A stretch of 64,000 nucleotides of DNA from an uncultured Solirubrobacterales bacterium. GTDB lineage: Bacteria > Actinomycetota > Thermoleophilia > Solirubrobacterales > 70-9. The notes beneath the pieces are model-generated. The model had not been told where the DNA came from and did not search any database. It worked only from the letters and a program-made list of their open reading frames with translations. Numbering within the stretch: the stretch's first letter is position 1; every line of letters begins with the position of its first letter. The DNA lies in assembly GCA_963846565.1 (NCBI GenBank), contig CAWJWL010000001.1, forward strand, positions 487,013-551,012, written 5' to 3'. The translations under genes and the position numbers were made by a program. Below, piece by piece: positions 1 through 64,000 of the stretch.

Positions 1-723
1 TTGGAGTTCTTCCACGCGATCGGGATCAAGATCGGCGAGCTCTGGGGAATGTCCGAGACGTGCGGCGTGGTGACGATCAATCCTCCCGAGAAGGTCAAGC
101 TCGGCACCGTCGGCCCGCCCGCTCCCGGGTGGGAGGTTCGACTCGCCGAGGACGGCGAGGTCCAGGTCAAGGGCGACGCGAACATGGTCGGCTACCGAAA
201 CCAGCCGGAGAAGACGGCCGGGACGATCGACTCGGAAGGCTGGCTCTCGACCGGCGACATCGGCGAGCTCGATGAGGACGGCTATCTGAAGATCGTCGAC
301 CGCAAGAAGGAGCTCATCATCAACGCCGCCGGCAAGAACATGTCGCCGGCGAACATCGAGGCGAACCTGAAGGCCGCGAGCCCGCTGATCGGCCAGGCGG
401 TCGCGATCGGCGACCGGCGCCCCTACAACGTGGCGCTGATCGTGTTGGACCCGGACTTCGCCCCGACATGGGCGGCGCAGAACGGTCTCGAGGGCAAGGG
501 CCCGGAGGACCTGGCCGGCGAGGACGCCGTGCGCGAGGCGATCCAGGCCGGCGTCGACGGCGCGAACGAGAAGATGTCCCGCGTGGAGCAGATCAAGAAG
601 TTCAAGATCCTGCCGACGGAGTGGGCGCCGGGCGGCGACGAGCTCACGCCGACGATGAAGCTCAAGCGCAAGCCGATCGACGCCAAGTACGCCGAGGAGA
701 TCGAGGAGCTCTACGCCGGCTGA
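1..723 (+). CDS. Long-chain acyl-CoA synthetase / AMP-dependent ligase, C-terminal part (5' end lies outside the window)
   Basis: The ORF is open from the window edge. STGDIGELDEDGYLKIVDRKKELI and the C-terminal KLKRKPI are typical of FadD-type adenylate-forming enzymes. Stop codon at 721-723. Confidence 0.85.
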   Translation: MEFFHAIGIKIGELWGMSETCGVVTINPPEKVKLGTVGPPAPGWEVRLAEDGEVQVKGDANMVGYRNQPEKTAGTIDSEGWLSTGDIGELDEDGYLKIVDRKKELIINAAGKNMSPANIEANLKAASPLIGQAVAIGDRRPYNVALIVLDPDFAPTWAAQNGLEGKGPEDLAGEDAVREAIQAGVDGANEKMSRVEQIKKFKILPTEWAPGGDELTPTMKLKRKPIDAKYAEEIEELYAG

Positions 724-817
724 TACCGACAGCGTCGGGCTCGTACACAGTTCGCTCGCGGCCTCAAACGATCGCGACCTGCCCGCGTGAGGGCGCGCGA
801 TCGAACGGTTCTTCGAG

Positions 818-1381
818 ATGTCACGCGTGGGTTCGGAGTGTGGCTGCCAGCCGACGCCCGGTGGACCGATCGACATCACAGTGCCCGGGCGCAACGGCCG
901 GCTCCGCAGGGGCATTCGCGTTCACAGCGGCGATCGCCTGGGCGAAGACGAGTCGACCGTGGTCGACGGGATCCCGTGCACGACGGTCGAGCGCACGATC
1001 CTCGACCTCGCCTCCACCTACGACCAGCGCAGGCTCGAGAGCATCTGTGAACGTGCCGCGGGTGAACAGCGAGTTGGAAGCGCGTCTGCTGCGGGCATGC
1101 TGCGCGCCGGGATCGAGCGCCCGATCGTGAACGGGCGAATCGAGGCGGGGGGCACGGACTTTGAGGTCGACTTCCACTGGCCTCGTTACCGGCTGATCGT
1201 CGAGACCGATGGCAAGGCATTCCCTGACAGTCCGACCGCAGCGCGCCGCGACGCTCGCCGCGACCGCGTCCGCGGCGCCGCCGGCTGGCACACGCTTCGC
1301 TTCGACTGGCAAGCCGTGACGGAGCGCGAGAGCGCCACGCTCACGAGCATCACCGATCGCCTCAGGGCGCGAGGGGCATGA
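818..1381 (+). pseudogene. DUF559 / Vsr-like endonuclease-domain gene, N-terminally short and frameshifted
   Basis: The family-typical DGIPCTTVERTILDLA and FEVDFHWPRYRLIVETDG...HTLRFDW are in the frame of 818. The expected NSELEARLLRAC segment sits in the frame of ORF 468..1130, which stops at 1130. Confidence 0.6.
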
Positions 1382-1400
1382 AACGTCCCGTATCGGGACG
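1375..1400 (-). terminator. Hairpin-plus-T-tract element downstream of the lamin-tail gene; copy 1 of a 26-nt repeat
   Basis: Plus strand reads GGCATGAAACGTCCCGTATCGGGACG. On the minus strand the stem is CGTCCCG/CGGGACG followed by TTTCAT, about 29 nt after the stop of 1429..2298. Confidence 0.5.
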
Positions 1401-1428
1401 AAACGTGCCGCTCGGCGACGGGGCGGCG

Positions 1429-2298
1429 TCAGCCCTTGACGCGCTTGAACTTCGCCTTCGCCGGCGTCGGGTCCCTGACCCCGGCGGCGGTCACGGCGTA
1501 GACCTTGAACCTGTGCTTGCCGGCGTCGACCTTCTGCTTGAACGGCGAGCTGCACTCCTCGAACCCGCCCTTGTCGAGCTTGCACATGAACGTCGACCCG
1601 GCGGCGGACGATGTGAACTTGAACTTCGCCTTGGCCTTCGTCGACTTCTTCTTCGGCGCCTTCGTGATCGACGTCTCCGGGGCCGCGGCGCCGCCGCAGG
1701 CGATCTCGGTGGGCGTCGTCGAGTTGCTGCGCGGCGTCGGCGTCCTGAGCGCGAAGTCGGCGACGCTCTCCTCGGTGTCGTCGGTCGCCTCGAGCAGGGT
1801 CGCGCAGCCGGGCGCGATCGACCGTGTGAGCGAGGAGCCGGTGGGAATCGCCGGCGCGGGCGTTCCGGTCGGACCCGGCAAGGTTGCGGCGCCGGTGAAC
1901 GCGCCCCACGAGACGCAGTCGATGTTCTCGAAGCAGGCGGCGCCGCCGGGCCCGTACGTCTGGACGGCGTCGGAGAGCATCGGGTAGACGAGGTCGGCGC
2001 CTGGCGTCGCCGTATCGCCGATCAGGATCGTGCGCTGATTCTCCCCGTTCGGGGCATTGCCGCTGAGCGCAAAGCTCGCCAGTAGCGTCCCGGTCGCCGT
2101 GTAGAGGGTGACGGTGTGGCCGCCGACCAGGTTCTGGCCCGCTTCGTACATCTGCAGCTCGATGAACGCGGAGTCCGCGCCCGCCGGGTCGGGCGCGATC
2201 TCCCTCACCTTGACCAGGTGGAAGCTCGCCGAGGCGCTCGGCGCGCATGCGAGCGCCACTGCCGCCGCCAGTAGCGAGATCCCGATTCCTCTGCGCAC
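1429..2298 (-). CDS. Secreted lamin-tail-domain (LTD) protein with a C-terminal Cys-containing beta domain
   Basis: Signal peptide MRRGIGISLLAAAVALACAPSASA. LTD-like AFIELQMYEAG. C-terminal FxFTSSxxGSTFMCKLDKGGFEECSSPF module. Confidence 0.7.
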   Translation of the reverse strand: MRRGIGISLLAAAVALACAPSASASFHLVKVREIAPDPAGADSAFIELQMYEAGQNLVGGHTVTLYTATGTLLASFALSGNAPNGENQRTILIGDTATPGADLVYPMLSDAVQTYGPGGAACFENIDCVSWGAFTGAATLPGPTGTPAPAIPTGSSLTRSIAPGCATLLEATDDTEESVADFALRTPTPRSNSTTPTEIACGGAAAPETSITKAPKKKSTKAKAKFKFTSSAAGSTFMCKLDKGGFEECSSPFKQKVDAGKHRFKVYAVTAAGVRDPTPAKAKFKRVKG

Positions 2299-2335
2299 CT
2301 GCTTCAGACTAAAGCCCCGGTGTCACAATGTCTCC

Positions 2336-3628
2336 GTGGCATCGAAGCGTCAGATCTTCGTCGGCGGCGTTCCGATCGGCGGCGGGGCACCCGTCGCCGT
2401 GCAGACGATGACGAAGACCGAAACCGCGAATCTCGAGGCGACGATGGAGCAGATCGAGAAGGTCGCCGAGGCCGGGGCGGATCTCGTCCGCGTCGCCGTC
2501 CCTCGCGATGAGGACGCGGTCGCGCTGAAGACGATCGTCGAGCGCTCGCCGATCCCGGTGATCGCCGACATCCACTTCAACCACACTCTGGCCCTGAAGG
2601 CGATCGACGCCGGCGCCCACTGCATCCGCCTCAACCCGGGCAACATCGGCGGGCGCGAGAAGGTCGCCGAGGTCGCGGTGAGGGCGACCGAGCGCGAGGT
2701 GCCGATGCGGATCGGTGTCAACTCCGGATCCCTGCCCAAGCACCTGCACGCGCTCGAGCGCGAGAACCCTGTCGAGGCGCTCGTGACCGCGGCCGCCGAG
2801 TTCGTCGAGATGATGGAGTCGCTCGACTTCGAGAACTTCAAGGTCTCGATCAAGTCCACGAACGTCCCGAACACGATCGCCGCGAACCGGCTGCTCTCCG
2901 AGCGGATCCCCTATCCGCTCCATCTCGGGATCACCGAGGCCGGGACGAAGTGGTCGGGCTCACTCAAGTCCGCGGTCGGCCTCGGCACCCTGCTCGCAGA
3001 CGGCGTCGGCGACACGATCCGCATTTCGCTATCGACCTTCCACGCTGAGGAGGAGGTCAAGGTGGCCTGGGAGATCCTCAAGGCGCTGAAGCTGCGCGAG
3101 CGCGGCCCGGTGCTGATCGCATGCCCGACCTGCGGCCGCCTGCAGTTCGACATGGACGCCGTGGTCGCCGAGATCGAGCAACGGCTCGAGGCGTACGTCG
3201 AGCCGATCGAGGTCGCCGTCCTCGGTTGCGCCGTGAACGGGATCGGCGAGGCCTCGCACGCCGACTTCGGGATCACCGGCGCCAAGAACGAGGGTCTGAT
3301 CTTCGCCCACGGCAAGCCACTGCGGAAGGTTCCGCAAGCGGAGCTTGTCGACGCGCTTTTCGTCGAGATCGACAAGTCGCTCGACCGGGGCGCGGTCGAG
3401 GTCGACGACCGTGAGGCCGCGGAGGGAGCCGAGTGGCTCGAGCGGATCGAGGAGGAGAACGCCGATGAGCTCACCCCGGAGCGGATCGCGAAGCTCGAGG
3501 CCGAGAAGGCACGAGCGGAGGGCAACGACGTCACCGCAGAGCCGTTCCTGAAGCCGGTCAAGGGCCGCGCGGTAGAGCTCGACGAAGAGGCATCGCCGAC
3601 CGCCGGAAGGCGCTTCACGCGCGCCTGA
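2336..3628 (+). CDS. ispG: 4-hydroxy-3-methylbut-2-enyl diphosphate synthase (IspG/GcpE)
   Basis: KRQIFVGGVPIGGGAPVAVQTMTKT, ADIHFNH, RLNPGNIG and CPTCGR motifs. Start placed at the in-frame GTG 2336, because the longer ORF (2108) overlaps the divergent gene. Acidic C-terminal extension. Confidence 0.9.
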   Translation: MASKRQIFVGGVPIGGGAPVAVQTMTKTETANLEATMEQIEKVAEAGADLVRVAVPRDEDAVALKTIVERSPIPVIADIHFNHTLALKAIDAGAHCIRLNPGNIGGREKVAEVAVRATEREVPMRIGVNSGSLPKHLHALERENPVEALVTAAAEFVEMMESLDFENFKVSIKSTNVPNTIAANRLLSERIPYPLHLGITEAGTKWSGSLKSAVGLGTLLADGVGDTIRISLSTFHAEEEVKVAWEILKALKLRERGPVLIACPTCGRLQFDMDAVVAEIEQRLEAYVEPIEVAVLGCAVNGIGEASHADFGITGAKNEGLIFAHGKPLRKVPQAELVDALFVEIDKSLDRGAVEVDDREAAEGAEWLERIEEENADELTPERIAKLEAEKARAEGNDVTAEPFLKPVKGRAVELDEEASPTAGRRFTRA

Positions 3629-3643
3629 GGCAGGGACCGCGCG

Positions 3644-4564
3644 GTGGCCAATACCGAGACGGTCCGGGTCGCCGCGGTGCAGGCGACTCCCGTGATCCTC
3701 GATCTCGAAGCCAGTCTCGAGAAGGCGTGTGGCCTGTTGGGAGAGGCGGCCGAGCAGGGCGCCGTCCTCGCCGTGCTGCCCGAGTGCTTCCTGCCGCTCT
3801 ATCCCTCGAACGCGTGGGCGGCCGAGGCCGCTTCCTTCGGCGGCTGGGACGATTTCTGGCTCCGCCTCTGGGAGAACTCGGTCGACGTCGAGGGGCCCGA
3901 GCTGAAGCGCCTTGCCGAGGCTTGCCGCGAGCACGAGATCTGGTGCGCCATCGGCGTCAACGAGCGCGAGTCGGAGCGCCCGGGCACGCTCTACAACACA
4001 CTCCTGATCGTTGGCCCCGAAGGCGTCGCGCTGCGCCACCGCAAGCTGATGCCCACCCACCACGAGCGCCTCTTTCACGGCATCGGCGCCGGCGACGATC
4101 TCGGTGTCGCCGAGACTCCCGCAGGGCGCGTCGGGGGGTTGATCTGCTGGGAGAACCGGATGCCGCTGGCGCGCTACGCGGTCTACCGCGGCGGCCCGCA
4201 GATCTGGGTCGCACCGACGGCCGACGACTCAGACGGCTGGCTCGCGAGCATGCGCCACATCGCGATCGAGTCCGGCGCCTACGTGGTCTCGGTCCCGCAG
4301 TACATCCCGGCCGCCGCATTCCCGGAGGACTTTCCCGTCCCGTTGCCTGAGGGCAAGGACGTCTTCGGCCGCGGCGGCGCGGCGATCGTCGCGCCGGGGA
4401 GTGGGAAGGTGATCGCCGGCCCGCTGTATGGCGAGGAAGGGATCCTCGTCGCCGACTGCGACCTGCGGGGCGCGCTCGCCGCCAAGCGCTGGTTCGACGC
4501 CGTCGGCCACTACAGCCGTGAGGACGTGCTCGGCGGGCTCGCAGACGACGCGGGCGGCCGCTGA
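3644..4564 (+). CDS. Nitrilase / carbon-nitrogen hydrolase family protein
   Basis: Glu-Lys-Cys triad contexts LAVLPECFLP, HRKLMPT and LICWENRMP. Confidence 0.85.
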   Translation: MANTETVRVAAVQATPVILDLEASLEKACGLLGEAAEQGAVLAVLPECFLPLYPSNAWAAEAASFGGWDDFWLRLWENSVDVEGPELKRLAEACREHEIWCAIGVNERESERPGTLYNTLLIVGPEGVALRHRKLMPTHHERLFHGIGAGDDLGVAETPAGRVGGLICWENRMPLARYAVYRGGPQIWVAPTADDSDGWLASMRHIAIESGAYVVSVPQYIPAAAFPEDFPVPLPEGKDVFGRGGAAIVAPGSGKVIAGPLYGEEGILVADCDLRGALAAKRWFDAVGHYSREDVLGGLADDAGGR

Positions 4565-4604
4565 GGGCTAGGGACGGCCCCGGCCGGGTAGGCGGCGGTA
4601 CACG

Positions 4605-5057
4605 ATGGCGGAGGCAGAGGAGACACTGGAGGAGCGGCAGGCGATCGAGCGGCTCAACGCCGCCCTCACCCTGCAGCTGCGCTCGGCGCTTCAGTACTCG
4701 CTCACGGCCGCGAGCCTGGTCGGGTTCGAGGTCCAAGCCGTCGGCGGCAGGTTGACCGAGTACGGGGACTGCGAGCTCGCCGACGCCCGCCGGCTGATCG
4801 AGAAGGTCGTGGCACTCGGCGGCACCCCGACGACCGAGGTCGCCGAGCTGCGTGTGGAGAAGGACCCGCAGGAGGCGATCGACTGGCTGATCGAGTGCGA
4901 GCGGGCCGCGATCGACGCTCTCCAGGCCGCGATCGAGCCAACGGGCCGTGAGGGCCGCTCGGAAGCGCTCGAGCATCGCCTCGAGCATCTGATCATGCGC
5001 AAGCAGGAGCAGGTCGACTTCCTCGAGCGCGCCCGCGGCGAATCCGGCTCCGACTGA
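4605..5057 (+). CDS. Ferritin-like / bacterioferritin-like four-helix protein
   Basis: 150 aa, helical, E/H-rich pattern (ELADARRLIEKV..., EALEHRLEHLI). Confidence 0.5.
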   Translation: MAEAEETLEERQAIERLNAALTLQLRSALQYSLTAASLVGFEVQAVGGRLTEYGDCELADARRLIEKVVALGGTPTTEVAELRVEKDPQEAIDWLIECERAAIDALQAAIEPTGREGRSEALEHRLEHLIMRKQEQVDFLERARGESGSD

Positions 5058-5069
5058 CCGGGGGCGCGC

Positions 5070-5561
5070 ATGCGAGTCCGCGACGCAACGCCCGACGACT
5101 GGCCGGACATCTGGCCCTTCTTCCGCGAGATCGTCGCCGCCGGGGAGACCTATTCGTACCCGCCGGAAATCGACGAGGACGCAGGCCGGGAGCTCTGGAT
5201 GCCCGCGCCGCCCGGCCGGACGACCGTCGCCGTCGAGAAGGACGGCGCGGTGATCGGCAGCGCCAGCATGTACGCGAACCGGCCGGGGCGAGGCTCGCAC
5301 GTCGCCAGCGCCAGCTTCATGGTCGACCCAGCCGGCTCAGGCCGGGGCGCCGGCCGCGCCCTCGCCGAGGACATGATCGAGTGGGCGCGCGCCTCCGGAT
5401 TCCGCGCGATTCAGTTCAACGCCGTGGTCGAATCGAACACGCGCGCCGTCGCACTGTGGCGCTCCCTCGGCTTCGAGATCATTGGCACGGTGCCGGAGGC
5501 CTTCGCCCACCCGTCGCTGGGTTACGTCGGCCTGCACGTGATGCACCGACCGTTGGTCTAG
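5070..5561 (+). CDS. GNAT family N-acetyltransferase
   Basis: Acetyl-CoA loop-like DPAGSGRGAGRAL. Typical size of 163 aa. Confidence 0.8.
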   Translation: MRVRDATPDDWPDIWPFFREIVAAGETYSYPPEIDEDAGRELWMPAPPGRTTVAVEKDGAVIGSASMYANRPGRGSHVASASFMVDPAGSGRGAGRALAEDMIEWARASGFRAIQFNAVVESNTRAVALWRSLGFEIIGTVPEAFAHPSLGYVGLHVMHRPLV

Positions 5562-5579
5562 CCGCCCCGGTTCGCCGAG

Positions 5580-5858
5580 ATGCCTGCCGTCACCTACGTG
5601 GCCGACCTGGAATCGGCCGTCGCGCAGGCGAAGGAGGCGGCCGGTCAGCGGAACGTGCTCGTCCACGGCGCCTCGATCGCCCGGCGAACGCTGGCCGCGG
5701 GCCTCCTCGACGAGCTGCAGATCCATCTCGTGCCGGTCCTGTTCGGAGACGGCCGCAGGCTGTTCGAGGATCTCGGGACCGATCAGCGCGAGCTGGAGGT
5801 GATCCGCGTGGTCCAGGGGCGCGACGCCGCCCATCTGCGCTATCGCGTCCGGCGCTGA
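5580..5858 (+). pseudogene. C-terminal remnant of a RibD_C / dihydrofolate-reductase-family protein
   Basis: 92 aa matching only the C-terminal half of the roughly 180-aa family (VLVHGASIARRTLAAGLLDELQIHLVPVLFGDGRRLFE). No N-terminal half is present in any frame upstream. Confidence 0.55.
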
Positions 5859-5868
5859 GGGTTCGGGC

Positions 5869-6522
5869 TCAGGGCGTCGCGAACCGGGGGCGGCCGGTGA
5901 GGCCGAGCAGCCATACGTAGGTGAGGGCCTCGCGCGTGTCCGCGGTGGTGTCGCCCGCGGTCCGGACCGCCTGCGCGGTCAGCTCCCACGAGGCCGCGAC
6001 CACGGCCCGGCCGACGAGGCGGGGCGGGGGCTCGAGGCTTGGATCGACGCGCCGTATCCAAGCCGCCACCGCCGCGAATCGCTTCTCGGCCAGCTGCATC
6101 GCCCGGTCGCGGTGCTCCAGGCCCGGCTCGCCGACGGCGTGGATCTCGACCAGGAACGCGCGGCACGCGAGCGGCCTGCGGCGGCCCCAGTCCACCAACT
6201 GCTCGGCGGCCGCCGCCAGGACCTCGGCCGGGGATGACGTCGCGCTGACGCCCGCAATGTCGGCGAGGAACTGCTTGCCGAACTCGTCGTAGGCCGCGAG
6301 GAAGGCGTCCTGCTTGTTGCGGAACTGCTCGTAGAACGTGGTCCTCGAGATCCCCGCGGCCTTCGTGACGTGGGCGACCGTTGTTCCCGCGTAGCCGTGC
6401 TCGCCGACGATGTCGAGGATCGCGTCGAGGATCCGCTGCCGCTGCGAGGCCTCGACCTGCTCGCGGGTGAAGCCGTGCGGCCCCTTCGGCAGGCGCTCCG
6501 GGATCTCGGACTGCACGGTCAT
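5869..6522 (-). CDS. TetR family transcriptional regulator
   Basis: HTH GYAGTTVAHVTKAAGISRTTFYEQFRNKQDAF. Start at MTVQSE (ATG 6522). The rest of the 634-aa ORF is antisense to the esterase gene. Confidence 0.9.
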   Translation of the reverse strand: MTVQSEIPERLPKGPHGFTREQVEASQRQRILDAILDIVGEHGYAGTTVAHVTKAAGISRTTFYEQFRNKQDAFLAAYDEFGKQFLADIAGVSATSSPAEVLAAAAEQLVDWGRRRPLACRAFLVEIHAVGEPGLEHRDRAMQLAEKRFAAVAAWIRRVDPSLEPPPRLVGRAVVAASWELTAQAVRTAGDTTADTREALTYVWLLGLTGRPRFATP

Positions 6523-6552
6523 GTACTGCGATGGTACAGTACGTCGTGTACA
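6522..6552. promoter_or_regulatory. Candidate TetR operator(s) in the divergent intergenic region
   Basis: Inverted repeat GTACTG(6523-6528)/CAGTAC(6537-6542), a TGTACA palindrome at 6547-6552, and four GTAC cores within 30 nt in an AT-richer stretch. GGAGGAG RBS at 6573-6579 precedes the ATG at 6589. Confidence 0.45.
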
Positions 6553-6588
6553 CGGGTGATACGTCACTAGTCGGAGGAGATCCAGCGC

Positions 6589-8040
6589 ATGTCCACACAG
6601 GTCCGCCGTCGGATTCGGCTCACGCTGCTGCTGTTCTGTGTCCTCGCACCGCTGACCGGCGCCCAGGGAGCGGCCGCGGATGCGCCCAACATGACGTCCA
6701 GCAACGGGATCACCGTCTCGGGCTGGCGCTGGATCACGCCGAGGACCCTCGAGGTCGACATCTCGACCGCGAAGGTGGCCCCGGTGGCGGTGAACGGCCC
6801 GCACCGCGTGCGCATCACCCTCCCGAACAACTACTTCCAGAGCGGATCGACCCGCTTTCCGGTCCTCTATCTCCTCCACGGGGGAGCCGGCGGCAACTCC
6901 GCGCAGTGGACGACCGGCGGGGGCGCCGTCGAGCCGATCACGAACAACCGCCCGTTGATCACCGTCATGCCCGACGGCGGGAAGGTCGGCTGGTACACGA
7001 ACTGGAAGGACCAGACGGGCGGCGCCCAGAACTGGGCGGATTTCCACCTCAACCAGTTGATTCCGTGGATCGACGCCAACCTGCGGACGATCGCCTCGAA
7101 GAGCGGACGCGCAATCGGCGGCCTCTCGATGGGCGGCTTCGGCGCCGTCCGCTACGCGCAGGACCGCCCCGACCTGTTCGCCTACGTGGCGAGCTTCTCC
7201 GGCGCCGTCGATCTCGGCGACTCGGGCACGCGGGCCGTGGTCACGGAGCAGGCGATCGAGCACGGCTTCCCCGCTCACGGTCCCTTCGGTTCGCCGTGGT
7301 GGCCCAACGACGGAACCTGGAACGCACTGAATCCCCTCAACCGCGCCTCGCGCCTGCACGGCGTCGGCGTGGCGCTCTACGCCGGCGGGGGCATCCACGA
7401 CGCCGATGCGCTCGAGGGCACGATGCGAGCGTCCGCCGACCGGTTCCACAACTCCCTCAACGCCGCGGGAGTGCCGCACTTCTATTGGATGTACGGGCGC
7501 CCGGGACCATCGGTCCCGTACGGCTGCGACGGCGGCCACAACTTCAGTTGCTGGAACTTCGCGCTCAACGACGCGATGCCACGGATCATGGCGGCGCTCG
7601 GAGGGCCGCCGCCTCCGCCTCCGCCCGGCTTCTCCGACGGTGATTTCGAGACACCGGGCATGGGGCCGTGGGTCTGCACCGGGCAGTGCGGCGTCGACCA
7701 TGGCGCCGGCCTGGCGCGCACCGGCACCGGCAACGGCTGGATCCGCAACACGGCCGGCTGGAACAACCTTCACCAGACGATCAGCGTGCAGCCGAACAGG
7801 TCCTACACGGTCTCCGCGTGGATCCGGACCTCGGCCAACAACGCCGACGGCTACCTCGGCCTCCGGACGCCGGGCGGCCAGGTCGTCGGGGAGCAGCGCT
7901 TCGGGCGCCTCGACGGCTACACGAGGGTGTCAGCGACCGTCAACACCGGCTCGAACTCGACGCTCGTCGTCTTCGCGGGCCTGTGGGCTAACGGGGACAC
8001 CTGGGCGCAGGTCGACGACGTCACCGTGGCGCCCCAGTGA
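6589..8040 (+). CDS. Secreted esterase-D/antigen-85-like alpha/beta hydrolase with a Pro linker and a C-terminal carbohydrate-binding-like beta-sandwich
   Basis: Signal peptide. FPVLYLLHGG. Nucleophile elbow GGLSMGG. PPPPPPP linker. The C-terminal module (NRSYTVSAWIRT...WAQVDDVTV) resembles CBM4/9-type domains. Confidence 0.75.
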   Translation: MSTQVRRRIRLTLLLFCVLAPLTGAQGAAADAPNMTSSNGITVSGWRWITPRTLEVDISTAKVAPVAVNGPHRVRITLPNNYFQSGSTRFPVLYLLHGGAGGNSAQWTTGGGAVEPITNNRPLITVMPDGGKVGWYTNWKDQTGGAQNWADFHLNQLIPWIDANLRTIASKSGRAIGGLSMGGFGAVRYAQDRPDLFAYVASFSGAVDLGDSGTRAVVTEQAIEHGFPAHGPFGSPWWPNDGTWNALNPLNRASRLHGVGVALYAGGGIHDADALEGTMRASADRFHNSLNAAGVPHFYWMYGRPGPSVPYGCDGGHNFSCWNFALNDAMPRIMAALGGPPPPPPPGFSDGDFETPGMGPWVCTGQCGVDHGAGLARTGTGNGWIRNTAGWNNLHQTISVQPNRSYTVSAWIRTSANNADGYLGLRTPGGQVVGEQRFGRLDGYTRVSATVNTGSNSTLVVFAGLWANGDTWAQVDDVTVAPQ

Positions 8041-8067
8041 GCTAGCGGGCCCGCGGCGCCGCCGAGC

Positions 8068-8093
8068 GGCATGAAACGTCCCCATACGGGACG
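8068..8093 (-). terminator. Hairpin-plus-T-tract element; copy 2 of the 26-nt repeat
   Basis: Plus strand reads GGCATGAAACGTCCCCATACGGGACG. Stem CGTCCC/GGGACG followed by TTTCAT on the minus strand, downstream of methyltransferase 8177..9025. Confidence 0.45.
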
Positions 8094-8176
8094 TCTCGCG
8101 CCGCCCGATCCCGTGGGGCGCTTCGCCGAGGTCGTGATCGCCGCTTGAACGACGACTCCCGACGCTCCTACGCAGC

Positions 8177-9025
8177 TCATGCGGGCTCGCAGAGGATCGA
8201 CTCGAGGATCGGCAGGTCGCGGGGGTTCCGGGGCTCGGTCGACCGCACGCGCCACCCCGTTTCCGCCAACATCGTTCTGAGGAATCCCGGCGAGTAGACG
8301 CTCAGGGCGGCGGGACGTTCGGGCTTCCCTTCCAGGTACGGATCCGCGTCATCCGACAGGGACGCCGAGAAGAAGAGTCGGCCAGACTCGCGCACGTACC
8401 CACGCAGGATCGAGAAGATCGAGCGGGCATCGTCGGGGAGCTGATGCGTGATCACCGAGAACATGCAGATCACGTCGAATCGCCGATCGCCGACCGGCAG
8501 CTTCGTCTCGGGCGTCAGCGGCACGCCCGTCGGGTTGTACCTCGGGTTCAAGGCATCGATATGGACGAACGTCAGCCGGGGGTCCGGGACGGTCGCGGCG
8601 AGGAACTCGATCATCTTTCGGTAGACGTCGACGCCGACGTATGTTTTCAGTGGTAGGGCGCGATTGACGATTGCGTCGGCGAACCTGGATCCGCACCCGA
8701 AGTCGAGGACATCGAGACCCGCCAGATCCGGGACACCAATCCGCTCGCACATGTAGTCGATCAGCGAACCTGCTTGCTCGGCATCCGGGTCGATCTCGCG
8801 GTGCATGCGGCGCCTGAACTCGCTCGGGATGCTGAAGTGCGCGGTTGCCGAGGACTCGGGACCGCTGCTTGAGATTTCGCACAGCAGGTCCGCCGCTTTG
8901 CGCTTCTCCTCGGCGCTCAGGGCGTCCGAAGCGACCATCCGTCCGAGCACCCTGGCGAAGCGGCGCCGGCGCTGCCCGCGGGTAAGCGGACGATCGCCGG
9001 GTGACGCCTGCTCCGGTTCGGCCAT
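8177..9025 (-). CDS. Class I SAM-dependent methyltransferase
   Basis: Motif I VLDFGCGSRF. Start taken at MAEPEQ (ATG 9025) to avoid overlap with proS. Confidence 0.75.
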   Translation of the reverse strand: MAEPEQASPGDRPLTRGQRRRRFARVLGRMVASDALSAEEKRKAADLLCEISSSGPESSATAHFSIPSEFRRRMHREIDPDAEQAGSLIDYMCERIGVPDLAGLDVLDFGCGSRFADAIVNRALPLKTYVGVDVYRKMIEFLAATVPDPRLTFVHIDALNPRYNPTGVPLTPETKLPVGDRRFDVICMFSVITHQLPDDARSIFSILRGYVRESGRLFFSASLSDDADPYLEGKPERPAALSVYSPGFLRTMLAETGWRVRSTEPRNPRDLPILESILCEPA

Positions 9026-9144
9026 CCTCCGCACATTATCCCGCGCAGCATTGGCCGGGGCGTGATCTCCACCTCGTTCCGCGAATCCGCCTACGAGCCG
9101 TTGCCCGCACATTCTCGCGCCTCGCGGGCTACGCTGGCCGCGCT

Positions 9145-10839
9145 GTGGCGAGGCTCTCGACCTACTTCCTTCCCACCCTCCGCGAGGATCCGGCGGACGC
9201 CGAGGCGCTCTCGCACCGCCTGCTCGTCCGCGCCGGCCTCATCCGCCAGCTGGGCGCGGGCCTTTGGACCTGGCTCCCCGCGGGCTACCGCGTCGTCAAG
9301 CGGGTCGAGGCGGTCATCCGCGAGGAGATGGACGAGATCGGCGGCCAGGAGATGCTGATGCCGGTGCTCCAGCCCGCCGAGCTCTGGCAGAAGACCGGGC
9401 GCTACGACATCGACGAGCTGTTCAAGCTCGATGACCGCAAGGGCTCGCCGCACGTTCTCGCGATGACCCACGAGGAGGCGCTCACCTTCCACATCGCCCG
9501 CGACGTGCGTTCCTATCGCGAGCTGCCAAAGCTGCTCTACCACCTCCAGGTGAAGGAGCGCGACGAACCGCGTCCCCGCGCCGGCATCCTGCGAACGCGC
9601 GAGTTCACGATGAAGGACGCCTACTCGTTCGACCGCGACGACGAGGGCCTCGACGCCAGCTACGAGCTCAACCGAGGCGCCTACGCGCGCATCTACGACC
9701 GGTGCGGCCTGCGCTGGTACGAGGTCAAGTCCGACGTCGGGATGATGGGAGGCACGGACGCCCACGAGTACATGGCCCCGTGTCCGGCGGGCGAGGACGA
9801 CATCGCGCTCGCGCCCGGCTACGCCGCCAACGTCGAGGTCGCCTCGGCGCAGGCGCAGGAGGTCGAGCTCCCGCCCCCGCTCGACTCTCCGCGCGAGGCG
9901 CCGACCCCCGGGCTGAAGACCGTCGAGGCGGTCTCGGAGGCGCTCGGCGTCCCCGCCGGCGCGGCCCTGAAGGCGATCCCCGTCGAGGTCGAGGGCCGCG
10001 GAATGGTCCTGGTGCTCGTCCGCGGCGACCACACGCTCAACGAGATCAAGCTCCGCAACGCACTCGGCGCCGACTTCCGCCAAGCCACACCCGCGGAGAT
10101 CGAGGCCGCGCTCGGCCCGCCCGGCTTCATCGGCCCCGTCGGCGGCACGGTCCCGGTGATCAAGGACGCCGCGATCCAGGGCTCGGGCTTCTTCGCCGGC
10201 GCCAACAAGGCCGACACGCACCTGATCGGGGTGGAGCCCGGACGCGACTTCGAGTTCGAGGAGCTCGACGTGCGCACGGTCGTCGCCGGCGACGTCGCCC
10301 CAGGTGGCGACCCGATCGAGATCGTGCCGGCGATCGAGGTCGGCAACATCTTCAAGCTCGGCTCCCGGTACTCGGAGCCACTCGGTGCCACGTTCCTCGA
10401 GGAGGACGGCTCCGAACATCCCGTTGTGATGGGCTGCTACGGGATCGGCTCCGCGCGAATCGTGGCCGCGGCGGTCGAGCAGAACGCGGACGAGAAGGGG
10501 ATCGTCTGGCCGCGCGCCCTCGCCCCCTGGGACGTCCACCTCGTCTCGCTCGGCCGCAAGGGCGATGAGGCCGTCCAGGCGGCGGAGAAGCTCTACGAGG
10601 AGCTCCGCGCAGCCGGGCTCGAGGTCATCTACGACGACCGTGAGGCGGGGGCGGGGGAGAAGCTCACCGACGCCGAGCTCCTCGGCTGCCCGCTGCGGAT
10701 CGTGGTCGGCAAGCGGGCCCTCGCCGATGGTGAGGTGGAGGCGTCCGAGCGCGCGAGCGGGCGCGAGGAGCGGATCCCGCTCGCCAACGTCCCCGGCCGC
10801 GCCGCGGAGATCCTGGACGGGCTCGGTGGCGGAGACTGA
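9145..10839 (+). CDS. proS: Prolyl-tRNA synthetase (bacterial type with editing insertion)
   Basis: (V)ARLSTYFLPTLREDPADAE N-terminus, HEEA, FRDE-like KERDEPRPRAGILRTREFTMKD, GCYGIGSARI. GTG start at 9145 is in frame. Confidence 0.92.
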   Translation: MARLSTYFLPTLREDPADAEALSHRLLVRAGLIRQLGAGLWTWLPAGYRVVKRVEAVIREEMDEIGGQEMLMPVLQPAELWQKTGRYDIDELFKLDDRKGSPHVLAMTHEEALTFHIARDVRSYRELPKLLYHLQVKERDEPRPRAGILRTREFTMKDAYSFDRDDEGLDASYELNRGAYARIYDRCGLRWYEVKSDVGMMGGTDAHEYMAPCPAGEDDIALAPGYAANVEVASAQAQEVELPPPLDSPREAPTPGLKTVEAVSEALGVPAGAALKAIPVEVEGRGMVLVLVRGDHTLNEIKLRNALGADFRQATPAEIEAALGPPGFIGPVGGTVPVIKDAAIQGSGFFAGANKADTHLIGVEPGRDFEFEELDVRTVVAGDVAPGGDPIEIVPAIEVGNIFKLGSRYSEPLGATFLEEDGSEHPVVMGCYGIGSARIVAAAVEQNADEKGIVWPRALAPWDVHLVSLGRKGDEAVQAAEKLYEELRAAGLEVIYDDREAGAGEKLTDAELLGCPLRIVVGKRALADGEVEASERASGREERIPLANVPGRAAEILDGLGGGD

Positions 10840-10954
10840 GACGCCGGTACGCCGCCGCTTCTCGAAGCGGCGCCTGTTCGGGATCGATCGATCCGGGCCA
10901 CCGCCGAGCTCAACCAGGGCAGGCGCCCCGCTGCACCCCTGGACGATCCCGAAC

Positions 10955-11479
10955 ATGGTCGGGTACCTGCGGCTCGCCGCGCTGCCCGTCTTCTGCGTAC
11001 TCGCCTTCTCCTCGGAGGACGGGCGCGAGCTGGCGCCGGCGCTGATCTACTTCTGCATCGCTTTCGGCGACTACGTCGACGGCTTCCTCGCCCGCGCGAC
11101 CGGCCAGTACTCGCGCATGGGCGCCCTCCTCGACCCGGTCATCGACCGCCTCACGGTGCTCGCGGGCGCCGCCGTGTGCTGGCATTTCGAGCTCCTGCCC
11201 CGGTGGGCGATCGCCCTGCTCGCCGTCCGTGAGGTGGCCACGCTCGTGCTCGCCCGGATGGCGCTTCGCCGCGGGATCGACCTCGAGATCAACTGGATCG
11301 GCCGGGTCGGCGTCTTCCTCGTCTTCGGCGGGATCTTCTGGAGCATGGTCGTCGACTGGTGGATCATCCAGGCGGGCTTCGTCGTCGGCGTCGCGATCTC
11401 GATCCTCGCCACCCTCGTCTACGTGCGGGCGGCACGGACCCGCCCGCCGTCCCACCCGGCACCCGCCGCCCCCGGCTGA
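10955..11479 (+). CDS. pgsA: CDP-alcohol phosphatidyltransferase (PgsA-like)
   Basis: The DG(x2)AR(x8)G(x3)D(x3)D signature is present as DYVDGFLARATGQYSRMGALLDPVIDR. Coordinates start at the first ATG. The conserved WTIPN lies upstream without an ATG/GTG/TTG, so the true start is uncertain. Confidence 0.8.
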   Translation: MVGYLRLAALPVFCVLAFSSEDGRELAPALIYFCIAFGDYVDGFLARATGQYSRMGALLDPVIDRLTVLAGAAVCWHFELLPRWAIALLAVREVATLVLARMALRRGIDLEINWIGRVGVFLVFGGIFWSMVVDWWIIQAGFVVGVAISILATLVYVRAARTRPPSHPAPAAPG

Positions 11480-11489
11480 GCGCCTGGGC

Positions 11490-11693
11490 CTACGACTCTG
11501 CGGCGGACTCGTTTGCGATCCGCAGGCCGACGCCGTTGGCGGGGGCCTCGCGGTTACCGCCCTGGGGGGAGAGATCCACGCGCTCGGCGGCGAGGGCGGC
11601 GGGATCGCGCACCCGCGGGTCGAGGCTGACGCGCGGTTCCGGATCACGGTCGAAAGCCGCCGCAACGGCGGTTCGAACAGGTCCCGGGCGCAA
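11490..11693 (-). CDS. Possible small ORF or remnant (67 aa, TTG start), function unknown
   Basis: Codon third positions are mostly G/C and the composition is protein-like (DRDPEPRVSLDPRVRDPAALAAERVDL). It is immediately preceded by an in-frame TGA and has no recognisable family. Confidence 0.25.
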   Translation of the reverse strand: MRPGPVRTAVAAAFDRDPEPRVSLDPRVRDPAALAAERVDLSPQGGNREAPANGVGLRIANESAAES

Positions 11694-11864
11694 TCACCGA
11701 CCGCGGCGAGGCCGGGGCGAACCGCCTCGCGTTCCGGGGCCGGGTCGGTGGCACGAGGCTCGCACCCGGTCGCCCGCGCGAGCCCGGGGCGGAGCGCCGG
11801 CGGACGACATTCGGCGTCGGCCCCTGAGTGCGCGCCGGTCTCCTTGCAAACGCTCAAGCTCTAC

Positions 11865-11891
11865 TTGAAGTTTGGCTTCAAGCCGTATAAT
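11865..11891 (+). promoter_or_regulatory. Sigma-70-like promoter candidate for the small-protein/FHA/MerR genes
   Basis: TTGAAG (11865-11870), a 15-nt spacer, then a perfect TATAAT (11886-11891) in a locally AT-rich patch. Overlaps the inverted repeat CTTGAAG-TTTGG-CTTCAAG. Confidence 0.45.
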
Positions 11892-11953
11892 CGCGGCCAG
11901 CCGGCTGGATGCCGGGTAAGGGCGCTCGGCCCCAGGGGAGTTCAAGGAGTCCA

Positions 11954-12229
11954 ATGAACACTGACTACGACGAGACGTTTCCCGACATCGGGTCGATGAG
12001 CGACGAGGAGCTCAAGACCCTGATCAACGAGCTCACCGACGAGGAGCGCGAGGTGTCCTATCGGCGCCGCGTCCTCCACGGCAAGATCGACATCCTCCGT
12101 GCCGAGCTCGTCAACCGCCTCAAGGTGAAGCGGGAGGCCGGAGACGCGGCGCTCACCGGCGCCGACGTCCAGCAGCTCACCGACATCCTGCTCGGCAAGG
12201 TTCCGACGCCGGACGAGCAGACCGGGTAG
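11954..12229 (+). CDS. Small coiled-coil protein with an RsiG-like ExxxSxxRxxxHxxxD signature
   Basis: AAGGAG RBS 6 nt upstream of ATG 11954. EEREVSYRRRVLHGKIDILRAEL (E31, S35, R38, H42, D46). Confidence 0.6.
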   Translation: MNTDYDETFPDIGSMSDEELKTLINELTDEEREVSYRRRVLHGKIDILRAELVNRLKVKREAGDAALTGADVQQLTDILLGKVPTPDEQTG

Positions 12230-12239
12230 GTCGAATCGG

Positions 12240-12710
12240 ATGGCGGTCCACTGCCCGGAGTGCGGCTTCGTCAACCCCGAGGGCGCCAACTACTGCCAGA
12301 AGTGCGGCGCCTACCTCGGGCGGCCGGAGGGTGCGGACGAGCCGACGACGATGACCTACAAGGTCGATGAGACCGGTGAGTACACGCCGATCGACATCGA
12401 CGAGGAGGTCGGCAAGGCCGGCGCCGCACTCGTGATCCGCTCCGGCGGCGGTCGCGCGGGGGAGAGCTTCACCGTTGAGCAGGAGCGGATCAGCATCGGG
12501 CGCACACCGGACGCCGGTGTGTTCCTCGACGACGTCACCGTCTCGCGCAACCACGCGCTGCTGGTCCGCCGCCAAGACGGCTACTACATCGACGACCTCG
12601 GGTCGTTGAACGGGACCTATGTCAACCGCCGCCGGATCGAGTCGCACAGGCTCTCCGACGGCGACGAGATCCAGGTCGGCAAGTACAAGCTCAGCTATTT
12701 GGAGCGGTGA
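12240..12710 (+). CDS. Zinc-ribbon + FHA domain protein (GarA/OdhI-like architecture)
   Basis: N-terminal CPECG...CQKCG. FHA core RISIGRTPDAGVFLDDVTVSRNHALL...DLGSLNGTYVN. Confidence 0.88.
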   Translation: MAVHCPECGFVNPEGANYCQKCGAYLGRPEGADEPTTMTYKVDETGEYTPIDIDEEVGKAGAALVIRSGGGRAGESFTVEQERISIGRTPDAGVFLDDVTVSRNHALLVRRQDGYYIDDLGSLNGTYVNRRRIESHRLSDGDEIQVGKYKLSYLER

Positions 12711-12779
12711 GGGGTGGAGCGCATGGCGATCGCGACCGGAAAGCGAATCAGCGGCTCGAACGGTGAGGAGGGGACCACC

Positions 12780-13496
12780 ATGCGCCGTGAGGGCGGCGAC
12801 TCGCGCCCGCGCAAGGCATTGACGATCGGCGCGGTGGCGAAGATCCTCGGGCAGGAGTTCAAGGACATCTCGATCTCGAAGATCCGCTATCTCGAGGACC
12901 AGAAACTGCTCACCCCGCGCCGGACGCAGGGCGGCTACCGCCTCTACAGCCAGGCCGACGTCGAGCGTTTGCGCGCGATTCTGCGCATGCAGCGCGACGA
13001 GTTCCTGCCCCTGCGGGTGATCCGGCAGGAGCTCGCAACCGGGGACTTCACCGGCAGGCGCCCGAGCGGTGAGAGCCAGAAGCGCCGAGCGGCTTCGGTG
13101 GGTGAGCGAGTGACGACGTTCACGAGGGAGGAGCTGCTCGAGCAGGCCGGGGTCGGCGACCAGTTCTTGCGCGAGCTGCAGGAGTTCGGCGTGGTCCAGC
13201 CAGAGCGCCGCGGCGGCGGATCCGCCTTCGACGAGACCGACCTCGAGATCGTCCGTGCCGCCTCCGAGCTCTCCAAGTTCGGCGTCGCCGGGCGCAACCT
13301 GCGCGTCTTCAAGACGTCGGCGGACCGCGAATCGGCGCTACTGGAGCAGCTGCTGGGCGCCCAGCTGCGCTCCCGGAGTCAGGCGCGGCGCAAGGAGGCG
13401 GTCGAGAACCTCGAGAGCCTCGCGGCGGTCTGCGGGCACCTCAAGCATCTGCTCCTCGTCCGGGACCTGAGGCGGCTCAAGGCCACCGCGGAATAG
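12780..13496 (+). CDS. MerR family transcriptional regulator (FtsR-like)
   Basis: LTIGAVAKILGQEFKDISISKIRYLEDQKLLTPRRTQGGYRLYSQADVERL. Start at ATG 12780, which has a GAGGAGG RBS. The alternatives GTG 12714 and ATG 12723 are possible. Confidence 0.85.
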   Translation: MRREGGDSRPRKALTIGAVAKILGQEFKDISISKIRYLEDQKLLTPRRTQGGYRLYSQADVERLRAILRMQRDEFLPLRVIRQELATGDFTGRRPSGESQKRRAASVGERVTTFTREELLEQAGVGDQFLRELQEFGVVQPERRGGGSAFDETDLEIVRAASELSKFGVAGRNLRVFKTSADRESALLEQLLGAQLRSRSQARRKEAVENLESLAAVCGHLKHLLLVRDLRRLKATAE

Positions 13497-13507
13497 CGCG
13501 TGCCGGG

Positions 13508-13969
13508 ATGCCGAAGGTCACGCGCAGCAGGGTGATCGCGTCCGAGCCCGAGCGGGTCTGGGCCCTCGTTTCCGACCCGCACAACCTGCCCCGTTGGTGG
13601 CCCCGGGTGGTCCGGGTCGAGGACGTTCGCGACCCCGGCGGCAAGCGCGCGCGCTGGACGGCTGTGCTCGAGACGGACCGCGGGACAGGCGTTCGCGCCG
13701 ATTACCGATGCACCGGCGCGACCGCCGCCGAGCGCTACGAGTGGGCGCAGGAGATCGCCGGGACGCCGTTCGAGAAGATCCTCAAGTCCTCGACGGTGGA
13801 GCTCAAGATCCGCCCCGCCGATCAGGGGGCGAAGGTGACGCTGGCGGGATCCGAGCAGCTCCGCGGGCTCTCCCGCCTCGGCTCGACGATGGTCAGGGGC
13901 GCCGCGCGGCGCCGTCTCGACGACGCCCTCGACGGGATCGAGAACGCGCTCGTCGGCCCAGCCGACTGA
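13508..13969 (+). CDS. SRPBCC (START/polyketide-cyclase-like) family protein
   Basis: N-terminal IASEPERVWALVSDPHNLPRWWP is typical of the family. 153 aa. Confidence 0.7.
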   Translation: MPKVTRSRVIASEPERVWALVSDPHNLPRWWPRVVRVEDVRDPGGKRARWTAVLETDRGTGVRADYRCTGATAAERYEWAQEIAGTPFEKILKSSTVELKIRPADQGAKVTLAGSEQLRGLSRLGSTMVRGAARRRLDDALDGIENALVGPAD

Positions 13970-13977
13970 GCGCCGCT

Positions 13978-15003
13978 CTACTCCTCGGTGCCGGCTCCGC
14001 CCTCGGCGCCCGCGCCGCCGCCGGCGCCGGGAACCTTGCCCTCGAGGACCGTCTCACCGGGCTTCTCGAGCACGAGCGCGGTTTCGTCGATCGCATCACG
14101 GACGATGTTTTGGATCTCCGTCACGGGCGCGATCGAGACGTCGACCGTCTGCACCCGCGCGACGATCTGAAGCACCGCGCTCGGGATCGAGAAGCGGTCC
14201 TGGAAGCTGCCCCGTTCGTTGACCACGATCGGCGACAGCGGGTAGCCCTGCTCGCCGTCCAGCATCAGCCAGACCACGTAGGTCTGATCCTGCGGCGCCG
14301 GATCGAGGCCCTCGATCGCGATGTCGACGTAGGGCTGGTCCGCCGTTGCGATGCCGAAGATCGCCTGGCCGCGCGCGTCGCCGCCGTTCGTCGCCCGCAA
14401 GGTGACCTGCTCGATCTGCTCGCCCTCGTCGGCGGCGGTCTGCGGCGTTGTGGTTGAGGCATCGCCGCTGTCGGAGGCGGTGCTCGTGTCGTCGCCCCCG
14501 CCGCCGAAGGCGCCGGTGATCCCGAGCACGACGACGAGCAGGAGCACGGCGCCCGCGCCGAGGCCGACCATCAGCCGCGTCTGGCTCTGCGAGAAGGCCG
14601 GTCCGCTCCCGGTCCCCTCGACGCTTGCGGCCTCAGCGCCGGCCGCCGGTTTGCGCACGCGGCGCGGCTGACGCGCCTCGCCCGGAAGCCGCGGGAGCTC
14701 GGCATTCGGATACATCGTCCGCAGCGTCTCGCTCAGCTCGCTCGCGAGCCGGTGGTCCTCGGGGTCGTCGCGGAGGTGGCGGACCGCGTCGGCGCGGCCG
14801 ATCGGGTCGGCCTGGCCGAGCAGGTAGTCGGTGAGGCCGACATTTCGGTCTGGATCGGTTCCGGCGAGTTCGGTGAGCGCCGCGCGAGCGCGGTTGCGGA
14901 CGGTGTCCTCGTCGCCGCCGAGGAGCTGGGCCAGGCTCTCGTAGGACTGCCCGCGCTCGAGCACGAGCTGCAGGGTCGCGTTTTGCTCGCTGCTCAGCGC
15001 CAT
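13978..15003 (-). CDS. Membrane protein with an N-terminal sigma-70 region-4-like HTH, one TM segment and a C-terminal RskA-like anti-sigma domain
   Basis: LSSEQNATLQLVLERGQSYESLAQLLGGDEDTVRNRARAAL. TM segment LMVGLGAGAVLLLVVVLGITGAF. C-terminal YVVWLMLDGEQGYPLSPIVV. Start at MALSSEQ. Confidence 0.6.
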   Translation of the reverse strand: MALSSEQNATLQLVLERGQSYESLAQLLGGDEDTVRNRARAALTELAGTDPDRNVGLTDYLLGQADPIGRADAVRHLRDDPEDHRLASELSETLRTMYPNAELPRLPGEARQPRRVRKPAAGAEAASVEGTGSGPAFSQSQTRLMVGLGAGAVLLLVVVLGITGAFGGGGDDTSTASDSGDASTTTPQTAADEGEQIEQVTLRATNGGDARGQAIFGIATADQPYVDIAIEGLDPAPQDQTYVVWLMLDGEQGYPLSPIVVNERGSFQDRFSIPSAVLQIVARVQTVDVSIAPVTEIQNIVRDAIDETALVLEKPGETVLEGKVPGAGGGAGAEGGAGTEE

Positions 15004-15089
15004 TTGCAGCGGAGACCTTACGGCCTGGGGGATAAGGAGCACGTAAGTTCAGAGTCGGCTGCGAGCTCCGTGGCAGCTACCCTGCGGCC

Positions 15090-15491
15090 GTGAACGAGCG
15101 GACGCCACCAGGGCCCGAGTCCGATCTCGCAAGCGCGATCGGGGTCGAGTACCTCGATGACGGGCCCGATCCCGCGACCGCGCGCGTGCCGGTCACGGAT
15201 GCAGTGCGCCAGCCCTACGGGATCGTCCACGGCGGCGCCTACTCGACGATCGCGGAGAGCATCGCATCGCGCTCGACCTGGATCGCGGTCCGCGACGAGG
15301 GCATGCTCGCGTTCGGCCAGTCGAGCAACGCGACGTTCCTCCGACCGATCGCGGAGGGGACGATCCACGCGACCGCCCGCCCGATTCAACGAGGGCGGAC
15401 GACCTGGGTCTGGGACTGCGAGATCAGCGACGATGAGGGGCGCCTGTGCGCCGTCGTGCGGATGACGATCGCCGTTCGGCCTTCCAGATGA
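15090..15491 (+). CDS. PaaI/hotdog-fold thioesterase
   Basis: GIVHGGAYSTIAES motif. 133 aa. Confidence 0.8.
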   Translation: MNERTPPGPESDLASAIGVEYLDDGPDPATARVPVTDAVRQPYGIVHGGAYSTIAESIASRSTWIAVRDEGMLAFGQSSNATFLRPIAEGTIHATARPIQRGRTTWVWDCEISDDEGRLCAVVRMTIAVRPSR

Positions 15492-15497
15492 CCGAAT

Positions 15498-15544
15498 CCG
15501 AATTCCCGCGCACGCGGATGGCGCACACGCGAAGTCGAATTCGG
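15498..15544. repeat. Inverted repeat between convergent genes (possible bidirectional terminator)
   Basis: CCGAATTC (15498-15505) pairs with GAATTCGG (15537-15544). Inner small hairpin CCGCG-CA-CGCGG. AT-richer than the surroundings. Confidence 0.3.
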
Positions 15545-15548
15545 CTAT

Positions 15549-17201
15549 CTAGCCTTCGTAGCGATTCGTGATCGGCAGTCGCCGGTCGCGCCCGAATGCC
15601 TTCGTCGTGATCCGGATCCCGGGAGCGGCCTGGCGGCGCTTGTACTCGGCGCGGTTGACGAGCCGGATCACGTCCTCCGCGACCTCGCCCGGGACGCCCT
15701 CGGCGACGAGCTCGTCGCGCGAGAGGTCGCGCTCGATATAGCCCTCGAGCGCCCGGTCGAGGAGCTCGTAGGGAGGGAGTGAGTCCTCATCGCGCTGACC
15801 GGGGCGGAGCTCGGCCGAGGGCGGCCGCTCGATGATCGACGCGGGGACGAGCGCGCCGCGGGCGATCGCGTTGCGATGCTCGACGAGCTCGTAGACGAGC
15901 CGCTTCGGCACGTCCTTGATCACGGAGAGCGCCCCCGCCATGTCGCCGTAGAGCGTCGAGTAGCCGACCGAGGTCTCGCTCTTGTTCCCGGTCGCGAGCA
16001 CAAGCGATCCGCGCGAGTTCGAGAGCGCCATCAGCAGGTTGCCGCGGATCCTCGCCTGCACGTTCTCGGCCGCCAGCCCCTCGATCCCACCCGCGGCCTC
16101 GAGGATCTCGTCGTAGGCGGTCATCGCCGGCTCGATCGGCAGCTCGACCAGTTCGGTGCCGAGGCTCTTCGCCAGCGTGCGCGCGTCCCCCTGCGTCTCG
16201 TCGCTCGAGTGCGGGGAGGGCATGACCACGCAGGTGACCCGTTCGGCGCCGAGCGCGTCGACGGCGAGCAGCGCGACGAGCGCGGAGTCGATCCCGCCCG
16301 ACAGCCCGAGGACCGCCCGCTCGAAGCCGTTCTTACGCACGTAGTCGCGGAGGCCGAGCGTGAGCGCCGCGTAGACCTCGTCGACATCGTCGAGCGGCTG
16401 CTCGAGCCGCTGTTCGGCCTCACCGTCCACGTCCCAGACCAGCAGGTCCTCCTCGAACTGCTTCGCGCGCGCGATCACCGCCCCCGCGGCGTCGACGACG
16501 AAGCTGTGGCCGTCGAAGACGAGATCGTCCTGGCCGCCGACGAGGTTGCAGCAGGCGATCGGGACGCCGAGCTCACGGGCGCGCTCGGCGAACATCCCCT
16601 CGCGCTCGGTTCCCTTTCCGCGCAGATAGGGAGAGGCGGAGGGGTTGAGGATCAGCTCGGCGCCGCGCTCCACCGCGAGCGAGGCCGGCGGCCCGGGCTC
16701 CCAGAGGTCCTCGCAGATCGTCAGGCCGATCGCCCGCCCGGCGAGCGTCGCAATCTGGGGCTCGGTCCCGGGCTCGAAGTAGCGGACCTCGTCGAAGACT
16801 CCGTAGTTGGGGAGCCGGGACTTGCGGTAGACCGAACGCACCTCGCCGCCCTCGAGCACGGCGAGCGAGTTGTGCGCGGGGCGCCGCCCGGGCGCGTCGG
16901 GCCGGGCGGCTCGCGGGCCACCCGTCGGCTCGGCGAACCCGACGAGCGCGGCAATCCCGCCGGTGGCCTCCCCCGCGAGCGCGGTCAGCGCGCGGACGTT
17001 GGCGTCCAGGAAGTGGCTCTTCAGGTAGAGATCCTCGGCCGGGTACCCGGGCAGGCAGAGCTCGGGGAAGACGACGAGCGAGGCGCCGGCGTCTCGGGCG
17101 CGCCCGATCCAGTCTGAGATCAGGGCCGTATTCCCGTCCAGGTCGCCGACCGTCGGGTTCACCTGCGCGAGCGCAATCCGCACCTTTTCCGCCTCCGGCA
17201 T
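15549..17201 (-). CDS. nadE: Glutamine-dependent NAD+ synthetase
   Basis: N-terminal CN-hydrolase domain (VVFPELCLPGYP, LTICEDLW) plus a C-terminal synthetase P-loop LGLSGGIDSAL. Confidence 0.92.
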   Translation of the reverse strand: MPEAEKVRIALAQVNPTVGDLDGNTALISDWIGRARDAGASLVVFPELCLPGYPAEDLYLKSHFLDANVRALTALAGEATGGIAALVGFAEPTGGPRAARPDAPGRRPAHNSLAVLEGGEVRSVYRKSRLPNYGVFDEVRYFEPGTEPQIATLAGRAIGLTICEDLWEPGPPASLAVERGAELILNPSASPYLRGKGTEREGMFAERARELGVPIACCNLVGGQDDLVFDGHSFVVDAAGAVIARAKQFEEDLLVWDVDGEAEQRLEQPLDDVDEVYAALTLGLRDYVRKNGFERAVLGLSGGIDSALVALLAVDALGAERVTCVVMPSPHSSDETQGDARTLAKSLGTELVELPIEPAMTAYDEILEAAGGIEGLAAENVQARIRGNLLMALSNSRGSLVLATGNKSETSVGYSTLYGDMAGALSVIKDVPKRLVYELVEHRNAIARGALVPASIIERPPSAELRPGQRDEDSLPPYELLDRALEGYIERDLSRDELVAEGVPGEVAEDVIRLVNRAEYKRRQAAPGIRITTKAFGRDRRLPITNRYEG

Positions 17202-17331
17202 GTTGAGCAGTATGCAACCGGTCTTCGGTCGCGGTAACGGGGGGGTCGCCGTTAGCCCTTCCGGGCGCGTGTTCGCGCCCTAACATCCCGCATTCGATTC
17301 AGCCCGTAACGACGAGAAAGCGCAGGAGAAC

Positions 17332-18912
17332 TTGACTCACGACGCTCCCACCCACCGGCCGACGGCCGTTTCCGCGCGCGTCGCGATCCTCGCGACAGCC
17401 GCGCTCACGGCCATCTTCGGACTTCCCGCGCTCTCGTCCGCCGGCGCTGTCGAGGGCTCCGCCGTCGCGGAGCCGGGCAACGGCGTCACCGGTGGCGTCC
17501 CCGCCAGGGTCGCTCTGCGGCGCGCCGAGGCGGCCGTGAACCCGGATCCCGGCGCCGAACCCGCCCGCGACGCGACCATCGCCCTGCGCGACCTCGCGCA
17601 TGCGTTCCCGCGCCTCGAGGGCGCCAACCGCCGCGCGGCCCGCGGCCTGCTCGCCCGGCCGACCGACAAGAACGACCCGCAGCGCGACAGCTACAAGACC
17701 GCGGAGGCGGCGCCGCTGTGCTCGGCGAACTTCTGCGTCCACTACGTCGCCGGCACCGGCGACGCGCCGAACCTCGCGGACGTCGCTCCGGCCAACGGCG
17801 TCCCCGACTACGTCGAGGCGGTTTCGGCGGCGGCGGAGACGTCGTTCGTGGTCGAGAACGGAACGCTCGGCTGGCCCGACGCGAAGTCGGATGGCAACCT
17901 CGGCGGGGGCGGCGAGGGCCTCGTCGACATCTACCTCGCCGACATCGGCAACGACGGCCTCTTCGGCTATGCGGCGCCCGACCCGCCGCCGAGCCAGCGC
18001 TGCGGCCGGAAGTGCTTCGCCTATCTCGTGCTCGACAACGATTACGCGCCGGACGAGTTCAACTATCCGGACCCGGGGATCCCGCTGCGGGTGACGATGG
18101 CGCACGAGTACAACCACGTTCTTCAGTTCAACCTCGACGCGATCCAGGACGGCTGGCTGTTCGAATCGACCGCGACCTGGGCGGAGGAGAAGGTCTTCCC
18201 GAACGACAACGACTACATCAACTACCTGCGGAAGTTCGCGCGGACGCCGTCGACGCCGATCACCAACTTCAACGGCGCCGGCGGGCTGAAGATCTACGGC
18301 CTCGCGACCTTCCAGCACTGGCTCGACACCGGTGCGGGCAACTTCGGTCCCTCGGTCAACCTCGGCAACTGGACGCTGTCGACGAAGACGCGGCCGAAGG
18401 ACTTCGCCGTCGCCTCCGTCGATGCCTCGATCCGCCAGCGCGGCGGCCAGGGCTTCGCGCAGGAGTTCTCGGAGTTCGCCGCGGCGAGCGCCGAGTGGAA
18501 GACGGCCGGGCCGTTCCCGGATGCGGCGGCCTACCCCGACGTGAAGCGCAAGGGTGCGCTGAAGCCGGGTGGCAACGCGAACCTGACGCTCGATCACACC
18601 GCCTACCAGCTGCTCAACGTCTCGGCTGCCGGCGCCTCCTCCGTCACCCTGCGGGTGAAGGGTGAGCGGGGCGTGACCACAGGCGTCGCCCTCGTCGGGC
18701 GCGACGACCAGACGGCGACCGTGACCACGCAGCTGCGGCTCCTGAAGAAGGGCGGCAAGGGCACCGTGACGCTGCCGAACGCGGCCAACTTCGAGCGGAT
18801 CACCGCCGTCGTCGTCAACGCCGACGGGACCACGATCGGGTTCTCGCAGGCCGACGGCGACTGGGTCTACTCCAAGGACAACATCCGCTTCACGGCGACG
18901 CTGACGAAGTAG
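17332..18912 (+). CDS. Secreted putative zinc metalloprotease
   Basis: TTG start. Signal peptide. The single HExxH is in MAHEYNHVLQF. Confidence 0.6.
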   Translation: MTHDAPTHRPTAVSARVAILATAALTAIFGLPALSSAGAVEGSAVAEPGNGVTGGVPARVALRRAEAAVNPDPGAEPARDATIALRDLAHAFPRLEGANRRAARGLLARPTDKNDPQRDSYKTAEAAPLCSANFCVHYVAGTGDAPNLADVAPANGVPDYVEAVSAAAETSFVVENGTLGWPDAKSDGNLGGGGEGLVDIYLADIGNDGLFGYAAPDPPPSQRCGRKCFAYLVLDNDYAPDEFNYPDPGIPLRVTMAHEYNHVLQFNLDAIQDGWLFESTATWAEEKVFPNDNDYINYLRKFARTPSTPITNFNGAGGLKIYGLATFQHWLDTGAGNFGPSVNLGNWTLSTKTRPKDFAVASVDASIRQRGGQGFAQEFSEFAAASAEWKTAGPFPDAAAYPDVKRKGALKPGGNANLTLDHTAYQLLNVSAAGASSVTLRVKGERGVTTGVALVGRDDQTATVTTQLRLLKKGGKGTVTLPNAANFERITAVVVNADGTTIGFSQADGDWVYSKDNIRFTATLTK

Positions 18913-20125
18913 CGGCCTCGGCGAGTCGTGCGCGCAGGGCGGTCAGGCGCGCGCACGACTCGACCATCCGCTCGCGCAGCTTCGGACTCCGCAGGGCGCT
19001 GCGCTCGAGCGCGGCGAAGGCCTCGCCGCCGTCGGTGAGCGCGAGCAGGACGAGGTCGACGCCGGAATCCACCGCGGCGAGCGCCGCGGCGGTTTCGTCG
19101 TAGCCGGCGCCGGCGATCGCAACGGCACCGAGATCGTCACTGACGACCACGCCTCCGTAGCCGAGCTGATCGCGCAGGAGCTTGTCGACGACCCGGCGGG
19201 AGAGCGACGCCGGGGCGGCGCCGTCGTAGGCGGGGTACACCGCGTTAGCGACCATGATCAGCGGGACTCCGGCCTCGATCGCCGCCTCGAATGGCTCCAG
19301 ATCGGACTCGAGTGCTCCGCGCGAGCCTTCGACAGCGCTCGACTCGAAGTCGGTATTGGCAATCGCCCGTCCGAGTCCCGGGAAATGCTTTGCCGTCGCC
19401 GCGACGCCGGCTTCGGCGAGACCGTCGGCGAAGGCGAGACCGAGCTCGGCGGCGCGCCCGGAACGGTCGGAGAACGCACGGGTGGTCATGAACGAGCCCT
19501 CCGCCGGCACGTCGAGAACCGGCGCGAGGTCGACGTCGATCCCGATCGCCGCCAGTGCCTCGCCGGTCTCGAGCCCCTGATCGCGTGCGAGCGAAGCGCC
19601 GCCCTCGGCGTCGATGTCGACCGGAGCAACGTCCGGCGGCTCGGCGGGGAATCGCTTCACCTCGCCGCCCTCCTGGTCGGTCGCGACCAGCGGCTCGGGG
19701 TAACCGCTCTTCCTCGCCGCCTTACGCAGTCGCTCGACCTCGGCCCCGACCGCCTGCGGGTCGGCGCCCTCAGGCGGGAAGAGGACGACGCCTCCGAGCT
19801 CGCCGCGGCGGGCCCGCCGAAGCAGCTCCTCGGTGGCGACCCCCTCCATCCGCACCATCAGCAGCTGTCCTGCGAGGCGGGCGTCATCGTCGGCAATCGC
19901 CGCGGGGCAGGCGGGCGGGGCAGGGGCACCCGCCGTCTCGCCGGCCCCTGAGCCCGGGGCAGACGGCGTGTCGGAGCCGCCGCCCGCGCCGACCGCCACG
20001 CCCGCGATCGCCGCCAGGGCCGCGAGTCCGCCGAGCGCGAACCGGCGCCGGCGGATGATCAGAGCCCGCCGCCGGCGCTCGTGCTCCCGCTGCCTAGAGC
20101 CTGTTTGGCGCGGGGCGCTGCTCAC
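18890..20125 (-). CDS. Glycoside hydrolase family 3 N-terminal domain protein (NagZ-like beta-N-acetylhexosaminidase), exported
   Basis: RRRRF Tat-like signal. VATDQEGGEVKRF, KHFPGLG and VVSDDLG motifs. Confidence 0.85.
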   Translation of the reverse strand: MSSAPRQTGSRQREHERRRRALIIRRRRFALGGLAALAAIAGVAVGAGGGSDTPSAPGSGAGETAGAPAPPACPAAIADDDARLAGQLLMVRMEGVATEELLRRARRGELGGVVLFPPEGADPQAVGAEVERLRKAARKSGYPEPLVATDQEGGEVKRFPAEPPDVAPVDIDAEGGASLARDQGLETGEALAAIGIDVDLAPVLDVPAEGSFMTTRAFSDRSGRAAELGLAFADGLAEAGVAATAKHFPGLGRAIANTDFESSAVEGSRGALESDLEPFEAAIEAGVPLIMVANAVYPAYDGAAPASLSRRVVDKLLRDQLGYGGVVVSDDLGAVAIAGAGYDETAAALAAVDSGVDLVLLALTDGGEAFAALERSALRSPKLRERMVESCARLTALRARLAEAATSSASP

Positions 20126-20816
20126 GCCTGTCGGTTCCCTGGCGACCGAGGTTGCTGACGATCAGGGCGACGACCGTGACGAGGTAGATCTGCCCGAAGA
20201 GCTGCTCGGTGATCGCGACCGAACGCGCCGGGTCGGACTCCGGGGACAGGTCGCCGTAGCCCGTCGTCGTCATCGTCGTGAAGCTGAAGTAGAGGTAGTC
20301 CGACTGGTCGGCGTCGATGTGCTGCGCGAACACCGGCTCGTCGGAAAGCGAGCTGATGATCCCGTACGTGTAGGAGAACGCCATCCCGATCAGCAGGTAG
20401 ATGCAGAGGCCGGCGAACATCGTCGTCAGGGTCACCCCGCCGGCGGCGCGGTAGTGGCGCACCATGCCGGCGAAGACGGCGAGCGGCGCGATCACCACGA
20501 GCATCAGGCCGACGGCCCGCGTGGTGAGGACGCCGAGCTCCCCCGAGCCCAGCAGGATGCCCGCCGCGCTCAGGCAGGCGACGACGGTCAACGCGGTGAC
20601 CGCGCGGATGATCGAGGGCCGGATCCCGGAGACGTGGAGCGCCGCCAAGAGCGTGACGCTCTGGACGACGAGCGTGACCAAGCGCGCGAATCCGGTGTCC
20701 GGCGCGCCGAGTTGAAAGCCGAGCGCGATCGCGATCAACAGCAGGACGAGGCCGAAGCCGGAGCCGCGAAGGCGCTCGTGCGGCAGGGGCGCATTCGGGT
20801 CGAAGATGGCCGGCAT
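20094..20816 (-). CDS. Potassium channel family protein
   Basis: Selectivity filter TMTTTGYGD plus multiple TM segments. Confidence 0.85.
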   Translation of the reverse strand: MPAIFDPNAPLPHERLRGSGFGLVLLLIAIALGFQLGAPDTGFARLVTLVVQSVTLLAALHVSGIRPSIIRAVTALTVVACLSAAGILLGSGELGVLTTRAVGLMLVVIAPLAVFAGMVRHYRAAGGVTLTTMFAGLCIYLLIGMAFSYTYGIISSLSDEPVFAQHIDADQSDYLYFSFTTMTTTGYGDLSPESDPARSVAITEQLFGQIYLVTVVALIVSNLGRQGTDRREQRPAPNRL

Positions 20817-20855
20817 CGACCGCTACCTATACGCGGCGCGCCGGACGCAAGCAGG

Positions 20856-21110
20856 TCAGTGTCCGGCGCCGGCGACGGGGAGGCCGCGTGCGACCCGCGA
20901 GAGGCTCCAAGCCGAGACGAGCGCCCAGACGCTCTCGAGCAGGAGGAACCCCCACTGGCTCTCGTGCCAGGCGAGGACGGCGAGGACGAGCGAGCCGAGG
21001 AGGTTGAGCACGAGGTAGGCATAGGAGTCGAGCCGCATCCAGCCCGCCTGGGCGGCCGCGAACGCGGTCAGGATCAGCAATGCGCCGACGACCTGGATCA
21101 CCTGGTCCAT
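20856..21110 (-). CDS. Small membrane protein (84 aa, 3 predicted TM segments)
   Basis: Hydrophobic helices and coding-like G/C-rich third positions. Confidence 0.5.
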   Translation of the reverse strand: MDQVIQVVGALLILTAFAAAQAGWMRLDSYAYLVLNLLGSLVLAVLAWHESQWGFLLLESVWALVSAWSLSRVARGLPVAGAGH

Positions 21111-21202
21111 GGACCGCGGAGGCTAACTGTCCCCCGGCTGACCCGACAAGAGCGGACGCGAAGCGGAGTATTTTTGTCGGAACGTCATATATTCCGCGGT
21201 CG

Positions 21203-21622
21203 ATGGCAGCGGACGAATACAGGGTCGAGGTCGACCTCGACGACGAGGCCCACGGACATCCGTTCTCGGAGCGCCTCGCCGCGCTCGACCTGGACGAGGA
21301 GGTCGCCGAGCGCCTGGGCGGGCGCGTGATCGTCACCCGCGACGGCCCGCACATGTTCGTCTACACGGAGACTCGCGAGGCGGCCGCGGAGGCGGAGCGG
21401 GTCGTGAGCGAGACGCTCACCGAGGACGGCCTCTACGCCGACGTGCGCGTCACCCGCTGGAACCCGGGCACCTCGCAGTGGCAGGAGGGCGACGCCCCGG
21501 TGGACGAGTCGGCGCCGGAGCCGGACTACGCCGCGGCGGCGGAGGAGGAGGGCGTGAAGACGCCGCTCTTCGTCTACGTCGAGGGGCACGAGCCCCGGTT
21601 CATGCGCGACCTCGGCGTCTGA
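21203..21622 (+). CDS. Acidic hypothetical protein
   Basis: Start at MAADEYRVEVD. No family recognised. Confidence 0.5.
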   Translation: MAADEYRVEVDLDDEAHGHPFSERLAALDLDEEVAERLGGRVIVTRDGPHMFVYTETREAAAEAERVVSETLTEDGLYADVRVTRWNPGTSQWQEGDAPVDESAPEPDYAAAAEEEGVKTPLFVYVEGHEPRFMRDLGV

Positions 21623-21623
21623 G

Positions 21624-23072
21624 CTAGACCCGGGTCGATTTCGGCGCCCGCGAAGCCGCGGCGCTGCGCGTGGTGCCCCGCGTCCCTGCGGCCCCCCGCG
21701 CGGCGGCCAGCGTCTCCGCGAGCGTCGTCTCGAGGTCGCCGGCGAGCGAGTCGAGGTCGGGCATCGCGTCGAAGTCGCCGACGAGGCCGAAGTTGAGCTG
21801 CCCGTCGTAGCTCAGGATCCCGAAGCAGAGCGCCTGGCGGCGCGCCAGCGGGACCATCGGGAAGACGGCCTCGACCCGGCGCCCGAGCAGGTAAAGCGGG
21901 AACTGCGGCCCGGGGATGTTGGTGACGACGAGGTTGAAGAAGCGCTGGCGCGGCTGCAGACGGGCCGCCTGCCCGGCGATCGTCGGCGGCGCGAAGTCGG
22001 TGAGCTCGGTCATCAGCGTCGCGCCGACCGCCTGTTTCGACTGCTTCAGGTCACCCATCGTCTCGCTGACCCGTGAGAGCCGCTCGAGCGGATCGGTGAT
22101 CCCGACGGGCAGCGGGGCGAGGAAGGAGGAGACCCGGTTGCCGAGCGCGCCGTGCTCGTCCTCGCCGCGGACGCTGATCGGGACCATGGCCCGCAGGTCC
22201 TCCTGCGTCGAGTAGCCGCGGGCACGCAGGTAGCGGCCCAGGGCGCCGGCGACGACCGAGAGGACGACGTCGTTGACCGTCCCGCCGACCGCGTTCTTGA
22301 TCTCCTTCACCTCGCCGAGATCGGCGCTGAAGGTGGCGAAGCGGCGGTAGGGGCCGATCTCGACGTTCAGCGGCGAGGCGGGAGCACCGACGCCGGCGCG
22401 GGCGAAAGCCCCCGCGGCCTCGAGCGCGTCGAGGGCGCCGCGCGCCGCGCGCCGGGGGCCTCGGAAGACGCGGCGGGCCCCGCGGGCGAGCTCGGCCGGG
22501 GTGGTGGCGCGCTCCACCCATGCGTCCGCGACGAGTTCCGCATCGCTGGGTTCGGGCCGCGGCGTCCACGGCGTGGACGGCTCGGCGGCCGGGGTGGGCT
22601 CGGGGGAGGCGTCGAAGAGCACGGTGCTTATGTCAACACCCGAAACGCCGTCGACGAGGCAGTGGTGGCTCTTTCCGACCACCGCGAAACGGTCCCCCGC
22701 GAGGCCGTCGACCAGCCACATCTCCCACAACGGCTTCGAGCGGTCGAGGCGCTGCGAGAAGACCCGCGCCGCGAGCGTCCGCAGCTCCTCCTCGCCGCCG
22801 GGATCGGGCAGTGCGCTGTGGCGAACGTGGTACGTGAGGTTGAACTGGGGGTCGTCGACCCACAGCGGCCGACCCTGGGCGAGGGGGACGAATCGGAGCT
22901 TCTGGCGGAAGCGCGGGACCAGGTGGAGGCGAGACTCGATGTGCTCGCGGTACTCGTCGTAGGAGGGGGGAGGACCCTCGAAAATCGTCGTCGAAGCGAC
23001 GTGCATGTGCGCGGGGCCGCGCTCGAGATGCAGGAACGAGGCGTCGAGGCCGGTGAGACGGTCGCGGTTCAC
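21624..23072 (-). CDS. Wax ester synthase / diacylglycerol acyltransferase (WS/DGAT)
   Basis: Catalytic HHCLVDGVSG (HHxxxDG). Family-typical N-terminus LDASFLHLE. Confidence 0.9.
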   Translation of the reverse strand: MNRDRLTGLDASFLHLERGPAHMHVASTTIFEGPPPSYDEYREHIESRLHLVPRFRQKLRFVPLAQGRPLWVDDPQFNLTYHVRHSALPDPGGEEELRTLAARVFSQRLDRSKPLWEMWLVDGLAGDRFAVVGKSHHCLVDGVSGVDISTVLFDASPEPTPAAEPSTPWTPRPEPSDAELVADAWVERATTPAELARGARRVFRGPRRAARGALDALEAAGAFARAGVGAPASPLNVEIGPYRRFATFSADLGEVKEIKNAVGGTVNDVVLSVVAGALGRYLRARGYSTQEDLRAMVPISVRGEDEHGALGNRVSSFLAPLPVGITDPLERLSRVSETMGDLKQSKQAVGATLMTELTDFAPPTIAGQAARLQPRQRFFNLVVTNIPGPQFPLYLLGRRVEAVFPMVPLARRQALCFGILSYDGQLNFGLVGDFDAMPDLDSLAGDLETTLAETLAAARGAAGTRGTTRSAAASRAPKSTRV

Positions 23073-23238
23073 GGCAGCGATTCTCCCAAACCATGAAGTA
23101 GGTGACGGGTATCACACATGTTCCTCCATCTCGCTCCTACCCTGGCCGGCCCCCTGAGAAAGCGACTACCTGCAAATCGCCCCTCTCGTTGAGCGTATGC
23201 CCGGGGTGAGTGGGGGGGACCGGAAGGACGGAATCACG

Positions 23239-24186
23239 ATGCGACGTTTCCGCAGGCGGCGGAGGCGCGCGGTGGCGCTCGCGCTGCTGCCCTTTGCCGC
23301 GCTGATCACGACACAGACCGAAGCGACGGCCGACGACGCGCCGCGCCAGGCCCAGATCGACTCCTCGCGTGCCAGCGTGGCGTTCGGCGAGGCCGTCACC
23401 CTGCGTGGAAGCTTCGCGGATGCCGCCGAGGCACCGGTGGAGATCCGCTACCGCGCCAACGGCGCCGAGAACTGGCGGACCGCCGCCCGCACCCGGACCG
23501 GCGCGGGAGGCGCCTTCCGCGTCTCGGTGAAGCCGCGCCGAAGCGGCGTCTGGCGGGCGCAGCTCGCGACCGCGGCGGGCAGCCAGGCTGCGGCGGCGAC
23601 CTTTTCGGCCGCCGTCGACCGGGCGAGCCCCGGTGAGCGGATCGCGGTCCGCGCGCGGACGACCGCGTCGGTCTCCGGGCGCCACAAGACCGTCGGTGAG
23701 ACCCTCAAGGTGCGCGGCACCGTCGCCCCGGCGGGCGCAAAGCGGCGCGTGATCGTCCGGATCGGCTCCGAGAGGGAAACGGTGACGGCGGGACGCGACG
23801 GACGCTTTGTCGTCAGCACCACGGCGCCCTCAGCGGGCGAGTACCCGGTGCGCGTGAGGGCGCGCGGGAACCAGCTCGCGGGCGGCTCGCGCGACCGCGC
23901 CGGCAAGTTCACCGTCTACCGACCGGCCGCCGCGTCCTGGTACGGGCCCGGCCTCTACGGCAACACGATGGCCTGCGGCGGAGCGCTGACGCCGGCGACC
24001 ACCGGCGTCGCCCATAAGACCCTGCCGTGCGGGACGAAGCTGACGCTCCGCTACGGCGACCGCTCGGTGGACGTGCGGGTTGTCGACCGTGGCCCGTTCG
24101 CGGGCAACCGCGAGTTCGACCTCACCTCGGCGACGAGGAGCGCGCTCGGCTTCCCCGACGTCGGCACCGTGCTCAGCTCGCGCTGA
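23239..24186 (+). CDS. Exported RlpA-like double-psi beta-barrel (lytic transglycosylase-like) protein
   Basis: Signal MRRFRRRRRRAVALALLPFAAL. C-terminal ASWYGPGLYGNTMACGG...VAHKTLPCGTKLTLRYGDRSVDVRVVDRGPF. Confidence 0.85.
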   Translation: MRRFRRRRRRAVALALLPFAALITTQTEATADDAPRQAQIDSSRASVAFGEAVTLRGSFADAAEAPVEIRYRANGAENWRTAARTRTGAGGAFRVSVKPRRSGVWRAQLATAAGSQAAAATFSAAVDRASPGERIAVRARTTASVSGRHKTVGETLKVRGTVAPAGAKRRVIVRIGSERETVTAGRDGRFVVSTTAPSAGEYPVRVRARGNQLAGGSRDRAGKFTVYRPAAASWYGPGLYGNTMACGGALTPATTGVAHKTLPCGTKLTLRYGDRSVDVRVVDRGPFAGNREFDLTSATRSALGFPDVGTVLSSR

Positions 24187-24193
24187 CCGCGCG

Positions 24194-24236
24194 GGCCCCC
24201 GGGGCCGGTGGGTAGGGCCCCGGGGGCCTTCTTTAG
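24194..24236 (+). terminator. Strong intrinsic terminator after the rlpA-like gene
   Basis: 13-bp stem GGCCCCCGGGGCC (24194-24206) / GGCCCCGGGGGCC (24216-24228) followed by TTCTTT. Confidence 0.8.
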
Positions 24237-24249
24237 ACTGGAGCGGCCG

Positions 24250-24549
24250 ATGGCATCCGCCGAGAGCAAGAACCTGGAAGCGATCTCGAAGGCGATCGAT
24301 GATCACAACGCCGGCTGCCCCTGGCCGGCCGCCGAGGTCCGGATGAGCCCGTTCGAGGTCGAGCGCCTCGGCTGGGAGGAGATCCGCGGCCTGCCGATCG
24401 TCGCCGACCCCAACCTCGGCACGGGCCGCTTCCGGATCATCTGCTCCCGCGACCAGGAGGGCGAGGGCCTCGAGGAGACCGAGGCAATCGGCCGCCCGCT
24501 CGAGGTCGGCGTCGGGACGGACGCCCCGCCCGTAATCCCGCCGGTTTAG
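24250..24549 (+). CDS. Hypothetical protein (99 aa)
   Basis: Start at MASAESKN. Coding-like composition. No family recognised. Confidence 0.45.
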   Translation: MASAESKNLEAISKAIDDHNAGCPWPAAEVRMSPFEVERLGWEEIRGLPIVADPNLGTGRFRIICSRDQEGEGLEETEAIGRPLEVGVGTDAPPVIPPV

Positions 24550-24648
24550 CCACAAACGCCCGTCCCTCACGCAGCCCGCGCACGCCCGGAGGCGGGAGCC
24601 GAGGACGTGGCGCGGAATTTGAGGGCGGCCGAAGGCCGCCCGGTCCTC

Positions 24649-25368
24649 CTACTGATCCAAGCCCAGCTCCTGCGTCAATCGCTGCGCTTCGATGTTCAGC
24701 TGGAAGAACTCTCCCGTCAGGATCAGGACGCCCATTGCGATCAGGATCAAGCCGCCGACGACGGTTATCGCCCGGTAGTGGCGCTTGATCACTGCGAACG
24801 CGGAGGTCATCTTCGTGAAGGCGAGCGCCGTGAGCAGGAAGGGGATCGCGAGCCCGGCCGAGTAGACGACGAGGAGCAGCAGGCCCTCGAACATGTCGCT
24901 CTGGACCGATGCGAGGGCGTTGATCGAGGCCAGCGTGGGCCCGACGCACGGGGTCCACGCGATCGAGAACGCGGCCCCCGCGACGATCGGCCCGCCCTTC
25001 GAGGCCCGCTCCATCAGGGCCTCGACCCGCCACTCGCGGTTGAGCTTGACGATGAACATGCTGGCGATGAAGAGCACGCCCATCGCGATCATCAGGATGC
25101 CCGCGATCTTCTCGAGCGTGTCCTGGCTCTCGCGCAGGGCCTCGCCGACCGCGGTCGCGGTCAGACCGAGGAGGATGAAGATGGTCGAGAAGGAGGCGAC
25201 GAAGAGCAGTGCGGGGCCGAGCACCTGCCGCGTGCTCGCGCCCTCGAGCTCAGCCGGCTCGAGACCGGTGATCGCCGAGAGGTAGCCGGGTACGAGCGGG
25301 AGCACGCAGGGGGAGAGGAAGGAGATCAGTCCGGCCCATAGAGCGGTGAAGATGCCGACGTCGCCCAT
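24649..25368 (-). CDS. ccdA: Cytochrome c biogenesis thiol:disulfide transporter CcdA
   Basis: SFLSPCVLPLVPGY and the second Cys in WTPCVGP. Confidence 0.9.
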   Translation of the reverse strand: MGDVGIFTALWAGLISFLSPCVLPLVPGYLSAITGLEPAELEGASTRQVLGPALLFVASFSTIFILLGLTATAVGEALRESQDTLEKIAGILMIAMGVLFIASMFIVKLNREWRVEALMERASKGGPIVAGAAFSIAWTPCVGPTLASINALASVQSDMFEGLLLLVVYSAGLAIPFLLTALAFTKMTSAFAVIKRHYRAITVVGGLILIAMGVLILTGEFFQLNIEAQRLTQELGLDQ

Positions 25369-25399
25369 CGCCGAAATTGTGGCGCGACACGGCTGAGCG

Positions 25400-26158
25400 T
25401 CAGCTCAGCGCTGCCGCGAGCCTGCGCCGGTGCTCCCTCGCGAGCGGGTGGTCGGCGCCGAGCTCGGTGAAGATCGCGACCATCACCCGGCGGATCAGGT
25501 CGCGGCGCTCGGAGTCGGGCTCCTCCTCGATCGCCGACTGCAGAGCCTCGAGCGCCCCTTCGTGATCGCCGGAGTCCCAGGCCGAGAACGCCGTCTGCAG
25601 GTCCTCCGACCCGCCTGACGCGAGCTCGAGCCGGCCGGCGAGGCCGTCGATGAGGAAATTGCCGGCGAAGCGGCCGAAGAGCTCGGAAGCCTCGTCGTTC
25701 TCGCCGCGCTCGACCAGCAGCCGCCCGAGCGCTGCGGCTGCTTCGGGATGGCGCGGGTTGAGCTCGAGCGCCTGGCGGAGCGATGCCTCATCGCCCGCTT
25801 CGGTGAGTCGGTCCGCCTTCGAGGGGACGAGCTGATTGAGGAACTCCTCGATCTGCGCCGGCGGGATCGCGCCGGTGAACTCGGCGACCACCTGTCCGTC
25901 CTTGAAGGCCTTCACCGCGGGAATCCCGCGGATGTCGAAGCTCGCGGCGAGGCTCTGGTTGGCATCGGTGTCGATCTTCGCCAACTCGACCTCGCCGTCG
26001 CGCATGGCGACCGCGCTTTCGAGGGCCGGGCCGAGCTGCCGGCACGGCCCGCACCACTCGGCCCAGAAGTCGACGACGACCGGGATCTCCTTCGAGCGCT
26101 CGACGACATCGGCGACGAAGTTCTCCTGGGTGATGTCCTTGACCGCAGGCACGGACAA
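25400..26158 (-). CDS. Thioredoxin-domain + TPR co-chaperone (YbbN-like)
   Basis: WAEWCGPC active site followed by a helical TPR-like C-terminus. Confidence 0.85.
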   Translation of the reverse strand: MSVPAVKDITQENFVADVVERSKEIPVVVDFWAEWCGPCRQLGPALESAVAMRDGEVELAKIDTDANQSLAASFDIRGIPAVKAFKDGQVVAEFTGAIPPAQIEEFLNQLVPSKADRLTEAGDEASLRQALELNPRHPEAAAALGRLLVERGENDEASELFGRFAGNFLIDGLAGRLELASGGSEDLQTAFSAWDSGDHEGALEALQSAIEEEPDSERRDLIRRVMVAIFTELGADHPLAREHRRRLAAALS

Positions 26159-26219
26159 ACGAGGTTAGCGAGCGGGATCCGGCGCCTCCGCGACCCGAGC
26201 GCGCCAGAATGACGCTCCG

Positions 26220-26765
26220 ATGACGGACTCGCTCAGAGGCAAGCTGCTGGTCGCCTCGCCGGCGCTCGCGGACCCGAACTTCGCCCGTTCGGTCATCCTG
26301 ATCACCGAGCACAACGACGAGGGAGCGATGGGCGTCGTCCTCAATCGGCCCTCAGAGACCGACGTGGGGGAGGTGGCGCCGGAGCTGGCGCCGGTGACCG
26401 ACGGCGAGCCGGTGTTCATCGGCGGGCCGGTGCAACCCAAGGCGCTCGTCGTCCTCGCCGAGTTCTCCGAGCCCGAGGCGGCGGCCTGGATCGTCGCCGC
26501 CGATGTCGGCTTCGTCGCCGCGGAGACCGAGGGCGAGCGGCTCGAGCGCGCGGTGCGGAGGGGGCGGGTTTACGCCGGTTATTCGGGCTGGGGGGCGGGC
26601 CAGCTCGAGGCCGAGCTCGACGAGGAGGCCTGGATCGTCGAGCCGCCGCTGCCGGCGGAGCTGTTCCCGGACGACCCGAGTGCACTCTGGAGCGACGTGC
26701 TCGAGCGCAAGGGCGGGCAGTTCGCGCTGATCGCGCGGATGCCCGACGACCCGAGCCTCAACTGA
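26220..26765 (+). CDS. YqgE/AlgH family protein
   Basis: GKLLVASPALADPNFARSVILITEHNDEGAMGVVLNRP. Confidence 0.85.
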   Translation: MTDSLRGKLLVASPALADPNFARSVILITEHNDEGAMGVVLNRPSETDVGEVAPELAPVTDGEPVFIGGPVQPKALVVLAEFSEPEAAAWIVAADVGFVAAETEGERLERAVRRGRVYAGYSGWGAGQLEAELDEEAWIVEPPLPAELFPDDPSALWSDVLERKGGQFALIARMPDDPSLN

Positions 26766-26771
26766 GGCGTC

Positions 26772-27515
26772 TCAGCGCAGATAGTCGGCGAGCCCGTCGG
26801 CGAGCGCCTCGGCGATCCGCTGGCGAAAGCGGCCCGAGCTCAGCTTTCGCGCGTCGGTGGAGTTGCGCATGTTGCCCGATTCGATGAAGACCTTTGGCAC
26901 GTCTGAGAGGCGCAGGCCGCCGAGATCGGAGCGCTCGTCGAGCCCGCCGGAGCCCAGGTAGGTGGAAGTGGGGAGCCCGGTGCCGCGTTCATACGCGTCG
27001 CGGAGCGCCCGAGCGAGCTTGACCGATGGCCGGTAGATGTCGTCGGTCAGCCCGTTGATCTTCGTCGAGTAGATGACGTGGAAGCCGCGTCCCGAGTCCG
27101 GGCCGCCGTCGGCGTGGATCGAGATCGCGGCGTCGGAGTGCGCTCGGTTGCCGATCCGCGCCCGCTCGTTGATGCACGGCCCGACGCCGTTGTTGTTGCG
27201 CCGCGTCAGCACCACCTTGGCGCCGTCGTCGGTGAGCAGCCGGGAGAGGCGGCGGGCGACGTTCATCGTGTACGCGTACTCCGGGTATCCGGCGTCGGTC
27301 TCGGTCCCGGTCGTGTCGCACGCCTTGGTCTCGCCGTTGCCGATCGGGACGAGCTGGTTGATCTCGTCCGGGTTGGCGCCGTTCTCGCCGTTGTGCCCGG
27401 GGTCGATCGTCACCGTCTTGCCCGCGAGCGCGCCGTCGGCGGGCGCCTGTGGGCCGCGGTCGGCGGCGGACCCGGAGGCAAGGGCGAGCGCGGCGAGCAG
27501 CGTCAGAGCGATCAA
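26772..27515 (-). CDS. N-acetylmuramoyl-L-alanine amidase (Amidase_3), exported
   Basis: TIDPGHNGEN, YAYTMNVARRL and ISIHADG motifs. The start is uncertain: TTG 27515 is used here. The ATG at 27644 would overlap a better-coding small ORF. Confidence 0.8.
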   Translation of the reverse strand: MIALTLLAALALASGSAADRGPQAPADGALAGKTVTIDPGHNGENGANPDEINQLVPIGNGETKACDTTGTETDAGYPEYAYTMNVARRLSRLLTDDGAKVVLTRRNNNGVGPCINERARIGNRAHSDAAISIHADGGPDSGRGFHVIYSTKINGLTDDIYRPSVKLARALRDAYERGTGLPTSTYLGSGGLDERSDLGGLRLSDVPKVFIESGNMRNSTDARKLSSGRFRQRIAEALADGLADYLR

Positions 27516-27528
27516 AGGCGCTCGCCGC

Positions 27529-27714
27529 CTAGAAGCAGTCGACGTCGAGGTCGTCGGCGACCTTGCGGGGAACGTCGTCGTAGAGGTCCTTCGCGATCGC
27601 CTTGCGCTCAGAGGGCGTGGCCTTGCGATCGGCGCCGGCGGCACCGACGACGAGCGCGCTCACAGTCACGGCGATCAGCGGCGCTGCAAGGCGGATCGAC
27701 CTCATCGGCGGCAT
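27529..27714 (-). CDS. Small secreted protein (61 aa)
   Basis: Signal-like MRSIRLAAPLIAVTVSALVVGAAGA. Third codon positions are almost all G/C. Ends ...DLDVDCF. Confidence 0.5.
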   Translation of the reverse strand: MPPMRSIRLAAPLIAVTVSALVVGAAGADRKATPSERKAIAKDLYDDVPRKVADDLDVDCF

Positions 27715-27966
27715 CGTAGCGCTGGGCGCCGCGGCCGAAGTGAGCCCAGCTCCAGGAGGAGCCGGCGGGCTGGGTTGACGCCGGGCCGCGCTACGCGGCC
27801 GTATTGCCGCCCAAGTAGCGCTCGATAAGACTGGTTATGTGAACCCGAGCGGGGAGTTCTGGCGGCAACTACTGCCTGAGAAACTTTTCGAGAAGGCGTG
27901 TTTAGGCTCGAGAGGGCTCGGGTATTCCTCCGTTGCGCCCTAGCCACACACGGCCTGGGCATCGTC

Positions 27967-28012
27967 GACGGCCCGGGTTTCCCCCCACCCGGGCCGTCGC
28001 ATTTTCTTCTTC
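27967..28012 (+). terminator. Orphan intrinsic terminator inside the leader of the sigma-factor gene
   Basis: 12-bp stem GACGGCCCGGGT / ACCCGGGCCGTC, loop TTCCCCCC, then GCATTTTCTTCTTC. There is no plus-strand CDS upstream. It ends 74 nt before ATG 28086. Confidence 0.6.
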
Positions 28013-28085
28013 GGGGCCCGGGGGAACCCGGCGCAGGGGCGCTCGCGAGGCGACCACTAGGCTGGATGTCGCGACCCCGCGACCG

Positions 28086-28895
28086 ATGAGCAGCGAGCGC
28101 CCCTCTCCCAAGCCCCCCGACTTTCCGCCCGCCAGAGGTCCGGAGCAGGCCCTCCGCGACGAGGAGGACCTGCTCGCGGCCTATGCGCGCACGCGCGACG
28201 CCGCGGCCCGTGAGGAGCTCGTACGCCGCTTCATGCCCTTCGCGCGCAGCCTCGCGATGCGGTACTCCGGCGGGATCGAGCCGACCGAAGACCTGATCCA
28301 AGTGGCCAGTCTCGGGCTCGTCTCGGCGCTCGAACGGTTCGATCCGGAGCGTGGCGTCCCGTTTACCGCATTCGCCGGGCCGACGATCCTCGGTGAGCTG
28401 CGGCGCCACTTTCGTGACCGGGTGTGGACGATGCGCGTCCCACGCGGCCTGCAGGAGCGCATTCGAGAGGTCGAGGGCGCGATCGCCAAGCTCTCGAGCG
28501 AGCTCGAGCGCTCACCGACGGTTGCCGAGATCGCTTCCCTGATCGACATCGGCGAGGCCGACGTGCTCGAGTCCTTCGAGGCATCGGTCGCACGGCGGAC
28601 GATGTCGCTCGACCAGCCAGCCTCCGCCGCCGAGGCCGGCGAGGATGCCTCGATGGGAGAGCGCCTCGGCTCCGAGGACCCCAACTTCGAGCTGATCGAG
28701 GATCGCCAGGCGATCGAGGCCGGGGCGAGCGCCCTCGATGAGATCGAGCGTGAGGTGCTGCGGCTTCGCTTCGAGGAGGACATGACCCAGTCGAAGATCG
28801 CCGAGCAGGTCGGGTACTCGCAGATGCACGTCTCCCGCATCCTGCGGCGGGCGCTCGGCAAGCTGCGCGACGCGGCCCGGATGCTCGAGAGCTGA
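28086..28895 (+). CDS. SigB/SigF/SigG-type (group 3) RNA polymerase sigma factor
   Basis: Region 2 DLIQVASLGLVSALERFDPERGVPFTAFAGPTILGELRRHFRD. Region 4.2 MTQSKIAEQVGYSQMHVSRILRRAL. Confidence 0.9.
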   Translation: MSSERPSPKPPDFPPARGPEQALRDEEDLLAAYARTRDAAAREELVRRFMPFARSLAMRYSGGIEPTEDLIQVASLGLVSALERFDPERGVPFTAFAGPTILGELRRHFRDRVWTMRVPRGLQERIREVEGAIAKLSSELERSPTVAEIASLIDIGEADVLESFEASVARRTMSLDQPASAAEAGEDASMGERLGSEDPNFELIEDRQAIEAGASALDEIEREVLRLRFEEDMTQSKIAEQVGYSQMHVSRILRRALGKLRDAARMLES

Positions 28896-28907
28896 ACTGC
28901 CGGCGCG

Positions 28908-29717
28908 CTAGCCGGCGGCGGTGATTCGCAGGCGGACGTGCTCGCCGCCCTCACCGCGTTCGACCTGGACCACTTCGGCGAGCGCTTCGAGCGTCGCCTC
29001 GATCCCCGGAATCCGCATCCCTTCGATCATCCGCTCGCCGCCGCCCTCAGGCAGCGGCCCGATGCGGAGCTCGAAGGCGCCGTCCTCCTCCTTGACGGCG
29101 AGGCGCACGGTGCCGTTCGGGAACCCCTGTGGGCCGCCGGCGGAGATCGCATCGCTGAGCAGGACCGCGTCGGAGAGCCGGTCGACCGAGAAGTCCGCAC
29201 GGGTCGCGAGCATCGCGATCACCCTGGCGAGCACGAGCGAGAGCCCGTCGCCGGTGCTGATCTCGATCCGTGTCTCACCGTCGGAGATACCGATTTGCTC
29301 CGGAGGCTGGCCGTTGAGGCGAGCGAGGCGCATCCGCATCGTCACCGTCGTCCCCCCGCCCGGGGTCATGTCGATCGCGAAGCCGTCGCTGAGCGCGGCG
29401 ATCAGCGGGATGCCCAGCCGCAGGGACCGGCGCTCGACATCGACGAGCGGGCGGATCCCGCGGCCGCGGTCGGCCACCTTGACCACGAGCCGCTCCGCGT
29501 CGGGGCGCGCACTTACCTCGAGCGTGCCCAGCTCACCCGGCTCGTACGCGTGGGTGACGACGTTCGAGCACGCTTCCGTGACCACGGTTTTCAGATCGGC
29601 AAGCTCCTCGGGTTCCATCCCGAGGACGTCCGCCAGCCCGGAGAGCGCATGACGGACGAGAGCCACGTTCTCGGCTTTGGCGGGAAGCGAAAATTCGACG
29701 CTCGCGTCAGCCTCCAC
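28908..29717 (-). CDS. RsbW/SpoIIAB-like anti-sigma serine kinase (HATPase_c_2) with an extra C-terminal domain of about 130 aa
   Basis: N-box TEACSNVVTHAY. G-box VADRGRGI. The C-terminal half repeats the domain pattern without the catalytic residues. Confidence 0.75.
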   Translation of the reverse strand: MEADASVEFSLPAKAENVALVRHALSGLADVLGMEPEELADLKTVVTEACSNVVTHAYEPGELGTLEVSARPDAERLVVKVADRGRGIRPLVDVERRSLRLGIPLIAALSDGFAIDMTPGGGTTVTMRMRLARLNGQPPEQIGISDGETRIEISTGDGLSLVLARVIAMLATRADFSVDRLSDAVLLSDAISAGGPQGFPNGTVRLAVKEEDGAFELRIGPLPEGGGERMIEGMRIPGIEATLEALAEVVQVERGEGGEHVRLRITAAG

Positions 29718-29747
29718 GGCGCTCAGAATACCCGTGCTCGGGTACCC

Positions 29748-30086
29748 CTAATCTCGTTTCCAGCCGCGGCCGAAGAGTCGACCCATGCGCCCGGTCCGAA
29801 CATTGGCGCTGAACGCCCCGGGACCGTCCTCGGGCGGCGGCAGCTTCTCGACCGCCGCAGCGTCGATTGCGAGCGTCACCCCACGCTCCGCGGTGCGCCC
29901 GACCTCGGGCGCGTCAACGAAGCGGAGATCTCCATTCGTGGCTTTGAGCACGATCCCGTCGAGGATGTGCTCCCGGTAGTTGTCCACCACCTGGTTCACG
30001 GTCCCGACCTCGACCTCGTCGGAGCTGAACACGGGCGTTCCAACCTGGACCGCCGTGTAGTGGATTGCATGGCCGTCGTCGATCAC
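29748..30086 (-). CDS. PRC-barrel-like small protein
   Basis: GTPVFSSDEVEVGTVNQVVDNYREHILDGIVLK resembles PRC-barrel/DUF2171 proteins. Confidence 0.45.
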   Translation of the reverse strand: MIDDGHAIHYTAVQVGTPVFSSDEVEVGTVNQVVDNYREHILDGIVLKATNGDLRFVDAPEVGRTAERGVTLAIDAAAVEKLPPPEDGPGAFSANVRTGRMGRLFGRGWKRD

Positions 30087-30120
30087 CGGCTAAAGAATAG
30101 GCTGACGCGGCGCCGGGCTA

Positions 30121-30990
30121 CTACGCAGCGAGCCGCTCGGCGACCTCGGGGTGCTGGCTGAACGAGACGATCTCACGGCTCAAGCGCCCTCCCTGCCACG
30201 CCAGCGGTGACTCCCCCTCCCCCTCGCTGACGAGCCGCCCTCGCGGGAGTCGTCGCGCCCATTCCTCGGCGACCGCGTGGGGATGCCCTGGATCCGCCTC
30301 GTCATGGCTGCCGACGACCAGCGCCGGCAGCTCGAGCCGCTCGAGCTCTGCCAGGTCCTCGAACGGGCGCGAGCGAGGAACCTGGTGCAGCGCGGCGGCG
30401 ACCGCCTCCGGATAGCGGTGGCGCTCGAGCCGCTGACGCGCGATCCGCAGCAAGGTCTCTCGCCACTCGGGTGCAAGGTCGTGGTCGTAGGCGGCGATGA
30501 ACCCCTCCACCCCACCGCGCTCGAGGCCGTCCGCGAGTTTGTCCCACTCGGCGAGCGACTTCTCGCTCGGCTCACGGCCGTGGTAGACGGGCCCGATGAT
30601 GACGAGGCCGGCGACGCGGTCCGGCTCGGCGAGGGCGAGCGCGGTAAGCGTGTGCGCACCCATCGAGTGGCCGGCGAGCAGCGCGCGCCGCTGCGGGGCC
30701 TGCTCGTCGAGGACAGCGCGCATGTCGGCGGCGAGCTCCTCGAAGGTATAGCCGCCGCCGGCCGGGGCCGGATCCGACTCGCCGTGGCCCCGAGCGTCGT
30801 AGGAGATCGTCGCGAAGCCCTGGCGCGGCAGCATCCGCGATCCGTGGACGACGACGCCGCGGGTCGCGGTGAGGCCGTGCGCAAGCACGATCGGCGCGCC
30901 GCCCTCGGGGCCATCGACCTCACCGGCGATCGCCGGACCCTCCGCCGAAACGGTGAAGGTTCGCGGCGCCGAGTCGGGTCCGGGAGTCAA
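30121..30990 (-). CDS. Alpha/beta hydrolase
   Basis: PIVLAHGL and the nucleophile elbow GHSMGA. The TTG start overlaps the bcp stop (TTGA). Confidence 0.75.
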   Translation of the reverse strand: MTPGPDSAPRTFTVSAEGPAIAGEVDGPEGGAPIVLAHGLTATRGVVVHGSRMLPRQGFATISYDARGHGESDPAPAGGGYTFEELAADMRAVLDEQAPQRRALLAGHSMGAHTLTALALAEPDRVAGLVIIGPVYHGREPSEKSLAEWDKLADGLERGGVEGFIAAYDHDLAPEWRETLLRIARQRLERHRYPEAVAAALHQVPRSRPFEDLAELERLELPALVVGSHDEADPGHPHAVAEEWARRLPRGRLVSEGEGESPLAWQGGRLSREIVSFSQHPEVAERLAA

Positions 30991-31454
30991 CCGACCGCGT
31001 CGCGGGCGAGGGAGAGCGCTCCCGCGAGATGCTCGACGTCCTTGTAGCGGAGGCCGAGCAGGGCGACGTGCCGGTAGCGGACCTGCCCTTCGGGGTCGAC
31101 GATGAAGATCGAGCGGCGTACGAGGCCGCCGGGGCCGACGACGCCGTACTCCCGCGCGGTCGCGTGGTCGGTGTCGGCGAGCAGTGGCACGGTGAGCTCG
31201 TGCTCGGCGGCGAAGCGCTCGTGCGAGGAGACCGATTGCGGTGAGATCCCGAGCACGATCGCGTCGAGGTCGTCGAGGTGATCGGCGGCGTCCCGGTAGG
31301 AACAGAACTGCCGCGTGCACACCGGGGTGAAGTCGCCCGGATAGAAGGCGAGGACGACCCATTGGCCGCGGAGCTCGGAGAGCCGGTAGCTGCGTCCGCC
31401 GCTCGCCTCGAGCACGAACTCGGGGGCGGCGTCGCCGATGCCGACCTTGCTCAC
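30987..31454 (-). CDS. bcp: Peroxiredoxin (Bcp/AhpC-TSA family)
   Basis: VVLAFYPGDFTPVCTRQFC. Confidence 0.9.
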   Translation of the reverse strand: MSKVGIGDAAPEFVLEASGGRSYRLSELRGQWVVLAFYPGDFTPVCTRQFCSYRDAADHLDDLDAIVLGISPQSVSSHERFAAEHELTVPLLADTDHATAREYGVVGPGGLVRRSIFIVDPEGQVRYRHVALLGLRYKDVEHLAGALSLARDAVG

Positions 31455-31464
31455 GCCGGCTCGA

Positions 31465-32148
31465 TCACCCGGCGTCGATCGTGACCGTGTCGAGGGTCAC
31501 CACCTGGGTCGGGGTGCCGGTCTGGCCGCTCGCGGGATCACCCAGCGCCGCGATCGCCTGGACCACCTCGATTCCCTCGACCACCTCGCCGGCGATCGCG
31601 TAGTCGGGCGGCAGCCCCGCGTCCGCCTGGGCGACGACGAAGAACTGGCTACCGGAGGTCCCCGGCGGCTCGGTCGCCGTCTTCGCCATCGCGACCGTCC
31701 CCTGCAGGTAAGCGGTGTCGCCGGGTGGCGCCTCCTCGACCGAGTAACCGACGCCGCCGGTGCCGTTGCCGAGCGGGTCGCCGCCCTGGATGAAGGCCCC
31801 CGTGACGATGCGGTGAAACCACGTGTCGTCGTAGACGCCCTCCTCCGCGAGGAACGCGAACGAGTTCGCTGTCTTCGGCGAGTCCTTGGTGTCGAGCTCG
31901 ATCACGAACTCCCCGCAGCTCGTCGCGACCGTGGCCGTCGCCGGCTCGCCCGGTTGGAGCACCTGCTCGGGCCGCTTCAGCCTCACCTCGCCCGCGGCCG
32001 GCTGCTCCGCGGTCTCACAGCCCTGCCCACCGGCGCTGGTGGTCGTTCCGGGGGACGCGGGATCCTCCTCGCCGCCGCCGCCGCAGCCTGCGATCGCGAC
32101 GGTTCCGAGCACGAGCAGGATGAGAAGGGCGTTGCGCGGCGTTCGCAT
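31465..32148 (-). CDS. Cyclophilin-type peptidyl-prolyl isomerase, lipoprotein
   Basis: Lipobox LGTVAIAGC. FHRIV, GTVAMA and GSQFF motifs. Start at MRTPRNA. Confidence 0.88.
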   Translation of the reverse strand: MRTPRNALLILLVLGTVAIAGCGGGGEEDPASPGTTTSAGGQGCETAEQPAAGEVRLKRPEQVLQPGEPATATVATSCGEFVIELDTKDSPKTANSFAFLAEEGVYDDTWFHRIVTGAFIQGGDPLGNGTGGVGYSVEEAPPGDTAYLQGTVAMAKTATEPPGTSGSQFFVVAQADAGLPPDYAIAGEVVEGIEVVQAIAALGDPASGQTGTPTQVVTLDTVTIDAG

Positions 32149-32235
32149 CGGGGCGGGAGGGTACCTTGCGCTCATCCCGCAGGAGGAGCGTGATCCGCCT
32201 CGAGGAGGACGAGCGCTGGCCGGGGCCTCGCTAGC

Positions 32236-33441
32236 GTGGCGAGGATGAACGGCGGTCTCGCACCAGGTCCCGCCACGCGGGCTCGCTCGCGTCTCGATCC
32301 GCGCCTCGCCGACATCCTGCTCGCGGGCCTGCTCGCCCTGGTCCTCGCGGCTCAGCTCCTGCTCGGCGATTACGAGGGGCCGACGGCGCTCAACATCGTG
32401 AGCGGGCTTGCGCTGACCCTGCCGCTGATCTGGCGCCGCCACGCACCGCTCGCGGTCGTCTGCGCGTTCGTCAGCATCGCGATCGCCAACGAGGCGCTGG
32501 GCGGCGCCCTGTTCACCTTCCCGGAGGCCGACGCCGCCGACGCCGACCCGCCCCTCTTCGCCTCGCTCGTGGCCGGCATCGTCGCCTTCTACTCGCTCGG
32601 TGCTTACGCCGAGGACCGAGTCGCTGCGGCGGGCCTCGTCGCCGGGATCGCCGGCCTCTGGGCGACCGTGATCGTCTCCGATCAGGTCGACGTCGGCAGC
32701 TTCATCTGGTCCGGCGGGCTCGTCGCGGCGACGCCCTGGTTCGCCGGCCGGGTCGCGCGCTCGCGTGGCGAGCGCTTCGAGTCCCTCGCGCGCGAGCAGG
32801 AGCAGCAGACGAGGATCGCGCTTGCCGACGAGCGGACGCGGATCGCACGCGAGCTCCACGACATCGTCGCCCACAGCGTCGGCGTGATCGTCATCCAGGC
32901 GCAGGGAGCAGGGCGGGTCTTCGACCGCGACCCGGAGCGCGCGCGCAAGGCGCTCGGGTCGATCGAGCAGACCGCGCGGACCGCCCTGTCCGAGATGCGG
33001 CGCTCCCTGGGCGTGTTACGCGACGATGGTGAGGAGGCCGCGCTCGAACCGCAACCCGGCCTCGACGACCTCGAGCCGCTGCTCGCCCAGGCGCGCGCCG
33101 GCGGCTTGGCGGTCGACCTCGTGATCGAGGGTGAGCGCCGCCCGCTGCCGCAGAGCGTCGACCTCTCCGCCTACCGGATCGTCCAGGAGGCCCTTACCAA
33201 CACCATCAAGCACGCTGGGCCGGCGACCAGCACGGTAATCCTTCGCTACGGCGAGGAATCGCTCGAGCTCGAGGTCGCCGACGACGGGCGCGGCAAGGCG
33301 GTCAACGGCGGGATTGGCGGCTCCGGGCACGGGATCCTCGGCATGCGCGAGCGCGCCGCATCGCACGGCGGCACGGTCGAGGCGGGCTCCGCGCCCGACG
33401 GCGGCTTCCGCGTACACGCGACCCTTCCCCTGAGCGGATGA
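32236..33441 (+). CDS. Sensor histidine kinase (HisKA_3 / NarL-partner type)
   Basis: H-box ERTRIARELHDIVAH. N-terminal TM segments. HATPase C-terminus. Confidence 0.9.
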   Translation: MARMNGGLAPGPATRARSRLDPRLADILLAGLLALVLAAQLLLGDYEGPTALNIVSGLALTLPLIWRRHAPLAVVCAFVSIAIANEALGGALFTFPEADAADADPPLFASLVAGIVAFYSLGAYAEDRVAAAGLVAGIAGLWATVIVSDQVDVGSFIWSGGLVAATPWFAGRVARSRGERFESLAREQEQQTRIALADERTRIARELHDIVAHSVGVIVIQAQGAGRVFDRDPERARKALGSIEQTARTALSEMRRSLGVLRDDGEEAALEPQPGLDDLEPLLAQARAGGLAVDLVIEGERRPLPQSVDLSAYRIVQEALTNTIKHAGPATSTVILRYGEESLELEVADDGRGKAVNGGIGGSGHGILGMRERAASHGGTVEAGSAPDGGFRVHATLPLSG

Positions 33442-34115
33442 GCATCCGGGTTCTAATCGCGGACGACCAGGCGCTCGTGCGCAGCGGCTTTCGCATGGTG
33501 CTCGAGGGCGAGCCGGGAATCGAGGTCGTCGGCGAAGCGGCGAACGGTAATCAGGCCATCGACGGCGTCCGCCGTCTGCACCCGGACGTCGTCCTCATGG
33601 ACATCCGCATGCCCGAGCTCGACGGGATCGGCGCGACCCGGAAGATCGTCGCCGGCGACGCGGGTCACCCGGCCCGCGTTCTCATCCTCACCACGTTCGA
33701 CCTCGACGAGTACGTCTACGACGCGCTCGCCGCCGGAGCCAGCGGGTTCCTGCTCAAGGACGCGGCGCCGGAGCAGCTGCTCGCCGGCATCGAGGTCGTC
33801 GCCGCGGGCGACGCGCTGCTCGCGCCCGCGGTCACCCGGCGCCTGATCGAGGACTTCTCTCGCGCGCGCCCGGCTGCCGGCGAGGCGCCGCCCGGCAGCG
33901 ACGAGCTGACTCCGCGCGAGCGCGAGGTCTGGATGCTCGTCGCCGGCGGGCTCTCGAACGCGGAGATCGCCGAGTCGCTCATCGTCGGCGAGACCACCGT
34001 GAAGACGCACGTGGCCCGGGTGCTGATGAAGCTCGGACTGCGTGACCGTGTGCAGGCCGCGGTACTCGCCTACGAATCGGGCCAGATCACGCCCGGAGCT
34101 CCCCAGGGCGACTGA
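33438..34115 (+). CDS. NarL/LuxR-family response regulator
   Basis: Receiver IRVLIADDQ...DVVLMDIRMP. LuxR HTH LSNAEIAESLIVGETTVKTHV. ATGA overlap with the kinase gene. Confidence 0.92.
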   Translation: MSIRVLIADDQALVRSGFRMVLEGEPGIEVVGEAANGNQAIDGVRRLHPDVVLMDIRMPELDGIGATRKIVAGDAGHPARVLILTTFDLDEYVYDALAAGASGFLLKDAAPEQLLAGIEVVAAGDALLAPAVTRRLIEDFSRARPAAGEAPPGSDELTPREREVWMLVAGGLSNAEIAESLIVGETTVKTHVARVLMKLGLRDRVQAAVLAYESGQITPGAPQGD

Positions 34116-34275
34116 CCCCGGGGCGACCCGGGTCCTCCTCGGGGAGGACCACCAATCCTCATCGCAGGCGAGCCCGAATCGTCATCGCAGCCGACGAGAA
34201 GAACGTCGTTTCGCAGGAACCTGGATCGCGTTGAAAACGACGCGTCCCAGGACGCTGAACCGAAGGAGCCGAGCG

Positions 34276-34833
34276 ATGGCACACGCAGGACAGACGATCG
34301 AGAACAAGGTGAGCGGCGAGCGGATCACCTTCCGCCAGACGGCGGCCGACACCGACGGCGAGCTGCTCGCCTTCGACCTCGAACTGGCCCCCGACGGGCA
34401 CGTTCCGGGGATGCACGTCCACCCCCATCAGGAGGAGCGCTTCGAGGTCATCGAGGGCACGATGAGCTTCAAGATGGGCGGCACGAAGGTGACCGCGGTC
34501 CCCGGCGACGTGGTCGTCGTCCCGCCCGGCGTCCGCCACAAGTTCGCGAACGGTGGCGATCAGGAGGCGCGGGTCCGGGTCGAGGTCCGTCCCGCCCTGC
34601 GGATGGAGGAACTGTTCGAGACCGCCGTCGCGCTCGCGAACGAGGGTCGCACGACGAGCAAGGGCATGCCGAAGCCGCTCGACCTGGCGCTCTTCGTGCG
34701 CGAGTTCTCCGACGAGGTCCAGGGCGCCTTCCCGCCGCTCGCCATCCAGCGGGCAACGCTCGCGCCGCTCGCCTGGATCGCGCGCAAGCGCGGCCACGCG
34801 GCCCGCTACACCCCGCGCCCGGCGATCGCCTGA
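34276..34833 (+). CDS. Cupin domain protein
   Basis: GMHVHPHQEERFEVIEG...PPGVRHKF. GAAGGAG RBS before ATG 34276. Confidence 0.8.
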   Translation: MAHAGQTIENKVSGERITFRQTAADTDGELLAFDLELAPDGHVPGMHVHPHQEERFEVIEGTMSFKMGGTKVTAVPGDVVVVPPGVRHKFANGGDQEARVRVEVRPALRMEELFETAVALANEGRTTSKGMPKPLDLALFVREFSDEVQGAFPPLAIQRATLAPLAWIARKRGHAARYTPRPAIA

Positions 34834-34911
34834 GCCCGACGCCGCTCCACCCGAGGGCCCGCCACGTGGCGGGCCCTCGGTGCGTCCGGCGCCTTGCGAG
34901 AATCAGGCTCG

Positions 34912-35567
34912 ATGCCGACGAACGACTACAGCGGACCGCCGCGCCGGGTCCGGCTCACCGGCCGGGCGCTGAACGCGGCGCTCGCCCGCGCCCCGTGGCT
35001 CTGGCCGGTGCTGAAAGCGCCGATGCGCGGCTACTTCGACGGCCGCGCCCGCGAGTGGGAGCAGCGTACGAGCGCCGGCACGGTCGACCATCTGATCGGG
35101 CTTGCGACCGCCGTCACCCACGTCGATGCGACGCCCGAGCGCGTCCTCGACCTCGGCACCGGCACCGGGGTCGCCGCCCTCTTCCTCGCCCGCGAGTACC
35201 CGCGCGCCAGCATCCGCGGGGTCGACATCTCCGAGGAGATGATCGCCGAGGCGAAGGGCAAGGTCGGGCTCGATCCTGAGGGCCGCATCGCGTTCCGCGT
35301 CGCGGACGCGTCGGCGCTCCCCTTCACCGACGAGTCGTTCGATCTGATCACGCAGGTGAACGTGCCCCCCTTCTTCGCCGAGATCGCGCGCGTCGTGCGG
35401 CCCGGGGGCCACGTCGTCTTCGTCGCCTCGAGCGGCGAACAGACGCCGTTCTACACCCCGCCGGCGGTGCTCGCGCGCGGCCTCGCCGAAGCACGGGCAT
35501 CGAGACGGTTGCCAGTGACGCCGCAGGGCGTGGCACGTACGTCGTCGGCCGCGCGGCCCGCGGCTAG
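34912..35567 (+). pseudogene. Class I SAM-dependent methyltransferase with one frame change near 35488
   Basis: Motif I VLDLGTGTGVAAL is in the frame of 34912. The family-typical end GIETVASDAAGRGTYVVGRAARG* is in another frame and stops at 35565-35567. Confidence 0.7.
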
Positions 35568-35581
35568 TCTCACGCCACCCG

Positions 35582-36469
35582 ATGGCCGCCGGCGACCGCC
35601 ACCTGCTCCTCGTCAACCCCTCCGCCGGGCGGCGGGCGAGCGCAGCGAGCTGCTCGGCCGGATCGAGGCCGGGCTCGAGCGCGCCGGAGTCCCGCATCGG
35701 ACCGTGCTCACCACCGGCATCGAGCACGGGATCGCACGAGGCCCGGGCGGCCGCCGCCGCCGGCGAGATCCCCGATCGTCGTCAGCGGCGACGGGTTGAT
35801 CGGGCAGGTCGGCGGGGCGCTCGCCGAGACCGCGACGCCGATGGGGGTGATCCCCGGCGGGCGCGGCAACGACTTCGCCCGGGTCCTCGGCATCCCGACC
35901 GACCCCGAGGCCGCGACGCCGTGATCGCCGCCGGCGCGACGACGGACGGTCGACGTCGGCGAGGTCAACGGCAGGCGCTTTCTCTGCATCGCCAGCTGCG
36001 GGTTCGACTCCGACGCGAATCGGATCGCCAACGAGGCCAAGAGGATCAAGGGCCCCCTCGTCTACGCGTACGCGGCCCTCCGCGCCCTCGCGGCCTGGAA
36101 GCCCGCGACCTTCACGCTCCCGCTCGACGGCGCAGCGCCACGAGGTCACCGGCTACACGGTCGCGGTCGCCAACAGCAAGGCCTATGGCGGCGGCATGAT
36201 CGCGGCCCCGAATGCGATCCTCGACGACGGCCTCCTCGACGTCGTGGCGACCGGGAACGGTCGCAAGCTCCGCTTCCTGCGTGGGATCGGGAAGGTGTTC
36301 AAGGGCGAGCATCGTGGATGCGCTCCGAGGTTCAGACTGGCGCGCGGCGACCGTGCGGATCGAGGCGGACCGTCCGTTCGCCGTCTACGCGGACGGCGAC
36401 CACCTCGCAGACCTGCCGGCCGACCTGAGCCTGCTGCCGCAGGCGCTGCGCGTGATCGTGCCGGGATGA
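35582..36469 (+). pseudogene. Diacylglycerol/lipid kinase (DAGK_cat, YegS/BmrU-like) interrupted by at least 7 frame changes
   Basis: Segments LLLVNPSAG, ELLGRIEAGLERAGVPHRTVLTTGIEHG, IVVSGDGLIGQV, MGVIPGGRGNDFARVLGIP, VDVGEVNGRRFLCIASCGFDSDAN, YTVAVANSKAYGGGMIAAPNAILDDGLLDVV and IEADRPFAVYADGD are spread over all three forward frames. Confidence 0.75.
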
Positions 36470-37855
36470 CGGCGCCGCGGCGATCGCCGGCGTTTGCGGC
36501 AAAGGTCGGCGTGGCTCGCGCGACCGGCTCGCTCAGCCGCCGCAGCGGCCGCGGCGGCGGCACGACCTTGCCGGGCCGGCTCCTGCTGCGGATGGCCCCC
36601 GACGCCATCGTCCGCGCTCGGCGCTCGCCTCGGCGACGGGTCGACGATCGTCAGCGCGACGAACGGCAAGACGACGACCGCGGGGATGCTCGCGTCCGCG
36701 CTGCGCGCCGCCGGGCGGACCCGGTCCACAACCGCGCGGGCTCGAACATGAGCTGGGGCGTCGCCACGGCGCTGCTCGAGCAGCGCGGCGACGAGGGGCT
36801 GTTCGAGGTCGACGAGGCGTGGCTGCCGCGGATGCGTCGCGAGCTCGACCCGCGCCTGATCGTCCTCGGCAACCTCTTCCGCGACCAGCTCGACCGCTAC
36901 GGCGAGCTCGAGCGCCTCGCCGACGAGTGGGCCGCGATGGTCGCAGGCCCGTCGCGGGCGGAGCGGTCTCGTGCCTCAACGCGGACGACCCGCTGATCGC
37001 CGACCTCGGCCGCGACCCGGCCTCGCGCCGCGCCGGTGACCTACTTCGGCATCGAGGACGCGTCGCAGGCCCTGCCCGAGCTCCAGCACGCTCACGACGC
37101 CAAGCACTGCCGCCGCTGCGGCGCGCCCTACTGCTACGAGCGCGCCTTCGTCGGCCACCTCGGCCATTACAGCTGCCCGAACTGCGAGGCAGACCGGCCG
37201 CGCCCGACGTCGCGCGCGACCGCGATCGAGCTGCACGGCATGGAGGGCTCGCGGATCGAGCGTCTCGACCCCGGGGGCGCAACTCGAGCTCGACCTCCCG
37301 CTGCCCGGCCTCTACAACGTCTACAACGCGCTCGCCGCGATCGCGACGGCGCTCGCCCTCGGGATCGCCCGGACCGCGATCGTCGCCGGGCTCGAGTCGG
37401 TCGAAGCCGCATTCGGCCGGGTCGAGACGATCGAGGTCGCGGCACCCCGGTCTCGATCCTTCTGATCAAGAACCCGGCGGGCGCGAACGAGGTGCTGCGG
37501 ACGCTGCGCGCTCGAGCACGGACGGGGACGGGCTCGACCTGTGGATCGCGCTCAACGACGGGATCGCCGATGGCCGCGACGTGTCCTGGGTCTGGGACGC
37601 CGACTTCGAGCTCCTCGCCGGATCCGTCCGCCGGGTCCACTGCGCCGGAACCCGCGCCGCGGAGATGGCGGTGCGGCTCAAGTACGCGGGGGTCGACCCG
37701 GAGCGGATCGTGGTCGAACCGACATCGCGCGCTCACTCGACGTCGCGGTCGGGAGGCCCCGGAGCGGCTTTTCGCCCTGCCCACCTACACGGCCCTGCTC
37801 GAGCTGCGGACGCTGCTCGACCGCCCGCGGACTAGCCGAGGAGTTCTGGGAATGA
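36466..37855 (+). pseudogene. murT: MurT (lipid II isoglutaminyl synthase, Mur-ligase subunit) interrupted by at least 9 frame changes
   Basis: Segments GSTIVSATNGKTTTAGML, FEVDEAWLP...LGNLFRDQLDRYGELE, LNADDPLIA, CRRCGAPYCYERAFVGHLGHYSCPNC, LPGLYNVYNALAA, ILLIKNPAGANEVLRTL, IALNDGIADGRDVSWVWDADFE, CAGTRAAEMAVRLKYAG, LPTYTALLELR and GLAEEFWE* alternate between frames. Confidence 0.8.
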
Positions 37856-38640
37856 GCGCTCTGACGCCTGACCCGGCTGCCCCCGGAGGCGAAGCCGACG
37901 AGGCGGGCGGAGCGTTCGGATTTGAAGCGATATGGCACGACGTCGAGTGCGGCGCCTATGCCGCGGACCTGCCGCTTTGGGCCGAGCTGGCGCACGAGTC
38001 CAAAGGATCGGTGCTGGAGCTCGGAGCCGGGACCGGCCGGGTGAGCCTGGCGCTCGCCGCCGAGCGGATCGACGTCACCGCGCTCGAGCGCTCGCCGGCC
38101 CTGCTCGCCGCGCTCCGCGAACGCGCGCGCGAACGCGCGCTCGAGGTCAAGGTCATTGCCGCTGACGCTCGCGACCTCGCGGCAAGGGGGGAGTTTGCGC
38201 TCGTGCTCGCGCCGATGCAGTTCGCTCACCTGCTCGGCGGCAGCGACGGGCGCCGCCGGACGCTCGAGCGCTGCGCCACGGCCCTTCGCCCCGGGGGCGC
38301 GGTTGCACTCGCGATCCTCGCCGACGTCCCGGCGACCGGCCTACCCGACGCGCCGCCCTACCCCGACGTGCGCGAGATCGACGGCTGGATCTACTCGAGC
38401 CAGCCAATCGAGGTCCGCCGGACGCCGGGCGGGCTCGAGTCTCGCCGTCTCCGCCAGGTGGTCTCCCCCGCCGGCGAGCTCAGCGACTCACTCGACCTCA
38501 TCCATCTCGACGCAGTCAGGGCCGCGGAGCTCGAGGCCGAGGGAGCGGCGGCTGGGCTGAGCGCGCGCGAGCGGATCCCGATTCCGCCGACCGACGACCA
38601 TCTCGGCTCCACCGTCGTCGTCCTCGAGGCGTCCTCATGA
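37852..38640 (+). CDS. Class I SAM-dependent methyltransferase located between murT and gatD
   Basis: Motif I VLELGAGTGRVSLALA. Intact 262-aa frame. The ATG overlaps the murT stop (ATGA), and its own stop overlaps the gatD ATG (ATGA). Confidence 0.8.
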   Translation: MSALTPDPAAPGGEADEAGGAFGFEAIWHDVECGAYAADLPLWAELAHESKGSVLELGAGTGRVSLALAAERIDVTALERSPALLAALRERARERALEVKVIAADARDLAARGEFALVLAPMQFAHLLGGSDGRRRTLERCATALRPGGAVALAILADVPATGLPDAPPYPDVREIDGWIYSSQPIEVRRTPGGLESRRLRQVVSPAGELSDSLDLIHLDAVRAAELEAEGAAAGLSARERIPIPPTDDHLGSTVVVLEASS

Positions 38641-39389
38641 GCTCGCCCACGCCCGGTCTGCGCCTGCTGGCGCTCTACCCCGAGCAGATGAACATCTACG
38701 CCGACCGCGGCAACATCCTCTTCCTACGACGCCGTTGCGAGTGGCGCGGAATCGGGTTCGAGCATGCGGTGGCGGGGCCCGGCGAGACATTCGACCCTGC
38801 GGCCCACGACCTGATCTACATCGGGGGCGGGCAGGACCGCGACCAGCGAATCGTCGCCGCCGACATGGTGGCGACGAAACGAGACGCGATCGCCGCGGCC
38901 GCAGGCGACGGAGCCGTTGTCCTCGCGGTATGCGGCGGCTACCAGCTCCTCGGCCACGGCTACGCGCTCGGCTCCGAGCGAATCGAGGGCCTCGGGCTGG
39001 TCGACCTCGAGACGGTGCGCGATCCGGGCCCGCGGCTGATCGGCAACGTCGCGATCGAGGCCGACCTCGGCGACGGCCCGCGCGTGATCGCGGGATTCGA
39101 GAACCACGGCGGGCGGACCCACCTGGGCGAGGGCGCGACGCCGCTCGGGCGGGTGCTCAAGGGGCATGGCAACAACGGTCGCGACGGCTTCGAGGGCATC
39201 CGCGACGGCAACGTGATCGGGACCTACCTCCACGGGCCACTGCTGCCGAAGAACGCCTGGCTCGCGGACCGCCTGATCGCGCTCGCGATCAGACGACGGA
39301 CCGGCTCCGTGCCGGAGCTCGAGCCGCTCGACGATGCGTTCGAGGACGCCGCGCACGACGGCGCGCGGGCGGCAGCGATGCGCGGATAG
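38637..39389 (+). CDS. gatD: GatD (lipid II isoglutaminyl synthase, glutaminase subunit; CobQ-like GATase)
   Basis: LYPEQMNIYADRGN. Nucleophile context VLAVCGGYQLLG. YLHGPLLPKN. Confidence 0.88.
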   Translation: MSSPTPGLRLLALYPEQMNIYADRGNILFLRRRCEWRGIGFEHAVAGPGETFDPAAHDLIYIGGGQDRDQRIVAADMVATKRDAIAAAAGDGAVVLAVCGGYQLLGHGYALGSERIEGLGLVDLETVRDPGPRLIGNVAIEADLGDGPRVIAGFENHGGRTHLGEGATPLGRVLKGHGNNGRDGFEGIRDGNVIGTYLHGPLLPKNAWLADRLIALAIRRRTGSVPELEPLDDAFEDAAHDGARAAAMRG

Positions 39390-39392
39390 CGA

Positions 39393-39596
39393 GTGCCGGC
39401 CCGCGGCTTCAGCTGGAAGGCGACCAAGGACGGGCGCGTACGCATCTCCCACCACGGCCGGGTCGTCACGACACTCGCCGGCGATCGAGCCGCCGCGTTT
39501 CGAAGCCGGGTCGAGGCGGGCGACGAAGCGGGGGCGCAGGCCCTGATGGCCCGCGCGACGGGCAATTACAGGCGCGGCAACGAGCGTCGCGGCTAG
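39393..39596 (+). CDS. Small conserved-looking hypothetical protein (67 aa)
   Basis: GTG start 4 nt after the gatD stop. Coding-like composition. Confidence 0.45.
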   Translation: MPARGFSWKATKDGRVRISHHGRVVTTLAGDRAAAFRSRVEAGDEAGAQALMARATGNYRRGNERRG

Positions 39597-39599
39597 CGG

Positions 39600-39854
39600 A
39601 TGCCGCGGTGTGTGCGGGCCTGGATCGGGTACCAAGCGAGCATCGGCGATACAGACGAGACACCGGAGAAGGAGACCCGCGACGCGGAGCGCGAGGTCGA
39701 TCAGGAACTCGGCGAGCTCGAGCGCGAGGCCGACGACATGGAGGATCGCCTCGCCGAGCAGGCGGACGACGACGACACACGTGCCGAGGTGCCGGAGTCC
39801 GGCGTCGACGCGCCGAAAGACGCGGACGAGTCGGCGGAGTCAGCCAGCGAGTAG
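39600..39854 (+). CDS. Highly acidic small hypothetical protein (84 aa)
   Basis: G/C-rich third positions. D/E-rich low complexity. Start uncertain. Confidence 0.35.
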   Translation: MPRCVRAWIGYQASIGDTDETPEKETRDAEREVDQELGELEREADDMEDRLAEQADDDDTRAEVPESGVDAPKDADESAESASE

Positions 39855-40304
39855 CCGCGCAGCTTCCACGGCGTCGAGCCGGTTGAAGAACAGCTCCACA
39901 CGGGCGACTTTCCCGTCGCGCAGCGTCAGCAGGTTGCCTCCGTCGAGCGCGATCTCCGCTCCGTGTGTCTTCGAGCGACCTTGGTAGGTCAGCAGGACGA
40001 GCACCCGCTGATCGTCGACGTCCACGAATCCGGCCGGAGTCACGACCCAGGATTCCCAGGCAGAGAGATAGTCGCGCCAGAGCGCGATGAACCCGTCGAT
40101 GCCCTTGGATACGCCCTCGCCTGGGGATTGACCTATCCCGAGCCCGGCCGCCCGTGGATCGTGGACCGTCTCGAACTCGGGATGGAAAAGGGACTCAAAA
40201 TGACCACGAGCCGCATCGAGAGCCTCCGGTGTCGCGATCGCGGCGGTCATGTCGATCGGGGCGGCGAACAGTGCCTTCGCGGCCTCGAGGTTGGCTTCCG
40301 ACAT
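39840..40304 (-). CDS. SnoaL/NTF2-like fold protein
   Basis: Start at MSEANLE. Size and pattern (VDVDDQRVLVLLTYQGRSKTHG...VARVELF) fit the NTF2-like family. Confidence 0.55.
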   Translation of the reverse strand: MSEANLEAAKALFAAPIDMTAAIATPEALDAARGHFESLFHPEFETVHDPRAAGLGIGQSPGEGVSKGIDGFIALWRDYLSAWESWVVTPAGFVDVDDQRVLVLLTYQGRSKTHGAEIALDGGNLLTLRDGKVARVELFFNRLDAVEAARLLAG

Positions 40305-40326
40305 CGCCCGCGCAGTATCGCGCCGC

Positions 40327-40758
40327 TCAGCGACCCGAGGAGCCGAAGCCGCCCTCACCGCGCGCCGTGGCGCTCAGCTCGGCGGCCTCGACCGGCACGG
40401 CAGCGACGAACGGCGTGAGCAGGAGTTGCGCGATGCGCTCGCCCGGGGCGATCTCGAAGTGGTCTTCGCGGTCGGTGTTCAGCAGCAGCACGCGAACCTC
40501 GCCGCGATAGCCGGCGTCGATCAGCCCGGGAGCGTTGACGAGCGCGATCCCGTGACGCGCCGCCAGCCCCGAGCGCGGCAGCACCAGGCCCGCATGGCCG
40601 GGCGGGACCTCGATCGCGATCCCGGTGCCGACGCTGGCGCGCTCGCCGGGCGCGAGGATCGCCGGCTCGGCGGCGTACAGGTCGAGCCCGGCGTCGCCCT
40701 CGTTGGCGCGTGACGGCAGGGTCGCCTCATCGCTCAGCTTGCGGACCGGAAGCTCCAT
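40327..40758 (-). CDS. dut: dUTP diphosphatase
   Basis: GDAGLDLY, PRSGLA, GLIDAGYRGE and RGEGGFGSSG motifs. Start at MELPVRK. Confidence 0.92.
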   Translation of the reverse strand: MELPVRKLSDEATLPSRANEGDAGLDLYAAEPAILAPGERASVGTGIAIEVPPGHAGLVLPRSGLAARHGIALVNAPGLIDAGYRGEVRVLLLNTDREDHFEIAPGERIAQLLLTPFVAAVPVEAAELSATARGEGGFGSSGR

Positions 40759-40786
40759 CGGCGGCAGGGTATGCACCGAGGAGGCG

Positions 40787-42127
40787 TCAGTCGACGGGGT
40801 CGGCGCCGTTCGGCGAGCCGTTGAGCGCAAACTCGGCAAATCGGTGCGCCAGCGCCCCCGGAATCCGGGCGCGAACCAGGACGCCCTCGGCGCGCTCCTC
40901 ACGCTCCACGTCGCCGCCGAGCTCGTAGAGCTCCGAGAGCCGGCCGCCCTCCGAGTAGGGCACGAGCAGCTCGACCGGGCGCAGGGTCTCCTCGAAGGCC
41001 AGCTCGATCCGGTCGCGAAGCTCCTCGAGACCCTCGCCGGTCACCGCCGAGACGCCGATCGCGTCCGCGTCGCCGACGAGCAGGTCGCGGCGCGCCTCGT
41101 CGTCGAGCAGGTCGACCTTGTTGAAGACGAGCAGTCGCGGGTGGGCGCCCGCGCCGATCTCCTCCAGGGTCCCGTCGACGGCGGCAATCGCCGCCTCGCG
41201 GTCGGGGGCCGCTTCGGAGCCGTCGACGACGTGGACGATCAGGTCTGCGAGGCGCGTCTCCTCGAGCGTCGCCTTGAACGCCTCGACCACCTGATGCGGC
41301 AGCTTGCGGATGAAGCCGACCGTGTCCGTGGCGAGGTACTTGCGCCCGTGGTGCTCGTAGCCGCGCGTCGTCGGGTCGAGGGTGTGGAAGAGCCGCTCCC
41401 CCACGCCGACGCCTGCGCCGGTGAGCGCGTTCAGAAGGGTGGACTTGCCGGCGTTCGTGTAGCCCGCGAGCGCCACCTGAGGCACCGTCGCCGACTCGCG
41501 CTGGGCGCGCTGGACGCCGCGGTTCTGCTCGACGTGCTCGAGGCGGCGCCGCAGAGCGGAGATCCGGTCGCGCGCGAGGCGGCGGTCGGTCTCGATCTGG
41601 GACTCACCAGGTCCCCTGGTCCCGATGCCGCCGTCCATGCGCCCGGCGCCGAGGCGCTCGAGATGGGTCCAGAGGCCGCGCATGCGGGCGAGGTTGTATT
41701 GGAGCTGTGCGAGCTCGACCTGGAGCTTGCCCTCGGCCGTGTGGGCATGGTCGGCGAAGATGTCGAGGATGATCGCCGTGCGGTCGATCACCGGTGTGTC
41801 GAGCGCGGCCTCGAGGTTTCGCTCCTGGCGTGGCGCGAGCTCGTCGTCGCATGCGATCAGGTTCGCCCCGGTGCGCTTCACCTCCGCCTTCAGCTCGTCG
41901 AGCTTGCCGCGGCCGAAGTAGCGGTCCGGATCCGGCTGCGGGCGCACCTGGACCATCTCACCCGCGGTGGCGACGCCCGCTGTGCGCAGGAGCTCCTTCA
42001 GCTCGGCGAGCGGGTCGCTCTCCCCCACCGCCTGCGGCGCGACGCCGATCGCGAGCGCACGCTGACGCGCGCGCTTGTTCTGCACGCCGGCCACGGGAAC
42101 GACTCCGTTTTCGGGCGATTCGGCCAT
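40787..42127 (-). CDS. hflX: GTPase HflX
   Basis: HflX N-domain RYFGRGKLDELK. G1 LAGYTNAGKST. G3 DTVGF. G4 NKVD. Confidence 0.92.
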   Translation of the reverse strand: MAESPENGVVPVAGVQNKRARQRALAIGVAPQAVGESDPLAELKELLRTAGVATAGEMVQVRPQPDPDRYFGRGKLDELKAEVKRTGANLIACDDELAPRQERNLEAALDTPVIDRTAIILDIFADHAHTAEGKLQVELAQLQYNLARMRGLWTHLERLGAGRMDGGIGTRGPGESQIETDRRLARDRISALRRRLEHVEQNRGVQRAQRESATVPQVALAGYTNAGKSTLLNALTGAGVGVGERLFHTLDPTTRGYEHHGRKYLATDTVGFIRKLPHQVVEAFKATLEETRLADLIVHVVDGSEAAPDREAAIAAVDGTLEEIGAGAHPRLLVFNKVDLLDDEARRDLLVGDADAIGVSAVTGEGLEELRDRIELAFEETLRPVELLVPYSEGGRLSELYELGGDVEREERAEGVLVRARIPGALAHRFAEFALNGSPNGADPVD

Positions 42128-42166
42128 CCGATCAGTGTAGGCGCGTGGCGGCGAAGAGCGGTGGGG

Positions 42167-43051
42167 CTAGCACGTGAGCGGCGGATTCGGTAGACGCCCG
42201 ACGCTGAGTCCGATGTCGCTCACGTAGGGCAGGGCGCCCGCGGCGCAGGCATTCGCGACCGCCTCCGCTTGCGCGGCTGCGTCGGCTGGCGCGGTGTAGT
42301 CGGTCGCGGTTACGACCAGCCCCCGCGCGACGACGTCGCGGATCTCGCGCAGGGCGGCCTCGCGGACCCGGTCCGGATTGCGGACGTACCGCTTGCGATC
42401 GAAGTCGTAGCCCCACGTGACGTCCTCGCGGTTCCAACCGTCAAATGCGGCGAAGAGGCCGAGCTTCTCGAACCCCCAGTGCCCGTTCTGGGCGAAGAGC
42501 AGCCGTCCGTCGGCGTCGACCAGCCGCTCGAGGGCGAACACCAGCTTCTTCATGCCGGCCCGCTGATCGCGGTGGTTCCGGGTCTCGATCATGTCGACGT
42601 TGTCGAGGAAGAGGCCGTCGAACCCCTTGGCGAGGATCGCGGGCGCGATCCGGCCGGCGAGCTCCCGCCGCAGGCCGCCCTTCGAGACGTCCGCGAACCA
42701 CTCGTCCTCCCAGTCCCGCCACGCCTCGAGCCGGTACTGCTTGATGCGCCGGTACCAGCTCCGGTAGGACTCGATCGTGCCGACGCTGAGGTAGGCGAGC
42801 ACGGTCGCGCCCTGCGCCTTCAGCGCGGCGACGTCCTCCGCCGTCGCCTCCTCGCCGTCGACGACGACCAGGTCGAAGGTCCCGAGCCGCGCGGCGGCCG
42901 CGCCCGCGTCACCGCCCAGCATCCCGTTCCCGATGCCGAAGGCGAACGAGGTCGCCGGCAGCGTGCGCTCGCGTGGGGTCGCCTGAGTGGCGAGCAGGGC
43001 ACTCGTGGCGGCGATCGCCGCGAGCGAGACGAACACGGATAGTCTTCGCAT
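42167..43051 (-). CDS. Exported GH114-like glycoside hydrolase (endo-alpha-1,4-polygalactosaminidase-like)
   Basis: Signal MRRLSVFVSLAAIAATSALLA. GFDGLFLDNVD motif. Start fixed by frame at 43051. Confidence 0.65.
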   Translation of the reverse strand: MRRLSVFVSLAAIAATSALLATQATPRERTLPATSFAFGIGNGMLGGDAGAAAARLGTFDLVVVDGEEATAEDVAALKAQGATVLAYLSVGTIESYRSWYRRIKQYRLEAWRDWEDEWFADVSKGGLRRELAGRIAPAILAKGFDGLFLDNVDMIETRNHRDQRAGMKKLVFALERLVDADGRLLFAQNGHWGFEKLGLFAAFDGWNREDVTWGYDFDRKRYVRNPDRVREAALREIRDVVARGLVVTATDYTAPADAAAQAEAVANACAAGALPYVSDIGLSVGRLPNPPLTC

Positions 43052-43054
43052 GAG

Positions 43055-44032
43055 ATGAGGGTATTCCTCACCGGAGGGACCGGGTTCATCGGGGGGCATG
43101 TGGCCCGTCGGCTGCGCGAGCGAGGGGACGACGTCGTCGCCCTGGCGCGCGACGCGGAGAAGGGCCGCGCGCTCGCCGATCTCGGGTGCGAGGTCGTCGC
43201 CGGGGACCTCTCGGACGTAGGCGCGATCGAGGCCGGTCTCGAAGGGTGCGGGGCGGCGATCCACGGCGCCGCGATCTACGAGGTCGGGATCCCGAAGGCG
43301 GAGCGCCCGCGGATGTACGAGGCGAACGTGGTCGGGACCGAGAACGTCCTCGGAGCCTGCCTCGCGGCGAAGACGCCGCGGGTGGTCTACATCTCGACCA
43401 TCGGCGCGTACGGCAACACCCGCGGCGTGGTGGTCGACGAGACCTACGAGCATCCCGGCAAGGACTTCACTTCCTACTACGAGGAAACGAAGACTCGGGC
43501 CCACGCGGTCGCCGAGCGCCTCACGGGAGAAGGCCTACCGCTGATCATCGTCCAGCCGGGCGGCGTCTACGGCCCCGACGACCACTCGGCGATCGGCAAG
43601 CAGATGGATGACTTCCTCGCCGGGCGCATGCCGGCGATCGCCTTCCCCGACCTGGGGATGAACATGGTCCACGTCGAGGATGTCGCCGCCGGCGTGCTGC
43701 TCGCCCTCGACAAGGGCGTGGTCGGCGAGTCCTACAACCTCGGCGGCGAGATCACGACGATGCGCGGCCTGATCACGACGCTCGCCGGCGTCGCGGGCAA
43801 GAAGCCGCCGAAGCGGAACGTCCCCACCGTCCTGATCAAGGCGATCGCACCCGCCGGGCCCGTGGTCGGAAAGCTCATGGGCCAGCCACCGAACATGCGG
43901 GAGCTGATCTCCTCGGGCGACGGCGTCACCTTCTGGGCCAAGCACGAGAAGGCGATCGCCGAGCTCGGCTACGACCCCCGCGACCTCGAGACCGGTCTTC
44001 GCGACATGCTCGAGGCCGAGACGGCGAATTAG
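43055..44032 (+). CDS. NAD-dependent epimerase/dehydratase (extended SDR)
   Basis: VFLTGGTGFIGGHV Rossmann motif. YxxxK in YYEETK. Confidence 0.85.
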   Translation: MRVFLTGGTGFIGGHVARRLRERGDDVVALARDAEKGRALADLGCEVVAGDLSDVGAIEAGLEGCGAAIHGAAIYEVGIPKAERPRMYEANVVGTENVLGACLAAKTPRVVYISTIGAYGNTRGVVVDETYEHPGKDFTSYYEETKTRAHAVAERLTGEGLPLIIVQPGGVYGPDDHSAIGKQMDDFLAGRMPAIAFPDLGMNMVHVEDVAAGVLLALDKGVVGESYNLGGEITTMRGLITTLAGVAGKKPPKRNVPTVLIKAIAPAGPVVGKLMGQPPNMRELISSGDGVTFWAKHEKAIAELGYDPRDLETGLRDMLEAETAN

Positions 44033-44064
44033 GGTGCCCTAACACCTGTGCTAGCTTCGTCGGC

Positions 44065-44265
44065 GTGGCGAAGGTGCGGCAGGTGAAGGCGAAGGGCAAG
44101 TGCTGCGAGTCAGCGCCGCGATGCAAGCGCTGCCCGGTCGTTCTCGCTCGACTCGAGGCCTCAGGCCACGCGACGCGACTGGACAAGCGGCACTACGCGG
44201 TCGTTCGCAAGCTGAAGCCGAAGGTTCTCAGGCGCGCCCGCCGGCGCAACGTAGCGAGGCCGTAG
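44065..44265 (+). CDS. Small basic Cys-rich protein (66 aa)
   Basis: GTG start. KGKCCESAPRCKRCP cluster of four Cys. K/R-rich. G/C-rich third positions. Confidence 0.45.
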   Translation: MAKVRQVKAKGKCCESAPRCKRCPVVLARLEASGHATRLDKRHYAVVRKLKPKVLRRARRRNVARP

Positions 44266-44273
44266 GACCGGGG

Positions 44274-45635
44274 CTAGTAGCCGGTGCCGGTGTGGACGCG
44301 CTGGCGCTCTTCCTCGTGCAGCCCGCCCTTCTTCGCGAGGGTCTCGCAGGCCTCGGCGATGTCGCTGGCGAGCAGGTCCGTTCGGGCGCGGTCGAGGTTC
44401 GACTTCACGAGGGCGCGCATCACGGTCACCGATTCGGCGTTCGGCGGCATCGTGTAGGCCGGGAGCATCCAGCCGCGCTCGGAGGCGAGCTGGCCGGAGA
44501 TGTCGAACTCGTCGTAGTTCTGCTCCTCGGAGAGGCGGAAGCAGACGAGCGGCAGCTGTTCGTTCTCGGCGCCGATCATCTCGAAGCGGCCCATCTCCTC
44601 GAGGAGCCGGCGCAGGTGCTCCGTGTTCTTTCGCATCGACTCGGCGACCTCGGCGTAGCCCTCCCGGCCGAGGCGGCAGAACATGTAGTACTGCGCGAGC
44701 ACATGCGAGCTTCCGGTGGAGAAGTTGAGCGTGAAGGTGGCGTCGGTCTCGCCGAGGTAGTTCTCGTAGAAGACGATGTCCTCGGGCAGCTCCTCCCGAG
44801 ATCGCAGGACGAGCCAGCCGACCCCCGGGTAGACGTAGCCGAACTTGTGCCCGGACACGTTGATCGAGCTGACCTGCTCGAGCCGGAAGTCCCACTTCGT
44901 CTCCGGGTAGAGGAACGGCCAGATGAAGCCGCCGCTGGCGGCGTCGACGTGGAGCGGGATGTCGAGCCCCCGGTCGTTCTTCACCTTGACGAGGAGGTCG
45001 TTGATGCCCTCCACGTCGTCGCACTCGCCGGTGAACGTGGTCCCGAGCACGGCGGCCACGCCGATCGTGTTCTCGTCGATCAGCGGCTCGACGTCGTCCG
45101 GCCCGATCGTGAACTTCTTCTCGGTCAGCGGGATGATCCGTGGCTCGACCTCGAAGTAGCGGCAGAACTTCTCCCAGACGACGTGGACGTCACCGCCGAA
45201 GACGAGGTTCGGCTGTGAGATGTCCCCACCGGCATCCCCGCGCGCCTTCTTCCAGCGCCACTTGGCCGCCAGCCCGCCGAGCATGATCGCCTCCGAGGAG
45301 CCCTGACAGCGCGCTCCGGCGGCCTCGCCGGGCGCGTTGAAGAGGTCGCCGAGCATGCGCACGCAGCGCCGCTCGATCTCGGCCGAGCGCGGGTACTCAG
45401 CGTGGTCGATGAAGTTCGTGTGCAGGTGCTCGAGGATGAGCTTCTCGGCCTCCGGCTCCATGAACGTGCAGACGAAGGTCGCGAGGTTGCGGAAGGTGTC
45501 GCCGTCGAGGTTGGTCTCCTGGTCGACCAGCTCGTACGCGTCGCGCGGAGCCATCCCGGCGTCCGGGAACTTCGTCTCCGGTACCCCCTCGGTGAAGAAG
45601 CGTGGGAGGTAGCCACCCCGTGCATCCATGCTCAC
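44274..45635 (-). CDS. gad: Glutamate decarboxylase (PLP-dependent)
   Basis: PLP-lysine context NVSGHKFGYVYPGVGW. Family-typical N-terminus. Confidence 0.9.
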   Translation of the reverse strand: MSMDARGGYLPRFFTEGVPETKFPDAGMAPRDAYELVDQETNLDGDTFRNLATFVCTFMEPEAEKLILEHLHTNFIDHAEYPRSAEIERRCVRMLGDLFNAPGEAAGARCQGSSEAIMLGGLAAKWRWKKARGDAGGDISQPNLVFGGDVHVVWEKFCRYFEVEPRIIPLTEKKFTIGPDDVEPLIDENTIGVAAVLGTTFTGECDDVEGINDLLVKVKNDRGLDIPLHVDAASGGFIWPFLYPETKWDFRLEQVSSINVSGHKFGYVYPGVGWLVLRSREELPEDIVFYENYLGETDATFTLNFSTGSSHVLAQYYMFCRLGREGYAEVAESMRKNTEHLRRLLEEMGRFEMIGAENEQLPLVCFRLSEEQNYDEFDISGQLASERGWMLPAYTMPPNAESVTVMRALVKSNLDRARTDLLASDIAEACETLAKKGGLHEEERQRVHTGTGY

Positions 45636-45672
45636 CGGGCGGACACTATCGCCCCGGATAGCCCGGCCGCGC

Positions 45673-46542
45673 TCAGGCGGGAGCCGACCTGCCGCGCGCG
45701 GTCCCCGGGGCGGGCATCAGCGCCGCCGCGGCGATCACGGCGACGAAGGCGAGGCCGCGGGCGAGGCCCTCGGCCAGCCCGGAGCCGATCGGGTCGCCGA
45801 AGACGATCACGCCGCCGAGGATCGCGGCGCAGTTGGAGGCAACAGAGGCCGTGGCGATCACCGGGATCGCCTCGCCGAGCTGCATTCCCTTGGCGAGCGC
45901 GAAGAAGGCCCCGAAGCCGGCGAGCGCGGCGACGAGCGCCCACGGGCTGAGCAGTGTGAGCAGGCCCCCGTCGAGGCCCTCGGTGAGCGCCTTGATCGCG
46001 ACGTTCGAGACCCCGATCAGGAGGCCGGAGGCACCGCCGAGGAGGATGCCGTGGCCGGCGTGGCGCCCGTCGCCGAGCGCGCCGGAGGCGAGCATCGCGA
46101 ACCCGGCACCGATCGCGGCGCTCTCGAAGACGATCAGCGCTGCGAGCGAGTAGTTGGCCTCGCCGTGACTGGCGGGGACGGTGACCGCGAGGAAGCCGAG
46201 CCCCGCGGCGGCGAGCCCGAGCCCCGTCCACTCGCGGCGGCCGAGCTTGCAGCCGAAGTAGCGCTCCGCCGGGAAGGCGAGGAGGACGATGCCGCCCGCG
46301 ATGACCGCCTGCACGAGCGAGAGCGGAGCGACCGCGATCGCGGCGACGTGGAACGCCCAGGCGATCGCGGCGACGGCGAAGCCGATCGTCCACCAGCGCG
46401 AGCGAAAGAGCGCCGCGGCGCTCTTCATCGGGCTCTTGATGCAGACGGCCGGCGCCTGGTTTGCGCCTCGGTGCTTGCAGAGCATGGCGACGTTCGCCGT
46501 GGCGGCGCAGCCGAGTGCGAGTGCTATCCCCAGTTCGGTCAT
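45673..46542 (-). CDS. Polytopic membrane protein (about 9-10 TM segments; DMT/NIPA-like is a guess)
   Basis: Hydrophobic throughout. Lies 37 nt upstream of gad on the same strand. Confidence 0.6.
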   Translation of the reverse strand: MTELGIALALGCAATANVAMLCKHRGANQAPAVCIKSPMKSAAALFRSRWWTIGFAVAAIAWAFHVAAIAVAPLSLVQAVIAGGIVLLAFPAERYFGCKLGRREWTGLGLAAAGLGFLAVTVPASHGEANYSLAALIVFESAAIGAGFAMLASGALGDGRHAGHGILLGGASGLLIGVSNVAIKALTEGLDGGLLTLLSPWALVAALAGFGAFFALAKGMQLGEAIPVIATASVASNCAAILGGVIVFGDPIGSGLAEGLARGLAFVAVIAAAALMPAPGTARGRSAPA

Positions 46543-46637
46543 GGATTCAAGTGGGCGCGTACTGGCGGCGGCCGGTGGCCACCCGCGTCGTTGCAGTTCG
46601 CATCGACCGATCAGGCCGATGCCTTGACCCTGCCTGT

Positions 46638-46707
46638 GTTACCGAGAGATCGGGTTCCGTCCGGTCTCTGTTAGCGAATGCTTACACATTCGAAGCAGAA
46701 AGGTAAC
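46638..46707 (-). ncRNA. Candidate structured RNA (three-way junction) in the leader of the membrane-protein/gad pair
   Basis: P1 is GTTACC (46638-46643) with GGTAAC (46702-46707). The hairpin GAGATCGG/CCGGTCTC has one G-U pair. The hairpin CGAATG/CATTCG is perfect. The stretch is locally AT-rich. Strand assigned from gene context only. Confidence 0.3.
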
Positions 46708-46847
46708 GTCCACCCCGGCCGGGTCAGGCTCAGCGCCCGCCTGACCCGATGCTCAGATCATGCCCGACGGGCGTGCCCGCTCGCCGGGCTCCGGGTCGAG
46801 CCGCTCGACGACCCCACCGCAGGCGAGCCGAGGCGGCGCTGGGTCCG

Positions 46848-47237
46848 CTAGGCACCGCCGACGATGGCCTCGGCCTCGATCTCGACCCGCCAGCGCGGAT
46901 CGAGCAGGGCGGCGACGACGACCATCGTCGCCGCCGGGCGCACGGAGGCCATGGCGGCGGAGTGCGCGGAGCCGACGGCGCCAGCATCGGCCGCGTTGAC
47001 GATGAACATGCGCGTGCGAATGATGTCGGCGACGCCGGCACCGGCCGCGGCGAGCGCATTGGCGATCAGCTCGAAGCAGCGGGCCGCCTGCACCTCGGGG
47101 TCCGGGTCGCAGCTGCCGTCGGGCCACGTCGGTCCGGTGCCGGAGACGAGCACCCGGTCACCGACACGAAGCGCGCGGCTGAAGCCGATCGGCTCCTCGA
47201 ACGGTGACTCGCCACGGACGAGCTGACGATCCGACAC
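46848..47237 (-). CDS. RidA/YjgF family protein
   Basis: FSRALRVGDRVLVSGT...RTRMFI...VEIEAEAIV. Confidence 0.8.
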   Translation of the reverse strand: MSDRQLVRGESPFEEPIGFSRALRVGDRVLVSGTGPTWPDGSCDPDPEVQAARCFELIANALAAAGAGVADIIRTRMFIVNAADAGAVGSAHSAAMASVRPAATMVVVAALLDPRWRVEIEAEAIVGGA

Positions 47238-47249
47238 GGCGGCCCAGCC

Positions 47250-48420
47250 TCAGCCCATGTGCTCGCGCAGGCGCTCGACGGCCTCGGTGATGCGCTCGTC
47301 CGGCGTCGTCAGCGAGATCCGGAAGAACCCCTCCCCGCTCGGCCCGTACATCGAGCCCGGCGAGATCACGACGGCGGCCTGCTCGAGCACGAGCTCGCAG
47401 AACGAGGTCGATGTATGTCCGTCCGGGACCGGCGCCCAGACGTAGATCGTCCCCTTCGGCGCCTCGACCTCTACCCCGATCTCGCGCAGGGCCCCGACGA
47501 CGAGGTCGCGCCGCCGCGCGTAGACGGCGTTCATCTCCTCGACCGCGGCCTGCGGGCCGTCGAGCGCCGCGACGCCGGCGAGCTGCACCGCCTCGAACAG
47601 GCCCGAGTCGACGTTCGTCTTCAGCCGCCAGTACGTGTTCACCGCCTCGGCGTTGCCGAGGATCGCCGCGCAGCGCCAGCCGGTCATGTTGAAGCCCTTC
47701 GAGAGCGAGAAGACCTCGACCCCGACCTCCTTCGCCCCCGGCGTCGCGAGGAAGCTCGGAGCGACGTAACCGTCGTAGGTCGTCTCCGAGTAGGCGTTGT
47801 CGTGGACGACGAGGATCTCGTGCTCGCGGGCGAGCTCGACCGCGCGCTCGAAGAGGCCGTCGGGGGCGATCGCGCCCGTGGGGTTGTTGGGGTAGTTGAG
47901 GAACATCAGGCGCGCCTTGCGCCAGCACCGCGGCCGGGATCGCATCCAGGTCGGGCGCGAAGCCGAGCTCGGGGACCAGCGGCAGCACCACTCCCTCCGC
48001 TCCGGCGAGCAGCGGCCCGCCGGTGTAGACCGGGTAGCCGGGGTCGGAGGCGAGCGCGACGTCGCCCGGATCGAGGAACGCGAAGCAGAGGTTGTAGATG
48101 CACTCCTTGGCGCCGATCGCCGGAATGACCTCGGTATCCGGGTCGATGACGACGCCGAAGCGGCGGTCGTAGAAGCCCGCCAGAGCCTCGCGGAACTCGG
48201 CTCGGCCGCGGTTGGAGGGGTACTGATGCGTCCCCGGGTCGGCGACGGCGGCCTGCATCGCCTCGACGATGTGCGGGAAGGTCGGAGTGTCGGGGTCGCC
48301 GATCCCGAGGCTGATCACGTCGATCCCGGCTGCCAGCTTCTCGGCTCGGCGCCGCTCGAGTTCCGCGAACGCGTAGGGCGGAATCGCCTGGAGTCGCTTC
48401 GAAGGGTCGGTCAGGGCCAC
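47250..48420 (-). pseudogene. Class I aminotransferase (LL-diaminopimelate aminotransferase-like) with one frame change near 47920
   Basis: The N-terminal 167 aa (PPYAFAELERRRAEK...DAIPAAVLA) are in the frame of 48420. KARLMFLNYPNNPTG...SLSKGFNMTGWR... to the stop at 47250 is in the frame of 47945. Confidence 0.8.
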
Positions 48421-48456
48421 GGGCGCGGCAGGCTACCGCGCCCGTAGGATTCCCGC

Positions 48457-49026
48457 GTGCGGTTGAAGGGGTCGGAGCTCGCGCTCCTGTTCGCTGTCGG
48501 AGCGCTCGGCGGCCTCGTTGGCGATGCGGGGCACGTGCAGGCGGGAACGACGACCTACCTCGACGACTCGGTTCCGTTCATCTGGGAGAGCGCGCTCTGG
48601 TTTCCGATCCTGGTCGGCCTGGCCACGGCGACGACGGGCGAGCTGCGGCTCTGGCTCGGCCCGCCGAGGCCCGGATTCGATCTGCGGATCGCGCTCGGCG
48701 CGATCGCGGCCGTGCTGGCGATCTACGCGGTCACGGCACTCGTCTTCGACCAGCCCGAGGGCCCAGCGACGACGCTCGTCCTCATGCTCGCGATCCTCGT
48801 CGTGGCATGGCTCGCCGACGGCTGGCCGGCGATCGTCTGCGGGCTGCTCGCGGCCGTGGTCGGGCCGCTCGCCGAGATCGTCATCGTCGAGCTCGAGCTC
48901 TCGCGCTACGCGGAGTCGGCCGACTCGCTCTTCGGCGTGCCACTCTGGCTGCCGGCGCTCTACCTCGCCTTCGGCGTCGTCGCCGCGCGGCTCGCGGAGT
49001 TGCTCGTCGCGCGGCGAGCGGGCTAG
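48457..49026 (+). CDS. Hypothetical membrane protein (189 aa)
   Basis: GTG start and several TM segments. Confidence 0.5.
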   Translation: MRLKGSELALLFAVGALGGLVGDAGHVQAGTTTYLDDSVPFIWESALWFPILVGLATATTGELRLWLGPPRPGFDLRIALGAIAAVLAIYAVTALVFDQPEGPATTLVLMLAILVVAWLADGWPAIVCGLLAAVVGPLAEIVIVELELSRYAESADSLFGVPLWLPALYLAFGVVAARLAELLVARRAG

Positions 49027-49856
49027 CCCAGGCTCTCGACGAGAGCGGCGTCGAGCTTTCCGCGGTAGACCCGAGACGCGCTCCCGATCAACGTCACGTC
49101 CAGCTCGTCGGTGATCTCCACGGTGAGCTGACCGCCGTCGAGCTCGACCGTGATCGGGCTCGGAGCGCCACCGAGAAAGGCGGCGACGGCCGCCCCGCTC
49201 GCCCCGGTTCCGGAGGAGAGGGTCTCCCCCACCCCGCGTTCGAATATGCGCGCGCGGACCCGCGAGCCATCGACCCGCGTGAACGAGACGTTGGTGCGCT
49301 GCGGGAACTTGCTGCTCGCCTCGATCGCCGGGCCGATCGCCTGCAGGTCGAGGTCCTCCAGGCCCTCGCCGATCTCGACCACGCACTGCGGGTTGCCGAC
49401 GTCGACGTGCTGGAAGCGCCAGTCGTGCCCGCGCGAGCTGATCGTCCCCGTCCCGTCGGGGGGCCCGGAGGGGAAGAACTCGGATGTCACCGACGCCCTC
49501 CCGATCGCCATCGTCACCTCGTTCGGTCCGGTGATCGTCGGCGTCACCTCGCCGGCCTTGGTGATGATCGTGAACGTGTTGATATCGGTCCAGCCGGCGT
49601 GGCGGAGGTAGAGAACCGCCTCACGGGCCCCGTTGCCGGAAAGCTCGGCCTCGGAGCCGTCGGGGTTGAAGATCCGCAACTCGGCGACGTAGCGCTCGTC
49701 GTCCGTCCGCGAGAGCAGCAGGATCCCGTCGGAGCCGACGCCGACATGCGGCTCGCAGATGCGCTCGATCCGCTCCGGCGTCAGGTCCCAGGGAAGGTTG
49801 TCGGCCTCGACGACGATGTAGTCGTTGCCGAGTGCCTGCCACTTCTCGAACCGCAT
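49023..49856 (-). CDS. dapF: Diaminopimelate epimerase
   Basis: FEKWQALGNDY, NPDGSEAELSGNG and ERGVGETLSSGTG motifs. Confidence 0.92.
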   Translation of the reverse strand: MRFEKWQALGNDYIVVEADNLPWDLTPERIERICEPHVGVGSDGILLLSRTDDERYVAELRIFNPDGSEAELSGNGAREAVLYLRHAGWTDINTFTIITKAGEVTPTITGPNEVTMAIGRASVTSEFFPSGPPDGTGTISSRGHDWRFQHVDVGNPQCVVEIGEGLEDLDLQAIGPAIEASSKFPQRTNVSFTRVDGSRVRARIFERGVGETLSSGTGASGAAVAAFLGGAPSPITVELDGGQLTVEITDELDVTLIGSASRVYRGKLDAALVESLG

Positions 49857-49866
49857 GGAGGCGAGC

Positions 49867-50751
49867 CTAGTCGAGCATTGCGACGACTTCGGCGGCGACA
49901 TCGGCGTCACCGCGACCGCCGCGGTCGATCTGCCGCACATCCTCCATCCGCCGCATCCAGGTGAGCTGGCGACGGGCGAAACGCCACTGCGCCGCCTTCA
50001 TCGCGTCGACGTCGCCGCGCTGGAGCTCCTCGAAGCCGATGGCGTACCGGGCGGTGCGTGAAGCACCAGCAGAGACGGCGCTCGCCACCTCCTCTTCGGC
50101 ACCGAGGCGGATCATCTCGTCCACCCGTGTATCGATCCTTGCCCGCAGGTCCTCCGGATCGGTCGTCAAGCCGACCAGCGTCGCCGGGCGGCGCAGATCA
50201 TCGCTCCAGAGCCCGCTCGAGGTCTTGTGCGGCTCGATCCCGGCGCGCTGGAGTCCGACCAGGCGCGCGACTCGCTTGCGGTCGTTGGGGTGCGTGGTGG
50301 CGGCCAGGTCCGGATCGAGCTCGTCGTGGAGTGCCTGCGACCCAAGTTCGGAGACCTCACGCTCGACCTGCTCGCGGATCTCGTCGGGCAGGGGCGGGCG
50401 CAGCTCGAGCTCGGAGAGCGCCGCGCGCATGTAGAGCCCGGTGCCGCCGACGAGGACCGGCCGCCGGCCCTCGGCGATCAGCTCGTCGATCTCCGCGTGC
50501 GCGAGGTTGGCGAAGCGACCGGCGGAGAACTCGCCGTCGAGCGGGACGATCCCGAGCAGCCGGTGCTCGAGCCGCGCCCGCTCCCCCGCACTCGCCGCGC
50601 CGCTGAGGATCTCGAGGCCCTCGTAGACCTGAATCGCGTCGCAGGAGACGGCGACCGGGTCCTCCCCGCGCTCGCGCAGCAGGTCGGCGAGCGCGATCGC
50701 GACGCCGGTCTTGCCGACGGCGGTCGGCCCGAAGATCGCGAGGACGTCCAA
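49867..50751 (-). CDS. miaA: tRNA dimethylallyltransferase
   Basis: P-loop IFGPTAVGKTG and VGGTGLY. TTG start chosen 5 nt after the racemase stop. An upstream ATG is also possible. Confidence 0.88.
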   Translation of the reverse strand: MDVLAIFGPTAVGKTGVAIALADLLRERGEDPVAVSCDAIQVYEGLEILSGAASAGERARLEHRLLGIVPLDGEFSAGRFANLAHAEIDELIAEGRRPVLVGGTGLYMRAALSELELRPPLPDEIREQVEREVSELGSQALHDELDPDLAATTHPNDRKRVARLVGLQRAGIEPHKTSSGLWSDDLRRPATLVGLTTDPEDLRARIDTRVDEMIRLGAEEEVASAVSAGASRTARYAIGFEELQRGDVDAMKAAQWRFARRQLTWMRRMEDVRQIDRGGRGDADVAAEVVAMLD

Positions 50752-50755
50752 GGAC

Positions 50756-51454
50756 CTAGCCCGCCTCGATCGCGAGCTCCACGGCCGCCTCGGCATGCAG
50801 GCGCGTCGTGTCGAAGAGAGGCACCGAGCTGTCGGGCTCGCCGACGAGCAGCCCGATCTCCGTGCAGCCGAGGATGATGCCTCCGGCCCCCGCGTCGACG
50901 AGCGTCTCGATCGCGCGGCGGTAGCGCTCGCGCGAATCGTCGCGCACGTCGCCGAGGACGAGCTCCTCATAGATCACGTCGTGGATCATCGTCCGGTCGG
51001 GCTCCTCCGGGACCAACACGCCGAGGCCGTGGCGCTCGCGCAGGCGGTCGGCATAGAACTCACCCTCCATCGTGTAGCGGGTTCCGAGCAGGCCGATCGT
51101 CCCGATCCCGGCGGCCTCGATCGCCGCTCCCGTCGGATCGGCGATGTGGACGAAGGGGATCGAGACCGCGGCATCGATCTCGCCCGCCAGCCGGTGCATC
51201 GTGTTCGTGCAGAGGATGAGGAGCTCGGCACCGCCGGCCTCGAGTGAGCGGGCACATTCGGCGAGCCTCTCCCCCGCCGCCTCCCAGTCGCCGCTCGCCT
51301 GCATCGCCTCGATCTCCGCGAAGTCGACCGAGAGCATCAAGCACTTGGCCGAGTGAAAGCCGCCGAGGCGTTCGCGTACCGCCTCGTTGACGAGGCGGTA
51401 GTACTCGGCCGAAGACTCCCAGCTCATCCCGCCGAGGAGCCCGATCGTCCGCAT
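50756..51454 (-). CDS. Aspartate/glutamate racemase family protein
   Basis: IGLLGGMSWESS, LILCTNTMH and IILGCTEI (two catalytic Cys contexts). Confidence 0.85.
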   Translation of the reverse strand: MRTIGLLGGMSWESSAEYYRLVNEAVRERLGGFHSAKCLMLSVDFAEIEAMQASGDWEAAGERLAECARSLEAGGAELLILCTNTMHRLAGEIDAAVSIPFVHIADPTGAAIEAAGIGTIGLLGTRYTMEGEFYADRLRERHGLGVLVPEEPDRTMIHDVIYEELVLGDVRDDSRERYRRAIETLVDAGAGGIILGCTEIGLLVGEPDSSVPLFDTTRLHAEAAVELAIEAG

Positions 51455-51468
51455 CGGGCGGCCCGCGC

Positions 51469-52794
51469 TCAGCCGACGCGGCTCAGAAGCCGCTCGTGGC
51501 CGGTCAGCGTCTGCGACGTCGCCGCCGTGATCTCCACCTCGACCAGCTCGCCCGGGGCCGCCGTGCCGGCGAAGTTGACCGCCTTGTTGTGGCGGATCCG
51601 GCCGCGGAGCTGATCGGGGTCGCGCCTGGTCGGGCCCTCGACGAGGACCTCCATCGTCCGGCCGACGAACCGTTGCGCCCGCTCCTTCGCTCGCGCCTGA
51701 ACGAGGTCGACGAGCCGCTCCATCCGCTCCTTCTTGACCGCGTGTGGGATCTGGTCCGGCAGCTCGGCCGCGTCGGTCTCGCGGCGCGGCGAGAAGACGA
51801 AGGTGAAGGCGCTGTCGTAGCCGACCTGGCCGACCACCTCGAGCGTTTCGGCGAAGTCGGCCTCGGTCTCGCCGGGGAAGCCGACGATGATGTCCGTGGT
51901 CAGCGCGCAGTCGGGGACGTGCTCGCGGATCTGCGCGACCCGGTCGAGGTAGCGCCCGCGGTCGTACGTGCGGCGCATCGCTTTGAGGATCCGACTCGAG
52001 CCCGACTGCAACGGCAGGTGGATGTGCTCGCAGAGCGCGGGCAGCTCGGCGTGCGCGCGGATCACGTCTTCGCGCATGTCCTTTGGATGCGGGCTCGTGT
52101 AGCGGATGCGCTCGACCCCGTCGACCGCATCGATTCGCGCCAGGAGCTCGGCGAACGAGGTGCGGGTCTCGCGCGGAAGGTCGCGTCCGTAGCTGTTCAC
52201 GTTCTGGCCCAGCAGGGTCACTTCCCTGACGCCGTCGGCCGCGAGTCGCTCGACCTCGGCGACGAGCTCTGACGGCTCGCGGCTCTGCTCCCGGCCGCGG
52301 GTCGAGGGCACGATGCAGTACGAGCAGCGGCAGTTGCACCCCTGCGAGATCTGCAGCCACGCCTGGAACTCGCGCTCGCGATGTGGGGGCAGGTGTCCGG
52401 CGAAGCCCTCGAACTCGAAGTAGCCCTGCGCCGTCAGCGAATCCGAGGTGAGGAACTCGGCGAGGCGCGCGATCTGCCCGGGTCCGAAGGCAACGTCGAC
52501 GAACGGGAACCGCTCGAAGACCTCGTCCTTGACCGACTGCGCCCAGCACCCACCGACGCCGACGACTCGGCTCGGATCCTCGGACTTGAGCCGCTTCGCC
52601 TGCCCCAGATGGGCGATGAAGCGGTTGTCGGCCGCCTCGCGGATGGAGCACGTGTTGAAGAGGATCAGGTCGGCGTCGTCGCGCTCGGCCGCCTCGGTGT
52701 AGCCGAGCGAGCCGAGCATCCCCTTCATCCGCTCGGAGTCGTGCTCGTTCATCTGACAGCCGAACGTGGTCACGTGGAAACGCTTGCCGCTCAC
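51469..52794 (-). CDS. miaB: tRNA-i6A37 methylthiotransferase
   Basis: FHVTTFGCQMN. Radical-SAM CNCRCSYC. TRAM C-terminus. GTG start at 52794. Confidence 0.92.
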   Translation of the reverse strand: MSGKRFHVTTFGCQMNEHDSERMKGMLGSLGYTEAAERDDADLILFNTCSIREAADNRFIAHLGQAKRLKSEDPSRVVGVGGCWAQSVKDEVFERFPFVDVAFGPGQIARLAEFLTSDSLTAQGYFEFEGFAGHLPPHREREFQAWLQISQGCNCRCSYCIVPSTRGREQSREPSELVAEVERLAADGVREVTLLGQNVNSYGRDLPRETRTSFAELLARIDAVDGVERIRYTSPHPKDMREDVIRAHAELPALCEHIHLPLQSGSSRILKAMRRTYDRGRYLDRVAQIREHVPDCALTTDIIVGFPGETEADFAETLEVVGQVGYDSAFTFVFSPRRETDAAELPDQIPHAVKKERMERLVDLVQARAKERAQRFVGRTMEVLVEGPTRRDPDQLRGRIRHNKAVNFAGTAAPGELVEVEITAATSQTLTGHERLLSRVG

Positions 52795-52842
52795 GGTGCG
52801 GGATCTTACGGAGGCCCAGCCACCACCCCGACGGAAGGACCG

Positions 52843-53646
52843 ATGGACTACCAGACCCTGCGCTACGAGCTCTCGGACCACGTGGCCGTGCTCACCTACG
52901 ACCGTCCCGAGCAGCGAAACGCCGTCTCGCGGCAGATGAACGCCGAGCTTCACCACGCGTGGCGGCGCTTCCGCGACGATGCGGACGCCTTCGTCCTCGT
53001 GATCACCGGCACGGGCGACGCCTTCTGCGCCGGCTGGGACCTCGCCGACGCGGCGGAGACCGAGATCGGCGACTGGAGCGAGTTCCGCACGCACGTCTAC
53101 GACTCGCCCGGCGATTGCGGTTACACACGGCGGGCGGACGTGTTCAAGCCGGTGATCGCCGCGATCAACGGCTGGGCGGTCGCCGCCGGGCTCGAGAACG
53201 CCTGTCTGGCCGACATCCGCATCGTCGCCGAGAACGCCGTCTTCGGCGCCCTCGAACGACGGTGGAACATCGTCGCGGGCGACGGGATGACGGTCCGTTT
53301 GCCGCTGATCGTCGGCTGGGCGAAGGCGATGGAGCTGATCATCACCGGGCGCCCCGTCGACGCCGAGGAGGCCCTGCGGATCGGCCTCGCGAACGAGCTC
53401 GTCCCCGAGGGCGAGGCACTCGATCGCGCGCTCGAGCTCGCGCGCGAGATCGCCGCCCTGCCCCAGGGTGCGATCCGCACCGACAAGGAGACGATGGTCC
53501 GCAACGTCGGCCGCACGCTCGAGGAGCAGCTGCGCCAGGAGGTCGACGCCTCGGTGGGGATGTTCATGCGCCGCGACTCGCACGCGATCGGGGCGAGCGC
53601 GTTCAAGCAGGGACGTGTCCCGGAGTGGCCCAATCACGGTCTATGA
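52843..53646 (+). CDS. Enoyl-CoA hydratase/isomerase (crotonase) family protein
   Basis: RNAVSRQM, FCAGWDL and KPVIAAINGWAVAAG motifs. GGAAGGA RBS. Confidence 0.88.
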   Translation: MDYQTLRYELSDHVAVLTYDRPEQRNAVSRQMNAELHHAWRRFRDDADAFVLVITGTGDAFCAGWDLADAAETEIGDWSEFRTHVYDSPGDCGYTRRADVFKPVIAAINGWAVAAGLENACLADIRIVAENAVFGALERRWNIVAGDGMTVRLPLIVGWAKAMELIITGRPVDAEEALRIGLANELVPEGEALDRALELAREIAALPQGAIRTDKETMVRNVGRTLEEQLRQEVDASVGMFMRRDSHAIGASAFKQGRVPEWPNHGL

Positions 53647-53673
53647 ACCGACGCCCCCGGGTAGAGCCCCCGT

Positions 53674-54213
53674 GTGGCGCAGCAGGCAAGGGTGCTCGAA
53701 CCGCTCGACCGGTGGGACGTCGTCAACCGTGGCCGCTTCGAGGCCGCGCACGACGGGCACACCTGGACTGTCGACGTCGACTTCTTCGACTTCTCCGAGC
53801 AGCTCCGCCTCTATTGCGACGGGATCCACGTGGCGACGAGGAAGTCTCCGGCGAGGTTCGAGATCGGGCCCGGGGTGCGGATCGAGGCGGCGGTGGGGGC
53901 GTTCGGCATGCGGAAGATCGAACTCGTCGAGGGCGCGGTCTCCACGACCCTGGCTCCGGCCGAGGGGACCGCGGAGGCGTGGCGCGTGGGCCTCGCTCGC
54001 GAGCGTCCGGATCTGAGTCGCGCGATCGGGGTGGCCTCGTTCGTCGTGCTCGTGATCGCGGCCGTCTATGGCGCGATCGAGCTGATCGAGCTCACGGGCG
54101 TCGACGCGCCGCTCGGGCTTTCGGCGCCGGTCGGAGTGGTTCTCGGGTTCGCGGCGCTCGCCGCGGCCATCGAGCGAGCCCTGCGGTTGAAGAGCAACCG
54201 CTGGCTCGATTGA
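53674..54213 (+). CDS. Hypothetical membrane protein (179 aa)
   Basis: Two C-terminal TM segments. No family recognised. Confidence 0.45.
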   Translation: MAQQARVLEPLDRWDVVNRGRFEAAHDGHTWTVDVDFFDFSEQLRLYCDGIHVATRKSPARFEIGPGVRIEAAVGAFGMRKIELVEGAVSTTLAPAEGTAEAWRVGLARERPDLSRAIGVASFVVLVIAAVYGAIELIELTGVDAPLGLSAPVGVVLGFAALAAAIERALRLKSNRWLD

Positions 54214-54280
54214 CGGGGATTCGGCAGGGAGTCGGCGGGTTCGGGGTCGCGGGGAACCGGGCGAAGCTGAAGCGGTTCGC

Positions 54281-54922
54281 TCAGCCCCTGCCGCCGGTCG
54301 CCTCGGAGAGGTAGGAGACGAGCGCCTCCAGTTCCTCCGGGCTCAGGTCGGTGCCGTAGGTCTGCGGCATCACGTCGGGCGGATAGCCCTGCGCGACGTC
54401 CGCGTTCGGGTCGACGATCGCCTCCTCGATGAACGCCGTGTCCTGGCCCCTGAGCGCGCCATCGAGCACGGGCCCGGTCACTCCGGTGCTCCCGGCGTCG
54501 GCGAGCGTGTGACAGCCGCCACAGCCGGAGTCGGTGAACACGACGGCGCCGTCGACCGCCGGTGCCGCAGGTTCGGAGGGCTCCGCCGGTTCGCCGGGAG
54601 GCGGTTCCTCGGGCGCCGGACCGTCAGCAGGCGCCTCCTGGCCCGGCGGGGCCTCACCGGTCCCCTCCCCGAGCTCCTCGAGGCCCTGCTGCGGGCTCAG
54701 CTCCTCGCCCGCCGCGATCAGCTCGTTACGGTGCTCCTGCTCCTCCTCCCCGTTGAGCCAGGCGAAGGCGGCCGTGGCGACGACCAGGGCGGCGAAGATC
54801 GCCGTGCCGAAGATCAGGACCGGCTTCGGCGGGAAGTTCTCGTATCGCAGGCCGACGAACGACGTGATCAGCGCCACCGCGACGAGGCCGAGCCCGAGGA
54901 CGTAGAAAAGCGTCTCATCCAT
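54281..54922 (-). CDS. Membrane-anchored c-type cytochrome
   Basis: Two N-terminal TM helices, an acidic/Pro-rich linker, and the heme motif CGGCH. Confidence 0.85.
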   Translation of the reverse strand: MDETLFYVLGLGLVAVALITSFVGLRYENFPPKPVLIFGTAIFAALVVATAAFAWLNGEEEQEHRNELIAAGEELSPQQGLEELGEGTGEAPPGQEAPADGPAPEEPPPGEPAEPSEPAAPAVDGAVVFTDSGCGGCHTLADAGSTGVTGPVLDGALRGQDTAFIEEAIVDPNADVAQGYPPDVMPQTYGTDLSPEELEALVSYLSEATGGRG

Positions 54923-54972
54923 CGGCGCGGAACTCTATCGACGGCTCGGACGACTGGAACACTCGCCCGCGA

Positions 54973-56445
54973 TCAGCTCGCGTACGTGGTCGCGCGACTC
55001 TCGCGGATCACGGTGATCTTCACCCGTCCCGGGTACTCCATCTCCTTCTCCACCGCCGCCGCGATCTCGTGTGAGATCAGCGCCGCGCGGTCGTCGTCGA
55101 CCTCGCCCGGGTCGACGATCACCCGGATCTCGCGCCCGGCGCGCATCGCGAAGACCCGCTCGACGCCCTGGTGTCGCGAGGCGATCTCCTCGAGGTCGCG
55201 AAGCCGGGCGACATACTGCTCGAGCGCCCCGCCGCGGGCGCCCGGCCGGGCCCCGGAGACGGCGTCGGAGGCCTGCACGATCACGGCCTCGACGGTCTTC
55301 GGCTCGACCTCGTTGTGGTGAGCCTCGATCGCATGCGCGACGGCCTCGGACTCGCCGTGGCGGCGCGCAATGCGCCCGCCGACGAGCGCATGCGGCCCCT
55401 CGATCTCGTGGGAGACGGCCTTGCCGATGTCGTGCAGCAGTGCCGCCCGGCGCGAGGTCTCGACCGAGGCGCCGAGCTCCGCCGCGATCAGGCCGGCGAG
55501 GGCCGAGCACTCGACGAGGTGGTCGAGAACGTTCTGGCCGTGGCTGGTGCGGAAGCGCAGCTGCCCGAGGAGCTTCGCGAGGGCCGGGTCGAGCGCGCTC
55601 ACCCGGGCCTCGAGCGCGGCCTTCTCCCCCTCCTCGACGATCTTCGCCGCGACCTCCTCGCGGACGTGCTCATAGGTCTCCTCGATCTGCGCCGGGTGGA
55701 TGCGGCCGTCGGCGATCAACCGCTCGAGGGTCTCGCGGGCGACCTCGCGACGGACGCCGTCGAAGCTCGAGAGCAGCACGGCGGACGGGGTCTCGTCGAT
55801 GATCACGTCGACGCCGGTGAGCTTCTCCAGCGCGCGGATGTTGCGCCCGTCGCGGCCGATGATCCTCCCCTTCATCTCGTCGGAGGGGAGCTCGACGAGG
55901 CGGGTGGTCGAGTCGGCGGAGTGCTTCGCGGCCAGGCGCTGCATCGCGACCGAGAGAATGTTCCGCGCTCGGCGCTCGGACTCGATCTTCGTCTGCTCCT
56001 CGATCTCGCGCAGTCGCATGCCGGCCTGTTGCTTTGCCTCCTGCTCGACCTCGGCGACGAGCATCTGCTTCGCCTGCGTGGCGCTCAGGCCCGAGACCCG
56101 CTCGAGCTCGCGGCGCTGGACGCGCTTTGCCTGCTTCAGCTCGTCGGCCTCCTTGACCAGGTTGCGCTCGCGGTCCTCGAGCGCCTGCTGGCGGCGCTCG
56201 AGCTCGGAGCGCTGCACGGAGAGCGAATCGGCCTCGCGCAGGGCGCGCTCCTCCATCCGCGCGATCTCCTCGCGACGCGCGCGGAGCTCATCGGTGGCCG
56301 CGGATGAGTCGATCGCGGGCTCGGTGGGCGGAGGCTCGTGCTCGAGTTCTTCCGGCGCCGCGGGTGACGCCGGCGCGGCAGCTGGCACGGGGCGAGGAAC
56401 GTGGCGCTCCCGGCGCCACGGTGTCCACAGCGCGCGTTGGCTCAT
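54973..56445 (-). CDS. rny: Ribonuclease Y
   Basis: KH domain GRIIGRDGRNIRALE. HD domain LLHDIGKA. Coiled-coil N-terminal region. GGAGGAA RBS. Confidence 0.92.
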   Translation of the reverse strand: MSQRALWTPWRRERHVPRPVPAAAPASPAAPEELEHEPPPTEPAIDSSAATDELRARREEIARMEERALREADSLSVQRSELERRQQALEDRERNLVKEADELKQAKRVQRRELERVSGLSATQAKQMLVAEVEQEAKQQAGMRLREIEEQTKIESERRARNILSVAMQRLAAKHSADSTTRLVELPSDEMKGRIIGRDGRNIRALEKLTGVDVIIDETPSAVLLSSFDGVRREVARETLERLIADGRIHPAQIEETYEHVREEVAAKIVEEGEKAALEARVSALDPALAKLLGQLRFRTSHGQNVLDHLVECSALAGLIAAELGASVETSRRAALLHDIGKAVSHEIEGPHALVGGRIARRHGESEAVAHAIEAHHNEVEPKTVEAVIVQASDAVSGARPGARGGALEQYVARLRDLEEIASRHQGVERVFAMRAGREIRVIVDPGEVDDDRAALISHEIAAAVEKEMEYPGRVKITVIRESRATTYAS

Positions 56446-56728
56446 CGCTTCCTCCTCCCGGCCGCTGAGTGTCCGGCCGGCGTCGACCCGAGAACAGCTA
56501 TCCGGCGGACCTCGGTCCGCCCCGCGCCCACGTTCGCCGAGGAAGCGTTCGCCCCACTGACTGTCACCGCCGCCAACTCCGGGGCTACCGGCGGTCCCGC
56601 GTTCGTTCAGCGGCTTAGGGTCTCGCCTCCGTTGGTCTGGCCGCTCGTAGCATGTTCAAGAAGTCCGGTCTCAGCAGGTGTTTCACTTCATCAGGCGACA
56701 CGCGGCCGCTCCAGGAGAGTAGTCCCGA

Positions 56729-56752
56729 GCCGCCGAATTGGCAAGCGGCGGC
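56729..56752 (-). terminator. GC-rich hairpin just downstream of the esterase gene stop
   Basis: GCCGCCG-AATTGGCAAG-CGGCGGC with no clear U-tract. Confidence 0.3.
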
Positions 56753-56755
56753 CGC

Positions 56756-57709
56756 CTAGCGCAAGACCGCACGGTGACGCCGCAGGTACCAGAAGAGCCC
56801 GCCGCCGGCGATCAGGACGCCGGCCGCGATGGCGTACAGCGTGATGGTCGAGCCGCCGTCCTCCTCGGGGGGCGCGACCTCCGGCCGAGCAACGGCCGCG
56901 CGGCGGAGGAACTCCTTCGACGCCTCGTTGAAGGCCAAGAAGGAGTCCGCGGTCACCCAGCAATGCGCGACGGAGACCTCGTCGCCCGTTCGCAGCAGCG
57001 AGAACCGAGCCTCGCCGCCTGCATCGTTCACTGCGTCGACGAACTCGCGCTGGGCTTCGATCTCGATGTACACGTCGCAGGGCGCCGCGGCGACGAGCAC
57101 CGGAGAGACGAGCCGCTCGACGTTGTTGACCGGGCTCAGCTCGGCGAGCCGTTCCTCTCCGAACGCCTCGACCGCGAGGTTCCTGCCGGCGTCCGAGTTC
57201 GGGCGTGAGCCCCACTCCTCGAGATCGGGCGGGCCGAGGAAGTCGATCACGCAGTCGACGCTCGCGCCCCGCTTCGCCGCGACCGCGAGCGCGAGGTGGG
57301 CGCCGGCGGAGCCCCCGTACAGGCAGATCGGCTCCCCCGGCCCGAGGGTTTCGCGCAGGTGGTCGAACGCGTCGAGGGCGTCGGTCAGGCTGTCGGCTCC
57401 ACCGCGGTAGCCGAGGTTGGCGACGTCGTAACCCCAGCTCCGCACGAGCTCGATGTATTGGCCCATCACCCGGTCGGCTGCGGCGCCGAGACCGCCGTGC
57501 CAGCCGCCGCCGTGGATCATCAGCACCGTGCCCTTCGGCGCCTCGTCGGCCGGATTCAGACTGAGGTAGTAGGGCGAGCGCTTGAGAACCTCGGGCGAGG
57601 CCTGTGCGAGCGTCGCGGAGGGTGCGGCGATCGCAGCGACCGCGAGCACGAGCACGGCCGTGAGGATCCCCCGGGCGAGCGAACGGCCCGCAGAAGCGAG
57701 CGGCGGCAT
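56756..57709 (-). CDS. Exported alpha/beta hydrolase (esterase/lipase-like) with a C-terminal TM anchor
   Basis: Signal peptide, VLMIHGGGW, nucleophile GGSAGA, C-terminal LYAIAAGVLIAGGGLFWYL. Confidence 0.75.
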   Translation of the reverse strand: MPPLASAGRSLARGILTAVLVLAVAAIAAPSATLAQASPEVLKRSPYYLSLNPADEAPKGTVLMIHGGGWHGGLGAAADRVMGQYIELVRSWGYDVANLGYRGGADSLTDALDAFDHLRETLGPGEPICLYGGSAGAHLALAVAAKRGASVDCVIDFLGPPDLEEWGSRPNSDAGRNLAVEAFGEERLAELSPVNNVERLVSPVLVAAAPCDVYIEIEAQREFVDAVNDAGGEARFSLLRTGDEVSVAHCWVTADSFLAFNEASKEFLRRAAVARPEVAPPEEDGGSTITLYAIAAGVLIAGGGLFWYLRRHRAVLR

Positions 57710-57734
57710 GGCGCCCAAGTTAGCGGGGCGGGGT

Positions 57735-58229
57735 TCAGCCGCTCGCCTGGCGCTCGAACCCGCGCACCGCCTCGTAGGCGAGCTCGGAGTGGTACCCGCG
57801 ACGGGCGAGAAACGCGAGCGCCCGTCCGCGCGAGCGCTCGTCCTCGAGCGCCTCGCCTCGCCGTTCGAGTAGCGCGACCGCGCGCGCGAGGTCGTCACCG
57901 CCGTCCTCGGCCAGCGCGCGCTCGATCAGCCCGCCGCCGAGACCTCGGGCGGCGAGGGCCTCACGGATCCGTTCCGGCCCCCAGCCGCGCAGCTCGCGCT
58001 TGTCCTCGGCATAGCGACGCGCAAAACGCTCGTCGTCGAGCTCGCCGATCTCGACCAGGTGGGTGATCGCGGCCTCCACCGCCGCAGGGTCAAATCCCCG
58101 CTCGGTAAGCCACCCGGCGAGCTCTGCAGTTGTCCGCTCGCGGCGGGCGAGCGCCTCGACCGCGCGCGCGAACGCCTCCTCCGGACCCGCCGCGCTGTGC
58201 TCGCGCGCCCTGCTCGCCTCCGCTCTCAT
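57735..58229 (-). CDS. recX: Recombination regulator RecX
   Basis: Helical repeats typical of RecX (ALARRERTTAELAGWLTERGF...DDERFARRYAEDK). Directly downstream of recA. Confidence 0.88.
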   Translation of the reverse strand: MRAEASRAREHSAAGPEEAFARAVEALARRERTTAELAGWLTERGFDPAAVEAAITHLVEIGELDDERFARRYAEDKRELRGWGPERIREALAARGLGGGLIERALAEDGGDDLARAVALLERRGEALEDERSRGRALAFLARRGYHSELAYEAVRGFERQASG

Positions 58230-58239
58230 CCCCGTTGAG

Positions 58240-59401
<1,162 letters not shown>

Positions 59402-59412
<11 letters not shown>

Positions 59413-60181
59413 CTTCTGCGTCACCTTTCTGGTCCCCGTCCGGGGACGGCAAGTCAACGCCCGCAAGGAGCTCGTACTCGGCTCCGGTGGGCTTAGTTTT
59501 CGAACGGTAGAGAGCGATTCGGACAGCACCGAAGGGCTCGCCCAGCGCCCGCGGGAGCTTCTCCGGCGGTTCGGCGACCCGCTTCGGCCGCGCCTTGCCG
59601 CGCCGCTCGCCCGGGTCGGGCGGGCGCCGCTCGGAGCGCACCCGGGCAACGGTGATGTGGGGCCAGAAGGCGCGCTTCTCGGGCTTCAACAAGCCCTCCT
59701 GCCCAAGCGGCTCCGCGAGCTCCGCCTGGAGGCTCGCCGCCGCCTTGCTCTCGGCCCCGACCGCGTAGAGCTTCGGCCGCCCCCCGGGGATCGGAACCGG
59801 ATCGGGCTCGAGGCGGATCGGCACCGGGCGCGGTTGTGTCCGCTCTAGCAACTCGGTCACTCGCGCGATCGCCCGCTCCGGGTGATGGCCGAGGAAGCAG
59901 AGCGTCATGTGGAGCGCCTCGGGCTTCACCGGCCGCAGCGCCGGGTCGGCGAGCGAGCGCCGCTGCCAGGACTCGAGCCCCCGCCTGACGGCGTCGGACA
60001 GGTCGAGGGCGATGAAGAGACGTACCGGTGCTGCCTCCGAGCCGCCGTCGCGAGGCGTCCGCGGGCGCGATCGGTCGCCGGGACTCTCGCCGCTCGCCTT
60101 CTTCTGCTCGAGCCGCCGCGCCTTCTGAAACCGGGCTTGGCGGCGCCGCGCGGCGCCGCCGGCCGTGATCGTCGTTGCCAT
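59402..60181 (-). CDS. thpR: RNA 2',3'-cyclic phosphodiesterase (2H phosphoesterase, ThpR/LigT)
   Basis: Two HxT motifs, LHMTLCFLG and WPHITVARV. The 3' end overlaps the recA start by 11 nt. Long basic N-terminus, so the start is uncertain. Confidence 0.8.
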
Positions 60182-60208
60182 CGGGTCCCACGCTAGGCGG
60201 TCGAGCGG

Positions 60209-60221
60209 CGCGAATTTCGCG
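60209..60221. promoter_or_regulatory. 13-bp palindrome upstream of thpR-recA-recX
   Basis: CGCGAA-T-TTCGCG lies 28 nt upstream of the thpR ATG. Confidence 0.3.
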
Positions 60222-60290
60222 TCGATGTCGCAGGAGACGGCCAAGTCGGTGAACGAACGGACCGCGTGGTGGTTTGTGTCCGGTATGCGG

Positions 60291-61436
60291 CTACGAACCG
60301 CCACGGACCTCGGCAAGGAACGCGATCAGGTCCTCCGCCAGCAGCTCCGGCTCCTCGAAGGCGGCGAAGTGGCCGCCCCGGTCGAACTCGCTCCAGCGGC
60401 GGATGTCGCCGAGCTGGCGCTCGGTCCAGGCGCGCGGCGGGCGGACGAGCTCCTGCGGGAAGTCGGCGACGGCTGCCGGGACCGAGATCCTCTCCCCCGG
60501 CTCGAGCCGCCACGGGTCGCGGGCCTCGGCTGCGTAGAGGCGCATCGAGGACCCGATCGTGCCCGTCGCCCAGTACAGGGTGAGGAAGTCGCAGAGGTCG
60601 TCCTTGGAGAAGCGGCGCTCGACCTCGCCGTCGCAGTCGGACCAGCGGCGGTACTTGTCGACGAGCCAGGCGGCGAGGCCGACCGGCGAATCGTGGAGGC
60701 CCGGGGCCAGCGCGTCCGGCGCCGCGCCCTGCACGAGAAGGTGGAAGCCCTCCCGCATCCGCCAGCGCATGGCGCCGGCGACCCATTCCTGCTCGGCCTC
60801 GCCGAGTGGTGGCTCCGAGAGCTCCGTCGGTCGCGGGAGGACCCCCGGGCTGTTGACGTGCAGGGCCGCGACCGCATCCGGGTCATCGAACGCCATCCGC
60901 GCCGCGATCGGCGTCCCCCAGTCTCCGCCCTGGACCGCGTAGCGCTCGTAGCCGAGCGCCTCCTCCATCAGCTCACGGAAGCGGCCCGCGATGTCGTCGA
61001 CGTTGATCGGCTCGGCGGGCGCCTCGGAGAACGCGAACCCCGGCAGCGACGGGACGACGACGTCGTGTCCGGCCGCGACCAGCAGCGGGATCACGTCGAG
61101 GAACTCGATCGGCGCGCCGGGCCAGCCGTGGATCAGGAGAACCGGCAGCCTCTCCTCCGTCCCCTCCGTTCGCGGTGCCCGCTCCCAGATGAAATGGATT
61201 CCCTCCCAGCGCCAGTTCGAGAGCCCGTTCAGCGCCCGCTCGATCTGCCGCCAGTCGTAATCGCCCGCCCAGTACTCGCAGAGCTCCCGCAGATAGGCGT
61301 AGTCGCCCCCGTACTCCCAGCCGAGATCGGCGGGCTGATCGGCCCAGCGGGTCCGGCCGAGCCGCTCGCGCAACTGCTCGAGGGCCTGATCCGGGACGGC
61401 GACCTCGAACGGTTCGACCCCCGCGCCCGCCTCCAT
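60291..61436 (-). CDS. Epoxide hydrolase (EHN N-terminal domain + alpha/beta hydrolase)
   Basis: FEVAVPDQALEQLRERL, LLIHGWPG and GGDWG motifs. The ATG overlaps the cinA stop (ATGA). Confidence 0.85.
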   Translation of the reverse strand: MEAGAGVEPFEVAVPDQALEQLRERLGRTRWADQPADLGWEYGGDYAYLRELCEYWAGDYDWRQIERALNGLSNWRWEGIHFIWERAPRTEGTEERLPVLLIHGWPGAPIEFLDVIPLLVAAGHDVVVPSLPGFAFSEAPAEPINVDDIAGRFRELMEEALGYERYAVQGGDWGTPIAARMAFDDPDAVAALHVNSPGVLPRPTELSEPPLGEAEQEWVAGAMRWRMREGFHLLVQGAAPDALAPGLHDSPVGLAAWLVDKYRRWSDCDGEVERRFSKDDLCDFLTLYWATGTIGSSMRLYAAEARDPWRLEPGERISVPAAVADFPQELVRPPRAWTERQLGDIRRWSEFDRGGHFAAFEEPELLAEDLIAFLAEVRGGS

Positions 61437-62707
61437 CAGACGGGCAGCGCCTCGTCGCGGAGCAGGCGGCGGATGATCTGCATCGCGACCGTGGTCGAAC
61501 GGTCGCGGATCTCGACCCGGTCGCCCGGCATGACGATGTCGCGCTCGAGCACGGTCCCCGCGGAATCGAGGACGCACCAGCAGACGTAGCCGACCGGCTT
61601 CTCCTCGGTCCCGCCGCCGGGGCCGGCGATGCCGGTGATCGCGCAGGCGACGTCCGCGTCGAAGCGGGCGAGCGCGCCCGCCCCCATTGCCCGCGCCACC
61701 TGGGGCGAGACCGCGCCGTGCTGGGCGATCAGCGCAGCATCTACCCCGAGCAGCTCGACCTTCGCCTCGTTCGAGTAGGAGACGACGCCGCCGGCAACGT
61801 AGCCGGAGGACCCGGGGCGCTCGGTCAGACGGGCCGCCAGCAGGCCGCCGGTGCACGACTCGGCGAGCCCGATTCGGTGCCCCTGGAGCAACTCCGCGAG
61901 CTGGTCGTCGATCGTCGAGCCGTCGGTGCTGAAGACGAAGCGCTCGTAGCGCTCGACGAACTCCCTCACCAGGGCCTCCCGCTCGGCCTCGGCACCGGGG
62001 CGGTGACGGACCTCGATCTCGACCTCGCCGCGGCGCAGGCAGGTGGTGATCTCGAGCGGCGTCAGGTCGACCTTCTCCTCGATCTCCTTCAGCGACTTGG
62101 CAATCTCCGACTCGGGGACTCCGAAGAGACGGACCGTCGCGTGCTCGTAGGGCTGCACGCGGCCGAGGAGCGCTCGCCCCGCGGTCGTCGCGAGTGCCGG
62201 CTCCCACATCGCGTGGAGCTCGCGTGGCGGCCCCGGGAGGACGATCACGACAGGCCCGCCGGAGACGTCGACGACCAGGCCCGGGGCGGTGCCCGCGGGA
62301 TCGATCGTCTCGGCGCCCTCGGGGACCATCGCCTGCTTTCGGTTCGCGACCCGCAGCGCTTCGGGGTCGAAGCGCATCCGGCGCGCGAAGCCGGCGATGA
62401 TCCGGGCGATCTTCTCCTCCATCCCCTCGTCCAGGACCAGCGGGACGCCGGCGAAGCCCGCGACGACCTCGGCGGTGAGGTCGTCCGCGGTCGGGCCGAG
62501 GCCGCCGCTGGTGACGATCAGCTCGCAGCCGTCCGCGGCCATGAAGCGAAGCGCCGCCTCGAGGTCCTCGGGCCGGTCGCCGACGGTGAGGATGTGCGCC
62601 ACCTCGACGCCGAGCTCGCCGAGGCGCTGCGAGACCCAGGGCCCGTTTCGATCCGTGATCCGCGCCGTGATCACCTCTGTCCCGGTGACGAGGATCCCGG
62701 CCCTGAT
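61436..62707 (-). CDS. cinA: CinA (MoCF-binding domain + nicotinamide-nucleotide amidohydrolase PncC domain)
   Basis: TSGGLGPTADD and ESCTGG motifs. The first canonical start is GTG 62674. The conserved RAGILVTGTE is encoded upstream of it, beginning after an in-frame ATC at 62707. Confidence 0.85.
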   Translation of the reverse strand: MRAGILVTGTEVITARITDRNGPWVSQRLGELGVEVAHILTVGDRPEDLEAALRFMAADGCELIVTSGGLGPTADDLTAEVVAGFAGVPLVLDEGMEEKIARIIAGFARRMRFDPEALRVANRKQAMVPEGAETIDPAGTAPGLVVDVSGGPVVIVLPGPPRELHAMWEPALATTAGRALLGRVQPYEHATVRLFGVPESEIAKSLKEIEEKVDLTPLEITTCLRRGEVEIEVRHRPGAEAEREALVREFVERYERFVFSTDGSTIDDQLAELLQGHRIGLAESCTGGLLAARLTERPGSSGYVAGGVVSYSNEAKVELLGVDAALIAQHGAVSPQVARAMGAGALARFDADVACAITGIAGPGGGTEEKPVGYVCWCVLDSAGTVLERDIVMPGDRVEIRDRSTTVAMQIIRRLLRDEALPV

Positions 62708-62725
62708 GCGTCTCGCTGCGCTCGC

Positions 62726-63523
62726 TCATGGACAACTCCTTCCCGGCGCGGAAGCTTCGCGGACATGCGCCGGCGGCGTGATCCCGAATGCCGCGGGCCC
62801 ATCCAGGGCGGGCAGCGCCACGGCCTCGTCGCCGAGCTTCAGCCGCAGCTGCTCGCGGTCGTAGCCGGACGGAAAGCGGAGCTCCAACCGCTTCCCTCGA
62901 TACTCCTCGCGGGTCCCCGCAGCCAGCACCTGAGCGTCGATGAGGGCGTTACCCTCGCCGCCGACGAGGCAGACCTCGACCGGCGAGAGGACCACGAGCC
63001 GCATCCGGACAGTCTCCTTCTCCGGGCCCCCGGCGGCCTTCCCCCCGCGCTCGTCCCGCAGACCGGGCGGCGGCGGGTCCTCCGCAGGCGTCGGCTCGGA
63101 GTCCTCGTCGGTGAGCAGGCCGACGATCACGAGCGTGAGCACCACGGCGGCGGCGATTCCGGCCGCGATCAGCACCGCGCGCGGGCTGCGGCGCTCGCCC
63201 GCCGGGCGTCCCTCCAGCAGCCGGTCCGAGAGCGGCCCCGCGAGGCGCTCGGAACGACCCTCGACCTGCCGTCGGTACTCGTCGACGAGCTGGTCGGCGT
63301 CGAGCCCGAGGAGCTGCGCGTACGTGCGCAGGAACCCCTTTGCGTGCGAGTCGCTCGGGAGCTCCTCCCATTGCTCCTCCTCGAGCGCGCGCAGGTACTT
63401 CTCGCGGATCTTCGTCCGCTCCTCGATCAGCTTCAGGTCGAGGCCGGCGCGGGCGCGCGCGGCGATCAGAGCGTCGCCGATGCGAAGTTGACCGGGGGCG
63501 GTGAGGGGCGGCATCGGCCCCAT
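62726..63523 (-). CDS. RodZ-like HTH (HTH_25) + TM + DUF4115-like protein
   Basis: LRIGDALIAARARAGLDLKLIEERTKIREKYLRALEEEQWEELP, then a TM segment, then a C-terminal beta domain. Confidence 0.75.
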   Translation of the reverse strand: MGPMPPLTAPGQLRIGDALIAARARAGLDLKLIEERTKIREKYLRALEEEQWEELPSDSHAKGFLRTYAQLLGLDADQLVDEYRRQVEGRSERLAGPLSDRLLEGRPAGERRSPRAVLIAAGIAAAVVLTLVIVGLLTDEDSEPTPAEDPPPPGLRDERGGKAAGGPEKETVRMRLVVLSPVEVCLVGGEGNALIDAQVLAAGTREEYRGKRLELRFPSGYDREQLRLKLGDEAVALPALDGPAAFGITPPAHVREASAPGRSCP

Positions 63524-63538
63524 TGTGCCGATGGCGGG

Positions 63539-64000
63539 CTAGCTTGCGGGCTGGAGATCGGTGTCGGTGGGCGTCTCGGCGCCCGCGGACTCCGGCTCGG
63601 GAGCGCCCTCGACGATCCCGTCGGCGAAGCGCTCGAGCAGCCGCGGCAGCTCGGACTGCGAGACCAGCACCTGGCGCGGTTTGGACCCCTCGTAGCCGGA
63701 GATGATCCCGCGCCGCTCGAGCATGTCGATCAGCCTTCCGGCGCGGGTGTAGCCAACCCGCAGGCGGCGCTGGATCATCGAGACGGAGGCCGTCTCGGAC
63801 TCGACCACGATCCGGGCCGCGTCCGCGAGCAGGTCGTCCTGGTCCGGCGAGAACTCCCCTTCGACGCCCTCCTCGGGCTCGGGCTCCTTCGCCTCCAGCA
63901 GCTCCTGGTCGAACTCGGGCTCACCCTGCTTGGCCCAGTGGCGGCAGATGCGGGCGATCTCCTCCTCGCTGACGAACGCCCCCTGGATCCGGTGAAGCTT
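63539..64000 (-). CDS. ftsK: DNA translocase FtsK/SpoIIIE, C-terminal part (5' end lies outside the window)
   Basis: Gamma-domain winged helix SVSMIQRRLRVGYTRAGRLIDMLERRGII. The frame stays open to the window edge. Confidence 0.9.
   Translation of the reverse strand, partial: KLHRIQGAFVSEEEIARICRHWAKQGEPEFDQELLEAKEPEPEEGVEGEFSPDQDDLLADAARIVVESETASVSMIQRRLRVGYTRAGRLIDMLERRGIISGYEGSKPRQVLVSQSELPRLLERFADGIVEGAPEPESAGAETPTDTDLQPAS

Follow-up and report, generated by a model that had tools for sequence, protein, structure and literature searches.

Dense frameshifts in a kinase-murT locus of an uncultured Solirubrobacterales bacterium are probably consensus errors over two collapsed haplotypes

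Why would three consecutive genes change reading frame over and over while the genes on either side stay whole? The question is raised by a locus in a 64,000-nt stretch of metagenome-assembled DNA from an uncultured Solirubrobacterales bacterium (the window). All genes of the locus lie on the forward strand. The broken ones encode a class I SAM methyltransferase (MT1, 34912..35567; Methyltransf_25/11 match), a DAGK/YegS-like lipid kinase of 293 codons (35582..36469) and, with ~462 codons, MurT, the ligase subunit of lipid II isoglutaminyl synthase (36466..37855). Upstream lies a cupin gene (34276..34833; Cupin_2 match), and downstream follow a second SAM methyltransferase gene, MT2, between murT and gatD (37852..38640; profile match), and gatD itself (38637..39389; GATase_3, E=6e-36), which encodes the glutaminase partner of MurT. 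A first-pass annotation of the sequence had described the frame hops and had called the cupin gene, the downstream methyltransferase gene and gatD uninterrupted. Both descriptions hold: the hops are real in the deposited sequence, and these three genes are intact.

In the three-frame translation and the list of open reading frames, family-typical peptides (NGKTTT, NLFRDQLDRYGE, KNPAGANE, DGRDVSWVWDADFE and GGRGNDFARVLG) switch among the three forward frames. Frameshift-aware alignment of intact orthologues to the window DNA, a check proposed with the first-pass annotation, placed 23 uncompensated one-base frameshifts between 35486 and 37819. Two lie in MT1, at 35486/7 (+1) and 35495 (+1), and leave the C-terminal 25 codons out of frame. 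Eight lie in the kinase gene, at 35631, 35643, 35735, 35770, 35916 (-1), 35946, 36131 and 36314, together with two compensating pairs. The remaining 13 fall in murT, at 36610, 36720 (-1), 36944, 36971, 37016 (-1), 37025-37035 (net -4/-5), 37258, 37439 (-1), 37509, 37517, 37718 (-1), 37752 (-1) and 37815, again beside several compensating pairs. The positions given earlier agree with these within a few bases, but only about 17 switches had been counted, and some 10 compensating indel pairs, each of which shifts 2-4 codons, had been missed. As had been claimed, premature stops are lacking in the corrected frames of MT1, the kinase gene and murT. A GC3-phase HMM run over the whole 64 kb detected rapid frame switching nowhere else. 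Single frameshifts occur elsewhere in the window at 47919 and 62710, and indels are likewise present in the minor clusters of SNPs at 11502-11725 and at 47553-47919.

The family membership of the broken genes can be read despite the damage. Fragments of the kinase gene and of murT match the Pfam profiles DAGK_cat, YegS_C and MurT_C, the last with E=2.3e-20 on one murT fragment. The kinase domains PF00781 and PF19279 lie on separate frame fragments and are both present in the intact 293-aa orthologue of the reference contig described below; judged by this order of DAGK_cat and then YegS_C, the broken gene belongs to the DAGK/YegS-like lipid kinases. The corrected murT has the Mur-ligase P-loop NGKTTT in frame, a Cys-rich ribbon and the MurT_C domain, and its translation shows 92% identity to a protein of 463 aa with PF08245 and PF08353. 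The nearest MurT proteins in a database protein search are all full-length (457-478 aa) and carry the same two domains. Thus, the window gene has the domain pair of the family and a GatD partner in the same operon (the 250-aa GATase_3 ORF), and with its 13 net frameshifts it is not a single frame of ~460 codons. The gene order around murT is kept in 78 related loci, MT2 lies between murT and gatD in 78 of 78, and the DAGK-like kinase gene upstream of murT is part of this arrangement in the Solirubrobacterales clade. The P-loop, the Cys-rich ribbon, MurT_C and the downstream GATase_3 partner are shared with the MurT/GatD operon of S. aureus, S. pneumoniae and M. tuberculosis, whereas the intervening SAM methyltransferase gene and the upstream kinase gene set the clade apart from these Gram-positives. 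The clade arrangement is conserved and unrelated to the frameshifts.

How far does the damage reach? As reference we used contig_22719 of the ENA assembly ERZ25039516 (loci L081, L082 and L083), which is ~99.9% identical to the window over some 60 kb and in which MT1, the kinase and MurT are intact with 217, 293 and 463 aa. In the comparison with L081, a divergent block of 2.46 kb (35486..37944) takes up all 43 indel events and ~111 of the 138 mismatches, whereas 18 kb of flank holds 0 indels and 27 mismatches. In the ~60 kb of window outside the block, only 5 indel differences from contig_22719 were found. The count of indels against substitutions, which had also been proposed, thus contradicts the earlier view that the indels came without matching substitutions, a view that comparison with the sister-species locus L001 alone had also suggested and that the comparison with L081 overturned. 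After frame correction, MT1 is identical to its L081 counterpart in 217 of 217 residues once two insertions are skipped, the kinase in 270 of 292 and MurT in 421 of 456. MT2, whose first ~90 nt lie in the block, has no frameshift and 256 of 262 codons identical; GatD matches in 249 of 250 residues, and the cupin gene shows no differences from the 185-aa gene at the matching place in L081.

Could the breaks be real, that is, could a rapid series of one-base indels very recently have cost the strain its kinase and MurT and left gatD untouched? The frameshifts are, after all, present in the deposited sequence. The databases searched gave no clean copy of the exact window haplotype (the top MurT matches reach 92%, 90% and 82% identity), and the sole near-identical contig is intact but carries the other haplotype in the block. 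Look-ups of exact proteins gave no record for GatD or for a 354-aa ORF; a Logan assembly of run ERR12037361 contains a protein identical to one encoded in the window. Nevertheless, such a loss, which had been raised earlier as the alternative to an artefact, is not supported, and we consider it very unlikely. A burst of mutation would have had to place its indels in this block and spare the flank, and murT is a single open frame in the sister contig and in ~70 of 78 relatives. The block holds no deletion longer than ~4-5 nt, and its spectrum of 25 insertions and 18 deletions, all of 1 nt save one of 2 nt, runs against the deletion bias that bacterial pseudogenes reportedly show (Mira, Ochman and Moran 2001). 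As in the pseudogenes of reductive evolution, several adjoining genes are frameshifted; unlike them, the block shows no relaxed selection, no stops and no varied deletion lengths or larger deletions, and its damage stops sharply where the recombination tract ends. MurT/GatD has moreover been reported to be essential for S. pneumoniae and for mycobacteria, and to be needed by S. aureus for normal growth (PMC6085368, PMC10484409, PMC3266927), and it is therefore unlikely that an abundant lineage would do without it.

Nor is it credible, in our view, that the genes are expressed despite the frame changes through programmed ribosomal frameshifting or transcript editing. The absence of stops from the correct-frame segments would fit, and nothing further speaks for it, whereas the 23 shifts go in both directions and share no slippery motif or context. 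They are missing from the relatives and from the sister contig, whose intact orthologous genes effectively refute recoding. Residues never seen in the family are restricted, in the window MurT, to short shifted runs, and these out-of-frame runs place them at invariant MurT positions.

The best indication of the cause comes from where the indels sit. Taking the relatives as a proxy for a second haplotype, we found that 16 of the 23 insertions in the kinase-murT part equal the base of most relatives at an adjoining site where L081 differs, so that the window carries both alleles in tandem there (null mean 3.9; 0 of 20000 simulations reached 16). An independent insertion test, with the sister species as reference, yielded 5 of 16 where 0.99 were expected (P=0.002). 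The one-base deletions behave alike: with the same proxy, 14 of 17 take out a site at which the L081 base is not that of the majority (5.8 under the null, P=0.00025). The two MT1 insertions are allele doublets, GCG/GCC giving GCCG and GGC/GGG giving GGGC. Such tandem doublets have no known mutational source, which again speaks against real breaks. Neither doublets nor variable-site deletions account for about 5-7 of the 23 net frameshifts, and a few are plain changes in homopolymer length (35770, 37718). For most of the events a homopolymer origin was rejected: as regards the question posed earlier of whether the indels sit in homopolymer runs, 30 of the 42 one-base events have no adjoining identical base. 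Basecalling errors at methylation motifs were rejected as well, with no enrichment near GATC or CGATCG, and a nominal enrichment of GCGC near the indels arises simply because G or C was inserted where the sequence is GC-rich. With all 43 events inside the divergent block, the compared flank clean, the insertions doubling alleles and the deletions losing variable sites, the locus shows what a collapsed pair of haplotypes would be expected to leave.

A different artefact has to be weighed against this signature, namely that a rare variant supplied the block through one or a handful of noisy long reads, as a bubble branch of low coverage that was never effectively polished and in which raw-read indels persist. 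The damage is indeed limited to exactly the segment where the haplotype departs from the common one, the indel density of ~1.8% in total is near raw long-read error levels, and isolated frameshifts, both at 47919 and 62710 and in further MAGs from the clade, point to an imperfect consensus in general. Raw noise, however, should ignore variable sites, on which most of the insertions and deletions sit, and should bring comparable substitution errors, whereas the isolated unique substitutions are nearly all alleles of relatives (see below). Nanopore noise is biased toward deletions and homopolymers, while here insertions dominate and most events lie outside any run. We therefore regard an origin from a few noisy reads as unlikely, although it deserves more weight than real breaks. 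One-base indels that are insertion-biased, mostly outside homopolymers and on allele-variable sites are rather the signature of a long-read consensus over collapsed haplotypes.

Are the substitutions in the block errors, too? Isolated changes unique to the window comprise 36 synonymous and 25 non-synonymous ones, whereas random hits of the same spectrum would give 11.9 +/- 2.9 synonymous among these 61; selection has thus filtered them, with no sign of the relaxed constraint expected of a pseudogene. Among 59 isolated unique substitutions, 38 agree with the base that prevails among 15 outgroup loci, 55 recur in at least one outgroup, and many residues of the window MurT are the family majority. 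An interim view, drawn from codon positions, that half of the unique substitutions were noise was discarded after outgroup polarisation, by which nearly all are real alleles. Since the block substitutions are mostly synonymous and mostly outgroup bases, they are genuine allelic differences and not decay, and the block is thus a real divergent haplotype, i.e. a recombination tract.

Based on these observations, we propose that the frameshifts are most probably consensus errors from two strain variants merged in the assembly, and not dying genes. The population would contain two versions of the 2.46-kb segment, which covers the end of the methyltransferase gene, the lipid kinase gene and murT, and these would lie a few per cent apart because one was replaced through homologous recombination. 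The assembler would have kept a single path, with the consensus built or polished from reads of both versions. At differing sites the consensus would then hold one allele, or both in succession (a one-base insertion), or neither (a one-base deletion), and the outcome would be otherwise healthy-looking coding sequence with a frame change every 50-100 nt. We infer that the second haplotype is in the same read set and that a long-read metagenome assembly went wrong when its consensus was derived or polished. Related MAGs of the clade were assembled by Flye --meta from Nanopore reads only and given one Medaka round (PMC12313526), and murT is split in five other such MAG loci. The contigs contig_22719 and contig_818, which are close relatives, occur in one ENA assembly and hence coexist in one sample. 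The sister species of contig_818 (L001) was considered as the second haplotype and rejected: it is ~10% different from the window in the block, and many window alleles are found in neither L081 nor the sister.

Placement of the indels on variable sites would also be explained, without any assembler, if the recombination event itself had made them: heteroduplex mismatches at allelic differences would have undergone error-prone processing into one-base indels; in an actinobacterium, a NucS/EndoMS-type cut whose ends were then rejoined inaccurately might account for this. A single event would thereby have inactivated two genes, including an essential one. We hold this to be extremely improbable.

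The proposed merger of two haplotypes has counterparts among known assembly errors. In collapsed long-read assemblies, one contig path likewise stands for two haplotypes, and errors are confined to the differing segment and its variable sites, so that a mosaic containing spurious indels results. Haplotype-aware tools such as Hapo-G (PMC8092372) or Strainberry (PMC8302730) address errors of this kind at heterozygous or strain-variable sites, and the match of the window block to such cases is one of sequence signature. Homopolymer-indel frameshifts in MAGs have been described by Sereika et al. 2022 (PMC9262707) and in the proovframe preprint (10.1101/2021.08.23.457338), and these ordinary Nanopore/PacBio errors likewise break the open frames of healthy genes by one-base indels. 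The related MAGs are Nanopore-only, and isolated cases occur in the window and in sister MAGs. The block events differ from them: they are ~200 times denser than across the remaining window, mostly outside homopolymers, insertion-biased and on polymorphic sites. The first-pass annotation had preferred a local error-prone assembly patch to pseudogenisation, and the intact genes in the ~99.9% identical contig and the indels on haplotype-variable sites bear this out; judging by the signature, the cause can be given more narrowly than as generic noise, namely as a consensus drawn from two haplotypes that were collapsed.

The frameshifted locus is almost certainly not a real biological feature, and its first meaning concerns data quality. 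The diagnosis can be made without reads, by comparison with one near-identical contig and several relatives and then by testing whether the indels hit allele-variable sites, with both alleles or neither present. Taken at face value, the annotation would list three pseudogenes and would wrongly suggest that a Solirubrobacterales lineage has lost iso-glutamine amidation of peptidoglycan while keeping gatD. What remains as biology is a modest but real signal: a 2.46-kb homologous-recombination tract over the kinase-murT region that separates two otherwise 99.9%-identical genomes.

The window has a G+C content of ~72%, its nearest relatives are all uncultured Solirubrobacterales MAGs, and the genes discussed here follow one another on its + strand: a cupin gene (34276-34833), the SAM methyltransferase MT1 (34912-35567), then a lipid kinase resembling DAGK/YegS (35582-36469), murT (36466-37855), another methyltransferase, MT2 (37852-38640), and finally gatD (38637-39389). 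The cupin gene is placed as called in the sister contig (185 aa); a mechanical 263-aa ORF over it (34042-34833) is too long at its 5' end. In the ORF list and a three-frame translation, the kinase and murT fall into pieces spread over all three forward frames, with matches to DAGK_cat and YegS_C for the kinase and to MurT_C for murT. We aligned intact orthologues of two relatives to the DNA with a frameshift-tolerant protein-to-DNA aligner of our own and obtained 23 net one-base frameshifts, of which MT1 has 2, the kinase 8 and murT 13; murT has also lost one codon. All three analyses thus confirm the frame switching described in the first-pass annotation, whose positions hold within a few bases but whose count of ~17 was too low. 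As it had also stated, no stop occurs in any corrected frame of these three genes. A GC3-phase HMM over the entire 64 kb detected no other rapid frame-switching patch. The genes under the frameshifts are ordinary MurT, GatD and DAGK/YegS family members.

Are these frame breaks a property of the lineage? Looking for exact copies of the response regulator encoded next to the block, we found a near-identical sister contig, contig_22719 of ENA assembly ERZ25039516 (491 kb; locus L081); two more look-ups gave the remainder of the overlap (L082, L083), and the three loci jointly span window 2239-64000. In L081 none of the three genes is interrupted: MT1 has 217 aa, the kinase 293 and MurT 463, so the frameshifts are not a lineage property. 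Programmed recoding of kinase and murT is excluded by the intact orthologues, and we give it practically no weight. The flanks of the block are 99.9% identical to L081, and ~60 kb outside it differ from the sister contig by ~70 mismatches and 5 indels, against ~111 mismatches and 43 indel events inside 35486-37944, where the substitution density is ~45x that of the flanks. The earlier premise of indels without matching substitutions, made because no close reference was at hand, therefore fails.

The indels mostly sit at sites that vary between relatives. In a three-way alignment with L081 and the sister species, a separate lineage, the window reads GCCG at 35486, where L081 has GCG and the sister species GCC, and GGGC at 35495, where they have GGC and GGG; the same both-alleles pattern recurs at 35631, 35643 and 36131, while at 36720 (ACT/ACC) and 37752 (GGT/GGC) both allele bases are missing from the window. 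Across the kinase-murT part, 16 of 23 one-base insertions equal the relatives' majority base (taken over 17 relatives) at an adjoining site where L081 differs (null mean 3.9; 0 of 20000 simulations reached 16), and a narrower test with the sister species alone gave 5/16 versus 0.99 expected (P=0.002). Likewise, 14 of 17 one-base deletions take out a position at which L081 departs from the majority, or the run containing it (null 5.8, P=0.00025). The block events comprise 25 insertions and 18 deletions, each of 1 nt but for one of 2 nt; 30 of 42 events have no adjoining identical base, and the block indels showed no association with GATC.

Judging from these alignments, the frame breaks are most probably an assembly artefact, of the haplotype-collapse rather than the homopolymer kind, and not a real genomic feature. 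We infer that reads of two haplotypes were stacked on one backbone, and that a consensus or polishing step would either write both alleles of a polymorphic site, yielding an insertion, or drop the site, yielding a deletion. The artefact reading already preferred in the first-pass annotation is hereby both supported and sharpened, given indels on allele-variable sites and intact genes in the sister contig; the pattern belongs to the class of known long-read assembly errors. An unpolished low-coverage patch, which we consider unlikely, would account for the location of the damage but leaves unexplained the tie of the indels to variable sites, the insertion bias and the near absence of substitution errors. 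Real pseudogenisation of kinase and murT is very improbable considering the both-allele doublets, an indel spectrum that is not biological, the abrupt borders of the damage, the selection-filtered substitutions, the lack of stops and the intact sister contig; MurT/GatD is also reported to be essential (PMC6085368, PMC10484409, PMC3266927).

Related MAGs and contigs are Nanopore-only, from Flye --meta --nano-hq with one Medaka round (PMC12313526), and we infer the same pipeline for the window. ERZ25039530 contig_33703 is GenBank MAG contig CAWCRP010000005.1, and close relatives were found together in one sample. This sample and pipeline context fits a consensus error, as do the apparent murT splits in five other Nanopore MAG loci of the clade and the shortened genes of the L001 MAG, both detailed below.

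Further small differences from the sister contig were seen elsewhere in the window. A one-base insertion at 47919 causes a frameshift in an aminotransferase (PF00155) gene on the - strand, a frame change also picked up by the GC3-phase HMM; with four SNPs in the adjoining 370 nt (47553-47919), it looks like a miniature of the SNP-cluster-plus-indel pattern of the block. At 62710, a one-base insertion falls in codon 6 of a gene resembling CinA (MoCF_biosynth/CinA), whose product would have a changed or truncated N-terminus. The intergenic stretch 11502-11725 holds two one-base insertions and five mismatches, and a G5/G4 homopolymer difference lies at 9056, upstream of the prolyl-tRNA synthetase gene. 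Other MAGs of the clade also show shortened or split genes (L084, L020, L032, L056, L069, L070, L021, L026). In five loci from Nanopore MAGs and two from MAGs that look short-read, 1-3 frameshifts apparently divide murT; at L084, on the L001 contig (MFD04935.bin.2.84), ProRS has 499 aa versus 564-591, NAD synthase 465 versus 544, and two pieces of 253 and 163 aa stand in for a 526-aa protein.

The substitutions of the block are not noise, and the block is a genuinely different allele. Isolated window-unique changes are synonymous in 36 cases and non-synonymous in 25; for random changes with an identical base spectrum, 11.9 +/- 2.9 synonymous ones are expected. Of 59 such changes, 38 match the base most common among 15 outgroup loci and 55 are present in at least one outgroup, while L081-unique alleles agree with most outgroups at just 3 of 33 sites. 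Where a derived residue is common to L081 and the sister species, the window often carries the one typical of most of the family (in MurT, for example, A82, V159, Y193, P221, P238, G299, G385 and V390). Residues absent from 120 homologues are confined to 2-4-codon runs between a +1 and a -1 indel; they include R189A at an invariant and G271A at a 98%-conserved position. The flanks group as ((window, L081), sister species) and the block as ((L081, sister species), window), with L081 sharing derived alleles with the sister-species loci L086/L001 and the window outgroup-like. This incongruence reveals a real homologous-recombination tract of ~2.46 kb between two near-identical genomes, either of which may be the recombinant. 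That the indels themselves are real, made at heteroduplex mismatches during recombination, is very unlikely.

The kinase-murT-methyltransferase-gatD order is conserved in Solirubrobacterales. An MT2-type SAM-dependent methyltransferase gene, with overlapping stop/start codons, lies between murT and gatD in 78/78 related loci (set L001-L080), and a DAGK-like kinase gene lies immediately upstream of murT in 69/78. We know of no description of such a methyltransferase insertion in MurT/GatD operons of model organisms. The MT2 N-terminus differs by 66 nt in length between the two sister species. The only biology here is the recombination tract and this conserved gene order.
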